A model generated the notes under the pieces. The model did no database searches. It was not told the DNA's origin and saw nothing but the letters and a program-made list of their open reading frames with translations. Position numbers and translations under genes: made by a program. A stretch of DNA of 64,000 nucleotides from Chloroflexota bacterium (lineage in GTDB: Bacteria > Chloroflexota > UBA11872 > VXNJ01): the NCBI GenBank assembly GCA_965261345.1, contig OZ253449.1, positions 2,016,001-2,080,000 on the forward strand, given 5' to 3'. Shown here one piece after another: positions 1 to 64,000 of the stretch (positions within the stretch are counted from its first letter, which is position 1; each line of letters begins with the position of its first letter).

Positions 1-90
1 ATCCGCGGTGGCCATAAATACCCCCAGGCCCACCACAACCGCCTGTGGCCAATGGGGCGCGGCCCGCTCAGTCGCCTGCCGGGTATTCAT
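1..90 (-). CDS. MFS transporter, N-terminus only (runs off window)
   Basis: ATG at 90 overlaps upstream TGA (ATGA). Reads MNTRQATERAAPHWPQAVVVGLGVFMATAD, resembling DHA2/MFS TM1. Confidence 0.55.
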   Translation of the reverse strand, partial: MNTRQATERAAPHWPQAVVVGLGVFMATAD

Positions 91-518
91 AGTTGCCGGC
101 AAAAATCCAATACCGCCGACAACAACAGCCCGGCGCGGTTGTCGACCGGCTCCAACTCCACCTGCCAGCTTCCAAGCGAGCGGTCGACAACCGCGCCGAA
201 GGCCGCCAGATTGTCAATCAATTCCTCAATCTGACCGTCGTCGGCTCCCAATCTGCAAAGCCGCTTTGGCATGAACTGGATGTGTGGAGCGGTCGACCGT
301 TGTCGCGGGGCGACTATCCGGGCGACGGGCGCACTGTTTTCGCCGTCTGCCCAGACCAACGCCAGACTGTTGAGGCGCACCCTTAAGGTGCCACCGCCCG
401 CGAGCCAGCGCCCGGCCAAATCCACGACCAATTGACCGTGGCTGGCAAGATTTAAGTCAACCCAACTTGTCAGGCGTAGATCTTGCGGCGATGAAATCGC
501 AGCCTGGAGCTTGGTCAA
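87..518 (-). CDS. hypothetical protein
   Basis: 143 aa ORF translationally coupled to the MFS gene; no recognisable motif. Confidence 0.5.
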   Translation of the reverse strand: MTKLQAAISSPQDLRLTSWVDLNLASHGQLVVDLAGRWLAGGGTLRVRLNSLALVWADGENSAPVARIVAPRQRSTAPHIQFMPKRLCRLGADDGQIEELIDNLAAFGAVVDRSLGSWQVELEPVDNRAGLLLSAVLDFCRQL

Positions 519-578
519 GTGGCAGCGAGTTAAATAAAACGTTACTCGCTAAATTTTGCGTTAGCTGACGGGGAGAGC

Positions 579-1592
579 ATGTACGGGATTGCAATTGCCG
601 GCACCGGCTGGGTTGCCGCTGCCCACCTGGCTGCCATTGCCAATGACCCGCGCGGCCGGGTCGTCGCCGTGTCTGGGTCAACCCGCTCGAAGGCGATCGA
701 CTTCTGTCGGCTGCACGGTCTGTCCGCAAGTCCCTACGGCGATTTTGAGCAGCTGCTTGCCGACCCGCGGGTCGACGTGGTCTTTTTGGCGACTCCAAAC
801 AATCTGCACTCCCGCCAAACGATCGCCGCGGCCCAGGCGGGCAAGCACCTACTGATTGAAAAACCGGCGGCCCTGGACGTCGACTCGCTTGAGCGCTCAA
901 TTGCCGCGGTGGAGCGGGCCGGAATAACCAGTCTGGTCGGGTTTGTGCTGCACTGGAACCCGATGTTTGACCTGATCAAATCGCAGCTCCGGGCCGACCT
1001 GTTAGGCCGAGTTTTCTATGCCGAAGTCAACTACTGGCACCAGGTTGGCGATTGGTATTCGGGATTCTCCTGGGCCAGGACCCGGGCCGGCGGCGGAAAC
1101 GCCCTGCTGTGCGCGGGCTGCCACGCGGTCGACGCTCTGCGCTACTTTACGGGTTCCGAGATAACCTCGCTTACGGCGCTTGCAACCGACGATGGCAGTG
1201 GTCACGAATACCCGTCGACGATGGTGTTCATATGCCAACTAAGCAACGCGGCAATCGGCAAGGTATCGGCCAGTCTCGGGGCGCACCTACCCTATCAATT
1301 TGACGTCGACCTGCTCGGCACCAAAGGATCGATTCGCAACAATCGCCTGTACAGCAAGGAATTCGAAGGCCTTCGCGGGTTTTCGTGCGCCGACGTGGAG
1401 TGCCCGAATACGGCCGAGGTCGCGTCACACCCGTTCAACGGTGAGGTGGCCCACCTGTTCGATTGCCTCGACGCCGGGGTCGATACACAGCTGTCGCTGC
1501 GCTCTACCCGCAACACTCACCAAGCCTGCATTGCCGCCGAAATATCGGCGAGCCAAGGTCGAACCGTCAGTCTGCCGTTAGAACCCGAATAG
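579..1592 (+). CDS. Gfo/Idh/MocA family oxidoreductase
   Basis: GTGWVA Rossmann motif, ATPNNLH, GKHLLIEKP, GCHAVD. Confidence 0.9.
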   Translation: MYGIAIAGTGWVAAAHLAAIANDPRGRVVAVSGSTRSKAIDFCRLHGLSASPYGDFEQLLADPRVDVVFLATPNNLHSRQTIAAAQAGKHLLIEKPAALDVDSLERSIAAVERAGITSLVGFVLHWNPMFDLIKSQLRADLLGRVFYAEVNYWHQVGDWYSGFSWARTRAGGGNALLCAGCHAVDALRYFTGSEITSLTALATDDGSGHEYPSTMVFICQLSNAAIGKVSASLGAHLPYQFDVDLLGTKGSIRNNRLYSKEFEGLRGFSCADVECPNTAEVASHPFNGEVAHLFDCLDAGVDTQLSLRSTRNTHQACIAAEISASQGRTVSLPLEPE

Positions 1593-1600
1593 AGTCCGGT

Positions 1601-2359
1601 TTACTGGCCCGCCGCCGACTCCGCCGAGCCCAGCAGTTCGCCCTCGTCGTCGTCCAGTTCCCGGTCAGATTTCGCGTTATCACCATTCGACTGCTCAGGG
1701 ATCAAATCGCGTTTGCTCCGACGAGCGTCGATAAGATCGGCCGCAGACTGCGAACTGGCTTCGGATACGCTGACGCCGGGGGCCAGCGCCAGGATTTCGA
1801 ACGCATTTCCGGCCGGCCGGAACACGCCGAGCTGGGTTATCAGCAATTTGATGGGGCGGAAGTTAAAACCCTTGGCGCTCTCAGGCAGCGGACCTAGCAA
1901 AGCGGGCTGTCCACCCGGCTGGGCGTGGTGGGCCAGCGCGATTAGGCGCCCGGCGCCGAATGCGATCTCCGGCAATAGACCTGGAGCATGGGCCTGACCC
2001 GCGCTCGGACCGGGCGGCTGGGCCTGCCCGTTGGCCGAAACCGATCCAACCTCGAGTACCCCCACGTCGACCCATCCGCGGCGGAGCAGGGCGGCCGCTT
2101 CCAGTGGTCCTTGCAGCGAACCGCCGGCAATTACCGCCACCCGTTCACCCTTAGCGTTCGGTTGGGTTCCGCGCCCGCGCCCGCGCCGGTCGGGGCCCGC
2201 GCCGACGATCCCGTTTTCATCAAGAACGACGACCGCTTTTTCGGCGAGTTGGTTGCGAATCATTTCCGGCAGTCCGGCCCCCACGATCACGACGTCATGG
2301 TGTTCAAGTTCGGCGGCCGCCTGCTGTGCGATTTCAGTGGGGCTCCAGGTCAATTTCAA
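1601..2359 (-). CDS. 3-oxoacid CoA-transferase subunit B (divergent)
   Basis: GAGLP, DENG (catalytic Glu of SENG), LLITQLGVF..EILALAPGVS; coupled to subunit A. Confidence 0.75.
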   Translation of the reverse strand: MKLTWSPTEIAQQAAAELEHHDVVIVGAGLPEMIRNQLAEKAVVVLDENGIVGAGPDRRGRGRGTQPNAKGERVAVIAGGSLQGPLEAAALLRRGWVDVGVLEVGSVSANGQAQPPGPSAGQAHAPGLLPEIAFGAGRLIALAHHAQPGGQPALLGPLPESAKGFNFRPIKLLITQLGVFRPAGNAFEILALAPGVSVSEASSQSAADLIDARRSKRDLIPEQSNGDNAKSDRELDDDEGELLGSAESAAGQ

Positions 2360-3057
2360 TTTCCTCTAACTACGCCGCGTATAGTGATGCCCGGCGTGTC
2401 GACTGCCCCTGGATCGATGTCGCCTATCTCGTAGAGTTCGTCGACCTGGGCCAGGACCACCGGTGCTGCTGAGGCAACCACGGGGTTTGAGCTGACCAAG
2501 GCCCCCCGGTACGACAGATTGCCATAGCGATCGCCGCGCCAGGCCTTCACCAGTGCCAGATTGCCAACGATCGCCGGGGCGACGGCGTACTCTTGCTTGC
2601 CGACGGCCAGCTTGGCGGGCGCATCGCCCAATCCGGCGGCCAACGCCAGTGGGGCCAAAATTCCCCCGAGCCCGGCCCCGCCGGCCCGTACCCGCTCGAA
2701 CAGAATTCCCAACGGGCAAACCTGGATCTCAAGTTGCCCAGCGGAGGCGCCGTCGGTGTTCAATTGCCCGAGGCGGGCGGTAATCAACTTCTTGCAGCGG
2801 CCGGCCGCAATCAGCGCCTGAATTGAATCGTTGTCGGCATTGGCGCATACGATAGTCAACTCGTCGGCCGCGGTCGCCACCAACGCTTCGAGCAGTCGCA
2901 GTGGCTGGCTGGCTCGACTCTGGCCGCCCACCAGCACGATATCACCGCTGGCTGTTCCGGCCAGCGCGGCCTCGGCCGAGGTGGTTTTGTCGAGCAGCGT
3001 CGGCACCCGGAGGGCCGGCCCCAGGTAGCGGCCGCTGGGTGCCGAATCAGCCATCAC
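2356..3057 (-). CDS. 3-oxoacid CoA-transferase subunit A
   Basis: ERVRAGGAGLGG, KAWRGDRYGNL, IDPGAVDTPGI. Confidence 0.85.
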   Translation of the reverse strand: MMADSAPSGRYLGPALRVPTLLDKTTSAEAALAGTASGDIVLVGGQSRASQPLRLLEALVATAADELTIVCANADNDSIQALIAAGRCKKLITARLGQLNTDGASAGQLEIQVCPLGILFERVRAGGAGLGGILAPLALAAGLGDAPAKLAVGKQEYAVAPAIVGNLALVKAWRGDRYGNLSYRGALVSSNPVVASAAPVVLAQVDELYEIGDIDPGAVDTPGITIRGVVRGN

Positions 3058-3078
3058 ATCGATCGCCGGGCCGGCGAG

Positions 3079-3513
3079 TTAGAGCCAGCGCCGAACGAGG
3101 GCCACGATCAGGCTGCTGCAACCCAGTGCCAGGCCGAAGGCGATCGCCGACCGGGTCCCCATGATCGCCTTGACCCGGCCGTTGACCGATCCGGCCACGA
3201 CCGCCAAGGCGAAGACGTTGCGGGCCTCGACCGCCCCGCCGACCACCCACTGGGCGATGCTGTTCTCCAGCTTCACGCTTCCGCCGCCGACCAGAATCGC
3301 CGTCGATTCTTTCATCGTGGTGTTGGCGGAAATAATTCCACCGGCGGCCGAACCGCTCAGGTTGGCTGCTTGGGGGTGAGCGATCGCGATCGCCGACAGA
3401 TCGGCATCGATCCGGGCCGCCCGGATCGATTGGGCCGCGCACATCTGCAAATTTACGTTTTCGGCAACGACGGAATCAATCGACCGCGAATGCTCACTGG
3501 CAATTGCAGTCAT
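3079..3513 (-). CDS. hypothetical protein with C-terminal TM helix
   Basis: Ala/Gly/Val-rich repetitive body plus hydrophobic tail; operonic position. Confidence 0.65.
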   Translation of the reverse strand: MTAIASEHSRSIDSVVAENVNLQMCAAQSIRAARIDADLSAIAIAHPQAANLSGSAAGGIISANTTMKESTAILVGGGSVKLENSIAQWVVGGAVEARNVFALAVVAGSVNGRVKAIMGTRSAIAFGLALGCSSLIVALVRRWL

Positions 3514-3543
3514 CTATCAGAACCTTCCGCGCCTCGGCATCGC

Positions 3544-4731
3544 TCAATGTTCATTTTCGCCCGCTTTGACCGCCGCCCGCCGGGCGGCTTCCATGACCGC
3601 CAGCAACGGGACGCGGTGGACCCGGGCCGCCTCCCGGGCGGCCTCGAATTCCGGCGCCGCTTGCCCTGGGAGATCGGCCGATACCTTGACCAGAATCGGC
3701 CCGTATGGGGTCCTGGCGGTTACCGTGGTCCGGGCAAGGGCGCGCCGCCGAAACTCGCGGTGACGGATTCCCAGGGTGCCGGTCTCGGCAAATATCGCCG
3801 CTTCGACCGCCCGGCGGTCGCCGGGGCGGCAAATTGCGCAAAGGGTAACCGCGGGTCGGAATTTTTTCATCTGGATCGGTATGAACCAGGTATCTAGCGC
3901 CCCGGCCGCAAAACAGCGTTCGGCGGCATAGCCGAGTACCTCTGGGCTCACGTCGTCGATATTGGTCTCAAGCACCAAAACGGTTTCGAGACCGCCGCCG
4001 TCCGAATCGGATTCCTGGCCCGCGACCAACCGAAGGACATTGGCCCACGGCGGGTTGGCGCTGCCGGCCCCGTAGCCGCTGGTTTGCGCCCGCATTGCTG
4101 GTAGCGGCCCAAAATCTTGGGCCAAGGTGGTAAGAATCACCGCCCCGGTGGGGGTCAGTAATTCGAGATTTGCCCCCGATGAATAGACCGGTGCGGCAGC
4201 CGCAGTCAGCAGTTCCAGGGTGGCCGGAGCCGGAACCGGCAGCAGACCGTGTTCGGTCTGGACCTGCCCGCTGCCGGTGTTGATCGGCGAAACAGTAATC
4301 GATTCGGCGTCTAACCATTGGGCGCCGATCGCCGCACCGACCAGATCAAGGATCGCGTCGACGGCCCCGACCTCGTGGAAGTGAACCTTTTCCACCGGCA
4401 TCCGGTGAACCTTGGCTTCGGCCGCGGCCAGCCGTTTAAAGAAGTCGATCGCCAACCGTTCGACCGCTGGATCCAGCCCGGCGGCGGAAACGATGTCTCC
4501 GATTTCGGCCAGGCCGCGCTGTGATTTGCCCGGCGGGATCTCGACCTGGAGCCAGGTTGCCCCGATCGCCCCGCGCATCACCTTGTGCGGGCGCATCGAC
4601 CAGTGACCGACCTGAAGCTTCTTTAGCTGCCCGTGCAATTCGGAAAACGGCATGCCGGCATCTAGGAGCGTGGCCAGGAACATGTCGCCGGCGGCCCCGG
4701 ACGATGCCTGCAGGAAGGCGATCCGCGCCAC
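3544..4731 (-). CDS. larC: nickel pincer cofactor biosynthesis protein LarC (Ni insertase)
   Basis: SGAAGDM, VHFHEVGAVD, PVPAPAT, TPTGA, ETNIDD, MKKFRP, ETGTLGIR, PEFE. Confidence 0.95.
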   Translation of the reverse strand: MARIAFLQASSGAAGDMFLATLLDAGMPFSELHGQLKKLQVGHWSMRPHKVMRGAIGATWLQVEIPPGKSQRGLAEIGDIVSAAGLDPAVERLAIDFFKRLAAAEAKVHRMPVEKVHFHEVGAVDAILDLVGAAIGAQWLDAESITVSPINTGSGQVQTEHGLLPVPAPATLELLTAAAAPVYSSGANLELLTPTGAVILTTLAQDFGPLPAMRAQTSGYGAGSANPPWANVLRLVAGQESDSDGGGLETVLVLETNIDDVSPEVLGYAAERCFAAGALDTWFIPIQMKKFRPAVTLCAICRPGDRRAVEAAIFAETGTLGIRHREFRRRALARTTVTARTPYGPILVKVSADLPGQAAPEFEAAREAARVHRVPLLAVMEAARRAAVKAGENEH

Positions 4732-5475
4732 CTAAGCGACCTTGCCGCGCAGGATCAGGGCGGCCAGATATCCGGCCCCGAATCCATTGTCGATGTTTAC
4801 CACCGCCACCCCGGGGGCGCAGGAATTTAGCATCGTCAGCAGCGGCGTGATGCCACCCAGTGACGCCCCGTAGCCGACGCTGGTCGGGGTCGCGATCACC
4901 GGGGCGGCGGTTAAACCTGCCACAACCCCGGGCAGCGCGCCCTCCATGCCGGCCACCGCGATTACCACGTCGGCGCTCTCGAACTGATCCCGATTGGCAA
5001 GCAGCCGGTGTATGCCGGCGACGCCTACATCCCACAGGCGGGACACCCGGGCGCCCAGCGCCTCGGCCACCAGCGCCGCCTCAAGCGCCACCGGAATATC
5101 TGAGGTCCCGCCGGTCGCGATCACCAGTCGCCCGGGCAGGCTCGGTCGCTGCCCGGAGATAACGGTCCCGGCCGCCGGCTCCCAGATGGCTTCGGGTAGC
5201 GCTTGACATAAAGCCCGGGCGTGATCGGAGTCGGCACGGGTGGCGATCACCACCTCGCCGGCCGCCTGCAGCGCCAGTGCGATCCGGGCCGCCTGGTCGG
5301 GAGTCTTCCCCTCGCAGAAAATCGCCTCTGGAAATCCGGTTCGTGCCGAGCGCTGGTCGTCAACCTTGGCAAATCCCAGATCGGCGTAGGAGCTGCCCAG
5401 GCGGGCCGCCGCCGCCGTGACGGTCATTTTGCCGGCCGCAACCTGATCGAGCAATCGGAGTAACTCAGGTTCCAT
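4732..5475 (-). CDS. larB: nickel pincer cofactor biosynthesis protein LarB
   Basis: RTGFPE, GTSDIPVA, DVGVAGIHRL, AGMEGAL, PTSVGYG, VNIDNGFGAG. Confidence 0.95.
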   Translation of the reverse strand: MEPELLRLLDQVAAGKMTVTAAAARLGSSYADLGFAKVDDQRSARTGFPEAIFCEGKTPDQAARIALALQAAGEVVIATRADSDHARALCQALPEAIWEPAAGTVISGQRPSLPGRLVIATGGTSDIPVALEAALVAEALGARVSRLWDVGVAGIHRLLANRDQFESADVVIAVAGMEGALPGVVAGLTAAPVIATPTSVGYGASLGGITPLLTMLNSCAPGVAVVNIDNGFGAGYLAALILRGKVA

Positions 5476-5481
5476 TGCCGG

Positions 5482-6885
<1,404 letters not shown>

Positions 6886-6945
6886 TCAAACACCGGGAAC
6901 CAGGGCCGGCGGACTGATCGGCCAACCCCGGCCGGCTGGGCCCGA

Positions 6946-8154
6946 TCAGACGGCCGAGGTCTGCGATAGCGGTCGGCTGCCGGCCTTGATGACATCGGTC
7001 TTCTGGGACATGAGCATTCCGAAGCCGCAACTGGCCAGGGCGATAACCGCGCCGCCGACGAATGGTACTACGTGGCCAAACTGCTCCCACAGGATGCCAC
7101 CGGAAATCGGAACCAACACCGCCGCGATGTGGTTCATCGTCTGTCCGGTAACCATCGTGGGACGCAGGTCAGATTGCTTGATCAGCATCTTCTTTCCAAA
7201 GGTGGCAATTGCCAGCGAGTTGGAGAAAAGCAAGTTGTCGAGAACGTACAGGGCAAAGAGCACGTTTACCGAATCGATTAGCGCGTAGCCGAGGAATACC
7301 AGGCCGATTAGGAACGTGGAGGGAACGAAGACCAGTCGTTCGCCGAAGCGGTCGATCCAGCGCCCGAAAATGTAGGACGCAAAAATCGAGACCACCTGGT
7401 TGACCAGGAACAGCGTGGTGATGATTGAAATCGGGGTTCCGTAGAGCTTGACCAAAGCGAACACGGCAAACGTCATAAAGATATGGCGACGTCCCCCGTT
7501 GAGTATCTGGAGCACGTAGAAAAGCCAGTACTGCCGACGGATGACGATCCGCTGTTCGGGCGGCCGCTCCTTGGATTTGATCGTGAACATGAGCAACCCG
7601 CCGACGGCGATCATGAGCGCTGAGAACAGGAACATCGGACGATAGCCGAGTCCGGCGGTGACAAGGTAGACAACCGCGATGCCGGCCAGGGCGGCGATGT
7701 TGCCCGATGAGCGCAGGATCCCCAGGCGGGTCCCTGCCTCGGCGTCATTGCCAAAGCGGAGGGCCAGTGACATCGAGAGCGGCGCCCAAGTGTGGAAGCC
7801 GATGCTCCAGACCAACGAAAAAATGATCAGGGAAGTTACTGAGTCGACGTGAAAGTAGTTGAGTACCCCAATGGCCATCAGGAGAAGGGCCAACCCGGCA
7901 ACCACCGGTTCGAGCAGCATCATCACCACCGCGGCCATGAGCACCGAAAGCAGGCCCGGCACCTCGCGTATGGTCTCCAGGATTCCGATCTGGAATGGCG
8001 AGATGCCGATTTCATCGACCGCGAAATTAGTAAAGATCGTGTTGTAGGCGAAAAAACCAAGTGAGTAGAACGCCCCGGCGACGATCAGCAACCGAAAGTT
8101 GTGGGATTGGCCAGGCAGCAGGCGCCGCCCGGTGCTTGTGAGCAACCAGCGCAT
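6946..8154 (-). CDS. MFS transporter
   Basis: About 12 hydrophobic segments; GRWIDRFGER loop motif; REVPG. Confidence 0.9.
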   Translation of the reverse strand: MRWLLTSTGRRLLPGQSHNFRLLIVAGAFYSLGFFAYNTIFTNFAVDEIGISPFQIGILETIREVPGLLSVLMAAVVMMLLEPVVAGLALLLMAIGVLNYFHVDSVTSLIIFSLVWSIGFHTWAPLSMSLALRFGNDAEAGTRLGILRSSGNIAALAGIAVVYLVTAGLGYRPMFLFSALMIAVGGLLMFTIKSKERPPEQRIVIRRQYWLFYVLQILNGGRRHIFMTFAVFALVKLYGTPISIITTLFLVNQVVSIFASYIFGRWIDRFGERLVFVPSTFLIGLVFLGYALIDSVNVLFALYVLDNLLFSNSLAIATFGKKMLIKQSDLRPTMVTGQTMNHIAAVLVPISGGILWEQFGHVVPFVGGAVIALASCGFGMLMSQKTDVIKAGSRPLSQTSAV

Positions 8155-8167
8155 TTACTGAGTGGCC

Positions 8168-9670
8168 TTAGGCGGCAAAATTGCCAAAGTGATCTAAGAG
8201 TGCTTCATACATGACATCAAATTTGAGCAACTGAGCGGCGTAGTAGGCGCTGGCGGCCGGGTCGGGGTCGACTTGCTCGACGATCGGAATCATGTCGGCC
8301 GCCTGCTCGAGCGATTCGATCACGTGCATCGAACGCATCGCCAAAAGGGCCGCTCCCAGCACCGATGCATCGCCCTTGGCCGGCAGCGAGAGCGGGGTAC
8401 CCAGACAATCGGCCAGCATCTGCACCCAGAAGCGTGATCCCGTGAATCCGCCGGTGGTTCGAACCTCGCTCGGTTGGGCGCAGATCTCTTTGAGGGCGGT
8501 AAACACTTGTCCAAGATGCAGGCAGATCGACTCCATCGCCGCTCGCGCGATGTGATCGCGCGAATGACCCAGCGTCAACCCTAAAAGCATGCCGCGTGCG
8601 TCAACGTTCCAGTTCGGTGAGCGTTCACCAGCTAGGTAGGGCAGCAGCAAAAGTCCTTCGGCGCCGATCGGGGCCGCCTGCGCGGCGACGTTGACGGGCG
8701 TGTAATCATCGCGGTCTAAACGGTCGGCAAAGAATGTGTCACGAACCCAGCGATAGACGATTCCGGCCGACGATATGGCTCCGCCATTGACCCAGAGGCC
8801 GTCGGCCAGGTAGTAGGACCAGGTTGCCCTCCCCGGGTGCAGTACCGGGCGGGCATCGATCGTGCGGCAGGCCGCCGAGGTGGCAATCATGGCGGTGTAG
8901 ACACCGGTCCCGATCCCTCCGACGCCGACTGATGAGAGCATGCCGTCGGCGGCCCCGACAATGAGCGGCGTGCGTTCAGGCAGCCCGACTTGGGCGGCGA
9001 TCGCCGGGAGGAAACGGACCTGCTCGTGGGATTCGGTCAGTTCGCCCAGCTGATCCGGTTTAACTCCCAGATAGCTGAGCCATTCGTCGTTCCAGGAGAG
9101 TCCGGCGGTATCGAGCATTCCCGAACCCGAACCAACCGAGCGGTCAAGCAGGAGGTGGCCGGTGAGACGGTAGAGCAGGTAGGTCTTAAGGGGGACGAAC
9201 CAGCGGGCGAGCCCAAACCGCTCGGGGTAGTGCTCGGCCAACCAGCCGATCTTGGGGCCGGTGTAGATCGAATGGATCTGGCATCCGGTGCGCTGATAAA
9301 CGCGGTCATGATCGAGCGCTGTCTGGCTGGCGCGGACCTGCGGACCGCAGCGCAGATCGGCCCAGGTCAGCGCCATGCCCAGCGGGCAGCGATCGGCATC
9401 CAGCGCCACCAGCGATCCGATGATTGCGCTAAGCCCCACCGCGGCGATTTCGCAACCATGGCGATGGCGGGCCAGGTCGGCGCACTCGGCGAGCACCTGC
9501 AAACAGGTAGCAACATATACGGCGGGGTCCTGTTCGGCGGCGCCGGGAACGGGCGAGAGCATTGGCAGGTCGGCGCGGGCCGAGCAGACCGCCACCGCTT
9601 CGCTGGTGAACGCGGTCGCCTTAACTCCGGTGGTTCCGGCGTCAAGGCCGATGAATACGGACTGGGACAA
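8168..9670 (-). CDS. FGGY-family carbohydrate kinase (gluconokinase-like)
   Basis: IGLDAGTTGVKA, LTWAD, PYLAGERSPNWN, TGGF..S..W.Q. Confidence 0.9.
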   Translation of the reverse strand: MSQSVFIGLDAGTTGVKATAFTSEAVAVCSARADLPMLSPVPGAAEQDPAVYVATCLQVLAECADLARHRHGCEIAAVGLSAIIGSLVALDADRCPLGMALTWADLRCGPQVRASQTALDHDRVYQRTGCQIHSIYTGPKIGWLAEHYPERFGLARWFVPLKTYLLYRLTGHLLLDRSVGSGSGMLDTAGLSWNDEWLSYLGVKPDQLGELTESHEQVRFLPAIAAQVGLPERTPLIVGAADGMLSSVGVGGIGTGVYTAMIATSAACRTIDARPVLHPGRATWSYYLADGLWVNGGAISSAGIVYRWVRDTFFADRLDRDDYTPVNVAAQAAPIGAEGLLLLPYLAGERSPNWNVDARGMLLGLTLGHSRDHIARAAMESICLHLGQVFTALKEICAQPSEVRTTGGFTGSRFWVQMLADCLGTPLSLPAKGDASVLGAALLAMRSMHVIESLEQAADMIPIVEQVDPDPAASAYYAAQLLKFDVMYEALLDHFGNFAA

Positions 9671-9712
9671 GTGGGCGACGGTGTTCTGAGGATCAGCCGT
9701 TCGGGTACCAGA

Positions 9713-9928
9713 TCAACGGCGGAGGCGGCCCTTGCCGTCGCATTTGGGGCACGTGCCGCTGGCAACGTGCCAACCACCCGGCTTGGATGGGTCGGGCCAG
9801 CGCTCATCGATCGAGCCGGTCGCGTCGCAGCGATTGCAGCGCGGACCCTGTGGGCCCAGCAGTCGCGGAAGCAGGATCACGCCGGCGGCGATTATGGCCA
9901 GCGGAATTATGAAGGTCGTAAGGTCCAT
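9713..9928 (-). CDS. small membrane-anchored zinc-ribbon protein
   Basis: N-terminal TM helix, CNRCDATG and CPKCDGKG motifs; purine-rich RBS upstream. Confidence 0.7.
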   Translation of the reverse strand: MDLTTFIIPLAIIAAGVILLPRLLGPQGPRCNRCDATGSIDERWPDPSKPGGWHVASGTCPKCDGKGRLRR

Positions 9929-10051
9929 TTTTCCACCTTCCGCGTCTCGCTGCCCTCATTATCAACCGCGCCCGCCAAACCGCCAGCAAAGCACGGGCGA
10001 ATTTTTTGGAGATTTCAATCCTCTGCCCAATTGGGCCAATAGAATCGGCCC

Positions 10052-13000
10052 ATGCGAGCGGCCAATTCAACTGAATTTGTGCACCTGCACGTCCATTCCG
10101 AATTCAGTCTGCTGGACGGAATGGGCAAGATTCCCGATCTGGTTAACCGGGCCGGCGATCTGGGAATGGGGGCCTTGGCGCTGACCGATCACGGATCGAT
10201 GTTCGGGGCCATGAATTTCTATCTGGAGGCGCGCCGCCAGGGGATCAAGCCAATCGTCGGGTGCGAGGTTTACGTGGCCGCCCGATCCATGTCCCAAAAG
10301 GAGGCGCGGCGCGACCAAAGCTCCTCCCATCTGACCTTGGTCTGCCAGGACGCGACCGGGTACCGCAACCTAATCGGGATGGTGTCGAAGGCCCACCTCA
10401 ACGGTTTCTACTACAAGCCGCGGATCGATCTTGACCTGCTTGCCAGCCAGTCCGAGGGCATCATTTGTCTGTCCGGCTGCCCGGCCAGCGACATGTCGCG
10501 CCGGATTCGCGACGGGAACCTCGAATCGGCCCGCCAGCTGGCGGGCCGTTACCGCGAGATCTTCGGGCCCGATCGATTCTTCATCGAAGTGATGAACCAC
10601 GATCTGGAAATCGAGCGCGTTCTCAACCCGGGCCTGCTGCAGATTGCCGGCGAACTAGGTGCCCGCCTGGTTGGCACCCAGGATGTTCACTACGTGGATC
10701 GGCAGGACCAGGAGGCCCACGACGTGCTGCTTTGCATCGGCACCAAGTCGAGGGTCGCCGACGCCTCACGGCTAAAGATGGACGGGTTTTACCATCTGGC
10801 CGGCGCCGAGGAAATGGAAAGTCGCCTGTCGGAATTTCCGGGTGCTTTCCAAAACACCGCCCTGGTGGCTGAGGCCTGCAACCTACAGCTTGATCTGGGC
10901 CGGATCTCATTGCCGCCAATAGATCTGCCCGAGGGCCGGACCGCGGCCGAGCACCTGCGCGAACTGTCCAGGGCCGGACTGGCCGAACGCCGTCCCGGGG
11001 ACGGCCCCACCTACCCCGAACGGCTAGAACACGAACTCGGGATCATCTGTTCGCTCGGGTTCGAAACCTATTTCCTAATCCATGCCGAGATATTCCAGTT
11101 CGTCCGCCAGCGTGGAATCCTGGCCGGTCCGCGCGGGTCGGTCGGAGGCTCGCTGGTGGCCTATGCGCTGCGGATTTCCGACATCGATCCGATTCAGCGC
11201 GATATTCCATTTGAGCGCTTCCTCAACGAGGGTCGCCGCGATCGTCCGCCGGACATCGACATGGACTTTCCAGACGATCACCGCGCGACCGTAATTGATT
11301 ACCTTTCGCGCAAGTACGGGCGCGAGCACGTGGCCCAGATTGCCACCTTCGGCACCATGGCCGCCCGCCAGGTGCTGCGCGACGTGGGCCGCGTAATGGA
11401 CATGCCCTACGACGCCGTTGACCGCATCGCCAAGGCGATCCCGCAGGTGGCGGTGGACCCCTGGGACCTTAAGCGGTCGCTCGCCAATGTGGAGGAAATC
11501 GCGCTCGCCTACCGCTCGGATCCGCAGGTCCAACGCTTGATCGATCTGGGTCTCAAGCTGGAGGGAATCTCGCGCAACCCTTCGGTCCATGCCGCAGGGG
11601 TTGTGGTGGCAAATACCCCACTGGCCCAGCACCTACCCCTGATGCGCGGTCAACAGGGCGAGCCAGTTTCGCAATTTACCTTCGATACCCTCGAGCAGAT
11701 CGGATTCTTAAAGCTCGACATTCTGGGGTTGTCGACCTTTCGAACTATTAGCACCGCGATCGGGCTGATCAGCGATCGGTACCAGCAGCAGATCGACCTT
11801 GAGACGATCCCGTTTGACGACTCGGCCACCTTTGCGATGCTCTCGAAGGGGCGTACGGTTGGATGTTTCCAACTGGAGAGCGAGGGTATGACCCGCGCGC
11901 TGGTGCAACTCCAACCGAGCCGCGTGGAAGACTTGGCAGTTCTGGTCGCGCTCTACCGCCCGGGACCGATGTCCAACATCGACCGCTATGTGGCGATGAA
12001 AAAGGACCCGACGCGGGTTCGCTATCTCCACCCAGCGCTCGAACCGATTCTCAAGGAGACCTATGGGGTAATGGTCTACCAAGACCAGGTCCTGGTGGCG
12101 GCGCGCGAGCTGGCCGGATTCAGCTGGCCCGAGATCGACGTCATGCGCAAAGCTCTCGGCAAAAAGATCCCGACCGAACTGGCCGAACAGCGCGAGAAAT
12201 TCCTATCCGGGGCGGCCGCCGGCGGTATCGCCCGCAACGTGGCCGAGTCCATATACGAACTGGTCGAGCCATTCGGTGGCTACGGATTCAATAAGGCCCA
12301 CGCTTTCTATTACGGTACGGTGGCCTATTGGACCGCCTACCTCAAAGCGAATTACCCGCGTGAATTTATGGCCGCGGTGCTTACCACCGCCAGCGGCGAT
12401 TCAGCCAAACTGGGCTCGGCCATCAGCGAGTGCCGCAATCTGGCCATATCGGTCAAGGGGCCAGACCTCAAGCGATCAGGCGCCGATTTTGAGGTCAGCG
12501 GGGACGACATCTACTTCGGCCTTGCAGCGATCAAAGGGATTGGACGCAAACTGGCCGACGACATAGTCGCGCACCGGACCAAACCATATGCGGATATGGC
12601 CGATCTGTGCAAACGGGCTTCCGGCCAGATCGGGCGGGCCCAGCTTGAGCGCCTGGCCAAATGCGGGGCACTGGATTATTTCGGTGAACGCAGCGCCCTG
12701 CTTGAATCGGTCGAACCAACGATTCGGCACCTTCAGTCACTGCGCGCCAGCGGATTAATCGACCAGCGGACCCTGTTCGGAGGAACGGGTTCAGATTCGC
12801 CTGGCCAACCGTCGGCGATGGCAATGACCTTGCCGTCGGTAGCTCCGGCCAGCCGCGAGCAGAAAGCGCTCTGGGAGCGCGAGGGGTTGGGAATCAATTT
12901 CACGCCCGACGAATTTGACGATGTGGCCCACAAATTGCGTGGTGCCAACCTCCCGCTCCCCGACGAAATTGGACCGGAACGCGTCGACACCGAGCCCGAG

Positions 13001-13699
13001 ACGGGCGGCGTGATCAGTGACCTGCGCCAATTCCGGACCCGCTACAACCGCCAAATGTGCGCATTTAAGCTATCGGCCGGCGGCGTTACCTCGCTGAGCG
13101 TTACGGTCCTGCCGCGGATGTTTGAGAAACGAGGTTCGATCCTGGCCGATGGCCGGATCGTCTGGCTGAAAGGCAAGGTCGAATCGGATGGTGCGACGGT
13201 GCGACTGGTGGTGAACGATTCGGGCAGGCTGGAGCCGCTGGCCCGTTTGGCCAGCAAGGGGGCCAGCGGCGCGACCCCGGGGCCCGCCCGGGCGGAGCGC
13301 GGTCCGTCGCCGCGGGATACCAGTGGCCAACCCGCCGTTGACCGACCGACCGCAGACGATGCTTCCTCGCACCCCGCCAACGGCCAACCGGCCGCCGCCG
13401 CGCCGGTCGACACAACTGTCAGCGCTGATCTGACCCATCAAGGCTCCGCAAAAACACCGCGGCGACTGCGCATGACCCTGAGCGGCCGGGAAACCGACGA
13501 TCTTGGTCGGCTGCGACTCTTGCGAGAGGAAATGCGGGCCAATCCGGGGCCGTTCTTTATCGAGCTGGAACTGCGCGGCGACGGTGAATCGATCGTCCTG
13601 CGCCTGCCCGGAAAAGTCGCCGATCCGGCGATGATCGCCGATGCCCTACCGGGCCAATTCGAGGTTGTCGGACCCGACACCGGCGCGGGCGGCGATTGA
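10052..13699 (+). CDS. dnaE: DNA polymerase III alpha subunit
   Basis: HLHVHSEFSLLDG PHP domain, PDIDMDF, LKLDILGL, YGFNKAHA, OB fold. Confidence 0.97.
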   Translation: MRAANSTEFVHLHVHSEFSLLDGMGKIPDLVNRAGDLGMGALALTDHGSMFGAMNFYLEARRQGIKPIVGCEVYVAARSMSQKEARRDQSSSHLTLVCQDATGYRNLIGMVSKAHLNGFYYKPRIDLDLLASQSEGIICLSGCPASDMSRRIRDGNLESARQLAGRYREIFGPDRFFIEVMNHDLEIERVLNPGLLQIAGELGARLVGTQDVHYVDRQDQEAHDVLLCIGTKSRVADASRLKMDGFYHLAGAEEMESRLSEFPGAFQNTALVAEACNLQLDLGRISLPPIDLPEGRTAAEHLRELSRAGLAERRPGDGPTYPERLEHELGIICSLGFETYFLIHAEIFQFVRQRGILAGPRGSVGGSLVAYALRISDIDPIQRDIPFERFLNEGRRDRPPDIDMDFPDDHRATVIDYLSRKYGREHVAQIATFGTMAARQVLRDVGRVMDMPYDAVDRIAKAIPQVAVDPWDLKRSLANVEEIALAYRSDPQVQRLIDLGLKLEGISRNPSVHAAGVVVANTPLAQHLPLMRGQQGEPVSQFTFDTLEQIGFLKLDILGLSTFRTISTAIGLISDRYQQQIDLETIPFDDSATFAMLSKGRTVGCFQLESEGMTRALVQLQPSRVEDLAVLVALYRPGPMSNIDRYVAMKKDPTRVRYLHPALEPILKETYGVMVYQDQVLVAARELAGFSWPEIDVMRKALGKKIPTELAEQREKFLSGAAAGGIARNVAESIYELVEPFGGYGFNKAHAFYYGTVAYWTAYLKANYPREFMAAVLTTASGDSAKLGSAISECRNLAISVKGPDLKRSGADFEVSGDDIYFGLAAIKGIGRKLADDIVAHRTKPYADMADLCKRASGQIGRAQLERLAKCGALDYFGERSALLESVEPTIRHLQSLRASGLIDQRTLFGGTGSDSPGQPSAMAMTLPSVAPASREQKALWEREGLGINFTPDEFDDVAHKLRGANLPLPDEIGPERVDTEPETGGVISDLRQFRTRYNRQMCAFKLSAGGVTSLSVTVLPRMFEKRGSILADGRIVWLKGKVESDGATVRLVVNDSGRLEPLARLASKGASGATPGPARAERGPSPRDTSGQPAVDRPTADDASSHPANGQPAAAAPVDTTVSADLTHQGSAKTPRRLRMTLSGRETDDLGRLRLLREEMRANPGPFFIELELRGDGESIVLRLPGKVADPAMIADALPGQFEVVGPDTGAGGD

Positions 13700-13813
13700 T
13701 TACATAATTTCAAAGACCTTTTCGGCTGCTCATTCCGCCACGGATCTGGCCGGCCGGCAGTTGCAATTGACCAAATCGGGCAAAACCGCCAAAACGCAAG
13801 GAGACGGCGCGCA

Positions 13814-14707
13814 ATGAGAGTTGGATTTATCGGCCTTGGCACGATGGGGTTACCCATGGCAACGAACCTGCTAAAAGCCGGGTACGAAACCGTTGTCTGG
13901 AACCGCACCGCGTCCAAAGCCGCAGAGCTCGTCGACGCCGGGGCGGTGTTGGCCGAATCACCCGGTGAACTGGCCGCGCAGTGCGATGTAATCGCGGCCT
14001 GTCTGCTCCTGCCGCAGATATCCGAAGACATTTTCCTGGGGCCCGGGGGAGTGGTCGAACGGGCGGCGGCCGGAGCGGTGCTTATCGACTTTTCGACCAA
14101 TGGAGTCGATACCGCCAAAAAGTGTTACGATGCCGCCCAGGCAAACGGCCAAGGGTACCTGGATGCACCGATATCCGGTGGGCCCTGGGGGGCCGAGGCC
14201 GGGACGCTGGCAATCATGGTGGGCGGCGATGAGGCCGCTTTCGACCGCGCCAAACCGGTGCTGGACGTGCTCGGCGGCAACGTAAATCTGATGGGTGGAC
14301 CGGGCGCGGGGGCGGTCACCAAACTGGCCAACCAGGTCATCTTCGCCGCCCAACTGGCTATCGCCGGGGAAGCCTTTGTGATGGCCCAGAAATTTGGGCT
14401 CAACCCAGAGGCCTTGCTCAATGTACTGCAATCGGCTACTGCGGCCTCGGCTTCACTGGACCGCAACTTCGCAATGAAGGTCTTTAAGCGCGATTTTTCG
14501 CCGGCGTTTTCGGTTGATTTGTTGGCCAAGGACCTGGGGCTAACCTCCGACCTGTGTCGAAGCCTGGGAGTGCGTAACAACGTCGGCCTGATTGCCGAGA
14601 GTTTTATGCGCGAGGCTCAGGCCCAGGGCAACGGCGGACTGGACATAACTGCTGCCGTATTGACCCTTGAAAATCTGGCCGGAGTCGAGGTGCGGCCCCC
14701 GGCCTAA
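13814..14707 (+). CDS. beta-hydroxyacid (3-hydroxyisobutyrate/tartronate semialdehyde-type) dehydrogenase
   Basis: GFIGLGTMG, DAPISGG, KLANQ, KDL. Confidence 0.9.
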   Translation: MRVGFIGLGTMGLPMATNLLKAGYETVVWNRTASKAAELVDAGAVLAESPGELAAQCDVIAACLLLPQISEDIFLGPGGVVERAAAGAVLIDFSTNGVDTAKKCYDAAQANGQGYLDAPISGGPWGAEAGTLAIMVGGDEAAFDRAKPVLDVLGGNVNLMGGPGAGAVTKLANQVIFAAQLAIAGEAFVMAQKFGLNPEALLNVLQSATAASASLDRNFAMKVFKRDFSPAFSVDLLAKDLGLTSDLCRSLGVRNNVGLIAESFMREAQAQGNGGLDITAAVLTLENLAGVEVRPPA

Positions 14708-14735
14708 CCGACCGTCCAAACTTCCAACCAGCGGG

Positions 14736-15134
14736 ATGTTGCGCCGGTTTCTGGTCGGCTGGGTCTCGGTCATCGTCGGGCTCGTGGCGGCCGACCTGCT
14801 GTTGGGCGACCGGCTGACGATGCCCGAGCAGACTTCAAACCTCTACTGGTCAACATCTGCCGGTTTTGCCTTCGCATTCGCCTTTCTGGTTACCTACGTG
14901 CGCCCGCTGGTGACTTCGATGCTGGGTCCGCTGGGGTGCCTGCTCACCTTTATCACATTGGGTTCGGTGCATCTGGTCAGCGCTACCGCCCTTTTCTGGC
15001 TGGCACTGCAGCTGCCCCTGGCAATTTCGGTTATCGATGCGGTCAGCGCGATCTGGGCGGTGTTGATCATTAGCGGCTGTTCAATCGCCGGTTCCCAGCT
15101 GTTGGGCGCCGGCCGGCGCGGGCGGGCGGGCTAG
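14736..15134 (+). CDS. 4-TM membrane protein, YvlD/phage_holin_4_2-like
   Basis: VRPLV...LTFITLG pattern, four hydrophobic helices; ATG at 14736. Confidence 0.7.
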   Translation: MLRRFLVGWVSVIVGLVAADLLLGDRLTMPEQTSNLYWSTSAGFAFAFAFLVTYVRPLVTSMLGPLGCLLTFITLGSVHLVSATALFWLALQLPLAISVIDAVSAIWAVLIISGCSIAGSQLLGAGRRGRAG

Positions 15135-15181
15135 GCAGATGCCCGATCGCTAGCGACCTGGCCGCCCGCGCCCACCTTGCA

Positions 15182-16894
15182 TTGCAGTCCGCTGACCGCC
15201 CGGTCGGATTCGGCCAATTGGCCAGCGTAGTTTACGCGGCCGAAAGATCGTCAATTCCCGCCGTGCTTGGGCTGCAATTGGCGGCGGCCTTGGATGCTGA
15301 CGCGCGGTTTTTCCGGGACCAAGGCCAGGTTTCGCTGGCGGCCTGGGAAATGCGCGATGTGGGCTTGCAACATGCCGAATTTGTGGCCCTGGATGTGGAG
15401 TCCAACGGCGGAGCCTCGGGACGCCACCGGATCATCGAGTTGGGCGCGGTCCGATTTGGGGTCGATGGGATCCGAGGCCGTTTCCAGACCTTGGTGGCGG
15501 CCCCGGCGCCGATCGCCCGGGCGGTGACCGCGATGACCGGGATCGAGGATGAAATGCTTTGCGGGGCCCCATCGCCGGCAAAGGCCCTCGAATCGCTGGC
15601 CGAATTCTGCCTGGGTGCGGTCTTGGTTGCCCACAACCTGGTCTCAGACCTAAATTACATAAACCAAGAGGCCCACTGGGCCGGGCTGCCAACCATGAGT
15701 GGAGACGGTCTGGACACAATGGCGATCGCGGCCTGGCAGCATCCCGACGGGGGGCCTTTCGGGTTGGCCCGTACGCTATCGCTCTACGGGTTGTTGGAGC
15801 AGTCGCTGCACCGCGCGGGGTCGGACGCCGAATCGGTGCGGGAGATCTTTCTGGCACAAATCGAACACGCCCGCGGCGCCGGTGTCGGCAAGGTTGGTCA
15901 GTTGCGCCAGATCTGTCAATCCGCGTTGACTCCCGATCCACATCTGGCTCGCTTGCTCGATCAGGCCGCCAAGCGACTACCGGCGCTGCCCGGGACGTAC
16001 CAGTTCATCGACGTAAACGGTAAAGTCCTCTACGTCGGCATGGCCAAATCGCTGCAGCGGCGGGTGCGGCAACACTTGGCAAATTCGAACCGGCACGCCC
16101 GCCGCCGCGACGGACTGCTAGAAAAAGTCGACCGAATCGAGCACCAAGTCTGCGGATCCGAGCTGGCCGCCATGATCTCCGAACAGGACCTGATCACTGG
16201 ACTGGATCCGCCGTTTAACCGCCAGAAGCGGTCGCACCGCGGCCCCCGTTACGTTGCCCTTAGCATGACCGGTAATCGCGGGCAATTGCGGGCCGTGGCC
16301 CAACCGCTGGGAACCGCCACGGCCTGCGCCGGTCCCTTCCGCACCGCCGCCAGCGCGCGCGAACTGGCGAGCCGACTACGCTCGGCGCTGGAAATTTCAG
16401 CTCGCTGGGATGAAGCCGGTCGGCCTTCGGCGAGCGGCCTTGCGGCGGCTGCCGCATTCCTGCGGGGTGGAATGGTTGCGGCACGACGGGAGTTGGGAGG
16501 TCAAGACGATCCGCAGGCTGCACGATATCTGCGACGCCTCAATTCCCGTGGACCTTGGCCGCGGCCCCTGCCCGGAGGAATGGCCGGACGCCCGGTGATC
16601 GCAGTCACTCACTCAGATATCCCCGGTCAAATTGCGATTTGGCTAATCGCCGCGGGCGCAGTGATCGCGCAACGGCCGGTTCCGCAGGCGGCCGAGGAAA
16701 TGTTGTCGGAAGCGGTCGAAGAATTGGTCGCAACTCCGATCCCCGAACCGGGCGATCGGCCCGACGCGGTGGGCAATCGGGTGGATCGTTGGCTTATCGG
16801 CAATGTCGATCGCCCCAACGTGATATGGATAGACGGCAACCGTGCCAAGATCGTGGCCCAGGCGAAGCGGGCGGCTCGCCGTTTGTGGACATGA
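15182..16894 (+). CDS. DEDDh exonuclease (DnaQ-like) fused to GIY-YIG (UvrC/Cho-like) nuclease
   Basis: FVALDVE, VAHN..SD, HRA.SDA followed by PGTYQF...LYVGMAKSL..RV..H, E..LI..LDPPFN. Confidence 0.88.
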   Translation: MQSADRPVGFGQLASVVYAAERSSIPAVLGLQLAAALDADARFFRDQGQVSLAAWEMRDVGLQHAEFVALDVESNGGASGRHRIIELGAVRFGVDGIRGRFQTLVAAPAPIARAVTAMTGIEDEMLCGAPSPAKALESLAEFCLGAVLVAHNLVSDLNYINQEAHWAGLPTMSGDGLDTMAIAAWQHPDGGPFGLARTLSLYGLLEQSLHRAGSDAESVREIFLAQIEHARGAGVGKVGQLRQICQSALTPDPHLARLLDQAAKRLPALPGTYQFIDVNGKVLYVGMAKSLQRRVRQHLANSNRHARRRDGLLEKVDRIEHQVCGSELAAMISEQDLITGLDPPFNRQKRSHRGPRYVALSMTGNRGQLRAVAQPLGTATACAGPFRTAASARELASRLRSALEISARWDEAGRPSASGLAAAAAFLRGGMVAARRELGGQDDPQAARYLRRLNSRGPWPRPLPGGMAGRPVIAVTHSDIPGQIAIWLIAAGAVIAQRPVPQAAEEMLSEAVEELVATPIPEPGDRPDAVGNRVDRWLIGNVDRPNVIWIDGNRAKIVAQAKRAARRLWT

Positions 16895-16920
16895 CCGGGA
16901 CGGCCCGGCCCGGCTGGTCC

Positions 16921-18287
16921 CTAGACCGCTCCGAGGGCGCTTAGCAGCGCCGCGGCCTTGTGCTGAGTTTCTTTGAATTCGGCCGGTGGCTGCGAATCGG
17001 CCACAATCCCGCCGCCGACGTGGAATTGCCACTCCCGTCCCTCGCTGTATATGGTCCGGATCGGGATCGAGGCGGAGACGTATCCGTCAAATCCGACCTG
17101 GACGATTGCGCCGCAATAGCCGCCGCGGGTTACCGGCTCCAATTCGGCGATTATTTCCATCGCCCGCAATTTGGGAGCGCCGGTCACCGATCCGCCCGGA
17201 AACATCGACCTTAGTAGATCAAGCGCCCGCGCGGGCCCCGAAACCCGGGCCGAAATAGTCGACTCCAAATGGTGGATCCGCTGATTCGTAACGATCTGTA
17301 ACAGCCGCTCTACGGCAACTGATCCGGGCTCGGCGATTTTTCCAAGGTCGTTTCGCAAGACATCGACGATCATTACGTTTTCGGCTCGGTCCTTGGGGCT
17401 CATGACCAATTCTTCGGCCAGGACCTGGTCGGCGACCGGGTCCTCTCCACGGGGCCGCGTCCCCTTGATCGGCCGGGTTTGCACGACCCCTTTTTGGTGG
17501 AGCAACAGCAATTCGGGTGAAGCTGAAATTACCGATTGGCCGCGCTGACTCAAAAATGCGGCCATCGGATCGGTTCCCGACCGCCGCAGGCGCAGGAAGA
17601 CATTCCAGGGATCGGCACCCAGACGGCCCGATAGGCGCCGGGCGATGTTGACTTGGTAGACATCGCCGGCGGCAATGTAACGCTGAACCTGTTCGACGGT
17701 TTGCATGTAGCCGGAACGCGTAAAGTCGCTCATTGCCCCACTTGAACGGATCGAAGGAATCGCCCGCCATCTGGTTCGGAGCGCGGTTAGCAGGCTGCGA
17801 CGGTCAGACAGCCCGGTCTGCGGTCGGGGGTCGGCCCCGTTTACGATCAGCCACGTCTCGCCTTTGCCCTCGTCGTGGGCGATCACCCAGCCGTAGAGCC
17901 CGAAGCGCATCAGGTGACGCCCCGCCGGTGCACGGCAGTTGCGGACCCGATCAAAGCAATAGCCGGCCTCGTATTCAATTTGCCCGATCGCCCCGCCCGA
18001 AAACGGAACCGGGCCGAAAGATACCTCGCCGTGGCCGGCAAGGACCAAGTCCGACAGCTGGGCAAGCGCGTCGCCTTCGGGCTGTCCCGGCAGCCAGTCC
18101 ACCCAGGCGTACGGGTCGGCGGTTAGATAGCTGTGCCCGGTAACACCATTGGCGATAAACGCCAGGCCCGGCAGGTGACGGAGGTCCTCGGCGATCAACT
18201 CCAGCGGAGCCGACGACCGCAAGCGCTCGTATTGGATTAACCGCAGGCGCCGGCGGTTCGGGTTCGCCCCGGAAGGATCAATGGGCA

Positions 18288-18288
<1 letters not shown>
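16921..18288 (-). CDS. pabB: aminodeoxychorismate synthase component I
   Basis: GDVYQVN, SASPE, TRPIKGT, KDRAENVMIVD..RNDL, FPGGSVTGAPK, GGGIVADS; exact start uncertain. Confidence 0.88.
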
Positions 18289-18361
<73 letters not shown>

Positions 18362-18425
18362 GTGAGGGTTGTTAGGGAGGTTCAAGCATACTAATTTGAG
18401 CCGCCGGACCACCGGCGTTAGGGAT

Positions 18426-18535
18426 TTGAAGGGCTAATGCAATGGGGCTTATATACCTAACTAGCACAAGGCCCGTCGGCATACATTTACGCCGCCTCGC
18501 CGGCGGCCGCGGGCATAACCCCGCCCGCGAGAGCC
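18426..18535 (-). ncRNA. putative TnpB omega/right-end RNA
   Basis: Consecutive hairpins overlapping and following the tnpB stop (GCGGGC..GCCCGC; GCCGCC..GGCGGC; TGTATGCC..GGTATATA). Boundaries uncertain. Confidence 0.5.
18436..18462. repeat. left copy of 27-bp imperfect inverted repeat (partner 19909-19935)
   Basis: GCTTATATACCTAACT (18447-18462) is the exact reverse complement of 19909-19924; 24/27 over the extended match. Confidence 0.9.
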
Positions 18536-19634
18536 TTCTGAAGGATGTTTAAGGCCGCGTTGTGATCGCGGTCGATATCCAGACCGCATTCACATACGTG
18601 CCTTCTCACCTCCAGGCTCTTTCTGACCATCGCACCGCAACTGCTGCAGCGCTGCGAGGTGTTTCTGGGGTTGACGAATACCAGCTCCCTACCGGCGCTC
18701 TCGGCCTTGTAGAGAAGCTGACTGATGATCCGTCCCCAGCTTTGTTCCAATATGGCGCGGTTCAGTCCGCGCTTTCTGGCCCCGCCCGATCTGGTCATGG
18801 CCTTTTTGTCCAGCTTCTCCACGGCTATATATCCGTAGCACCGGATCAAATCGGTCGTTATCCGATGGCACTGGTTCCTGTCCCTGATCCGGGCCCGCTC
18901 ATGCGCGTTGGCCAGGATGCGACGGCGCTGCCGGAAGCGGCGGCTGCCCTTCTTGCATGCCGACAGGCGCCGCTGCTTGCCGACTATCTCGGCGCGGTCC
19001 ACCTGGCGGCGCTCGATCTTTCGACCCTCACTGGTGGTGATGCGGGCCATAACTCCCATGTCCAGGCCGACCTTGGCCGGGTCATATGGCAACGGCTCCA
19101 TCTCAACCGCGTAGGCCCGGTTCACGGCTATGCGCCGTCCCCGGAAGGCAATACGGATCGTCTTCAGGTCTTCTGAAGGCGGCAGCGCTCGCCCGGTCCG
19201 GATCTTAATCGCCGGCAACCCTTTTACACGGACTGCGTAACCGCGCCCGTCGGGTCTGACCATCGCGGGCGTAGTTTGTTCCAGCTGGATCGTGCGGTAG
19301 CGATGATGCGGCTTATAGCGCGGGAATCCTGGTTTCTCACCGTTCTTACAGCGGCGGTAAAAGGCCTGCTTGGTGCTTTCGGCGCGAGTGAGCGCACCGC
19401 GCCGATATCGACCGACAGGGTCCCCCAGAACGGGTCCTGGCTGCGGGTACGAGTGAACGCCTTCATGCGGTCGAACAGTGAATCGCTATTGCCGCATTCT
19501 TTGTAGGACCGGCGCCATTCTTCCAGTTCGGCGTTGTACAGCTCGGCGCATCCGGAGAGCACCTGGTTGAGCCGATCGCAGCCGCGGCGGCTCAGGAAGC
19601 CGCGCCGCTGGAAGGTGCGGTAGGTGGTCGGCAT
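18487..19634 (-). pseudogene. tnpB: TnpB RNA-guided endonuclease (IS200/IS605, IS1341-like solo tnpB), one frameshift near 19400
   Basis: N-part MPTTYRTFQRR..LYNAELEEW; after the shift FYRRCKNGEKPGFPRYK, VGLDMG (D), AVEKL (E), NPRNTSQRCSSCG, CECG, DRDHNAA (D). No tnpA nearby. Confidence 0.9.
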
Positions 19635-19908
19635 TTGCCGGTGTTCTATATATATGGGTTCTATTTTTAAGGCCTTAAGTATATATGGTATGTTCGATAT
19701 ACTGTTTGCGCCCATGCGTTCGTTGATATCGTCGGGCGGGCGAGCAAGCAAGACGGCACACCGCCCTCCTCTATGGAAGGCCCTTTACGATCTCGGCGTC
19801 AATTTCCGCTGGTAGTGGGTCTGGTCGATCGGTGGCTGCGATTCGGCGCCGACAATCATGCGTGTGTGAAACCGGCGGGGTTCATTAAGATTCAGTCGGG
19901 TTGGATCA

Positions 19909-19935
19909 AGTTAGGTATATAAGCGCCAATGCAAT
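19909..19935. repeat. right copy of 27-bp inverted repeat, overlapping putative -10 box and ATG of ADP-ribosylglycohydrolase
   Basis: AGTTAGGTATATAAGCGCCAATGCAAT; ATG at 19929. Confidence 0.9.
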
Positions 19936-20864
19936 CAATAGACCGCTGGCGCGGGTCGTTGCTGGGACTTGCCTGTGGGGACGCGTTGGGGATGCCAGTC
20001 GAGTTCGCCGATCCGCCGCCGAGCGAACCGGTAATCGACATGATGTCGGGCCGCTCGCGCGGGCAGAAAACTCCCGCTGGCGAGCCGGTTGAAGCTCCGG
20101 CCGGGAGCTGGACGGACGACACCGCAATGACTCTTTGCCTGGCCGAAAGCCTGCTGGAGTGCTCCGGCGTGAACCTGCCCGATCAAATGCAACGCTATTG
20201 GCGCTGGGGTAACGAGGGCCACCTTTCAGCCACCGGGCAGGCATTTGGTATGGGGCCGACCGTCAAGGATGCATTGCGGCGATTTTCGGCCGGGCAAGGA
20301 CCCTGGGGCGATGCCGAAGCGTTGACCAACGGGTCGCTAATGCGGGCGGCCGCCCCGCCGCTTTTCTTTGGCGGGCGCCCCGATCTGGTCCGGGCGGCAG
20401 CAGAATGCTCCACCCCCACCCACTTACATCCGGTGTCCCAGGCCGCCTGTCAGGTTTTTGCAAATCTGCTGGCGATGGCGCTGGCCGGGGCCGGGCGACC
20501 GCAGTTGCTTTCAACCGGTGCCGGCAGCGAGGGCCTGGGTGGCCCCCTGCCTGGCCGGCTTGACCAGATCCTGTCCGGCGACCTGGCCGCGCGCTCAAGG
20601 GATGAGATCTCCGGCGCCAATAACGTCGAATGCACCTTAGAGGCTGCCCTGTGGTCATTTGCGACGACCAACGACTTTGAATCCGGCGCTGTCGTTGCGG
20701 TTGACCTGGGGCTCGATGCTGATACAACTGCATGTGTATACGGTGCCCTGGCCGGCGCCCACTACGGCATCGCGCAGGTCCCCGCGCGCTGGCTGAAACG
20801 GCTTTGCCGGCGAGAGTTGCTCGAACAATTTGCCGAGCGTCTGCATGCGGCCGCCAACGATTGA
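19929..20864 (+). CDS. ADP-ribosylglycohydrolase (DraG/ARH family)
   Basis: GLACGDALG, WTDDT, NGSLMR, DADTT..VYGALAGAHYG. Confidence 0.93.
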   Translation: MQSIDRWRGSLLGLACGDALGMPVEFADPPPSEPVIDMMSGRSRGQKTPAGEPVEAPAGSWTDDTAMTLCLAESLLECSGVNLPDQMQRYWRWGNEGHLSATGQAFGMGPTVKDALRRFSAGQGPWGDAEALTNGSLMRAAAPPLFFGGRPDLVRAAAECSTPTHLHPVSQAACQVFANLLAMALAGAGRPQLLSTGAGSEGLGGPLPGRLDQILSGDLAARSRDEISGANNVECTLEAALWSFATTNDFESGAVVAVDLGLDADTTACVYGALAGAHYGIAQVPARWLKRLCRRELLEQFAERLHAAAND

Positions 20865-20886
20865 ACCGTAGCCGGCCAATCAACCT

Positions 20887-21375
20887 TCAATTCGGGGGCC
20901 GCATGATGCGAACGTTAAAGTTCCCGTCGCGCACGAAATAGGAACTGGCGATCGTTGACGCCAGCGACGTTCCGAGGGAAACTAGCAACGCTGAGCCGAA
21001 TCCGGCTACCTCCACCCCGGGGATCACTTCGCTGGCCAGAAGCAGCAGCAACGCCCCGAATACAAAGTGGAACAGGCCGAAAGTGAGCAGAATCAGCAGG
21101 CAAGCGAGCGGCCCAAAGAGCGTATATAGGAGCGGGCGCACCAGTATATTGATCGCCGCCAGGATAGCGGCGAAGGCGATCAGGGCGGCAAAGTACTCGA
21201 TCTGACCAAACGGTGGGAGCGAGATGCTGCCCGGGAAAAGGGCCGCCAGCAGGGCTAGCGCCAGGACTGTAGCTGCCGTTTGCACCGCGAATTTAAAGGC
21301 GATGCGATCGGCAAAGGCGCGCGCCGAAAACCCGCTCGGGTCCGGGCCGTCGCCGGTCTGGTTACGCGCTTGCAT
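20887..21375 (-). CDS. 4-TM membrane protein, YvlD/phage_holin_4_2-like (second paralog)
   Basis: AINILVRPLL...ILLTFGLF, PGVEVAGFGSALL. Confidence 0.8.
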   Translation of the reverse strand: MQARNQTGDGPDPSGFSARAFADRIAFKFAVQTAATVLALALLAALFPGSISLPPFGQIEYFAALIAFAAILAAINILVRPLLYTLFGPLACLLILLTFGLFHFVFGALLLLLASEVIPGVEVAGFGSALLVSLGTSLASTIASSYFVRDGNFNVRIMRPPN

Positions 21376-21393
21376 GAAAACGACCGGGCCAAT

Positions 21394-21469
21394 TGGTGCC
21401 GAGAGCCGGAATTGAACCGGCGACACATGGATTTTCAGTCCACTGCTCTACCGACTGAGCTATCTCGGC
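21394..21469 (-). tRNA. tRNA-Phe (GAA)
   Basis: GCCGAGATAGCTCAGTCGGTAGAGCAGTGGACTGAAAATCCATG...GGTTCAATTCC...CCA. Confidence 0.96.
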
Positions 21470-21572
21470 GACAAGTTCCATTTTATTTGGGAATCGGCGC
21501 CGCGGTGGGTGTTCCCGCGGCTGCGCCCCGGGACCTGGAACTGGTTTTTTGGCAACAGGCAATTGGGTGCGT

Positions 21573-22019
21573 TCAGGCCGGGGCGGTAAGCATCAATTCG
21601 CCGACCGCGCGGATTACAGCTTGCAGATACGGGCGCCCGGCGCGGAAGTAGGCATCCAACTGGTCGGCCTGCACCCAGCGGCATCGGTCAATGTCCTCGC
21701 GGCGATCGGGGGTGAGTTGGTCGGTGCGCTTTCCGGCGTAATCGAGCACAAACCAGTGAACCGTTTTTGCAACCGGCTCACCTGAGTAATAGGCAACATA
21801 GGTCGAGTCGCAGAGCGGCGAGCGGAGGGTGAGCAGTTTGGCCGCCAGGCCGGTCTCCTCGGAGATTTCGCGGGTGGCACAGCTTCCACGATCCTCTTTG
21901 CGCCGCAGTTTGCCTTTCGGCACGTCCCAGAGTCCATGCTTGCGAATCAACAACCCGTGCCCCTCGCAGAATACCAGGCCGCCGCACGCCGTCATCTTGC
22001 GCATCTGCGACTTATTCAT
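21573..22019 (-). CDS. NUDIX hydrolase
   Basis: Complete Nudix box G-x5-E-x7-REISEETGL; W..PKG; KTVHWF. Confidence 0.9.
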   Translation of the reverse strand: MNKSQMRKMTACGGLVFCEGHGLLIRKHGLWDVPKGKLRRKEDRGSCATREISEETGLAAKLLTLRSPLCDSTYVAYYSGEPVAKTVHWFVLDYAGKRTDQLTPDRREDIDRCRWVQADQLDAYFRAGRPYLQAVIRAVGELMLTAPA

Positions 22020-22899
22020 GCATGTGAATTCGCTCGAGAATCCGGATTTGATCGGCGCTCAAATTTTGGAATAGCACCCCGTCAACAATCATGTTGAATC
22101 CCGATTTGCGCTTTTCGGCCTCGTAGGTGTGCAGCGAGAGATCGCGACCCTCGTAGTTAAAGCGCGCGAGCAGGTAGTAAATCACGTTTAGGCGCGCCTG
22201 GTGTTTGTTGTCTGAATCGATGATCACCCAGGGCGCGTAGTCGGTGGAAGTGACCGCGAACATGCGCTCTTTAAAGTACGTGAACATCTGCCAGCGTTCG
22301 GCAACCCGGCGGTCGTTGGCCGAGTATTTCCAATATTTGAGTTCGCTGCTCTGGCGCAGGCGAAATCGCAGATTCTGGGCCTCGCGCGAGACCGAGAGAT
22401 AGACCTTGAGCAGGTCGACTCCCTGGCCGACAATGTTTTCCTCCCAGGCGTTGACGTTGCTTAGGAAATAGTGGTACTGCTTCATCGTGCAATAGCCCAT
22501 CGCCGGTTGCACTAGGGCCCGCGAATACCAGGAGCGGTCAAAGATCGTTAGGGTTCCAGGTTTGGGCAGCATTCGGTGGTGGGTACCCAGCCAATTGCGC
22601 ATCTGCCGGCGAGTTGGCACCCCTTGGGAAATAATCTCGGCACTGCGCGGGTTCAAATAGCGGGTAATCGCCGCCGCGGTTGTGCCCTTGCCGGCCGCGT
22701 CGCGGCCTTCCAGCACCACCGCCACGCGGCGTCCTGCGTCTTCGATCCATTCTTGGAGGCGAAGCAACTGGACCCGCAATTCACGCAATTCGGCACGGTA
22801 GGCCCGGTAGCCAATGTCTCGAAATTCGGGCAGATCGTACGCGATCGTGGTGGTATTGGGGAGGATTCTGGAGTTGGATTTATCCTGCAATCTGTTCAA
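22012..22899 (-). CDS. ppk2: polyphosphate kinase 2
   Basis: EGRDAAGKG, FDRSWY, APW.II.SDNK. Confidence 0.93.
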   Translation of the reverse strand: MNRLQDKSNSRILPNTTTIAYDLPEFRDIGYRAYRAELRELRVQLLRLQEWIEDAGRRVAVVLEGRDAAGKGTTAAAITRYLNPRSAEIISQGVPTRRQMRNWLGTHHRMLPKPGTLTIFDRSWYSRALVQPAMGYCTMKQYHYFLSNVNAWEENIVGQGVDLLKVYLSVSREAQNLRFRLRQSSELKYWKYSANDRRVAERWQMFTYFKERMFAVTSTDYAPWVIIDSDNKHQARLNVIYYLLARFNYEGRDLSLHTYEAEKRKSGFNMIVDGVLFQNLSADQIRILERIHMHE

Positions 22900-23280
22900 C
22901 TGTCAAGCACTTGTTTTCCGCAGTCCACGGCACGGACCACCGCCACAGGGACAGTGATGGCCAACCGACTGTAATAGCGGCCGCCCCTTTGCACTTTCTT
23001 TTTAACAACATCAGTCAAGCGCCGGACCCACGGACTCTGTGGGGCAGATCGGCGTGTTAACCCAACCGCTCGCGCAATCTCGACTAACCACAGCGGTGAG
23101 CCCGGTAAAGTCACCCGACCGCGAAAGCTAAGATCTGGAGGATTTGTTTGACGCTGCAAAAATTGCCCCTGCGCGGGATTGTCCGAGCCGCTACTCGGCC
23201 TTAAGCGGATCGCCGGTCCTGGCCGCCCGGACCCGCCGGGTCGGGCCGCTCAATGTTCCCAATCCGTAGCTGTCCGAGGT

Positions 23281-24744
23281 TCATTCGTCAAAGTTCTCGG
23301 GCATTAAGACGAATTCGGGATAGGCCTCTATCCCAAGTTCGGCACTGTCCTGCCCAAGCCGTTCGGCATCTGGCGAAACCCGAACGCCGATAAAGAAACT
23401 GAGCGCGTGCCAAAGTCCGAAGGAAACTCCGAATACTGATACGCCGATTGTTGCCACGCCGAGCGCCTGGATCAAGATGTCGGCACCGCCGACAATGCTC
23501 ACCGCCAGGGTGCCCCAGATTCCGGCGAAAAGGTGGGCAGGGATTGCCCCGACCACGTCGTCGACCTTGACCGTTTCTAACAATTTGATTCCCGCGGTGC
23601 AAATTACCGCGCCGATTGCGCCGATCGCGATCGCCCAGCCAGGTTCGGCAATATTGGGACCGGCGGTGATTGACACCAACCCGGCGATGGCACCGTTAAG
23701 GCCCGCAAAAAGATCCGTCCGGCCCAGGACGAATCGCGAGAAGGCCAGGGCGGTAACGACCCCAGCAGCAGCGGCCAAGTTGGTGTTTACGAAGATCTGG
23801 CTCATTGCCACCGCGTCAGCGACCGACCCCAACGCCAACTGCGAGCCGCCATTGAATCCGAACCAGCCCAACCAAAGGATGAATACGCCCAGGGTTACGA
23901 CCAAAATGTTGGACGGCGGAGTTGGCCTGACCCAACCGTCATTTCGAAATTTCCCGAGTCGCGGCCCCACCACTATCACGCCGGCCAGCGCCGACCATCC
24001 ACCGACTCCATGTACGATCGTCGATCCGGCGAAATCTAGGAATCCGAGTTGCGAAAGCCACCCGCCGCCCCAGGTCCAGGCACCAACGATCGGGTAGATG
24101 AACGCAGTCAGGATTAGCGTAAACAGGAAGAATGGCCACATCTTTACACGCTCGGCCAATGCGCCGGAAACGATCGAGGCGGCAGTTGCGACAAAGACCA
24201 TCTGGAAGAACCAGTCCGACATGACCGAATGACCGTTCGCGGTAACTGCCACTAGCGCGGCTTCATCGGCCGCGTCGGCCAAAAGGGCAATTTCGGCAAC
24301 CGATGGGAAATAAGCGATGTTGAAGGACCCAATCCAGTCGCCCACTCCGACGTACATGAGGTTGTAGCCAATAACGAAATAGGCCAATGATGCAATCGAG
24401 TAGATTCCAATGTTTTTCAGGCAGATCATCGATGCATTCTTGGTCCGCACTGAGCCCGATTCCAGCATCGTAAAGCCGGCGCACATCCACATGACCAAGG
24501 CGCCAAATATCAGGAAGGAGAAGGTGTTGAGGACAAATTGTGTCTCGCTTTCGACCGCCGCCGAGGCGGCCGCTGGAGCCAGCAGGATTGCGCTGATTGC
24601 CGCCACAACGCCCAGCGGAGCCCAATGACGCCCGAATGATCGGTGTGATTTAGTCTTCACGCAGAATCCGCCTTGGATCCACTGCCATTGCCCATAACCC
24701 TGGCGAACAGGCGTGTCGGCACCAGCTTCTACGACCGGGCCCAC
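23281..24744 (-). CDS. amtB: ammonium transporter (true start probably nearer 24660)
   Basis: FFQMVF, SGALAER, DFAGSTIVH, WFGFNGGS, DDVVGAIPAH. Confidence 0.95.
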   Translation of the reverse strand: MGPVVEAGADTPVRQGYGQWQWIQGGFCVKTKSHRSFGRHWAPLGVVAAISAILLAPAAASAAVESETQFVLNTFSFLIFGALVMWMCAGFTMLESGSVRTKNASMICLKNIGIYSIASLAYFVIGYNLMYVGVGDWIGSFNIAYFPSVAEIALLADAADEAALVAVTANGHSVMSDWFFQMVFVATAASIVSGALAERVKMWPFFLFTLILTAFIYPIVGAWTWGGGWLSQLGFLDFAGSTIVHGVGGWSALAGVIVVGPRLGKFRNDGWVRPTPPSNILVVTLGVFILWLGWFGFNGGSQLALGSVADAVAMSQIFVNTNLAAAAGVVTALAFSRFVLGRTDLFAGLNGAIAGLVSITAGPNIAEPGWAIAIGAIGAVICTAGIKLLETVKVDDVVGAIPAHLFAGIWGTLAVSIVGGADILIQALGVATIGVSVFGVSFGLWHALSFFIGVRVSPDAERLGQDSAELGIEAYPEFVLMPENFDE

Positions 24745-24997
24745 AATCGTAATTTATCTGCAAACTACGCCTTCGTGATCAGCAACTCGGAACAATTACG
24801 CTCCCCCGGTCGGAGCGATCGTCCGGCGTCCATCCAAATTAAGCACCGTGGCACCCGCAACGGGCGGATTTACCTTTCGGCGTCCCGCGAACGATTGCGC
24901 TGTTTGGGTCATTTCCGCCGTGGATCAAGCCCGGCGGGGACTGCTCCAACCGTTACGATGATCTTTCTTAGACCGGACGCGACAGTTGGCGGTGTCG

Positions 24998-25321
24998 CTA
25001 TTGGATCGGTGAGCGCGGCGTCGCTTCCAGGCGAGTGACCTGAATCAAATCCCGCTCCATCATCGCCTTAACGCGCGGGGCAATGTCGTTCTTCCAGTGG
25101 TCGCTGTTGTAGACCGCGTCGTACAACCGCTCGCGCTCGGTCTCGTTCACAAACCGACGAATCCACACATAGGTGTTCTCATCCTCTTGCCCCGTAAACG
25201 AGCCCAGGATGACCATGCCCTGCTTGGTTTGAAACGGGATGATCTCCTGCTCCATCAAATCAACAAACTCGGCGCGGCAACCTTCGTTGATCGTATATCG
25301 TCGTAGTTCAAAAAACAACAT
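24998..25321 (-). CDS. NIPSNAP family protein
   Basis: FFELRRYTI..G, YVWIRRF, L..TP.S pattern; AGGAG RBS. Confidence 0.85.
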   Translation of the reverse strand: MLFFELRRYTINEGCRAEFVDLMEQEIIPFQTKQGMVILGSFTGQEDENTYVWIRRFVNETERERLYDAVYNSDHWKNDIAPRVKAMMERDLIQVTRLEATPRSPIQ

Positions 25322-25378
25322 GTACTCCTGTTCGACTGATACGCGCTAGCGCTCGCCGGCGGTACTGGCAGCCGGAGT

Positions 25379-25400
25379 TTATCCGTTGCTAAACGGATAA
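25379..25400. promoter_or_regulatory. 9-bp inverted repeat (operator or hairpin) upstream of NIPSNAP gene
   Basis: TTATCCGTT-GCTA-AACGGATAA. Confidence 0.4.
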
Positions 25401-25784
25401 GACAAGGTTGACGCGCAATGACGAGGTGGGCCGGCTAACGGATTTTTTGCGCTAGATCGGCGCGATCGCTGCGCCCAACCGCCACCCGTTGGAGGGGCCG
25501 ACCGATGGTCCCTGGACGGTGCTGGATGTTGACGCAATGGCGGCCACCAAAGTTTTCCTTTCCTCTAATCTCAGAGGGCGCTGCCGGGCAATACTTCTAG
25601 TGATTTGGCGGTTGATCTGCCGACAGGGGGAACGTGCAAGTGATATTGCGACGTAGCCGTGCCGCCGTTCACTTTGCCAACACCCAGATGCTCAGCGACG
25701 CTTGCATCGCCCGATCTGGCCGTCCACCGAAGTTGCGGCGATGTTGAATCGGAGCTGGCCGGGCCCGCGGCGGATCTGACCGGG

Positions 25785-27440
25785 ATGTTTCAGCAAACGC
25801 TCATTGAGCTAGGCCTGCTGATCGTGGCAGCCAAACTCGCCGAAGGGGTCCTTGGCCGCCTCGGCTTGAATTCAATCGTTGCCTTCACTTTCGCCGGCGT
25901 GCTGTTGGGGCCAGTTGCTGGGATCGTCAAGCCAACTGCTGAACCCGAGCTCTTTCTCTCGCTTGGCGTCTTCGTGCTGCTCTTTCTGATCGGCCTCGAT
26001 GAAATTGACACCGCCGGAATTCTGGCAACGATCCACGGCCGGTATGTGGCCGTCGCGCTGGGATCGGTGTTGATTTCGATATTGGTGGCGATGCTTGTAA
26101 CTTCCGATTTACTCGGTTTCCCATTCGCGCTCGGCCTCGACTTTAACTACGCCCTGGCGTTGGCCGGGATTTTGTCTCTATCGAGCCTGGGGATCGCGGC
26201 CAAGGTCCTCTCCGACAGTGGGTATCTACGAAAACCGATCGGTATTGAGATATTCACGCTCGTGATCATCGCCGAAATCGCCGCGCTCTTGGTGGTGGGG
26301 TTCACGATTGGCACGCAGGAACATGAATTCGACCTGCTGGGAACCGTCAGGCTGCTCGTTCAAATCGTCGCTTTTCTGGCCGCAGCCTGGTTTCTTTCGG
26401 CGCGGGCCCTTCCGCCCGCGATTGTCTATCTACAACGGATCATCAACGTGCCGCAGCTGTCATTCGGGTTGATGATCGGCGGCCTTTTGCTGGTCGTGGC
26501 CGGTACCGAATTCGTTGGGCTGCATGGTTCGATCGGGGCCTTGCTATTCGGTGCGTCCTTGACCGGGCTGCCGGATCGGGTTCGGCGCGAAATCTTGCCC
26601 GGTTTAAGGAGCGCTGCCGATGGCCTATTTGTCCCCTTGTTTTTTGCTGCGGCCGGCCTTCGGTTCGATCTTTCCTTCACAACCCTGGCGATCGGCACGA
26701 TAGTGGCCTTGGTTTTGGTTCCGCTATTTGGAAAGTTCGTTGGCACCTACATATTTGCGGTCGCAATGAGGCTTCAGAACCCGCTGACGTTGTCAACCGC
26801 GCTAATGGCCAAGGGCGTGACCGAGATTGCCCTGCTGGTCGTCCTGTTCGAATCGGGGGCCATCGACCAGCCCGTGTTTTCGCTGTTGGTGCTGATCATG
26901 CTCGGTTACATCTTGCTGATGCCGCAGTTGATCAGTTTCGCAGTTCGGCATGTTACTTCACGCCACCGTCCTTCCAGCTCCGATGCGATCTCGCGCCCTT
27001 ATATACGCATGGCCTTGACCGGGGTTTCGATCAGCAGCGTGCTGGACCGGACTCAGACTTACTTTGGACCCTCGGCTTCGGTGGCGCAATTGCTGGGTGC
27101 GGCGACCGCGCCCCACCAATCGGACTTCCTGGTGGTTGATGATGGGCAGGTCTGCGGGATCGTCACGTTGGACCGGTTGCACGCGGTTCCGGTTGAAAAA
27201 CGTGCCCAAACCCACCTGGATCGTTTGATCCGCCGCGACATACCGCGCGCCCAGCCCGAGGAATTGGTCAGCGATGTCCTAGAGCGGATGGACGAACAAT
27301 CGGTCGGGATTATTCCGGTTTGTGACCATGAAAACGACAAGTTGCTCGGTTCGATTGCCAGCCATGATCTGCTGGACCTGGTGCTTTTGATAGGCGAGGT
27401 CAACGAAGAAATTGCTGCCAGGGAAAACGCCGCCGGTTAG
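25785..27440 (+). CDS. CPA2-type cation:proton antiporter with C-terminal CBS pair
   Basis: About 12 TM helices, GVLLGP, FVPLFF, GKF; C-terminal FLVVDDG..GIV and IPV..LLGSI CBS motifs. Confidence 0.88.
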   Translation: MFQQTLIELGLLIVAAKLAEGVLGRLGLNSIVAFTFAGVLLGPVAGIVKPTAEPELFLSLGVFVLLFLIGLDEIDTAGILATIHGRYVAVALGSVLISILVAMLVTSDLLGFPFALGLDFNYALALAGILSLSSLGIAAKVLSDSGYLRKPIGIEIFTLVIIAEIAALLVVGFTIGTQEHEFDLLGTVRLLVQIVAFLAAAWFLSARALPPAIVYLQRIINVPQLSFGLMIGGLLLVVAGTEFVGLHGSIGALLFGASLTGLPDRVRREILPGLRSAADGLFVPLFFAAAGLRFDLSFTTLAIGTIVALVLVPLFGKFVGTYIFAVAMRLQNPLTLSTALMAKGVTEIALLVVLFESGAIDQPVFSLLVLIMLGYILLMPQLISFAVRHVTSRHRPSSSDAISRPYIRMALTGVSISSVLDRTQTYFGPSASVAQLLGAATAPHQSDFLVVDDGQVCGIVTLDRLHAVPVEKRAQTHLDRLIRRDIPRAQPEELVSDVLERMDEQSVGIIPVCDHENDKLLGSIASHDLLDLVLLIGEVNEEIAARENAAG

Positions 27441-27746
27441 CTTTGGGCCCGCCGGCCAACCGTTGCCGCCCAATCGCTTCGGCGGCTGTGCAGCTCCGAT
27501 ACCCCCTGGCCCTCCGGGGCGCACCGGGAACCGAAAAAACTGCCATAGAGATCCGTTCCTGAGAGCAAGCGGGAATTTACCTGCCACCGTATTGGCCTGA
27601 CCGCGACCTCTGCCCCTGGCCGGTGACGATTGGGTCCTGTCGTCTCCCGGATTGACCAATTGGGCGCAGTTGTGAGCGGCAAGCGGGCAATTGGGCCCCG
27701 GATCTAACATCAACCCGAAATTGAGGGTCGACGATGCCGCGGCAGT

Positions 27747-28304
27747 TTATTGGTCGAGTTCCGGCTTGACCGCTTCATCCGTTCGGCTGCCGCGGGTGCA
27801 CTGATAAGTTAGCTGTACCAAACTCGTGTCGAAGGCTTGGGTTTCGACCAAGGACATGACCTGCTGCGGTGTTTGGGGCGGGAACAGCCGAATGCCGTCT
27901 CCGAGGATTAGCGGGTGCACCGATAGCACCAACTGGTCGACTAAATCGCGTTGGAGAAATTCCCTAACGACCTGTCCGCCGCCCACGAGCCAGATGTTAT
28001 TATCCTGGCGCGCCTTGAGACCTGATACCAGGTTGGATAAGTTGCCGGATTCGAAACGAACGTTGGCATCAAGCTCGCCGGCCCGAGTGCGCGATAACGC
28101 CCAGCCTTCGATCTCGGGCCAGGGGTAATCCCCAAAACTAAGGATTTGTTCGTAGGTGGTGCGCCCCATAACGACCGCCCCAACCCCTGCGATAAAGTCT
28201 CGGAAGCCGTAATCCTGGTCGTGGAACAACCAGCCGACATCCCCGTCGCGGCGGGCGATGTATCCGTCGACACTGCAGGCAATGTAGGCAATTACCTTGG
28301 GCAC
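27747..28304 (-). CDS. dihydrofolate reductase-like (RibD C-terminal) protein
   Basis: IACSVDGYIA, VMGRTTYE, IWLVGGG, HPLILGDGIRLF. Confidence 0.9.
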   Translation of the reverse strand: MPKVIAYIACSVDGYIARRDGDVGWLFHDQDYGFRDFIAGVGAVVMGRTTYEQILSFGDYPWPEIEGWALSRTRAGELDANVRFESGNLSNLVSGLKARQDNNIWLVGGGQVVREFLQRDLVDQLVLSVHPLILGDGIRLFPPQTPQQVMSLVETQAFDTSLVQLTYQCTRGSRTDEAVKPELDQ

Positions 28305-28469
28305 GCTATTTTTTCGCTTGGCTAGCGCGCCGGATTTGCGGCAGCGCATCCTGTAAGGCAGCGTGGGTGATCTTCTGGGGCAAGATCGTGACCGCTTTCA
28401 GCCCGCTGCGAACCCATGATATTCCCGGATGCCGATGCCGGATGGCCCGCCTGCCCGGGGCGAAGCAGG

Positions 28470-29601
28470 CTATCCAGTCCATCCGTGAAATGTTTGCCGA
28501 GGGCAGCAATTGCAGTTGGGGTTGGTCTCCCGGGATCCCAGCGGCGCCAGCTCGATGATCGACTCGCCGGCCGGGATTGTGCTGCGCCATGCTCGCCCGG
28601 CCGAGAACGAAAACGCGTCGACTCGCTGGCAGGTTTGTTCGATGTACCATTCAAGGCCCTCGCGACGCCCCAGCTCCGGTCGATCCCACATCCAGCTGAT
28701 CTGTACCAGGCGACGAATAGAGAGGAACAGAGGCAGTAGCGATAACGCGTCGTCGTCCAGCGGACGCACCGTGCGATAACCGGAGATCAGCGCACCTTGG
28801 ATCGCTTGGAAACTCGACCGATCATCGAGGCCAAATAGCGCGACCGCCAACTCGTATTGATGCCATCCGAATCCGGCGTCGTCGAAATCAATTGCGTGCG
28901 ATTTACTCGCATCGCCTACTGGGATGTTTTTGCAGGTAGGTCGGCGTGGATCATCGCGCAAATGCCCCCGTCCTTGCCGTAATCGCCCAGGATCGCTGCA
29001 ATGCCGTCTCGGGCCCGGGACAATATGTCTCGTTGCGCCGGTTCTAGCAGTGGAATATCCCAGAATCGTCCCCAGAACGGAGCCTTGCCGACGTAGCCAG
29101 GCACATCGAATGCGTCCGCGAAAATCCTGCCGGGGGCGTCCATCCGGGCGATTGGTTGTGAATTGTGGCGACGATCCGGCCGATCTGTCCAAATTGCTCG
29201 GAGATGTGGCCTTCATCGTTTTCTGAATCGATCACCTCGGCCAGCCGTGTACCGTCAATCCATTCGACGAGCCCTACGGCCCGACTCGACGTGCCCTCGG
29301 GTGTAACAACGGTGGCAAAACCCGGGCCATCCAGGGTGCGCAATCCAATCGGAACCGAAACCCCCGCATCCTCGAGCAACTGGGCCCAGATCAATTCCGA
29401 TTCAAGTTCCCATAGCGTGTGATACTCGGGCCGGTGAATCCGCAGGGCGTACGCGCAGCCGTCTGACATGTTGAGCTCAAAAACCGTGTTTTCGTTGCGC
29501 GAGACCAGCTCCATTTTGTAAGGCTTGAGCCCCCAGTACGGCAACGCTTGCTCGGCTAGCGCCCGCAGTTCCGCGTCACTTAGATTGGTCGGCTCAGGCA
29601 A
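28470..29601 (-). pseudogene. APH/choline-kinase-fold phosphotransferase with two frameshifts
   Basis: Three consecutive frames give ENTVF/ALRIHRP.YH, IHADL and IDFDDAGFGWHQYELA. Confidence 0.85.
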
Positions 29602-29605
29602 ACGA

Positions 29606-30892
29606 TCAGACGGGATCGGCGACGGCAGCCTCGAAGGCTTCCAGGAACATCTCGGCGTGCTCTTGTTTGAACACGAGCGGCGGGCGCAGTTTCAACACAT
29701 TGCCGTGTTCGCCCGCTCGGCCCATCAAGAACCCGGCCTGGCGAAGTCGATTGACTATCACATCCGCGCCGCCGGGATCGGGTTCCTTAGTCTGCCGATC
29801 CTTGACCCATTCGACCCCGATGAACAGGCCATGCCCACGCACATCGGCCATCGATTCGCAACGCCCCTGCATTCCGCGCAAACTGTTCTGCAACCGCGTA
29901 CCGACATTCGCCACGTTTTCGAGGAGATTTTCGCCCTCAATCACGTCGATTACTGCTTGTCCCACTGCTGCCTGCAACGGGCTGGATGCAAAGGTGTTGA
30001 AGTAGCCGGTGCTGGCGCGGAAGCTGCTGACCAGCTCCGGCGAGGCAACTACTCCCGCCAGGGGGAGGCCATTGCCCATCGGCTTGCCCATGCTGACGAT
30101 GTCGGGAATTACCCCAGACAACTCATAGCCCCACCAACGGCCGGTCCGACCAAACCCCGCCTGCACTTCGTCGCAGATGAACAGACCGCCACTGGCACGC
30201 ACCAGTTCAGCCGCCCGACCCATGAACCCCGATGGGATATTGGGAAGCCCTTCGTTAGCCAATATCGGGCACAGCAGCAACCCAGCAAACGAAATGCCGT
30301 CTTGAGCAAAACCCTCGATCTCGGCTGCAAGCCGAGCAAGATAAACGTCTGTTAGCGGTTGACCGTCGGGCGCATCGTCGATCGGGCGATAGCACTGTGG
30401 CACGGGGATGAAGCGGATCTCCGGACCGTGGTCATCGCCGCGCCGCCGTCCTAGTTTGCGCACCTCGGTGGAGTTGCCGTGATAAGCCGCATCGGTACAG
30501 ATCAACCCGCGTCCGCCGGTCGCGGCACGTGCCATCATGATCGCCACCTCGTTGGCCTCGGTGCCGCTGCACGTAAATACCGCGGTGCCGATCGGATCGG
30601 GGTGAAGGCCAGTTAGCCGCTCGGCGTAGTTGAGGATCCCCTCATGCAGGTAGCGCGAGTGGACGTTCAACGTCTCCGTCTGGCGCCGCATGGCCGCCAC
30701 GACATGCGGGTTGGCGTGCCCGACGCAAGGCACATTGTTGTAGAGGTCGAGGTAGCGGCGCCCGTTGGGGTCGTAGAGCCAGACCCCTTCTCCACGAACG
30801 ATGTGAACCGGATCCTCGTAAAAGGTGGCGATGCCGGTACCGAGCAGTCGTTTGCGACGGGCCAGAAGCTCATCTGGATTTGCGGTAGTCAT
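29606..30892 (-). CDS. class III PLP aminotransferase / phospho-lyase (AGXT2L-like)
   Basis: YLDLYNNVPCVGH, DEVQAGFGRTG, PDIVSMGKPMGNG, LKLRPPL. Confidence 0.92.
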   Translation of the reverse strand: MTTANPDELLARRKRLLGTGIATFYEDPVHIVRGEGVWLYDPNGRRYLDLYNNVPCVGHANPHVVAAMRRQTETLNVHSRYLHEGILNYAERLTGLHPDPIGTAVFTCSGTEANEVAIMMARAATGGRGLICTDAAYHGNSTEVRKLGRRRGDDHGPEIRFIPVPQCYRPIDDAPDGQPLTDVYLARLAAEIEGFAQDGISFAGLLLCPILANEGLPNIPSGFMGRAAELVRASGGLFICDEVQAGFGRTGRWWGYELSGVIPDIVSMGKPMGNGLPLAGVVASPELVSSFRASTGYFNTFASSPLQAAVGQAVIDVIEGENLLENVANVGTRLQNSLRGMQGRCESMADVRGHGLFIGVEWVKDRQTKEPDPGGADVIVNRLRQAGFLMGRAGEHGNVLKLRPPLVFKQEHAEMFLEAFEAAVADPV

Positions 30893-31750
30893 GTACTGAT
30901 TGTGGGCGGCGCCACAAATGGTTGCAAGTCTGGGGGCTCAGACATCGCCGGGTCAGAGCCTGCGGGGGAGGGAGTCGGCGGAAGGCAGCCATAGGCGGCT
31001 CTGGGGGAATTTGATTGGCCCCCGCTCTGGACGCGTCAGCAATGAACATTATCTCCCGCCGCCGCGCGGCCGCACTCTAGGAGTTGGCAGCCCACCAGTG
31101 CCTAGGCCACATACCTGGCGGCAGCTGCAATTTGGTCGGAAAGGCGCCGGTGCATTCAATCCCGGCCACGCTGTTGGTCTGCAAACTAGGAAATTTGGGA
31201 CTGCGCTAACGATGGCGCCCCCGCTGCGAAAGTCGTCAGGGCAACCCGGGTTACGTCCGGGCAAAAGGTGGAACCGTCCTCGCCGGAGGCCATCGTCTAG
31301 CAATTCACAATCGGCGGATCCGAATCTCAGTCGGAGGAGTCGCTGACCCTAAATTGCCCGAATTTCAACAGCGCGGTGCGTTCACTTCAACCGCACACTT
31401 GTGGCTCAAGCACGGCCTGAAGTTGCTGTTGGTAAGTTTGAAACTTGTGGTTGGAAGCACCCCGCCCCAATGTCGAAAAATTCGGGAAAAGTCGGCAGAT
31501 GCCAGTTCGTGACAAGTAACAGCTTCGACCCGGAAAGCATTTCATTTCCCGGCAGCCCCCCACTTTGCCTCCCCAATCCTTAATGTCGGGACTCGATTCG
31601 GCGAGGCGAACGTGTCCGATGCCTCCGATCCAATGGCCCGATCCCGGCGGGACGCCGCAGCTCGCATGGGGCATCGAAATGATTGGAAATTTATTGGAGC
31701 CAAGTTGCGCCGAATAGGATGACACCACCCCAGCCAGCGGCAGATGATCC

Positions 31751-33148
31751 ATGACCAGCGAAATTGCCTTCTCAACGATTGAAGAACTCGCGCCCCGAAT
31801 TGCGGCTGGCGAACTGTCGCCGGTCGAGATGACGCAGATGCAGCTGGACCGGATTTCTACGGTCGATGGGCGGTTGAAAAGCTTTGCGACGGTCATGGCT
31901 GATTCGGCTCTGGCCGAAGCGCGGCGCGCACACGACGAGATCGCCTCTGGAAGCTATCGCGGCCCGCTGCACGGCGTGCCAATCGCGGTTAAAGATCTCT
32001 GCTACACGGCCGGTACACGGACGATGGGTGGAACCAGGGTGCTGGAAGACTTCGTGCCCGAGTTCGACTCCACTGTGGTTGCCCGTTTCCGCGCCGCCGG
32101 CGCTGTGCTGTTGGGCAAACTGAACCTAACCGAAGGCGCGATGGCTGGCTACAACCGAGCGCGTCAGGTGCCGGTAAATCCCTGGGCGGCCGACCGTTGG
32201 ACGGGCTCCTCGTCGAGCGGCTCGGGCGTCGCGACGACCGCCGGGCTCTGTTACGCGTCCCTTGGTAGTGACACCGGTGGCTCGATTCGATCACCGTCGG
32301 CCTCCTGTGGAATCGTTGGCCTCAAACCGACCTGGGGTCGCGTGAGCCGCTACGGCGTGCTAGATCTTGCGCAATCACTCGACCACGTTGGTCCGATGGC
32401 GCGTTCGACCTGGGACTGTGCTGCCGTGCTGGCGGTCATCTCCGGTGAGGATCCCAATGATGCCACCACGCTGCCCGAACCTGCGCCGGCCATGCTCGAC
32501 GCCATCGACGACGGCGTTGCCGGAATGCGGATCGGCTACGACTACCGTTACGCAACCGAGGACGTGGCCCCGTTGATCGCAAATGCCATCGCCGCGTCGG
32601 TCGAGACGCTTGCCGCGCTGGGGGCGGAGATCGTCGATGTGGAACTGCCTGACGCTCGTCCGTACATGGCGGCCTGGCCAACGCTCTGTTCGGTGGAGGC
32701 ATTGGCTGCACACTCCGGCAACTATCCCAGCCGCGCGAGCGAATACGGCGCGTGGTTTGGCGGCTGGCTCGGACTGGGCGCGTCAATTAGCGCCGTCGCG
32801 TACGCGGAGGCCTGCAATCAGCGTGCCGAGTTGACCGGCCGGCTGACCCGCGCGTTTGCGGGTATCGATATGCTCGCCTGTCCAGCCCAGCCGGCACCGC
32901 CGCACCGGATAAGCGAGGAAAAGTTGTATGACGAAATGCCCGGCAGCTATGACGCGACCAAAGCCCAGTTCACAGTCCCCTGGGACATGAATCGGGCGCC
33001 TACATTGACGCTTCCGAACGGTTGGAGCGATGAAGGTTTGCCGTTGGCCTTACAGCTCGTCGGCCAGCCGGGTAGCGAAGCGGCACTCTGCCGCGCTGGC
33101 TATGCCTATGAGCAGGCCACGGACTTCATGCGCCATCCCGATCTGTAA
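31751..33148 (+). CDS. amidase signature family enzyme
   Basis: GPLHGVPIAVKD, GSSSSGS, GSDTGGSIRSPS. Confidence 0.93.
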   Translation: MTSEIAFSTIEELAPRIAAGELSPVEMTQMQLDRISTVDGRLKSFATVMADSALAEARRAHDEIASGSYRGPLHGVPIAVKDLCYTAGTRTMGGTRVLEDFVPEFDSTVVARFRAAGAVLLGKLNLTEGAMAGYNRARQVPVNPWAADRWTGSSSSGSGVATTAGLCYASLGSDTGGSIRSPSASCGIVGLKPTWGRVSRYGVLDLAQSLDHVGPMARSTWDCAAVLAVISGEDPNDATTLPEPAPAMLDAIDDGVAGMRIGYDYRYATEDVAPLIANAIAASVETLAALGAEIVDVELPDARPYMAAWPTLCSVEALAAHSGNYPSRASEYGAWFGGWLGLGASISAVAYAEACNQRAELTGRLTRAFAGIDMLACPAQPAPPHRISEEKLYDEMPGSYDATKAQFTVPWDMNRAPTLTLPNGWSDEGLPLALQLVGQPGSEAALCRAGYAYEQATDFMRHPDL

Positions 33149-33351
33149 TGTCGCCGCCCGGCTCGATTCGGGCCGGGCGTTCACCTGCTCAGGTGACCAT
33201 GCCGGCGCGACTTTCGAGCGCCGGCCGATATCTGCCGGCCAGGCAGAGGACGCTAGCCGTTAGGTTCACGAATATGCCCTTCCACCTTCCCTTCAACAAC
33301 GGTGACCCGCGGCGATACTAGCCTCAGATGAAAACGGATGGAGAGATCGAC

Positions 33352-33852
33352 ATGAAACCACTAGAGCAAATGGCAACCAGGATTGCCGAACTACTAAAAG
33401 CGCGCGGGGATACGGTCGCGATCTGCGAGACGACCTCCGGCGGACTGGTCTCGGCAGGGCTGCTTGCGGTGCCGGGTGCATCGAGTTACTACCGGGGGGC
33501 CGCCGTCACCTACACCGGAGTGGCCCGCGTGAGGTTCCTGGGGATCGAATTAGAGGACTATCCCGGCGTCCGCTCAAGCAGCGAGCCGTACGCGCGAATC
33601 ATCGCCGAAGCAGTCCGCAAACAACTGGCCGCGACCTGGGGCATCGGCGAGACGGGAGCGGCCGGTCCGGCCGGAAATCCCTATGGGGATGCACCGGGAC
33701 ACACGTGCATCGCCATCGCCGGCCCGGTCGATTACTGCGAAACACTGGAGACCGGCCTCAACGATCGCGAAGAGAACATGTGGCTCTATGCGAAGCGCAC
33801 GCTGGCGACCTTTGAACGGGTTCTGCGCGGAGCACCACCTTCTGGAGGCTAG
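33352..33852 (+). CDS. CinA C-terminal/PncC family protein
   Basis: VAICETTSGG, VPGASSYY, ETGAAGP. Confidence 0.85.
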   Translation: MKPLEQMATRIAELLKARGDTVAICETTSGGLVSAGLLAVPGASSYYRGAAVTYTGVARVRFLGIELEDYPGVRSSSEPYARIIAEAVRKQLAATWGIGETGAAGPAGNPYGDAPGHTCIAIAGPVDYCETLETGLNDREENMWLYAKRTLATFERVLRGAPPSGG

Positions 33853-34766
33853 CGCGAGCCGGGCACGAGGCCGCGCACGGTCGTCTCGATGCTGTAGAGG
33901 CCGGTGCGGGCCGTCATGTAAAGGGTCGAGAAGTCATCACCGCCGAAGGTGATGTTGGCGGCGTGCTCGTCCATTTCAAAGACGCCGAGGTAATCGCCCC
34001 CCGCCGTGTGAGCCGAGACTCCGCCGCCGCCGGTGGTCCAGAGACGACCGTCGGCATCAACCTTCATGCCGTCCGGCCTGCCGAATCGCTCGTCCTTTGA
34101 CTGATCAACGAACAGGATGCGGTCTCCCAGCGATAGGTCGTCATTTACTTGGTAACGCCAGATAAACCTCTCCCGCGAATCGCCGATGTAAAGCGCCGAC
34201 TCGTCGGGGCTAAATGCGAGTCCGTTGGGGCGGGTAAAGCCCGTCCCAACAATCAGACTGAGCGAACCGTTAGGATCGATCCGAAAGACGCCCTCGAAAT
34301 CTAGCTCCTGCTGCTGCCCCCTGGAGCCGAGTCGCGGAGTCTTACCGTCGTCGATCCCGGCCGCGGGGTCGGTGAAGAAGACCGCGCCCGACGAGTGAAC
34401 CACGAGGTCATTGGGGCTGTTTAGTGCAAGACCATCCCAGCGATCGGCGATCGCTTCGACTTTCCCTGGCTCAGCGTACGGGGCCCTCGACACGCGGCGG
34501 CCGGCGTGTTCGCAGGCGAGCAGGTTCCCGGCGGCATCGAGCGTAAGCCCATTTGAACAGCCGCTCGGCTCGCGGTAAACCTCCGCCTCGACTTGTCCGG
34601 GACGCCAGCGATGCTGTCGGTTCCCGGGAATGTCGCTAAAAATCAGGGCGTTGTCGGCGGCGATCCAGATCGGCCCTTCGGTAAAACCGAATCCGCCGCA
34701 AAGCCGGGTCTCCTCGCCGATCAATAGGGAGGAAATGCCCGCGTCATCTTCAATTCTCAAAGTCAT
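33849..34766 (-). CDS. SMP-30/gluconolactonase family protein
   Basis: FTEGPIW, SNGL, NSPND, PNGLAFSPD, PDGMKVD. Confidence 0.92.
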   Translation of the reverse strand: MTLRIEDDAGISSLLIGEETRLCGGFGFTEGPIWIAADNALIFSDIPGNRQHRWRPGQVEAEVYREPSGCSNGLTLDAAGNLLACEHAGRRVSRAPYAEPGKVEAIADRWDGLALNSPNDLVVHSSGAVFFTDPAAGIDDGKTPRLGSRGQQQELDFEGVFRIDPNGSLSLIVGTGFTRPNGLAFSPDESALYIGDSRERFIWRYQVNDDLSLGDRILFVDQSKDERFGRPDGMKVDADGRLWTTGGGGVSAHTAGGDYLGVFEMDEHAANITFGGDDFSTLYMTARTGLYSIETTVRGLVPGSR

Positions 34767-35010
34767 GCTCCGTCGCCGAAAGAACCTAGCGCATTGCCAG
34801 CAGAGGTCGTGTGATCATGTTCCGGTAATTTTCGGGGTGGGGCCCCATTCGATTCGCACGCCCCTTCCCGATTACATTTGTCCTCGCCCGATTGAATCGA
34901 ATGCTTCCAATGCCAGGCCACAGAAGGATCCGCTCAAAGTTGCGCCTATCCGCGTCCAAGCTACAGTAGCCCTGCGACTGTTGACGGACATTAGTTTTCG
35001 CACACAGGTG

Positions 35011-36217
35011 TGTCGATCCTCAGCGACTATGTCAGTGAACGGGTTCGCGTAATTCTTGCCGGATGACGTCACCGGCATGCTTGTTGATGGCGCCTTTGCG
35101 GCGGGTTCGGTTCCGCGGCGGCGCGGTCGCCTTGACGTACTTGCGTACCCTATGCCGCAATATCCCGGGCGCTAATGCGATGTCCGTAATGTTCAAGCCC
35201 TTGGCCTTGGCCGCCTGCACCGCTTTCCAACCCTCCACCTGGCGGGTGGTAGGCGGGCGCCGTCGAGCCCGACCGGCGGCGATGCGCCGCCTTGACCGTT
35301 TCTTTACCGACATCACCTCGGGCAGCTGCGCGACCTTTGCAAGCTGGCGTTCCAGCTGATCCGGAGCCGCATCAGCCCCGGTTTGGGCGGGACAAGCTGT
35401 GACGGTATGATCCCGCCCCGGCCGGCCACCTGCCAGTCGTATCTGACGGTGTTGTCGCGGGCGACCCGGCGAGAGTGTCTAAAGCAGTGCACTTGATCGA
35501 CGTCAAGATCGGGATCGAGCGAGCGGTAAGCGGTCCGCGATTGCGCGGGTGCTACTGCAAACTGCCGGTTAAAGCGCTCTAAGAACCGGGTAAACAGGTA
35601 ATTGGCGCCGGCCAGGGTGCTCACCCCGACCAATCTCAATTTAAGTGACCAGGCGGTCCTGGAGGGTCCCGGCTGCTCTTTCGACTCCTCCCTTGTCCTG
35701 GGCAGAGCCGGCAAATACCTGGCCTATCCCACGTTCCCGCATTGCGCGGGCGAACTGGGTTGCCCCTTCGGCCTGCTTTGGCTGCCCCGACGAGATAGCG
35801 GGTACGAACACGCTGTGGCGGTCGCTGTAGAGCGCCAGGGGGAGGCCGTAACTGCTGATCAGACCGCAGAGCAGCTCAAAGTACCCGCAGGTGTCTTCAT
35901 CGGGTCCAAAATGTGCCGCTACCACCTTGCCGGTGGCGTTATCTACCGCCAGGTGCACGGCGAACTGGGGATGCTCACCCCTCAGCCAGCGACGGTGGCT
36001 GCCGTCGATCTGGACCGGCATCCCTTCCCTGGGCATGCGCTCGCGTCGTACCCGGTATCGGGGGCGACGGCGCGGGCTCCTTATTCCGGCGGCGTTGAGG
36101 ATGCGCCTTAGGGTCTGGCGGCTCAGATCGATGCCCTCGCGTTCCCGGAGCAGTTCGGCCAGGTGGGTGTGGTTTGGCGTCCGGGTAGCGGTCGCGGGCC
36201 AGTTCGATTAGCCCGGC
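35011..36217 (-). mobile_element. degraded IS1202-like (ISNCY) element: 5'-truncated, multiply frameshifted DDE transposase with downstream terminus
   Basis: Fragments NHTHLAELL, REGMPVQIDGS, AVDNATG, LYSDRHSVF, KGGVER, RRVARDNTVRY; end repeats TGAC... terminating in ...GATCGACA at 35011. Confidence 0.8.
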
Positions 36218-36231
36218 GCCGGGCTAATCGA
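36204..36231. repeat. perfect 28-bp palindrome at transposase truncation point
   Basis: TCGATTAGCCCGGC|GCCGGGCTAATCGA. Confidence 0.9.
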
Positions 36232-36378
36232 GGATTTCGACCGCGTCGAAAAAGACCAAAGGTTGCGCGGGCGCCATCAATAAAGATAAAGAATCGGTCC
36301 GCCGCAACTGGCCCGTCAGGGTGGCACGTCTGTGCTTAAGGCAATATCGACCCGGACCCGCTTGCCGGACCACTGCCA

Positions 36379-37878
36379 GTGCCCGACTCCCGACCCAACA
36401 TCGTCCTGATCATCACCGACCAGCAGCGCTTCGACACCATCGCCGCGCTGGGCTCTCCCTGGATGGACGCCCCCAACCTTGACCGGCTGGCCAACGAAGG
36501 GGTTGTATTATCCAATGTCCACGTCAACGCCCCGGTCTGCGGACCGGCCCGCGCCTCGCTGTTCTCCGGGATGAATCCGCACAACACCGGGGTGCTGCGC
36601 AATGATTCGATCTGGAGCGAATGCTGGGTCCAGGACCTGGCCGATAGCGGTTATCACTGCGTCAACATCGGCAAGATGCACACTGGTCCCTACACCGCGC
36701 CGCTGGGATTCCACGAACGCTACGTGGTCGAGAACAAGGATCGTTTCGGGGGTCCGCTCAAGTTCTTCGACGAGCTGGACAAGGCCATCATGGCCCACAA
36801 CCTGGAAAAACCCAACCGCTACACCTACCGCCGCGACAATCCCGACTGGCAGGAGCGGCTGGGGGCCTACCCGTGGCCGCTGCCGGACCACCTGCATCCC
36901 GATGAGTTCGTCGGCGATTCGGTGGTGCGCTGGCTCGATAACAGCGCCGCCATGCAGCCGCTGCCGCAGCCGCTGTTTCTCGAGATCGGATTCCCTGGCC
37001 CGCACCCGCCGTTTGATCCCCTGCCAGCGGTGGCCGAAAAGTACATGCAGCGCGAGTTCCCAATACTCGAGGTCACCGAGCAGGAAATGCAGGCCCAGCC
37101 CGAGGGACTAAAGCGGATGCGCGAGTTCTTCGAATCCCACGACATCGACGCCGTAGTCCACGATTCGCGCGCCAGCCACGAACGGCGCCACCGCCAGCGA
37201 GCCTACTACCTGGCAAACTGCGAGATGATCGACCGCAAGGTCGGGCAGATCCTGGATGCGCTGGAGAACCATGAACTGCTGTCGGATTCGATCGTGATCT
37301 TCACCTCCGACCACGGTGAGAGCCTGGGGGATCACGGGATGTACGCAAAGTGGAACATGTACGACTGCGTCACCCGCGTTCCGACGCTGGTCTGGGCGCC
37401 CGGGCGCTTTGCCGGAGGGCGCACGATCGACGATCTCTACAGCTGGTTCGATCTGGGCCCGACGGTCCTGGAACTGGCCGGCCTTGAACCGCCCGACCAC
37501 TTCGAAGCCATCAGCATGCTTTCGCAGCTTGATGGCCAAGAAGGCGCGACCGGGCGCACGGAGGTCTTTTCCGAGGTCGCCCGCGACAGCGTAATGAACG
37601 CGATCGAATACCAGATGATGCTGCGCACCCGTAACTACAAGTGCGTCGAGTACCTGGGCGAGGAGCGGGGACTGCTGTTTGATTTGAGGAACGACCCCGA
37701 GGAGCTGGTCAATCTCTGGGACGACCCCGATCAAGCCGAGCGGCGCGAACAGATGCTGGCGCGCATTCATGGCTGGTTCATCAGTTCGGTGGCGGGCTCC
37801 GCGCGCCGCAACGTCCAATGGAGCATCGGCGACTTTCGGCGCCTCCGCCTCGGCGAAAACGACTCCGACCCGGAATGA
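36379..37878 (+). CDS. Cys-type sulfatase
   Basis: [17 protein letters not shown] (CxPxR), [23 protein letters not shown]. Confidence 0.93.
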
Positions 37879-38963
37879 GCAACACCTTCGGCGGCGCCTT
37901 CCGGATAACCACCCGGCGCGAATCGCATGGTGAGGCCATCGGGGCGGTAATCGACGGATGCCCGGCGCGGCTGGAGCTGAGCGTCGAAGACATCCGGCCG
38001 GACCTGGACCGGCGCCGCCCGGGCCAGGGCCGCATAACCACCCAGCGCCGCGAGGACGATCGGGCCGAGACTTTATCCGGCGTGTTCGAAGGCCGCACCT
38101 TGGGTACCCTGATCTCGATCGTGGTCTGAAACCGTGCCGCGCGCGGCACGGACTGCGAGTACATGCGGCGGATCTACCGTCCCTCGCACGCCGACTACAT
38201 CTACCAGGCCAAGTACGGCATCCGCAACTGGCGCGGCGGCGGCCGGGCGTCGGCGCGCGAGACGATCGGGCGGGTTGCGGCCGGAGCGAGGGCGCGCAAG
38301 CTCCTGTTGACGCGCTACGGGATCGAGGTCGTCGCCTACGTAAAGTAGGTGGCTGAGATCGATTCGCCGGTTGATCGCGACAGCGTCAGCCGCGAGGTGA
38401 TCGACGCCGGCGCGACCCGGGTCCCTGATCTGGACGCAGCCGACCGGATCTATCAGCGCACCGACCGCGCCCGCAAGGACGGCGATTCGCTCGGCGGGAT
38501 GGTCGAATATGTCTGCCGCGGGGTGCCGCCGGGGCCGGGCGAGCCGGTGTTTGCAAAACTCGACGGCGAGCTGGCCCGGGCGAGACTCTCGCTGCCGGCC
38601 GCCAAGAGTTTTGAAATCGGCTCGGGGTTTGCGGGCACCCGCCTCTCGGGGATAACCCACAACGACGAGTTCTACGTGCAGGGCGACCGTGTCAGGACCC
38701 GCAGCAACCGCTCCGGCGGGATCCAAGGCGGGATGTCCAACGGCGAGGACAACGTCGGGCGGGTGGCGTTCAAATCGACCGCCACGATCCTCAAGCCCCA
38801 GCGGACGGTGGACGAGGACGGCAATGATGTCGAATTCGGCAGGCGCGGGCGCCACGACCCCTGCGTCCTGCCGCGCGCGGTTCCGATCGTGGAGGCGATG
38901 TGCACCCTGCTGCTGGCCGACCAGGCGCTAAGGCGGTTCGCCCAGAATCGATTCCTGGGCTGA
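37875..38963 (+). pseudogene. aroC: chorismate synthase with two in-frame nonsense codons (TGA 38127, TAG 38346)
   Basis: [50 protein letters not shown] all in one frame. Confidence 0.92.
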
Positions 38964-39457
38964 TGAGCGTTGCGCCGGCGGCGCTGGCCTACGCTTCGCG
39001 CAAAGCGGTCTCGCCGCTGGTGCTCTTCCGCCTCAACATCTACTGGTTGGGGCTCTCGCTGCTTTGGGGTGGGTTCGCGATTGTCTACCTGCCCGACCGG
39101 GTGGAGGCGCTGGTTGGACCCGAAATCAAGGGGAACATACTGGGGCTGATCACCGTCGTCGGGGTCTCGAGCGCGGTCCTGGTGCAGCCCCCTGGCCGGG
39201 GGGAATCTTCGACCGCGCCTGGTCGCGCTGGGGGCGGCGCCGGCCGATGCTCCTGGGCGGCGCGCTGCTGACAACCGTGTTCGTGCTGCTGATGTCGCCG
39301 ACGGCGACCTACCAGGCGCCGCTGGCTTTGATTCTCTGCCAGCAGGTCTCGGAGAACTTCTCGCGCGCGGCCATCAAGGGCGTGCTGCCCGACCTGGTGG
39401 GAACCAACCAGATGGCGCGCGGCATCCTCGATTAATGGGATTCTCAGCATCGGTGGC
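38963..39457 (+). pseudogene. MFS transporter, 5' part (frameshifted, interrupted)
   Basis: TM segments, DR..SRWGRRRP motif, LPDLV; coupled to aroC stop (TGATG). Confidence 0.8.
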
Positions 39458-39556
39458 CCCGATGACGGTGCCACCGCGGGTGGACCGCCGGCCAGCCGGC
39501 CGGCGCTCTCGGTGGAAACTCCGGCCGGCAGCGGCAGCAATCCGACGACCGCCGCC
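39452..39556. repeat. 105-bp inverted repeat, left copy (partner 42173-42277)
   Basis: Reverse-complement match with 3 mismatches by manual alignment. Confidence 0.92.
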
Positions 39557-39606
39557 CCACCGCAATATGCCTGGGCTCGCCCCAATCCACAACTGCCGGC
39601 TGGGCC

Positions 39607-40683
39607 CTATTCGGACTCCTCCGATGAGGAGGCCAGGCCGGCGGTGCCAAACCGCTGCGGATTGCGGTTCCAGGGGTTCCAGTTGCCAATAGCGGGAGCT
39701 CTTATCTCATCGGCGACGTTGCGCAGGTAGGCTTCGTCCGAGATCGCTGTCACCTCGGCGTAGAGCTCCGGGCTCAGCTTCCACTCCGCCGCGCGTGCGG
39801 CGTCGTTGACCTCGCCCGGGGTGCGGAAACCAACCAAGGCGGTGGTTACGACCTCGTGCGAGAGCACCCAGGCCATTGCCAGATCCGGCAGGGTGTGACC
39901 CTCGCGCTCGGCGATCGCGCGCATCCGGTGCTGGGTCGCAACGTTGAGCGCAAAGTGCTTGTCGCGGTCAAAGAACGGCATCCCGAAGGCGTGGCCCGTG
40001 GCCCGCCAGTCCCCGGATTCGAACTCGTAGGCGTCGGTCATGGCGCCCGAAAGCAGGCCGTGCGCTAGCGAGCCGTAGCTCATGATCCCAACCCCGTTCT
40101 GCTCGCACCAGGGCATCACGCCACGCTCGATGCGGCGTTCCAGCATCGAGTAGCCCATCTGGTTGGCAACGATGTCCAGATGTTTCTTGCATTCCTTCAG
40201 CATCTCGGGCATGAAGTTCGAGACCCCGGCATAGCGGATCTTGCCGGCCTTCTGCAGTTCTTCCAGAGCCCGCATCGTCTCCTCGAAGGGCGTATCCACA
40301 TCAGGCCAGTGGACCAGCAGCAGGTCGATGTAATCGGTCTGCAGGTTCCGAAGGCTTTGTTCGCTGGATTTGAGGACACCGGCGCGAGTGCCGTTGCGCT
40401 CAACTCGTTTCACCTCGTCGTTCCAGGCGATCCCGCACTTGGTGACGATCACCACCTGGTCACGAATCGGCTTTAACGCCGCCCCCATGACCCGCTCGGA
40501 GTGCCCCACACCGTAGGCGGCGGCGTTATCAAAGCAGGTCACGCCCAGCGCATGAGCGCGCCGCACCGCGTCCTGGCCCTCGCTGTCGTCGACCTCGCCG
40601 TGATTTGTGCCGCCCATCGGCCAGCCGCCAAAGCCGACCGCCGAGACCTCAAGGTCCGAATCTCCGAATTTGCGGTATTCCAT
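39607..40683 (-). CDS. aldo/keto reductase (paralog 1)
   Basis: VGFGGW, FDNA.AYG, TKCG, LQTDYIDL..HWPD, GVSNF. Confidence 0.93.
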   Translation of the reverse strand: MEYRKFGDSDLEVSAVGFGGWPMGGTNHGEVDDSEGQDAVRRAHALGVTCFDNAAAYGVGHSERVMGAALKPIRDQVVIVTKCGIAWNDEVKRVERNGTRAGVLKSSEQSLRNLQTDYIDLLLVHWPDVDTPFEETMRALEELQKAGKIRYAGVSNFMPEMLKECKKHLDIVANQMGYSMLERRIERGVMPWCEQNGVGIMSYGSLAHGLLSGAMTDAYEFESGDWRATGHAFGMPFFDRDKHFALNVATQHRMRAIAEREGHTLPDLAMAWVLSHEVVTTALVGFRTPGEVNDAARAAEWKLSPELYAEVTAISDEAYLRNVADEIRAPAIGNWNPWNRNPQRFGTAGLASSSEESE

Positions 40684-40922
40684 GGTTATCCGTTCGATTC
40701 CTTGGACCGGCACCAATCGGGCGCTGGCGCTGCGTTCATGCCGCCCGTTTTCAACAATTCCGAGTCACGCTCGAAGCCGCCATCGCTGGGCCGCCAACCT
40801 CCGTGACCCTCCGGCCATGGCATCTGCACCGGAACTGCCACTGCGACCGCAAAGGTCGGGTCGGGGCCAAAGCCATCGGCTGGGCCGCCGGCGATGGGCT
40901 CCTCGCGCAATGTCGCGCCGAC

Positions 40923-41963
40923 CTACGCAAACTTCTCCGGGTTGGGGTTCCAGGCGTTCCGGGTGCCGATCGCCGGAGCCATCAGCTCATCGGCGACGAG
41001 GCGCTGAAAGGCCTCGTCCGAGATCGCGGTTACCTCGGCATAGAGCTCCGGACTCAGCTTCCATTCGGCCGCGCGCGCGGCGTCGTCGACCTCGCCCGGG
41101 GTGCGGAAACCAACCAGGGCGGTGGTGACGACCTCGTGCGAGAGCACCCAGGCCATTGCCAGATCCGGCAGGGTGTGACCCTCGCGCTCGGCGATCGCGC
41201 GCAGCCGGTTCTGGGTCGCAACGTTGAGCGCAAAGTGCTTCTCGCGGTCAAAAGTTGGCAAGCCGAACGCGTGTCCGGCGGCGCGCCAGTCCCTGGGATG
41301 GAACTCGTGTTCGGAGGTCATGGCGCCCGAGAGCAGGCCATGTGCCAGCGAACCATAGCTCATGATGCCGATCTTGTTTTCCTCGCACCATGCCTTAACG
41401 TCGCGCTCAATGCGGCGCTCCAGCATCGAGTAGCCCATCTGATTGGCCACGATTCCAAGGTGCTTGCGGCACTCATCCAGCATCTCGGGCATGAAGTTGG
41501 AGACCCCGGCATAGCGGATCTTGCCGGCTTTTTGCAACTCCTCCAGAGCCCGCATCGTCTCCTCGAAGGGCGTATCCACATCGGGCCAGTGGATCAGCAG
41601 CAGGTCGATGTAATCGGTCTGCAGGTTCTTCAAGCTGCGCTCGCAGGATTCGAGCACGTGCTGCCGGGTGCCGTTGCGCTCCATCCGTTTTTCTTCGTCG
41701 TTCCAGGCGATCCCGCACTTGGTCACGACCACCACCTCGTCGCGGATGGGCTTGAGCGCCGCCCCCATGACCCGCTCGGAGTGCCCCAGCCCGTAGCCGG
41801 CGGCGTTGTCAAAGCAGGTCACGCCCAGCTCATGAGCGTGCCGCACTGCGTCCTGGCCCTCGCTGTCGTCGACCTCGCCGTAGTTTGTGCCGCCCATCGG
41901 CCAGCCGCCGAAGCCGACAACCGAAACCGCGAGATCCGAATCTCCGAATTTGCGGTATTCCAT
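40923..41963 (-). CDS. aldo/keto reductase (paralog 2)
   Basis: Same motifs; long stretches identical to paralog 1. Confidence 0.93.
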   Translation of the reverse strand: MEYRKFGDSDLAVSVVGFGGWPMGGTNYGEVDDSEGQDAVRHAHELGVTCFDNAAGYGLGHSERVMGAALKPIRDEVVVVTKCGIAWNDEEKRMERNGTRQHVLESCERSLKNLQTDYIDLLLIHWPDVDTPFEETMRALEELQKAGKIRYAGVSNFMPEMLDECRKHLGIVANQMGYSMLERRIERDVKAWCEENKIGIMSYGSLAHGLLSGAMTSEHEFHPRDWRAAGHAFGLPTFDREKHFALNVATQNRLRAIAEREGHTLPDLAMAWVLSHEVVTTALVGFRTPGEVDDAARAAEWKLSPELYAEVTAISDEAFQRLVADELMAPAIGTRNAWNPNPEKFA

Positions 41964-42172
41964 GGTTATCCGTTCAATTCCTTAGGACCGGCACCTATCG
42001 GGCGCCGGCGCTGCGTTGATGTCGCCCATTTTCGACAAATCCGGGCCCGTATCATCCCATCGCAAACTTCCCCGCAGCGCCGCCGCCGCCATGATCGCGC
42101 TGATGCCGCGGATGCTGCTGCTGGGAGCCTCCAGAGTGCGGCTGGCGGCGCTCTTATACATTTCCTTTATCT

Positions 42173-42277
42173 GGCGGCGGTCGCCGGATTGCTACCGCTG
42201 CCGGCCGGAGTTTCCACCGAGAGCGCCGGCCGACTGGCCGGCGGTCCACCCGCGGTGGCACCGTCATCGGGGCCACC
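42173..42277. repeat. 105-bp inverted repeat, right copy
   Basis: See 39452-39556. Confidence 0.92.
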
Positions 42278-43074
42278 ATCGCCGGCATGATGCTCGATGC
42301 CGGCAACCCGGGCGGATTCGTGTTCGAGGGCGCGGCAACTCTGGCGTTCTCGGCCGGACTGGCGTTCATCTTCATCCCGGCCGGGCCGACCAGCCCGTCG
42401 GAACCGCAGCCGTCGCCGCGCACTGAGTTCGGCGAGGGCGTCGACCGGTTGCGCTCGCACCCGGCGTTCATTCGGGTGGTGCTCTCGCGGCTTGTTTTCT
42501 TCGGCGCGGTCCTGGCCGCCGACAACATCCTGCTGTTTAATCTGCGCGACCGCCTGGAGGTTGAGAACCCCGGCCGGTGGTCCTCGATCCTGCTCGGCCT
42601 GCTGCTGGCGACGCCTGCCCGGCGGGCATGATCGGCGACCGCTTCGGCCGCAAGGCGGTGATCTACGCCGCCTGTGGCTGTGGCTGCGCCGGTTCCATCG
42701 GGGCCGCCTTCATCGTCAGTCTGGGCGGTCTGGCCTTCGGGGTCGTGATGCTGGGTTTTGCCCTGGGGGCGTTCACCGCCGGCGATTGGGCGCTGCTGAT
42801 CGACAAGATCCCCAACCCCAACAGCGCCGGCCCCTATCTGGCCCTGGCCAATTTCGCCGGCGCCGGCGGCGGCGCCGGCGGAACGCTGTGGGCCGGGGTA
42901 GCGTTGGACCTGGGCAATAAGGCCAGCGAGCAGATGGGTTTTACGATCGTCTATATGGTCATGGCCGTGCTCATGGTTGCGGCCGGCCTGATCCTGCAGC
43001 CGCTCCAGGACGACGTGGCGCTGCTCAAATCCGGTCTGATAAGCGAAAACGGCCCGGCGTCGCCGGGCGGGTAG
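42254..43074 (+). pseudogene. MFS transporter, 3' part (frameshifted)
   Basis: GGTVIGATIAGMML..., GDRFGRK motif, DWALLIDKIP; continues the 38963 gene in register. Confidence 0.8.
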
Positions 43075-43077
43075 ATC

Positions 43078-43818
43078 ATGCTGGGGCCGCTCGAGGTAAT
43101 TGGTACTGCCCTGGTGCTGTCTCTGGCCGGATTTACCATCGGGGCCATCGGGTTCGGGTTCGCGCTCTCCACAACCCCGTTCCTGCTGCTGTTCCTGGAC
43201 CCGCAGACGGTCGTGACCGTGGTCAACGCGGTGGCCGTGCTGGCCTTTGCGCTGGTACTGATCGAAACCCGGGCCCACGTGCGCTATCGTGAGCACGCCC
43301 CGATCGGAATCGCCGGCATCCTGGGAGCACCGGCCGGCGTGTGGGCGCTGACCAATCTGGATGCCTCGGCGCTGCGGATCGGAATCAGCGCGCTGGTGCT
43401 GGCGGTGACCGTGTTGATCATCACAAATCCCCAGCGACAGGTGCCCTGGCCGGCAATCTCGGGGCCACTGCTGGGCTTTGTAACCGCCGCCTTCGTCGCC
43501 GGCCTCTCGATCGGGGGACCGATCATCGTGCTCTTTTTTCTGGGCAGCGGCATGGGACGCCAGGAACTCCGGGCCGCGGTGGCTTATTTCTCCACCATCG
43601 CCTACGCCGGCGCCTTAAGCGGCTATTTCGTGGAGGGTCTGTACACGTCCGAACGCCTTCTGCTGGTGGCCGCGGCCGTGCCGTTTGTGGCCCTTGGCTA
43701 CTGGCTGGCGGTGCGGCTCACCCGGCACATGAACGCCCGGCGTTTTCGGCAACTGGTGGTCGCGGTCATTACGGTTACCAGCGTCATGGTGCTGGCACGC
43801 GAGATATTGGCCTTCTAG
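43078..43818 (+). CDS. TauE/SafE family sulfite exporter-like membrane protein
   Basis: GAIGFGFAL..P, G.P.G, SIGGP; about 8 TM helices. Confidence 0.88.
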   Translation: MLGPLEVIGTALVLSLAGFTIGAIGFGFALSTTPFLLLFLDPQTVVTVVNAVAVLAFALVLIETRAHVRYREHAPIGIAGILGAPAGVWALTNLDASALRIGISALVLAVTVLIITNPQRQVPWPAISGPLLGFVTAAFVAGLSIGGPIIVLFFLGSGMGRQELRAAVAYFSTIAYAGALSGYFVEGLYTSERLLLVAAAVPFVALGYWLAVRLTRHMNARRFRQLVVAVITVTSVMVLAREILAF

Positions 43819-44089
43819 GCGGACTGCCCAGCGGCCCCGGCACCGGCGTCGCCGGGATCAGGCGCCGGTCTGCTCCAGGTATTCAAGCGCCTTGGCGTAG
43901 CTGTGCTTGGCCAGGAAATGACGCAGCTGGCGGTCGCCGTACGAAAGCGCCCGCTGCTCCACCCGGGCCATCGCCGCGCGCAGCTCTGCGGCGGCGGCCG
44001 TCGATCCCTGGGCCAGTTCTTCAAAGGTCAGGCGCGCGATCGCGCGCCGGTCCTTATAGCGCGCCGACCTGATCTACCATCGCACCCTC

Positions 44090-44456
44090 CTTGGGCGGCA
44101 AAGCGCCGTACGACGTCTTCCTTAAGATCCACACAGGCTGCAACTTCAGCAAGCTCAACAATCTCGCAGCTCGAGTGCGCCTGGGCGATGTCACCGGGCC
44201 CTAGGACGACGAAATCGCGCCCGCGCGGGGCATAAGCAGCTGCGTCGGTACTGTATGGAACCCCGATCAGTTCGGTCCGGCCCAGTTGCCGGCAGGCGGC
44301 GACGCGCACGATCGGCGCGTTCGGGCTGGACTCGACCCCGGCCTCGGCCAAGTAGGGCTGCTCAACCGTGATCGCGGCGTTCCGTTCGAGCAGACCAGCG
44401 ATGTCGGCATACACCGCCATCGGGTCCTTATCCGGCAGCATCCGACGGTTGACCAC
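44090..44456 (-). pseudogene. M20/ArgE-like peptidase, C-terminal remnant
   Basis: NRRMLP, GVPYSTDAA, VLGPGDIAQAHS..E. Confidence 0.8.
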
Positions 44457-46139
44457 GCCCGTTGCCTCACCAAAAAATGTAACCGAAATTTGGGACCGTT
44501 TATTTGACTCCGATTGGCGCGATTTCACTTACGATTTCGGCGTTCTCAACCGCACCATCAGCACCGTTTACGACTCCGTATACAAGCTCTTTGGCCATCA
44601 CCGACCGCCATTGCTTGAGCCTTCGCTGCAACGTCCGCAGCTGCTTGGGCCCGACGGCGTCGGGGTGATCACGCATGAGCACTTTCAGGATCTGCATGCC
44701 GCTGGCGTCGGGATGATCCTGCAGGTAGGTAAGCGCCGCGGGCCAGACGTGCTCTAGGGGGTCGGGGCAAGTCCGCCACCACCTGCGGCGCTTTCGTTTT
44801 GGACGGCGGGTCGGATTTGCATCGCCCTCGCGCCACAGATGAGAGAGCTTGGCCAGGAACTGGGATAGGTCATCCTTTTGCACCTTGCTGCGTTCCTCGG
44901 GCGATGCCAGGGTGGCCAGGGCCGACTGGGCCGCTCGGATCTCGCTAAGGAGGAAAAGCGGATCCAGTTTGGAGCGCTTGTCGCGCAACCCCTCCTTGAC
45001 CTTTTCGGCAACGGCGGGGTGATCGAGCAGGCGCTGGCAGGGAGTTAGCGGACGGTCGTAGCGCTTTTGGGTTCTGGCTCCATAGCGCTGCTTGGAGATC
45101 AGTTTGAAAGACGGTTGGAAGAAATTGGTGTAGAGACCAACTAAGGCAAAGAGTCGGGCCAGGGTCTGTCCGGCGATGAGGCCGGCAAAGCGCTCGTAAC
45201 CGGCAAAGCGTCTGATTACGGCGCCGTTCTTCTGTTCGATGTAGGCCTGATCGTTGGAGCGGTAGGCGCGTGAGCGGGTGAACTCGATTTCACGCTCTTG
45301 GCAGTAATCGATAAGGGTCTGGGAGATAAAGGCGCTGTCGTTGTCAGTATCGATTCCAAGTATTGGCACCGGTACCCGCCCGCCTATAACCTCAAGCGCC
45401 TCGGTCACAAGCGTCTGCTCCCTTGCCAGCAGCGGGACTGCCTCCACCCAGCCCGAGCACACATCGGTAACCGACAGGGACTGGATGAAGCTCCCGGCCA
45501 TGTTGCCACCACAGTGGGCCACCAGATCTATTTCCAGGTAGCCGGGGTCGGGGCCATGCCAATCGGCAAACGTCCGGATCGGGACCTTGGCGTGATGACG
45601 GTTGCGGCGGCGGGGGTGACGCCGTCGACTGCTGCCGGCGGTCTTGCGGACTGGTTTGAGGAGGCGATCGATCGATGCCGGGCTGATCGCGAAGAGCTTG
45701 CTTTTAAGGTCCAGATCAAGCTGCAGGTGGCCATGCCCTTCCAGCGATTCGATCAGGCTGGGCAATATCGCTTGCAACCGTTTGCCGCAGATCCGATCGG
45801 CCGCTTCCCAGAGGATGATCAAAGACTCCCTGACGGCCTCGTCGTAGATGCGGTTTGAGGACTTGGTGGGCGGTGCCGGAGCAGGGCTTGCAGCATTGCC
45901 CAGTATTCGGGTTGCGTATTTGCGGTTGTGGCCAGATAGAGCCACGAACTCGTTAAGGATTCCGCCCTTGTCGATCTTGGACGCCCTCGCATAGCGGCCC
46001 CTTAAGGCCGCTAGCAGCTCCTTCCGCACCGCCCGGCTCAGCTTCTTTCCTCGCATCGGTTGCCTCCCTGTGGATTTGGGTTACAAATCTAGTGAGGCAA
46101 CGGCCCTGTTTGGGTTACAAAAACAGTGAGTCAATGCGC
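44457..46139 (-). mobile_element. intact IS with rve/DDE transposase (ISNCY-like), imperfect IRs, apparent 2-bp TSD (AC)
   Basis: Ends GCCCGTTGCCTCAC..TGTAACC and GGTTACA..GTGAGTCAATGCGC; extra internal IR copy near 46078-46103; removal restores CRAV-VNRR of the argE-like frame. Confidence 0.88.
44500..46056 (-). CDS. DDE (integrase core) transposase
   Basis: EIDLVAHCG, DTDNDSAF, NDQAYIEQKNG, NFFQPSFKL. Confidence 0.92.
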   Translation of the reverse strand: MRGKKLSRAVRKELLAALRGRYARASKIDKGGILNEFVALSGHNRKYATRILGNAASPAPAPPTKSSNRIYDEAVRESLIILWEAADRICGKRLQAILPSLIESLEGHGHLQLDLDLKSKLFAISPASIDRLLKPVRKTAGSSRRRHPRRRNRHHAKVPIRTFADWHGPDPGYLEIDLVAHCGGNMAGSFIQSLSVTDVCSGWVEAVPLLAREQTLVTEALEVIGGRVPVPILGIDTDNDSAFISQTLIDYCQEREIEFTRSRAYRSNDQAYIEQKNGAVIRRFAGYERFAGLIAGQTLARLFALVGLYTNFFQPSFKLISKQRYGARTQKRYDRPLTPCQRLLDHPAVAEKVKEGLRDKRSKLDPLFLLSEIRAAQSALATLASPEERSKVQKDDLSQFLAKLSHLWREGDANPTRRPKRKRRRWWRTCPDPLEHVWPAALTYLQDHPDASGMQILKVLMRDHPDAVGPKQLRTLQRRLKQWRSVMAKELVYGVVNGADGAVENAEIVSEIAPIGVK

Positions 46140-46250
46140 ACGGCCCGACAGCTAGCGGAGACAACGTTCACCTGCACTCCGCCGCTGATCGTCGCGACCG
46201 TCAGCTTGCTGTCACCGCAAAGCGGGTGCGCGGCCGTCGGCATCATCTGC
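46140..46250 (-). pseudogene. M20/ArgE-like peptidase, dimerisation-domain remnant upstream of the IS
   Basis: Minus-strand translation HPLCGDSKLTVATISGGVQVNVVSASCRAV. Confidence 0.75.
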
Positions 46251-46943
46251 GGCGGCAGCCGCATACCGGCGTCTGATAGCCCGCGACCAATTGGCGGTCG
46301 ATACGCTCATCGACCAAGCCCGGCAGCCCGACCCCATTTGCGGCCGGCCAGATAACGTGCAGGGGGCGCTTGATCGAACGGAGGAACCGTTAGGGCAAAC
46401 ATTGCCACCGTTGGGCCTAGGACCGCAATGAACCCGGGGAGATCCACGATGACTGCAAGTTTGCGTTGCCACCGAATGGACTCCTTCGGTAGGTTGAAGC
46501 GAGTGTCCACGCCGGTCGGGTTGAAATCGCGGTAGAAACTTTTAACGATCTTGGAATTGGAGCGAATCGGTTTGCTCGCTACAGTTTCGAAAAATGGGCA
46601 CCGGACGGTGACGCGATCGTCCGCCTTGCTTCGCTTCCGAAATTGAATTGGCTGCAAGTGGAAATCTTGCTTCCGGTGGTCACATCGATGGCGCAACGTA
46701 AATCGCGTCCAATTTTTATGCGCCCGCTACCGATCGGACTGTTGTTGGGCAACGACCGCCGCTAATCGAAGCCAGGGGTGTGGGTCGGAACAATCTCCAA
46801 GCAATGCGCACCCAAATGGGAATCTCCCGCGCCTACACCCTCCACGCCTCTGGCGGCCCAGCGCGGTTTATGGGTGCCTGGCCCCCGGCGGCCTCAAACC
46901 AGTTGAAGGCTTAAGTGGGTCGGTCAATCAGTTCACTGTGTTG

Positions 46944-46964
46944 GAACCTTCCGCTGGAAGGTTC
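46944..46964 (-). terminator. hairpin downstream of tRNA-Val
   Basis: GAACCTTCC-GCT-GGAAGGTTC. Confidence 0.5.
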
Positions 46965-46980
46965 GCAGTACGGGACGTCA

Positions 46981-47057
46981 TGGTGGGCGATGCAGGACTC
47001 GAACCTGCGGCCCCTACGGTGTAAACGTAGTGCTCTAGCCAACTGAGCTAATCGCCC
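46981..47057 (-). tRNA. tRNA-Val (TAC)
   Basis: GGGCGATTAGCTCAGTTGGCTAGAGCACTACGTTTACACCGTAG...GGTTCGAGTCC...CCA. Confidence 0.96.
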
Positions 47058-47072
47058 CTGCGAATAGCCGCT

Positions 47073-47100
47073 CCGAGCCGGGCTTAGGCGCCCGGCTCGG
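47073..47100 (-). terminator. GC-rich hairpin after SPFH gene
   Basis: CCGAGCCGGGC-TTAGGC-GCCCGGCTCGG (11-bp stem). Confidence 0.55.
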
Positions 47101-47109
47101 TCAATCTAT

Positions 47110-47976
47110 TTACAGTGCTTGCGATCCAGCACCCACGGATGCGTCGACGAACACTGGCAGGCCGGTACTCGGACTCACAGGCACGTACACCACGCTGCCG
47201 CCGCTGATTTCCTTGAGGCTGTTTATGTAGAGGAATTGGAGGTATTTGTCAGTAAGCGTCTTGTTGATTTCTAGCTGGGCATCGCGCTCACCGGCTGCTT
47301 CGACTCGCCGTCGCTCGGCTTCCTGAACCTGTACCTGGCGCCTAAAGTCAGCCTGCTGGATCCTCTGTTCTTCAGCGAGTTTGTCATCGATTGCCGTCTG
47401 GATGATCGATGGCAATCGCACATCGCGCAAGAGCACGTTTTCGATCGAGATTCCGCGTGGTTCCAATGCGTTGATCAATTGCTCTTCAATCTGGATTGAA
47501 ACTTGCTCACGACCGGTCGTATAAAGGTCTGAAGCGGTGAACTGGGCAACCACGTCACGAATTGCGTTTCGGATCGCGGGGCGAACGATGATCAATTGGT
47601 AATCCGGGCCGACAGTGCGGAACATTTCAGGGGCGATGAGGAATTCGAGTCGGAAAAGAACGGTGATGTCCAATCCGACGGTTAGTCCTTCGCTGGTTAG
47701 GGTCTGAACCGCGTCATCGGCACCTAAACCGGCTTCCTCGGCGCGCGAGGTCATCGTAAATTCCTGGGTCCGAACATTGAGCTGTTCGAGCGCCGCCCAG
47801 GGCGCCTTCAGCAATAATCCGGCCGGTTTGGCGATCGGGTCAACCACGCCGAAGGTGTGGATCACTCCCGCCTGTCCGACCCCGACGATCCGGACCGAAA
47901 AGAATGCGAATAAGGCGACGAGCGCGATTATTACCACGATCACGCCCAAGGCCATGGAACTGGTTCGAGATTGCAT
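47110..47976 (-). CDS. SPFH/prohibitin family membrane protein
   Basis: N-terminal TM, TSEGL.V.LD, IVRPAIR, VLLRDVRLP, AE-rich coiled coil. Confidence 0.9.
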   Translation of the reverse strand: MQSRTSSMALGVIVVIIALVALFAFFSVRIVGVGQAGVIHTFGVVDPIAKPAGLLLKAPWAALEQLNVRTQEFTMTSRAEEAGLGADDAVQTLTSEGLTVGLDITVLFRLEFLIAPEMFRTVGPDYQLIIVRPAIRNAIRDVVAQFTASDLYTTGREQVSIQIEEQLINALEPRGISIENVLLRDVRLPSIIQTAIDDKLAEEQRIQQADFRRQVQVQEAERRRVEAAGERDAQLEINKTLTDKYLQFLYINSLKEISGGSVVYVPVSPSTGLPVFVDASVGAGSQAL

Positions 47977-48222
47977 GAATACCTTTGGCAGTGGAGGCAG
48001 AGAGGGAAATATCGAAAGCGGCCACGCTTGGCGCCTCGCTTCCGGCGATCAACCACTAACTAAAAATGGTTGTCGCAATCGAACAAATATAGCACCGTCA
48101 AACCTTAAGCCAGTGAAAAGTTGGAGGCAATCTGCAGATCGGGACGGGTAATCTGTGTGAGCATATTGTTGGTGCGATCCGGATCGCAAGCGAGTAAAAC
48201 GACCGCAATGGAGAGCTTTGGA

Positions 48223-49152
48223 ATGGACAAAAAAGTTGGGCTAATCGGAACCGGAATAATGGGTATCGGCATCCTCGGCCGGGTGTTGGCGGCCGGCTAT
48301 CGGGTGCGCGTATACGATTCCAGTGCGGCGACCCTGGAGCGTTGCGTCGAGATGGGCGCCGAGGCCGCTGAATCACCGGCCGAAGCCGCGGCCGGCGCCG
48401 ATTTTGTGCAGGCCGTGCTCCCCGGTCCACCGGAAACTGAGAGCGCGGTCTTCGCTGCGGATGGCGTCGCGTCGGGAATTGCGTCCGGGGCAATCTTTAT
48501 CAATCACGCCACGGTGGATCCGGCCTATGTGATTTCAGTTGCCGACCGCCTGTTGGCAAAGGGCGTGGAGACGATCGATGCGCCGATGTTGCGCGGGCAA
48601 GCGCAGGCTCGCGATGGGGCCCTGGGAATGCCGATCGGCGCCAACCCAGGCGTTTACGAGCGGGCCAGTCACCTGATTGAGCAGATTTCCTCCATGCGTT
48701 TTATGACCGGCGCGGTGGGCACCGGATCGGCCCTCAAGCTGGTCAACAACATGCTCAACTGCACCATCCTGTGCGCGGCCACCGAAGCGGTCGTGCTCGG
48801 CGCCAAAAGTGGACTGAGCCTGGAGACGATGCTGGAGGCTTTTTACATAACCCCAGCACGGGCCCGACATTTCGAGCTGATGCCGCAAACCTTTACCGAG
48901 CGCAACTTTGAACCCGGGTTCATGACCAAGTTGGGGGCCAAGGACATCCGCCTAGCGCTAAAACACGCAACCGACCTGGATGTTCCGATCGCGGTTACCG
49001 CCGCCGCCCAGTCGGTGATGAAGCACGGAGCGGTGCGTTATAGCGAAGAGAACTATCCGGCGATCGTTAAGTACTACGAGGAGGCGGCCGGGGTGACGGT
49101 AAAAGCCGCGGGCGACAAGTTATTTCCGAATTTGCCCGAAGTGGGGGTATAG
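48223..49152 (+). CDS. beta-hydroxyacid dehydrogenase family NAD(P)-dependent oxidoreductase
   Basis: GLIGTGIMG, IDAPM, KLVNN, KDI. Confidence 0.88.
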   Translation: MDKKVGLIGTGIMGIGILGRVLAAGYRVRVYDSSAATLERCVEMGAEAAESPAEAAAGADFVQAVLPGPPETESAVFAADGVASGIASGAIFINHATVDPAYVISVADRLLAKGVETIDAPMLRGQAQARDGALGMPIGANPGVYERASHLIEQISSMRFMTGAVGTGSALKLVNNMLNCTILCAATEAVVLGAKSGLSLETMLEAFYITPARARHFELMPQTFTERNFEPGFMTKLGAKDIRLALKHATDLDVPIAVTAAAQSVMKHGAVRYSEENYPAIVKYYEEAAGVTVKAAGDKLFPNLPEVGV

Positions 49153-49155
49153 GAG

Positions 49156-50196
49156 ATGTCGCTCGGCATCGGATTCATCGGCGCCGGCGGAATTGCCCGC
49201 CTGCGCCACGGACCTGGCCTGCAGGCCATCGACGGGGTCGAACTGGTTGCGGTCGCCAATCGCAGCCAGGAGTCGGGTCGGGCGTTTGCAAATCAATTCG
49301 GGGTTGCCCGCGTGTACTCAAACTGGCGTGCATTGCTCGACGACGACGACGTTGATGCGGTCGTTATTGGCACCTGGCCCTATCTCCACTCGAAATTGTC
49401 AATCGCCGCGCTAGATGCCGGAAAGCACGTTTTCTGTCAGGCGCGCCTGGCCATGGATGCTGCCGACGCGCGCCGCATGGTCGCGGCCAAACAAGCCGCT
49501 GGCAAGACCACAATGGTCTGCCCGCCCCCGCATGGAATGCGATTTGCCGAACGGATCAAGGCCATCGTTTCCAACGGTGAATTGGGACAGATCTTCCACC
49601 TGACAGTGCGGGACTTTACACCCGCCTACTGCGACCCGCAAACCGCATTGCATTGGCGCCAATGCGAATCCCTTTCCGGGGCCAACACGCTGACCCTGGG
49701 GATCGTCTATGAGGTTCTACTGACCTGGTTTGGCATCCGCGCCAAATGGGTCCAGGCGGGCGATGCGATCTTTGTCAAAGATCGCCCCGATGGCGATTCA
49801 CTGGCCCCGGTCGAGCGGCCCGATGCCGTGTTTGTGACCGCCGGACTGGAAAACGGCGGGCTGGCCAGCATTACGTTATCGGGCGTTGCCGGAGGCGGAC
49901 GGCCGGGTCCCCAGATTTCGGCCTACGGCTCAAATGCCAGTCTGCATTGGGAGGCGGGTCCTCCCAGCAGCGAAGGCGGCAGCCTGACGCTATCGCGCGG
50001 TCCCGCCTGGCAACCTGAGCAGTTCGAACCCGACGATCAGGCCGGTTGGCGCGTGGAACGCGATTTCGTAGCGGCCGTCCAGGACGGCAGCAGTCCCCAG
50101 CCCAGCTGGGAATTGGGCCTTGAATATATGCAATTTGTCGAAGCGGTTGAGCGTTCGGCGCGGTCGGGGCTGCGAGTCGAGCCGTCCAGCCTGTAA
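49156..50196 (+). CDS. Gfo/Idh/MocA family oxidoreductase
   Basis: GFIGAGGIA, GTWPYLH, GKHVFCQAR. Confidence 0.88.
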   Translation: MSLGIGFIGAGGIARLRHGPGLQAIDGVELVAVANRSQESGRAFANQFGVARVYSNWRALLDDDDVDAVVIGTWPYLHSKLSIAALDAGKHVFCQARLAMDAADARRMVAAKQAAGKTTMVCPPPHGMRFAERIKAIVSNGELGQIFHLTVRDFTPAYCDPQTALHWRQCESLSGANTLTLGIVYEVLLTWFGIRAKWVQAGDAIFVKDRPDGDSLAPVERPDAVFVTAGLENGGLASITLSGVAGGGRPGPQISAYGSNASLHWEAGPPSSEGGSLTLSRGPAWQPEQFEPDDQAGWRVERDFVAAVQDGSSPQPSWELGLEYMQFVEAVERSARSGLRVEPSSL

Positions 50197-50216
50197 CCGG
50201 GCGGTGGCCACGACGG

Positions 50217-51500
50217 TCAGGCGTCGAGCTGTTCGTCTAAGCCGATCAGGCGGCGATGGCGTTTTCCGGCGGCGATCAGAATCAGCCCGGTTTGGTCAAG
50301 GTCGGAGATCCTGACCGGCCCGCGCTCGCGCCTTTGGTCATTTACCCGAACCGCCCCCTGGGAGAGCAACCGCCGCGCCGCCGAGAGCGAATCGGCCAAC
50401 TGGCAATCGAGTAAGACTTGCCGGAGTTCGATTCCCGCTTCCAGTTGCGACCGCGCATAGGTCAGGTCGGCCCGTTGATCGGAAACGCTGGTGGATCGAT
50501 TGCCAAAAAGCAAATCCTGTTGGGCGCGCGCGGCGGCGCATGCCGCATGCCCATGCACCAGGGTCGTTACCGAGTCGGCCAATAAGCGCTGGGCGACCCG
50601 GGCCGCCGGGTCGGATCGCATCCGCGTGGCGGTTTCTTCGATCTGCGACAACGGGCAGAACGTAAATACTTTCAGCGCCGCCAGCACGTCGTCGTCGGCG
50701 AAGTTGAACCAGTATTGATAGAAGTCAATTACCGGAGTTAGCTCGGTGTCGAGCCAAACGGTTCCCTGTGCGGTCTTGCCCATCTTCTGCCCGGATCGCG
50801 TTTCCAGCAGAGGAAAGACCAAGCCGAAGACCTGCTCGCTAGGGCCCAGAGTTCGCCGGATCAAGTCGGTTCCGGCGACGATGTTGCCGAGCTGGTCGGA
50901 GCCACCGATTTGAAGGCGGCAACCCTGGTCGCGGAATAGATGCAGAAAGTCAAATGCCTGCAGTGCCTGATAGGCAAATTCGGTATACGAAATTCCGGCT
51001 GGCGACCCTATCCGTCGGGCGACCGATTCGCGCCCCAGCATCACCGACATCGGCATGTGCTTACCGATGTCGCGCAGAAATTCGATTAGGCCAAGTTCGC
51101 CCAGCCAGTCGAGATTGTTAACCATCCGGGCGGATGCGTCCGAATCGGAAAAGTCCAGCAAACTCTCAAACTGGGCCGCCTGGGCGGCAATGTTTTGAGC
51201 CAGGGTTGGCCGATCGAGCAGATTGCGCTCGGCGTTCTTGCCCGATGGGTCGCCAATCATGCCGGTGCCGCCACCGAGCACCACGATCGGGCGGTGCCCA
51301 AAGCGCTGGAATCGGGCCAGGGTCAATAGCGGGACCAAATTCCCCACCTGCAGCGACGGTGCGGTCGGATCGAATCCGCAGTAGAGGGTGACCGGGCTTT
51401 GATCGAGAATCTCCGGCAGATGCGGATCAGTGCTGGTGTGCACCAATCCTCGGGCGTCCAATTCGGCAAATATTCCGGGCCTGGGGCTGGCTATGCTCAA
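50217..51500 (-). CDS. tyrS: tyrosine--tRNA ligase
   Basis: YCGFDPTA.SLQVGN, GDPSGK, LQAFDF, QIGGSDQ.GN, KMGKT, S4 domain; TTG start with AAGGA RBS. Confidence 0.95.
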   Translation of the reverse strand: MSIASPRPGIFAELDARGLVHTSTDPHLPEILDQSPVTLYCGFDPTAPSLQVGNLVPLLTLARFQRFGHRPIVVLGGGTGMIGDPSGKNAERNLLDRPTLAQNIAAQAAQFESLLDFSDSDASARMVNNLDWLGELGLIEFLRDIGKHMPMSVMLGRESVARRIGSPAGISYTEFAYQALQAFDFLHLFRDQGCRLQIGGSDQLGNIVAGTDLIRRTLGPSEQVFGLVFPLLETRSGQKMGKTAQGTVWLDTELTPVIDFYQYWFNFADDDVLAALKVFTFCPLSQIEETATRMRSDPAARVAQRLLADSVTTLVHGHAACAAARAQQDLLFGNRSTSVSDQRADLTYARSQLEAGIELRQVLLDCQLADSLSAARRLLSQGAVRVNDQRRERGPVRISDLDQTGLILIAAGKRHRRLIGLDEQLDA

Positions 51501-51627
51501 AGTTGATTTCCTTTGTTGGCCCGCATGCCCAACCAGAGACCCTCGGGTTGGGAATTTACGGTCAATTTTGGGAGATTTGATCCGCGCATATGCAGACTCG
51601 ATTTCCCCAATCTGGGAGGAACGATAA

Positions 51628-52932
51628 ATGATTGAATACACCAGCGAATGTTCCTTGATCGGCTTCGAGATTACCCAATTGGAGGAGGAGGGCTGCGATA
51701 CCACCGAGCTTGCCGACCGATACAACGATCTGCAAAACCGCGGAGCCCCTGAATCCGAATTTGCCGCTCTGTGGACAATCGCCGACCAATTGGCTGGCAG
51801 TGGCCCGCTGGAATATTCCGAACCCAGCCGATTGCCGGCGATCACCGCTGCCCTACCCGAGCCACGGGCCAAGTTGGGGCCATTGCCAGAGGATCTGTCC
51901 AATTCGATCCTGGGCGGCTGGCTGGGCCGTTGCGCAGGCTGTCAATTGGGCAAGCCAGTGGAGGGGTGGCCACATTGGGCAATTCGCGCCTACCTGGAAC
52001 CCAAGTACGCGTTTCCGCCTGACGACTACATTCCCCTGCTAAAAGACCATGGCGTCGGGATAAAGCTGCACCATTCGGCCGCCGAGTCCACCCGCGGCAA
52101 TTTCGAATTCATGGCCCGTGACGACGATATTGATTACATGTTGATTGCGCTCTCCATCCTGGAGCGCCACGGATTCGGGTTTTCAGGCGATGACGTCGCT
52201 ACCGCCTGGCTGGAGGGAATTCCGGCGAACATGACCTACACCGCCGAACGGGCGACCTATCGCAATCTCCTCCTCGGAATCAACCCGCCGGATTCGGCTC
52301 GGGTGCGCAATCCTTTCCGCGAATGGATCGGGGCCCAGATCCGGACCGACGTCTACGGATACGTTTGTCCCGGTGACCCGGCGGCGGCGGCCCGACTGGC
52401 CTATCGCGACGCCATTGTCTCGCACGTTAAGAATGGAATCTACGGGGCGCTCTTTTCGGCGGCCTGCAATGCGGCGGCCTTCGCCGCCGGCGACCCAAAA
52501 ACCGCGTTGCTGGGCGGCATTGATCAGATACCGGCCGAATCGCGCCTGCAAAGGGCCCTGGCGATGGTGATTGAATTGCACGATTCGGGGGTGGGCTGGG
52601 AAGAGGCCCTGGCCCGGGTCAACACCCTGGTCGGTCGCTACCACGGGGTCCATACGATTAACAATGCTTGTTTTGTGGCGATCGGATTACTCTGGGGAAA
52701 TTGCGACTTTGGTCGCACGATTGCGATCGCGGTCGCCTGTGGCCTAGACACCGATTGCAACGGCGCCACCGCCGGTTCCATCCTGGGCGCAATGTTGGGC
52801 GCCCGGGCCCTGCCTGCGGCCTGGACTGAGCCCCTGGGTAATCGGGTCGGCAGCATGGTGGCCGGGTTTGACGGATCGCGTATCACCGACCTGGCCGAGC
52901 GAACCCATCGCCTCGCGCAGGTGACCCGGTGA
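51628..52932 (+). CDS. ADP-ribosylglycohydrolase family protein (long type)
   Basis: GC.LGKPVEG, DDDIDY, REWIGAQIR.D, DTDCNGATAGS. Confidence 0.9.
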   Translation: MIEYTSECSLIGFEITQLEEEGCDTTELADRYNDLQNRGAPESEFAALWTIADQLAGSGPLEYSEPSRLPAITAALPEPRAKLGPLPEDLSNSILGGWLGRCAGCQLGKPVEGWPHWAIRAYLEPKYAFPPDDYIPLLKDHGVGIKLHHSAAESTRGNFEFMARDDDIDYMLIALSILERHGFGFSGDDVATAWLEGIPANMTYTAERATYRNLLLGINPPDSARVRNPFREWIGAQIRTDVYGYVCPGDPAAAARLAYRDAIVSHVKNGIYGALFSAACNAAAFAAGDPKTALLGGIDQIPAESRLQRALAMVIELHDSGVGWEEALARVNTLVGRYHGVHTINNACFVAIGLLWGNCDFGRTIAIAVACGLDTDCNGATAGSILGAMLGARALPAAWTEPLGNRVGSMVAGFDGSRITDLAERTHRLAQVTR

Positions 52933-53390
52933 GCGGCACCGCGCTCGCGCACGTTGGCATCGTGGTGAGCGACCTGGACCGCATGATCGGATTTTTTGAT
53001 CGGGCGTTGGGGTTCCAATTGCAGTTTCGGTTTTCCCGGGACGGGGGGTTCGCCGGAAGGGTTGTCGGCATCAGGGACGCCCGGGTCGAGGTCGCAATTC
53101 TCGGGACCGAACAGAGTCCGCGGCAGATCGAATTGCTTTGTTATCACTCGCACCCGCTGCAATCGGACCCGCGCCGCGTAAACGCCCCGCATGCCAACCA
53201 CATCGCAATCTCCACCGCTGACGCTGCGGCCGCGGCCGAGCGCCTCCTATCCTGCGGCGCGACCCTGATTTCGCCGGTGACGGCTACGCCGGACGGCTCC
53301 AAGCGGGTCTGCTACGCGCGTGATCCCGAGGGCGGAATTGTCGAACTCATCGAAGTAATCGACCCCGACCGCGAATACCCGACCAGTTAG
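52929..53390 (+). CDS. VOC/glyoxalase family protein
   Basis: HVGIVVSDLD, IELL, HIA, RDPEG.IVELIE. Confidence 0.9.
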   Translation: MSGTALAHVGIVVSDLDRMIGFFDRALGFQLQFRFSRDGGFAGRVVGIRDARVEVAILGTEQSPRQIELLCYHSHPLQSDPRRVNAPHANHIAISTADAAAAAERLLSCGATLISPVTATPDGSKRVCYARDPEGGIVELIEVIDPDREYPTS

Positions 53391-53447
53391 CCGTCATCGC
53401 GATCGCGCCTTCGGCCGGAGGTACCGAACCGGACGCTCGGCATCCGA

Positions 53448-55325
53448 TCAGCGGTAGTAGAAGCGCTGTTTAGTCCGATTGGCCTCGTATTCGGCGCGGA
53501 GTTCGATGATGTCGGCGTGAGCTGAGACCTCGGGCACCGAAACGTCCCACCAGACCCCGGTGTCGGCCGCCCAGCGCGAGGGCTCAACTTCACATTCGAT
53601 CAGGACCGGCCGGCGGACTACCGAATCGGCCTGCCGCAGGGCGACCCGCAGCTCGTCGATATTGGCGGCGGCAAATCCAATTGCCCCCAGCGACTCGGCG
53701 TTCTTTACAAAGTCCAATTCCACGTAATTGCCGGTCAGGCGATTGGTTCCCTCCTCACGTTGCCGAAATTCGTTGCCGAAGGAGCGCCGCGTTGCCCCTT
53801 CCTGCAGTTTCCGGATGATCTGGAATCCGTGGTTGTTGGCAACCACGATCACGATTTTTAGGCCTTCCTTGACGGCGGTTACGATCTCGGTGTTGTTCAT
53901 CAGATAGGTGCCGTCGCCGATGAATGTGTACACGTTGGCCCCTGGATCGGCCAGCTTGGCCCCGATGGCGGCCGGCAGCTCCCAGCCCATGCAGGAAAAA
54001 CCGAACTCCACCAGCGGTTGACCAGAACCTGCGGACTGCCATTGCTGCTGCACGTCACCGGGTGGTGAACCGGCCGCCACGGTTATGAAATCGCCCGGCT
54101 CGAGATGCTCATTTAGCGCCTGGATCACCTGGGCCTGGTTCATACCTTCGCCCTCAGCGGGCGGGCGCACCTCGCGGTCCAACTGGACTTTCCATTCGCG
54201 GTTGAGGCGGATCGCCTGCTCGGTCCAGTCCGCGTCGGCCCGGTACCCGGCCGCCGCCAGCAGGAGTTGCTGCAATGCGGTGCGGGCGTCGCCCTCCACC
54301 GCCAAGCCGCCCTGCTTGAACGCGTCGTGGCCGGCCACGTTGATGTTGAGGAATGCGACGTCGGGGTTGGCGAACAATGAATTGGACCCGGTGGCAAAGT
54401 CCGAATAGCGGGTCCCGACTCCTATTACCAGGTCGGCCGCGGCGGCAATCTGGGCGGCCTGCGGAGTTCCGCAAACGCCCATGCCGCCGAGCGCCAAATC
54501 ACCAGCCAACCGGCCGGACGAAAGCCCGGCGTGGGTTTCGCCGATCGGAATGCCAAAATCTGCGGCCAGTTGCCCCAGAACGCCCTCAGCATCCGAATAA
54601 ATCGCTCCGCCGCCGGCCAGAATTACCGGTTTTCGGCATGATCGCAGCAACTTGGCTGCGGCATTGATCGCGTCGGGGTTTGGATAGGGCCGTGCGATAG
54701 TCCACGTTCGGCGGGAAAAGAATTTTTCCGGCCAATCGAAGGCCATCATCTGGACATCCTGGGGCAACGCGATCGTTACCGCCCCGGTCTCGCGGACGTC
54801 AGTTAGGACCCGCATAGCTTCAGGCAAGCTTGCCAGCAGCTGTTCGGGGCGGGAAATGCGGTCAAAAAAGCGGCTCACCGGGCGAAGGGTGTCGGCCGCC
54901 GAAGTGTCAAAGCTGACTGGGTGTTCAACCTGTTGGAGCACTGGACCCTGGAAGCGGGTGGCGTAGTTGTCGGACGCGAAAAGGAGAACCGGCAGCCGGT
55001 TGACGGTCGCGGTGGCCGCTCCCGAGACCATGTTGGTTGAGCCGGGTCCGATCGATGCGGTGCAGGCCATCGTGGCGCGGCGACGGCGCGCCTTGGCAAA
55101 TCCGGAGGCTGCATGCACCATCGCCTGCTCGTTGTGCGGCTGGAGATAGGTGAGCAGCTCGGCCTGTTCCTCAAGTCCCTGGCCCAATCCGGCCACGTTG
55201 CCGTGACCAAAGATGCCAAAGATCCCGTTGATCAGTCGTTGTTCGTGGCCGTCGAACCGGCTGTACTGGGCCGACAGATACCGCACGATCGCCTGACCGG
55301 TGGTAAGCCTAATGGTTGCTGGCAT
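53448..55325 (-). CDS. iolD: 3D-(3,5/4)-trihydroxycyclohexane-1,2-dione acylhydrolase
   Basis: GIFGHGNV, NEQ.M.HAA, SIGPG, EFGFSCMGWE, GDGTYLM, WWDV. Confidence 0.93.
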   Translation of the reverse strand: MPATIRLTTGQAIVRYLSAQYSRFDGHEQRLINGIFGIFGHGNVAGLGQGLEEQAELLTYLQPHNEQAMVHAASGFAKARRRRATMACTASIGPGSTNMVSGAATATVNRLPVLLFASDNYATRFQGPVLQQVEHPVSFDTSAADTLRPVSRFFDRISRPEQLLASLPEAMRVLTDVRETGAVTIALPQDVQMMAFDWPEKFFSRRTWTIARPYPNPDAINAAAKLLRSCRKPVILAGGGAIYSDAEGVLGQLAADFGIPIGETHAGLSSGRLAGDLALGGMGVCGTPQAAQIAAAADLVIGVGTRYSDFATGSNSLFANPDVAFLNINVAGHDAFKQGGLAVEGDARTALQQLLLAAAGYRADADWTEQAIRLNREWKVQLDREVRPPAEGEGMNQAQVIQALNEHLEPGDFITVAAGSPPGDVQQQWQSAGSGQPLVEFGFSCMGWELPAAIGAKLADPGANVYTFIGDGTYLMNNTEIVTAVKEGLKIVIVVANNHGFQIIRKLQEGATRRSFGNEFRQREEGTNRLTGNYVELDFVKNAESLGAIGFAAANIDELRVALRQADSVVRRPVLIECEVEPSRWAADTGVWWDVSVPEVSAHADIIELRAEYEANRTKQRFYYR

Positions 55326-55505
55326 GGCCGCGTGCCCCGTCTCTAAGTTGAAGGTTTAGTCGTGCGGTTACTTGCGCTGATTCTATTTTTTCACGACGAC
55401 GGGCGTCGGGTCGAGGCTGTCAGGGCAACTACTGCGCGCAAAATATAGGGCGCAAATTGAAAATCGCCGCACTTGCCGGCCCAGACGAATGAGGCGCCCA
55501 CCTTG

Positions 55506-56450
55506 ATGGATCTGTCCGGAATCGCACCGGTCATCCCCACCCCGTTTGACGAGCATTCCGGGGCTATCGACCACACCGGCCTGGACAACCTTGCCGACTT
55601 CCTGGCCGAGTCCGCGGTGAGCGCGCTGGTGGCCCTGGGAGTGGCTTCCGAAACCCGTGCCCTCAACGATTCGGAATGCGCAGCGGTGGTCGAGACGGCG
55701 GTGGCGTCGGCTAACGTGCGCAAGCCGGTTCTGGCCGGAGTCGACGGTTTCACCCAGAACGCGGTTGGCCGCGCGGTCCGCTATCGGTCCCTGGGCGCGG
55801 CCGGAATCATGCTGCGCCCGCCTCCAGGATGCCAGGGCCCCGCCCTGATCGCCCATGTGGCGGCAATCGCCAAGGCCGCCGATCTTCCGATCATGATCCA
55901 AAATGCGCCGGCCCAAACCGGTATGGACCTGCTGCCCGGGCAACTAATCCGGCTGGCCGCGGCCATCCCGTCGGTGTTCGCGGTCAAGGAGGAGTCATCG
56001 GCGGTTGCCGCGCGCACTTCGGCGCTGGCCGATGCCGGGCTGGCGGTGTTTACCGGGCTCGGCGGCGTCAATTACCCCGAGTACATCTTGCGCGGCGCGG
56101 TCGGATGCGTTCCCGGGTTGGACCTGGCGCCGGTTTGGCTGCAAATTGATCAGTTCCTGCGCGATGAGCAGATTGAGCTGGGCCTGGCCGAATACGAAAA
56201 AATTGCGCCACTGATCATGTTCCAGTTCCAGTCGCTCGACGGCTTTCTTTTCTGCCAAAAACGCTATTTTCAGCGATTGGGAGTGATCGCCTCCGCGCGG
56301 TTGCGGCCGCCGGCCGGCGAGGCCGACGAGATCTCCCTGCAGATGTGCGATCGCCTCTTTGCGAGGCTCGCCCATCGCGGAGTTCGAGGGTTTGACCCCG
56401 AAATATTTGGCAATTCGGCGCCGCACGGGGGCCAGGTCGGTGGTCGATAA
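55506..56450 (+). CDS. DapA/N-acetylneuraminate lyase family aldolase
   Basis: PVIPTPF, LGVASE, MLRPP, IMIQ, VKEE. Confidence 0.85.
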   Translation: MDLSGIAPVIPTPFDEHSGAIDHTGLDNLADFLAESAVSALVALGVASETRALNDSECAAVVETAVASANVRKPVLAGVDGFTQNAVGRAVRYRSLGAAGIMLRPPPGCQGPALIAHVAAIAKAADLPIMIQNAPAQTGMDLLPGQLIRLAAAIPSVFAVKEESSAVAARTSALADAGLAVFTGLGGVNYPEYILRGAVGCVPGLDLAPVWLQIDQFLRDEQIELGLAEYEKIAPLIMFQFQSLDGFLFCQKRYFQRLGVIASARLRPPAGEADEISLQMCDRLFARLAHRGVRGFDPEIFGNSAPHGGQVGGR

Positions 56451-57600
56451 CCCACCCACGGTCGGGTTGGCGGCCGCAGCCGCCGCCGGCGAACGGCGCG
56501 TGGCCCTTGTGCCCGGCGACCTGGCCCTGGTACAGGACGCCGGATACCGGATCGTGGTCGAAGCTGGCTCCGGCGATCGATCCGGGATTGCCGACGGCGA
56601 TTATGCTGCCCAGGGCGCCGAATTGGTCAGGGATCGCTCACAGCTGTTAGCGGTTGCCGACATAGTGACCATCGCCCCACGTCCGGATGATTGCGATTTG
56701 GCGATGCTCAAGCCGGGCGCCACCGTGATCGGCCTGTTGGACCCGATCGCCCGGGCCGGCCGCATCGCCGAGCTGGCAAGCGCTGGGATACGGGCCTTTG
56801 CGTTCGAGCTGATCCCGCGCATCGCGCGCGCACAGTCAATGGACGTGCTCTCGGCGATGGCCACGCTCGCTGGTTACAAGGCAGTCCTGTTGGCCGCGGA
56901 CCGGCTCCCGCAAATTTTTCCGCTGCTAATGACCGCGGCGGGAACCCTGCGTCCGGCCCGGGTGGTGATCCTGGGGGTGGGCGTCGCTGGCCTGCAGGCG
57001 ATCGCCACCGCGCGCCGGCTCGGGGCCCAGGTGTTTGCCTACGACGTTCGCGACGTGGTTCGCGAGCAGGTCGAGAGCCTGGGGGCACGATTTATCGAGC
57101 TGGACCTTGAGACCGAAAACTTGGAGACTGCGGGAGGCTATGCGCGCGATCAATCGGCCGATTTCCTCCTCCGGCAGCAGCGCCAGCTTGGGGTGCTCCT
57201 ATCCCGGGCCGACGTAGTAATCACCACCGCCCTGGTGGCGGGTGCACGAGCGCCGATTCTGGTTACAAACGAAATGCTCGCGATGATGCGCCCCGGCTCG
57301 GTGCTGGTGGACTTGGCGGCGGCCAAGGGCGGTAATTGCGAGGCCAGCCAGCCAAATCAGACCGTCGATTTTGAAGGCGTTCAGGTTATCGGTCTATGCG
57401 ATGCCGAATCGCAACTTGCGGTGCACGCCTCGCAAATGTACTCGCGCAACCTGGCCCGCTTTCTGAGCCTGCTGGCTGAAAACGGCTTCGACCCCCGGGC
57501 CGACGCAATTCTTGCCGGGTCACTGGTTGCTGACGGCGGTGTGGTAGTGAGCCCGCCGGTGCTGGCCCAACTCGAACCCGCAATCACGGGGAGCGCTTAA
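56440..57600 (+). CDS. pntAA: NAD(P) transhydrogenase subunit alpha part 1
   Basis: ERRVALVP, RAQSMDVLS, GVGVAGLQAIA, VDLAA..GGNCE. Confidence 0.93.
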   Translation: MVDNPPTVGLAAAAAAGERRVALVPGDLALVQDAGYRIVVEAGSGDRSGIADGDYAAQGAELVRDRSQLLAVADIVTIAPRPDDCDLAMLKPGATVIGLLDPIARAGRIAELASAGIRAFAFELIPRIARAQSMDVLSAMATLAGYKAVLLAADRLPQIFPLLMTAAGTLRPARVVILGVGVAGLQAIATARRLGAQVFAYDVRDVVREQVESLGARFIELDLETENLETAGGYARDQSADFLLRQQRQLGVLLSRADVVITTALVAGARAPILVTNEMLAMMRPGSVLVDLAAAKGGNCEASQPNQTVDFEGVQVIGLCDAESQLAVHASQMYSRNLARFLSLLAENGFDPRADAILAGSLVADGGVVVSPPVLAQLEPAITGSA

Positions 57601-57604
57601 ATCG

Positions 57605-57886
57605 ATGGATGAATTGCTGATCTTGCTTACCGTGTTTGTGCTCGCGGTCCTCCTGGGACTGGAGTTGATCACCAAGGTGCCGCCCACTCTGCACACGCCT
57701 CTGATGTCGGGCGCCAACGCGATTTCGGGCATAACTATCGTCGGCGCGCTAATTGCAGCAGGAGCCGCGACCGGAGTCTGGCCGACCGTCCTCGGGACCG
57801 TGGCGGTCGCCCTGGCGACGGTGAACGTGGTGGGTGGGTTCTTGGTCACCGGTCGCATGCTGTCAAAATTTCGCAGGCGTCCTTGA
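57605..57886 (+). CDS. pntAB: NAD(P) transhydrogenase subunit alpha part 2
   Basis: VPPTLHTPLMSGANAISG, NVVGGFLVT.RML. Confidence 0.93.
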   Translation: MDELLILLTVFVLAVLLGLELITKVPPTLHTPLMSGANAISGITIVGALIAAGAATGVWPTVLGTVAVALATVNVVGGFLVTGRMLSKFRRRP

Positions 57887-59274
57887 CTCCCGACTGGTTG
57901 ATCGGGCTGGCCTATCTAGCGGCCGCCGTATTGCTGATCATCGGGCTGAAAAACCTGGCTTCGCCGCGGACCGCGGTCCGCGGAAACCAGTTGGCGGCCG
58001 GCGGTATGTTGCTGGCGGTCCTGGCGACCTTGACTTCCGCCGAAATTGTCGATTACCGTTGGATCGCCGTCGGCCTGGGAGTGGGCGCGGCGATCGGCGT
58101 CGGACTGGCGCTGTTCGTGCAATTTACGGCAATGCCCCAGCTGGTGGCGGCGTTCAACGGGTTCGGCGGAGCAGCGTCTGCCCTGGTCGCGATCGCGGCC
58201 GCAATTGTGGCCGCCGACCAGATCGCGGCGCTGGGCGAGCAGGCATCAATCTCGGTGGCTGTCGGGACGCTGATCGGCGTTACAACCTTCACCGGCTCGA
58301 TTGTCGCCTTCGCCAAGCTGCAAGGGTTGTTTTCCTGGCGCCCGCGCATTAACTGGTTCCATCGCGCCAGTGTGTCCGTCCAGTTCGCGGCGGCGCTGGC
58401 CTTCAGCGCGGTTTTCGTCTATGAGCCCGGGTGGATCTGGGCGCTGCTGGCGCTGGCGGCGGCGGCGGCGATCTTGGGACTGGCGATAACCCTGCCAATT
58501 GGGGGCGCCGACATGCCGGTGATCATCTCGCTGCTCAATTCCTTTTCGGGTCTGGCGGCGGCGGCCACCGGTTTCGCCCTCGGTAACGAAATCCTCATCA
58601 TCGCCGGTTCGCTGGTAGGAGTGGCGGGCCTGCTGCTCACCTTGATCATGGGCCGAGCCATGAATCGGTCGCTGCTAGATGTCGTGCTGCGCAATTTTGG
58701 TCCCGGCGCCGCCCGGACCGACGGAGCGGACATATACCAAGGTCGGGTGACCGCGACTTCGCCGGAAGAGGCCGCGATGCTGCTTGAGACCGCCGCGCGG
58801 GTGGTGATCGCCCCCGGATATGGCATGGCCGTCGCCCAGGCCCAGCACGCGATAAGGGACCTGGCCAATCATCTCAAGGCGGCCGGGGTTCAGGTTCGCT
58901 ACGGGATCCACCCGGTCGCCGGCCGCATGCCTGGACACATGAACGTCCTCTTGGCCGAGGCCGATGTGCCCTATGAGGAGCTGCTGGAACTCGACCAGGT
59001 CAACCCGCAGATGCCGCAGACCGATGTGGTCATCGTCATCGGGGCCAATGACGTCGTCAATCCGGCCGCGGAATCTGACCCGAACAGCCCGATTTTTGGC
59101 ATGCCGGTGTTGGATGTGATCCGCGCCCGCACGGTCGTTGTTATCAAGCGGTCGCTTTCTCCGGGTTTTGCCGGCATTCCCAACGAGCTCTTTGTGGCCG
59201 AGAACACGGTCATGCTCTTTGGTGACGGGCGCGCGATGGTCGAGCAATTGCTCAAAGCGCTGCAAGACGGCTAA
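57883..59274 (+). CDS. pntB: NAD(P) transhydrogenase subunit beta
   Basis: IGGADMPV, PGYGMAVAQAQH, HPVAGRMPGHMNVLLAEA, GANDVVNP. Confidence 0.95.
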   Translation: MTPDWLIGLAYLAAAVLLIIGLKNLASPRTAVRGNQLAAGGMLLAVLATLTSAEIVDYRWIAVGLGVGAAIGVGLALFVQFTAMPQLVAAFNGFGGAASALVAIAAAIVAADQIAALGEQASISVAVGTLIGVTTFTGSIVAFAKLQGLFSWRPRINWFHRASVSVQFAAALAFSAVFVYEPGWIWALLALAAAAAILGLAITLPIGGADMPVIISLLNSFSGLAAAATGFALGNEILIIAGSLVGVAGLLLTLIMGRAMNRSLLDVVLRNFGPGAARTDGADIYQGRVTATSPEEAAMLLETAARVVIAPGYGMAVAQAQHAIRDLANHLKAAGVQVRYGIHPVAGRMPGHMNVLLAEADVPYEELLELDQVNPQMPQTDVVIVIGANDVVNPAAESDPNSPIFGMPVLDVIRARTVVVIKRSLSPGFAGIPNELFVAENTVMLFGDGRAMVEQLLKALQDG

Positions 59275-59278
59275 TTTG

Positions 59279-60424
59279 ATGCGGTTGTCAACCCAGCAGT
59301 TGCGACGTATTTTTTACGGGCTCGGGATCCTCGCCCTACTCGTATACCTAGGCGGGTTCGCCCTTGACTTGGGCCGCCAACTGGGCGCCGTCATCCTGAT
59401 CTTTTTGTTTGCCGGGATGCTCAACCTGGCTCTACTCCGGGTAGTTAGGGGCCTGCGGCGAATAACGATTCGATCGCACCGAATACCCTATTCGGCATCG
59501 GTCCTGCTAGTCGCCTTCCTGGCGTTCTCGGTTATCGCGGCGGTTGCAACCCTGCTGGTGCCGCTGATGGTGAGCGATTTGCGCGGGATCATTGGGCGGT
59601 TGGGTGAGTACAGCGACGAGTTCAACCGCCTGGCCGACTGGATTATCGAGTTGCTCGGGTCGCTGGGGCTATCCGTGACCAGCGTGGACCAGGTCATGGC
59701 CGAATACGCCAGCACCCTGCAGGGAGTTGCCGGGCAAGCCGCCACCGAGATCCTGGCCGGATTGACGTCGGTCGCGTCCGGGATAGTAAATATGGTGCTG
59801 GTGCTAGTCGTTACCGTCTACCTAATGCTCAATTGGGATCCGGGCCGCGAAAAACTCCAGGAGCTGTTGCCGGCGCGAATTTCCGGGTATCTGTCCTTTG
59901 CGGGCCGAACGATTTCGGGCGCCTTCGGCGCCTATATGCTCGGCGTTGCGGTTGAAGTTGTCCTGTTTGGCATTTCAGTTGCGGCGGTCCTGGCAATAGC
60001 CGGGGTCGACTACATCGTTTTTGCCGCGGTGGTTTCAGGCCTGCTGCTGGTGATTCCGATCGTCGGAGCGGTCGTGGCATTGGCCCTGCCAGTCCTGATC
60101 GCCCTGCTTGATTCGGTAACCGTGGCCATCTTCTGGGTCGGCATTCCGCTACTGGTAATTCAGATGATCCTGGAAAACTTTGTTCGTCCCAACCTGGTGG
60201 GTCGGGTGGCCGGAGTCAACCCGCTGGTGCTGATAACTTCGGTGCTGGTGGGCGCCGCGCTGCTCGGGTTTTGGGGGATCATATTTGGAATCCCGGCCGG
60301 CGTATTGATCTCACTTACCGTCAAGATAATTTTTTCGCGCTGGGTCGGCCTGGATTCGACCCAGCGCGACCAACCGCCGACCGAAGTGGACGCCCCCCAG
60401 GTCGATCAATCCGGCGGGCCCTGA
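59279..60424 (+). CDS. AI-2E family transporter
   Basis: IPIVGA, Q..EN..RP.L.G, G..GII.GIP pattern. Confidence 0.85.
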   Translation: MRLSTQQLRRIFYGLGILALLVYLGGFALDLGRQLGAVILIFLFAGMLNLALLRVVRGLRRITIRSHRIPYSASVLLVAFLAFSVIAAVATLLVPLMVSDLRGIIGRLGEYSDEFNRLADWIIELLGSLGLSVTSVDQVMAEYASTLQGVAGQAATEILAGLTSVASGIVNMVLVLVVTVYLMLNWDPGREKLQELLPARISGYLSFAGRTISGAFGAYMLGVAVEVVLFGISVAAVLAIAGVDYIVFAAVVSGLLLVIPIVGAVVALALPVLIALLDSVTVAIFWVGIPLLVIQMILENFVRPNLVGRVAGVNPLVLITSVLVGAALLGFWGIIFGIPAGVLISLTVKIIFSRWVGLDSTQRDQPPTEVDAPQVDQSGGP

Positions 60425-60459
60425 GCGACCGCCCCGACTACCGGCCAGGGCGCGGCCAT

Positions 60460-61842
60460 CTAACGGGTTGAGCCGCCGTCCCCTGGATGCGTCTGGCGCG
60501 CGAGCGCGGCCCGCAGGCGATCGGCCACCGCGGGGAACTCGCTTACCTGGTTACGCAGTTCGTTCGGATCGGAATTGCGATCGAACAGCAATTCCTCGCC
60601 GGCAACGTGGTCGGTAACGAATTTGTAGCGGCCGTCGAATACCACGTCGAAGTGGATTGCGCGGGTCTCTGATAAATGGTGGGCGTGGGACCGATTACCG
60701 CCGCGTTGGTTGAGTCCGGAGTAGACATAATCGTGGGTGCCACGAGCCCGGCCTTCCAACACCGGCCGTAGCGAAACGCCGTCCGCGTTGGCTAACGGCT
60801 CGGCACCGGCAAAGTCAAGAAACGTCGGCCCCAGGTCATTGATCTGCACCAGGGCGTCGGAGACGGCGCCGGCTTCCACCCCGGGCCCGGCGATTACCAG
60901 CGGCACTCGGACGGCGCCGTCGTAATAGTGCGATTTTTCCCAATTGTTGTGGTCGCCGAGCTGTTCGCCGTGGTCGGAAGCAAATATCACCAGCGTGTTT
61001 TCCAATTCCCCGCGGCGCTCAATCTCCTCCAACATGGCACCGGTGTGGCGGTCGATGTTTTCAAGCATCGCCGTATAGTTCTGCCGGATCCGATGGTGGT
61101 CCTCGGGCCCGTACTCGTCACTGTCGACCGGCGGCGGGAAGGTTCGGCCCTGGACGGAGTCCCACATCGATTTGGTCACGTCATTGGGCTCGTGCGGGCC
61201 AGTGTAATTTATCTGCATGAACCAGGGCTGCCCGGTGGGAACCTGGGCCAACACATCCAAGCAGTTCTGGGCGATCCAGTTGTCCGAGTAGAGCTCTTCG
61301 GGCAGCGGCGTTGGGTGGGTATCGAGGAAATGATGTCGCCCGGTGATATCGGAGGCGTGAGCCTCGGCCCAGCCCGCCTCATGCAGCCTGGCCATGTAAG
61401 GACCGGCCGGTTTTTCGACTCCGGTAATTGCGCCAGCGTGTTTGCCCTCGCTATCGATTCCGCGGGTAAAACCCCATCGGGAGAGCCAGCTGGACCCGTC
61501 CAGGTGCCATTCCTCGGTACCTTTGTGCAGATCGACTTTGCCGACGGCGCAAACCTCGTATCCGCTATCGCGCAGATTTGCGTAAAAAAATTGCCCATCC
61601 AGCGGCGTGTCGTCGGTGTTGTCCCTTACGCCCGCACGCCAGACATTGAGCCCCTGGGCCAGACAGGCCCGCGAGGGGGCGCAGAGCGGCGAGCTGCAGA
61701 AAACGTTTTCAAACCGGGTGCCGCGTTCGGCCAGGTTGGCCAGATTCGGCGCCCGCAGATCCAATTGGCGGTTCCAAGGAACCCAGTCCCAGCGGACCTG
61801 GTCGGGAAAAATAAAGAGGATGTTGGGGGGATTGGCAGTCAA
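60460..61842 (-). CDS. Cys-type sulfatase
   Basis: PNILFIFPDQ, CAPSR, GPHEP, SDHGE, DPNE. Confidence 0.92.
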   Translation of the reverse strand: MTANPPNILFIFPDQVRWDWVPWNRQLDLRAPNLANLAERGTRFENVFCSSPLCAPSRACLAQGLNVWRAGVRDNTDDTPLDGQFFYANLRDSGYEVCAVGKVDLHKGTEEWHLDGSSWLSRWGFTRGIDSEGKHAGAITGVEKPAGPYMARLHEAGWAEAHASDITGRHHFLDTHPTPLPEELYSDNWIAQNCLDVLAQVPTGQPWFMQINYTGPHEPNDVTKSMWDSVQGRTFPPPVDSDEYGPEDHHRIRQNYTAMLENIDRHTGAMLEEIERRGELENTLVIFASDHGEQLGDHNNWEKSHYYDGAVRVPLVIAGPGVEAGAVSDALVQINDLGPTFLDFAGAEPLANADGVSLRPVLEGRARGTHDYVYSGLNQRGGNRSHAHHLSETRAIHFDVVFDGRYKFVTDHVAGEELLFDRNSDPNELRNQVSEFPAVADRLRAALARQTHPGDGGSTR

Positions 61843-61893
61843 TTGCGTATGCCCATTCAGGTTGAGGTTGGAAAGGAGTTGGAGTGGCGGCGG

Positions 61894-63288
61894 CTATTTG
61901 CCGACACGTGCGTTTTCGACGTCGATCTGCGAGAGCAGGGACGCCAGTTGTCCAGGATTGGATGCAGCCAGGTCATTTTCCTCGCCCGGATCCTTATCCA
62001 GGTCGAAGAGCTGCGGTTCCAGGCCTAGGCCGGTTTGGCGAATCGCCTTGTAGCGCCCATCAAAAGCGCAGTCCCACTCGTAGCGCTCGGTGGGCACTCC
62101 GGTAATTGAGGAGGACCCGGGGTTGCTGTTGCGCAGGCTGGAAAACACTACCTCGTGATGGCTGCGGGCGGGGTCCTCCAGCACTGGCCGGATTGAACGG
62201 GAGTCCATTTCGGGCAATACCGGGGCGTCGGCGTAGTCGATGAAGGTGGCCGCCAGATCGGTCAGCTGCACCAGCGCTGAGCTCTGCTCGCCGACGGCGA
62301 TGCCGGGTCCGGCCGCCACCAGCGGAACGCCTATGGCCGATTGCCACGGTCTCGACTTTTGCCATTCGTTGTGATCGCCGAGCATCTCGCCGTGGTCGGA
62401 CGTGTAGATAACTACCGTGTTGTCCAGTTCGCCGCGACGGGCGACGGCGGCCAGGATTTCGCCGATACGAGCATCAATGCTCTCAAGCATCGCCGAGTAA
62501 TTCTGTCGGGCACGGTTGTGGAAATCGGCATCGTGCTGGCTAGAGGCCACCGGACCGGGGAATTTCAGACCCTGGCAGGCCTGCCACATCGAATCGGTAA
62601 TGTCCTGCGGTTCGTGCGGACCGGTGAAATTTACCTGCATGAACCAGGGTTTTTGCTGCGGCAAGCCCCGCAGGATGTCAATCGTATTGCGACCGATCCA
62701 GTTGTCGCAATAGGCATAGTCGGGAAGATCGGTCGGAAAGGTTTGACCATACCCATGCCCGTCGGTGTAGTCGCGGCCGCGGCGTTCAAAGTCGTCGGAA
62801 TAGGCTTGGGCCAGCTCATTCTCCTCGAGGAATTTGAAGTACGGCCCCTGTGCACCGTGCGCACGATAGGTCCTTACTCCATCCCATTTGCCTTCGTTGT
62901 CGATTCCCTGGGTAAATCCCCAGTCAGGTAGCAGTCGCGATCCATCCAACCCCCAGCCCGGCGTGTTCTTGTGCAGGTCGAACTTGCCGGTCGCGCAGAC
63001 CTCGTAGCCGGACGAACGCAACTGCTGGTAAAAGGTAGGCAGACTCAACGGATAGTCCTGGTAGTTATCAATTACCCCGCACGAACCATAGGATCGCCCG
63101 GATGCCAGGCCGGCACGCGACGGCGCGCACAGCGGGCAATTTACGATTCCCTGGTCAAACCTGAGGCCGCGCCGTGCCAGACCCGCCACGTTTGGCATTC
63201 GAACCGGCACCGCTTGGTTCCAGGGGGAAAAATCCCAGCGGTGCTGGTCAGGGATCAGCAGCAGGAGGTTGGGACGTAAATCGGGCAT
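61894..63288 (-). CDS. Cys-type sulfatase (tandem paralog)
   Basis: PNLLLLIPDQHR, CAPSR, GPHEP, SDHGE, DPGE. Confidence 0.92.
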   Translation of the reverse strand: MPDLRPNLLLLIPDQHRWDFSPWNQAVPVRMPNVAGLARRGLRFDQGIVNCPLCAPSRAGLASGRSYGSCGVIDNYQDYPLSLPTFYQQLRSSGYEVCATGKFDLHKNTPGWGLDGSRLLPDWGFTQGIDNEGKWDGVRTYRAHGAQGPYFKFLEENELAQAYSDDFERRGRDYTDGHGYGQTFPTDLPDYAYCDNWIGRNTIDILRGLPQQKPWFMQVNFTGPHEPQDITDSMWQACQGLKFPGPVASSQHDADFHNRARQNYSAMLESIDARIGEILAAVARRGELDNTVVIYTSDHGEMLGDHNEWQKSRPWQSAIGVPLVAAGPGIAVGEQSSALVQLTDLAATFIDYADAPVLPEMDSRSIRPVLEDPARSHHEVVFSSLRNSNPGSSSITGVPTERYEWDCAFDGRYKAIRQTGLGLEPQLFDLDKDPGEENDLAASNPGQLASLLSQIDVENARVGK

Positions 63289-63360
63289 GCGGTGGTTCCA
63301 TGATCGAAATTGGAGGTCGCCGACGGCCGCAAAAAGGTTCGGCGCCGCCTAATATTTTGG

Positions 63361-63376
63361 TTGAAAAATTTTTGAA
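63361..63376. promoter_or_regulatory. AT-rich near-palindrome in divergent promoter region (possible operator)
   Basis: TTGAAAAATTTTTGAA, one mismatch from a perfect palindrome. Confidence 0.35.
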
Positions 63377-63498
63377 CTATCAAGGCGGCGGCCCGATTGC
63401 CTGTAAAATCGCCGAGCAACAATCCGCGAATTTGACGCGGCCCGAGTTAATCAATGCAACCTGTCATTCCTTCGCCCAGGCGTAACGCTTGGGGCGTA

Positions 63499-64000
63499 AT
63501 GAAGGCGCTTTTCAATGATGAGGAAGCCCGCAGCGGGTACCTTTTCGTAGCGCCTTCGTTCGTGTTTTTCCTAATTTTTACGCTGGCGCCGATTCTGATT
63601 TCGTTCTATTTGGCATTTTTCCAGTGGAACCCGCTCGACCCATTTGAGCTGGCCAAATTCGTCGGGATCGACAACTTCGTCGAGCTGATTACCAAGGCGG
63701 ACTTCTTGCGGACGATGTGGAACACCTTCGTGTTCGTGGTTGCCTCGGTGGGAATCATGGTCTGCGGGGCACTTGGCACCGCCATCGCCCTCAACCAGGG
63801 CTTACGTGCCGAGTCGCTGCTGCGTGGCCTCTACTACTCGCCGGTGGTTACCTCACTGGTGGCTACGGCGGTGATCTGGCTCTGGATTTTTGACCCCGAG
63901 TTCGGTTTCGTCAACTCCTTTATCGAACTGTTTGGGATTCCCGACCAGCGGTGGGCGTCCGATCCGGTGCTGGCCATGCCGACCGTTATCATCACCTTCG
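63499..64000 (+). CDS. carbohydrate ABC transporter permease (partial)
   Basis: GYLFVAP, FVGIDNF, NT, P.V.S.VA..IW.WIF.P.FG.VN. Confidence 0.88.
   Translation, partial: MKALFNDEEARSGYLFVAPSFVFFLIFTLAPILISFYLAFFQWNPLDPFELAKFVGIDNFVELITKADFLRTMWNTFVFVVASVGIMVCGALGTAIALNQGLRAESLLRGLYYSPVVTSLVATAVIWLWIFDPEFGFVNSFIELFGIPDQRWASDPVLAMPTVIITF

Follow-up and report, generated by a model that had tools for sequence, protein, structure and literature searches.

A tnpB-carrying element with probable IS1595-type ends at an inverted 16-nt match beside an ADP-ribosylglycohydrolase gene

In a 64,000-nucleotide stretch of Chloroflexota DNA, here called the window, a tnpB gene is followed by a 16-nt sequence that recurs at the start of a neighbouring ADP-ribosylglycohydrolase gene. 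The question was whether this match joins an RNA guide to its target or has another origin. An earlier note had offered three models: (a) RNA-guided repression of the neighbour or of tnpB itself, (b) the terminal inverted repeats of a tnpB element of about 1.5 kb mobilised in trans, unlike the ends of IS200/IS605 elements, and (c) a detached copy of the scaffold 3′ end. We found support for model (b): the element has terminal inverted repeats of 19 nt, a target duplication of 8 bp and ends in common with IS1595 elements. The DNA from 18444 to 19927 is very probably an IS-like element with IS1595-type ends that carries tnpB as cargo, is non-autonomous and is most likely moved in trans, the two 16-mers being its ends.

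The 16-mer pair and the element between its copies

The 16-mer AGTTAGGTATATAAGC was located at 18447-18462 on the minus strand, 24 nt past the tnpB stop codon TAA (18489-18487), and a second copy was found on the plus strand at 19909-19924, in inverted orientation relative to the first. When up to three mismatches were allowed, this inverted pair made up the only two matches in the 64-kb window; shuffled windows gave 0.02 matches on average, and two or more in 0 of 100 shuffles. The identity that the earlier note had reported was thereby confirmed, as was the position of the right-hand copy, which extends up to the start codon, at 19929, of the ADP-ribosylglycohydrolase gene (PF03747). In a repeat search, no inverted repeat of the region was longer than this pair (25 nt, 92% complementary). 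Across the whole 2.39-Mb genome (G000) the 16-mer occurred exactly only in the window pair and once with two mismatches, at C1:1292596, and genome comparison revealed that this third copy is the leftover left end of a related element. The mismatches beyond the 16-mer had been read as those of a seed-type pair, a claim that did not stand: the 11 letters in question are three more repeat letters followed by the 8-bp target duplication AATGCAAT, and the seeming partial complementarity of the latter across its two copies arises because the 8-mer is 6/8 self-complementary.

The element measures 1484 bp, with terminal inverted repeats of 19 nt that match at 18 of 19 positions (GGSGCTTATATACCTAACT) and the 8-bp duplication flanking it on both sides. 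The features of the locus are as follows.

18288..18361, minus strand: tRNA-Cys (GCA), left neighbour of the insertion (ARAGORN; Rfam RF00005, 69.5 bits; synteny in G002, G003 and G006)
18429..18435, plus strand: displaced Shine-Dalgarno region AAGGGCT of the glycohydrolase gene (AAGG(G) near the start codon in empty sites)
18436..18443, no strand: left target-site duplication AATGCAAT, direct repeat with 19928-19935 (X12 contig join)
18444..18462, no strand: right-end (RE, tnpB-proximal) terminal inverted repeat, GGGGCTTATATACCTAACT on the plus strand, holding the first 16-mer (repeat and 16-mer searches, related copies)
18444..18529, minus strand: omega-RNA-like structured 3′ region, predicted, with four helices, overlapping the end of tnpB (covariation in alignment A3)
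18487..19634, minus strand: tnpB, frameshifted by the loss of 1 nt near 19400, in ORF pieces 19224-19634 and 18487-19263 (Pfam, blastx, contigs)
19635..19908, minus strand: left-end internal region (motif common to copies; remnant in genome)
19909..19927, no strand: left-end (LE) terminal inverted repeat, AGTTAGGTATATAAGCGCC on the plus strand, holding the second 16-mer (repeat and 16-mer searches)
19928..19935, no strand: right target-site duplication AATGCAAT, supplying the glycohydrolase ATG at 19929 (sequence, X12 contig)
19929..20864, plus strand: ADP-ribosylglycohydrolase, 311 aa, intact ORF (Pfam PF03747, E 2.4e-63; orthologues after tRNA-Cys)
19936, minus strand: base outside the left-end duplication, G on the tnpB-sense strand, candidate last base of the TAM (flank counts)

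The left end of the window element aligned with GGCGCTTACATACCTAAGT at the left ends of L025, L026, L028, L029, L030 and L033. Inside it, an AT-rich, promoter-like stretch at about 19640-19700 is conserved upstream of tnpB, and the motif ATATACTTTACGCC...CATACAGGGGCAATG is common to the element copies. A left-end internal module of about 170 bp also persists alone, as a remnant, at another site of the genome, with 79% identity between 19772-19931 of the window and C1:1292589-1292743.

The insertion was then examined against empty sites. The adjacency of tRNA-Cys and the glycohydrolase gene is conserved, with orthologues directly after tRNA-Cys in three sister genomes (G002, G003 and G006). In these empty sites the two genes are 78-97 bp apart and an AAGG(G) motif lies a few bases ahead of the start codon; similarity to the window breaks off and then restarts at the element borders. 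A metagenome contig of the public run X12 also represents the empty allele, joining 18435 to 19928 and skipping 1492 bp, and eight letters at its junction fit both flanks, which corresponds to a single copy of AATGCAAT. The 16-mer was absent from the three empty sites and from the X12 contig, and the right-hand copy is therefore element DNA and not the native promoter of the glycohydrolase gene. This contradicts the leading claim of the earlier note, that of a guide matching the promoter of the neighbour.

The element inserted downstream of the Shine-Dalgarno sequence, ahead of the coding body of the gene, and duplicated the 8 bp AATGCAAT. The AAGGG motif is now at 18429-18433, left of the insertion and 1.5 kb from the gene body, and the right duplicate holds the ATG, 2 nt beyond the left inverted repeat. 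The insertion has severed the gene from its native upstream region; its host effect is that the gene loses its ribosome-binding site yet keeps its ATG via the target duplication. A further proposal, compatible with the element and in our judgement rather unlikely, is that the TATATA box of the left end (19916-19921) acts as an outward -10 and that the glycohydrolase gene is transcribed leaderless from at or near A19929. It would fit the position of the ATG 8 nt past the box, the 311-aa ORF that is still intact and the removal of the native AAGGG motif to its present place, but no -35 partner was present at the proper spacing and a consensus scan of 18350-20050 gave no sigma-70-like promoter, a consensus that may not be that of the host. 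When 18200-20100 was searched against Rfam with E values up to 1, tRNA-Cys was the sole match.

tnpB and the structured region at its 3′ end

According to the ORF list and Pfam, tnpB is the single gene within 18444-19927 (PF07282, 4.1e-23; PF01385, 5.8e-11), and no PF12762 match was found there. Because no transposase is encoded, the element is considered non-autonomous. The earlier suspicion of a broken tnpB frame was borne out, since blastx changed frame at about nt 235 of the ORF and contigs of X4, X9 and X12 carried one extra G behind 19400 relative to the window. With this 1-nt deletion in tnpB, the window copy is decaying. In ten members of the TnpB family, D192, E273, D357 and four cysteines were invariant, and the window gene keeps these residues in its downstream frame, which the deletion cuts off.

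A structured, omega-RNA-like region is predicted to overlap the end of tnpB and to stop at the right end of the element. When 24 element copies were aligned (alignment A3), 93.6% of cells were paired, compared with 38-61% when the alignment was slid. Compensatory changes were found in 12 of 22 pairs, and the observed values were reached in 0 of 500 shuffles. Pairing of 18481-18485 with 18450-18454 forms helix 4 of this covarying structure, so the hairpin noted earlier at 18450-18485 is real and conserved. The alignment further predicts a pseudoknot, in which GCCCC at the tip of the right end pairs with an upstream GGGGY loop. The region matched no Rfam family.

The 16-mer lies within this conserved, base-paired scaffold, and variable sequence begins beyond 18444. 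These data suggest that the right inverted repeat is also folded into the last helices of the scaffold of the TnpB guide RNA. If, as this structure predicts, the repeat supplies the 3′ strand of the omega RNA pseudoknot, the guide would start in the flank past 18444 and consist of the duplicated 8-mer and the bases that follow it.

Related copies, candidate transposases and rival readings

Twenty related copies (68-77% identity) were taken from G001, G003, G005 and G006. The right-end terminus ...ATATAAR.CCC was present in all 20, and the sequences diverged directly after it. When the window was included, 12 of the 21 Chloroflexota copies had a recognisable left repeat and matching 8-mers outside both ends, exact in nine and at 7/8 in three. 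The remaining nine showed no left end or duplication under the criteria used; one of them is 5′-truncated and another has its left end displaced by an IS21. The earlier note had proposed that constancy at both ends among related copies would indicate a terminal inverted repeat, and this was the result that the copies gave. Miniature copies of 175 bp with the same ends were found in G001, two of three with 8-bp duplications; a search of seven genomes of the genus returned only these three and two fragments.

More distant relatives of TnpB (42-43% identity) were found in Acidobacteriota, in elements bounded by GGGGATTATATACGTAAGTGCC...GGCACTTAGGTATATAAGCCCC, of which 13 and 9 copies had the same ends and 8-bp duplications. 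Among the set of 13, the duplication matched at 8/8 positions in 11, at 7/8 in one and at 3/8 in one. Two Acidobacteriota genomes with these tnpB elements also contain transposase elements 1.51-1.76 kb long that are framed by GGGGATTATATACGAAAGTGCC, a sequence that matches the left end of the Acidobacteriota tnpB element at 24 of 26 letters. Exact 8-bp duplications flanked 17 of 18 of these transposase elements, and the four ORFs examined from them all matched PF12762 DDE_Tnp_IS1595 (E 1e-35 to 1e-39) as well as the IS1595 zinc ribbon. The inverted end pair therefore also bounds transposase-only elements that lack tnpB and the scaffold. No element with both tnpB and an IS1595 transposase was found in the genomes searched; a 3.6-kb end pair in G041 encloses a transposase and other DNA, with no tnpB.

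The IS1595 family was reportedly described by Siguier and colleagues in 2009. We assign the window element to it because its ends and 8-bp duplication are those of IS1595-family elements. It shares with the family the terminal inverted repeats and the A/T-rich 8-bp direct repeats, which have been reported at the insertion site of the IS1595-family element ISApl4 (PMC12561309), and its autonomous partners encode an ISXO2-like DDE transposase with an N-terminal zinc ribbon. Unlike such elements, that of the window has no transposase, and its cargo is tnpB with a scaffold whose 3′ end comes from the right inverted repeat. As judged from these sequences, mobilisation in trans by an IS1595-family transposase is most likely, and the two 16-mers, as the termini of the element, would be the sites for that transposase.

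Candidate transposases were sought in the genus. The genome of the window has two intact PF12762 genes, at C1:933066-934001 and C1:2211460-2212377. The second is preceded by GGGGCTTATATACTTAGTTA, which differs from the window inverted repeat at 3 of 20 positions, and no second end or duplication was recognisable for it in the 2.9 kb fetched. No repeat was found around the other gene or around the transposase genes of G006. G001 (80% complete) and G005 (90% complete) matched the tnpB element seven times each, yet a search for PF12762 gave nothing in either. Metagenome contigs scanned with the right-end 18-mer gave 27 loci, mostly one unrelated locus seen repeatedly, and none with TnpB, an IS1595 transposase or a left end. 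A Y1 transposase gene (PF01797) was not found in G000, G001, G003, G005 and G006 in a search whose control matched 6 of 14 known genomes.

These results bear on the other readings of the match. A guide or seed that makes TnpB bind, but not cut, the promoter or start region of the glycohydrolase gene or of its own gene would resemble TldR proteins, nuclease-dead TnpB-like repressors reportedly described by Wiegand and colleagues in 2024. Here, too, a TnpB-derived protein stands beside a gene whose start lies within reach, the complementarity is exact over 16 nt with one copy abutting the ATG, and, as for any inverted repeat, pairing of the left end with an RNA that contains the right end is conceivable. 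We nevertheless regard this reading as extremely improbable. The right-hand copy is element and not host promoter DNA, and the empty sites lack it; the element is mobile, with many insertion sites, and tnpB has this inverted pair around it in dozens of unrelated places beside unrelated genes, as do transposase-only elements; the 16-mer is part of the paired scaffold, and the variable sequence that could hold a guide lies beyond it; the family keeps D192, E273 and D357, unlike nuclease-dead TldR, and the window tnpB is frameshifted. The perfect 16-nt match of a seeming guide and promoter beside tnpB thus comes from transposon ends and gives no evidence for regulatory targeting. Least probable of all, in our estimate, is that the upstream copy duplicates the scaffold 3′ end and stands apart from it, as a proto-CRISPR repeat. 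The 16-mer does belong to the last helices of the scaffold, but its copies are inverted and not direct, the second keeps a fixed place at the opposite terminus of the element, next to the target duplication, the same repeat bounds elements without a scaffold, and no array or spacer-like unit is present.

A tnpB-only element of the IS200/IS605 (IS1341) type, moved as single-stranded DNA in trans by a Y1 TnpA and with an incidental inverted repeat, would account for TnpB as the sole protein and for the omega-RNA-like structure over the 3′ end of the gene, and solo tnpB elements are common according to passages of PMC10691335. It is very improbable in view of the terminal inverted repeats and exact 8-bp duplications of the family (11/13 and 9/21 copies in the two sets), which IS200/IS605 elements by definition lack, as stated in a section of a 2026 review (PMC13565253). 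Furthermore, no Y1 gene was found in the five genus genomes searched, and the left flanks share one G and not the fixed 4-5-nt target 3′ of which IS200/IS605 elements, with their subterminal hairpins, insert.

The upstream G and known tnpB systems

Among 34 tnpB elements from two phyla whose duplication could be recognised, 33 have a G as the base directly ahead of the left copy, compared with 6 of 18 elements that carry an IS1595 transposase. The first duplicated base, too, is mostly A, and the flank after the right end varies among copies. The G was at the flank in 0 of 2 miniature copies with duplications, too few for a control. The near-invariant G may be the imprint of a TAM. We propose tentatively, at somewhat short of an even chance, that an IS1595-type transposon lineage recruited TnpB and its guide RNA, with the right end serving as a pseudoknot strand, the duplication and flank as the guide, and the G as the imprint of a very short TAM. 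If this is true, RNA-guided cutting of empty sites, for homing or retention, acts on a classical DDE transposon and shapes its insertion landscape. To our knowledge, the only elements with such a demonstrated role so far are scarless ones, IS200/IS605 and IS607.

Associations of tnpB with DDE transposases have been described by Altae-Tran et al. (2023, PNAS; PMC10691335). In the passages on these branches, tnpB lies within elements with inverted terminal repeats, with its 3′ end at most 250 bp from the transposon end, and the ends of solo tnpB elements differ little from those of elements with a transposase, suggesting mobilisation in trans. The window family resembles these branches in the inverted repeats around tnpB and in ends common to transposase-bearing elements; it differs in that the partner is IS1595, with a variable 8-bp duplication, and that transposase and tnpB never occurred in one element in the genomes searched. 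That paper describes six DDE branches, among which IS1595 may also be listed; in its main text IS630 (branch DDE-6) is the sole DDE family named, with no occurrence of IS1595 or ISXO2, and part of the review PMC13565253 gives ISL2, IS630 and IS1031 as tnpB-linked DDE families. As judged from titles and abstracts, no description of an IS1595-TnpB pairing was found in the papers that literature searches returned. The locus offers a clean case, in many copies and two phyla, of tnpB in a DDE transposon with inverted repeats and 8-bp duplications, together with IS1595 autonomous partners, miniature derivatives, an insertion polymorphism in public metagenomes and a covarying scaffold built in part from the transposon end.

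One passage of the review argues that combinations of this kind are rare among prokaryotes, since TAM-bound nucleases suit variable-target transposons poorly (PMC13565253). The single-G signature suggests how such a nuclease could fit a variable-target transposon, and it provides a TAM prediction. A similar arrangement is given in the review's account of Fanzor, a TnpB-type nuclease in eukaryotic DDE transposons with inverted repeats and duplications, in which a short, invariant duplication (TA, TTAA) is taken to belong to the TAM or to the scaffold (PMC13565253). In the window family, by contrast, the duplication is 8 bp long and variable and should be part of the guide-matched target, and the scaffold keeps its predicted 3′ pseudoknot.

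The 16-nt match and the ends of the tnpB element

tnpB is encoded on the minus strand, and its stop codon occupies 18489-18487. We found that the 16 letters AGTTAGGTATATAAGC, which stand 24 bases past this stop on the tnpB sense strand (18462-18447), recur on the plus strand at 19909-19924, directly ahead of the start codon (ATG, 19929) of an ADP-ribosylglycohydrolase gene of family PF03747. With up to 3 mismatches allowed, the 16-mer had only two matches in the 64 kb against 0.02 in shuffles, indicating that the identity reported in the earlier note was correct and not due to chance; beyond this pair, the whole 2.39-Mb genome held only one more match, with 2 mismatches. The surrounding arms read as follows.

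Left arm, plus strand: AATGCAAT (outer 8 letters), then GGGGCTTATATACCTAACT (inner 19 letters)
Right arm, plus strand: AGTTAGGTATATAAGCGCC (inner 19 letters), then AATGCAAT (outer 8 letters)

The inner 19 letters form an inverted repeat (18/19) and the outer 8 letters a direct repeat, AATGCAAT. This signature marks 18444-19927 as a 1484-bp transposon that cut into its target and left an 8-bp target-site duplication. The mismatches described as distal in a guide/target pair arose because AATGCAAT is self-complementary at only 6 of its 8 positions. Immediately upstream of the tnpB start, three tandem AT-rich units of about 15 nt (GTTCTATATATATGG and variants, 19643-19688) were seen in an otherwise GC-rich genome, and they overlap a motif kept upstream of tnpB across the element family.

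For 24 copies, the final 230 nt were aligned and a four-helix RNA structure was scored. The results revealed that 93.6% of cells were paired, compared with 38-61% when the partners were slid, and that 12 of 22 pairs carried compensatory changes; none of 500 shuffles reached the observed values. The repeat's ATATA pairs with TGTAT right after the tnpB stop (in the window, 18450-18454 with 18481-18485), so that the hairpin already noticed at 18450-18485 is a conserved helix of this covarying structure. The transposon tip GYCCC is predicted to pair with an upstream GGGRY loop as a pseudoknot, a likeness to prokaryotic omega RNAs, whose 3' end pseudoknots with the scaffold (PMC13565253, section 6.2). 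Among 20 same-genus copies, the variable stretch, the expected place of a guide, starts beyond 18444. Since the 16-mer lies within the paired scaffold and the variable part beyond 18444, it is a predicted scaffold segment and transposase site, not a guide.

Empty sites and related copies

Empty sites were sought by DNA comparison against 40 relatives. In three genomes of the same genus (G002, G003 and G006) the glycohydrolase gene followed tRNA-Cys by 78-97 bp, and their likeness to the window ended short of the element's left border and returned at its right border. Furthermore, one contig from the public sequencing run X12 joined 18435 straight to 19928 and so lacked the 1492 bp in between, and 8 letters at the joint agreed with either side; this is an empty allele, and the insertion is thus polymorphic in nature. 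These empty sites prove that 18444-19927 was inserted. Given them, and a 16-mer that is a transposon end within the scaffold, the headline reading of the earlier note, a guide matched to the neighbouring promoter, could not be upheld. An AAGG(G) ribosome-binding motif lies directly upstream of the start codon in the three genomes; in the window it (18429-18433) stands across the insertion from the gene, which still has an ATG only because the target duplication contains one.

Public contigs also revealed alleles of tnpB. Those of X4, X9 and X12 have an extra G behind 19400, where the window tnpB changes frame by blastx, so the window copy and run X1, probably the window's own source sample, carry a 1-nt deletion. 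This tnpB copy has lost 11 nt at 18679 in X4 and, in X9 and X12, 15 nt at 19528 without a change of frame, suggesting independent decay among strains.

Many copies of the element, at 68-77% identity, were found in G001, G003, G005 and G006 of the same genus. Of 20 retrieved, all share the tnpB-distal end ...ATATAAR.CCC, immediately beyond which the sequences part, and 18 of the 19 translated encode an uninterrupted 381-383 aa, the exception being the broken L040; L035, being 5'-truncated, was excluded from translation. The 8-mer after each right end was sought immediately ahead of a left end of the GGSGMTTAYATAC type; of 21 copies, the window's among them, 12 had it (9 exact, 3 at 7/8), and under these criteria no left-end 8-mer was found in the other 9. 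One of the latter, L027, has its left end moved 3 kb off by an IS21 insertion. In locus L044 (G005 C23:78900-83200), the IS21-like insertion parting this left end from tnpB showed an ORF that is IstA-like by eye and repeated terminal motifs. G001 also holds three miniature elements, each 175 bp long and bounded by inverted repeats of this family.

L047: G001 C39:39903-40077
L048: G001 C42:20241-20415
L049: G001 C77:69492-69666

Two of the three have 8-bp duplications (AGTACGAT and GTTGGTTT), and all retain a right-end hairpin resembling that of the tnpB elements. With the 18/19 inverted repeat, the 8-bp duplications and the same ends on related copies, the earlier proposal of terminal inverted repeats of a tnpB element was borne out.

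Relics were seen outside the window. A solo left-end remnant in its own genome (C1:1292589-1292743; about 1498-1655 of locus L003) starts GGCGTTTATATACGTAACT, is 79% identical to window 19772-19931 and sits in a 420-bp intergenic gap, where tnpB and a right end were not recognised; G002 has a similar piece (80%) at C1:1774775-1774942. A second, heavily degraded tnpB relic (C1:1137407-1138115 of the window's genome) matched in pieces at 31-50% identity, with 2 TGA and 2 TAG stops within the match.

Relation to IS1595-type elements

By a protein-profile scan of representative genomes, the closest relatives beyond the genus, at 42-43% identity, were in Acidobacteriota MAGs, where the tnpB elements are 1244 bp long with ends GGGGATTATATACGTAAGTGCC...GGCACTTAGGTATATAAGCCCC. 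An end-pattern search of two such genomes returned tnpB elements and, with almost identical ends, many longer elements (1.76, 1.63, 1.53 and 1.51 kb); from these, 13 tnpB elements and 18 longer ones were retrieved. Duplications were 8/8 in 11, 7/8 in one and 3/8 in one of the former; among the latter, 17 of 18 had 8/8 duplications, and the inverted repeats of this group matched at 20-22/22. Four longer-element ORFs were tested, and all matched the IS1595 zinc ribbon as well as PF12762, the ISXO2-like DDE transposase of IS1595 (E 1e-35 to 1e-39). At their left end, the tnpB elements agree with the transposase-element end at 24 of 26 letters. A/T-rich 8-bp direct repeats have been reported for IS1595-family elements (PMC12561309). 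We conclude that the window element is of IS1595 type and non-autonomous, that it carries tnpB as cargo and that it inserted at the glycohydrolase start codon.

The window's genome has two intact PF12762 genes. One (C1:2211460-2212377) is preceded by GGGGCTTATATACTTAGTTA, with 3 mismatches in 20 to the window repeat; the other end of its element was not found within the 2.9 kb fetched. An end flank beside this gene, GTTGCATT (L150, 1989-1996), has 7 letters in common with the window's tnpB-sense duplication, ATTGCATT, a likeness that may be due to chance or to a common target preference. The Y1 transposase (PF01797) was not found in this genome or four sister genomes, G001 and G005 included. 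PF12762 was not found in G001 (80% complete) or G005 (90% complete), each with 7 DNA matches to the tnpB element in the search of 40 relatives, which speaks against a simple picture of the partner transposase.

Canonical IS200/IS605 and IS607 elements are described as having neither inverted repeats nor duplications (PMC13565253); the present family, in contrast, has both. Altae-Tran et al. 2023 (PMC10691335) linked six TnpB branches to DDE transposases, all six with inverted terminal repeats, and reported solo tnpB elements sharing ends with transposase-bearing ones, suggesting trans-mobilisation, so this kind of element is already known. The DDE family named in its main text is IS630, and the 2026 review (PMC13565253) names ISL2, IS630 and IS1031. 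IS1595 and ISXO2 are absent from the main text of PMC10691335, a scope that leaves room for a prior listing of the pairing elsewhere in that work; our literature search found no paper on IS1595-tnpB pairing. For the question whether this is a regulatory guide, the outcome is an ordinary one; it is the element family and its single-G signature that merit specialist attention.

A G upstream of the left duplication

Elements were oriented by tnpB and the base immediately upstream of the left-hand duplication was scored. It was G in 13/13 Acidobacteriota tnpB elements, in all 12 Chloroflexota copies whose duplication could be recognised and in 8 of 9 more divergent Acidobacteriota-family copies (those with both ends among 15 loci examined), or 33/34 together; by eye, the IS21-split L027 copy has it too. 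The same position in the 18 transposase-only elements was C9/G6/A2/T1 (Fisher's test against the first 25 tnpB elements, p = 1.2e-6, copies within a genome being not fully independent). The two miniature elements with duplications, too few to weigh, had no G.

At an empty site, a guide derived from the flank would match the stretch directly 3' of this G, placing the G at the TAM position. The G may be a TAM imprint, left by selection for insertions open to re-targeting by TnpB. Alternatively, it may reflect oriented target choice by the transposase, the two ends differing slightly. On the right side of the Acidobacteriota tnpB elements no mirror motif was seen, and their first duplicated base was A in 13/13, compared with 9/18 of the transposase-only elements.
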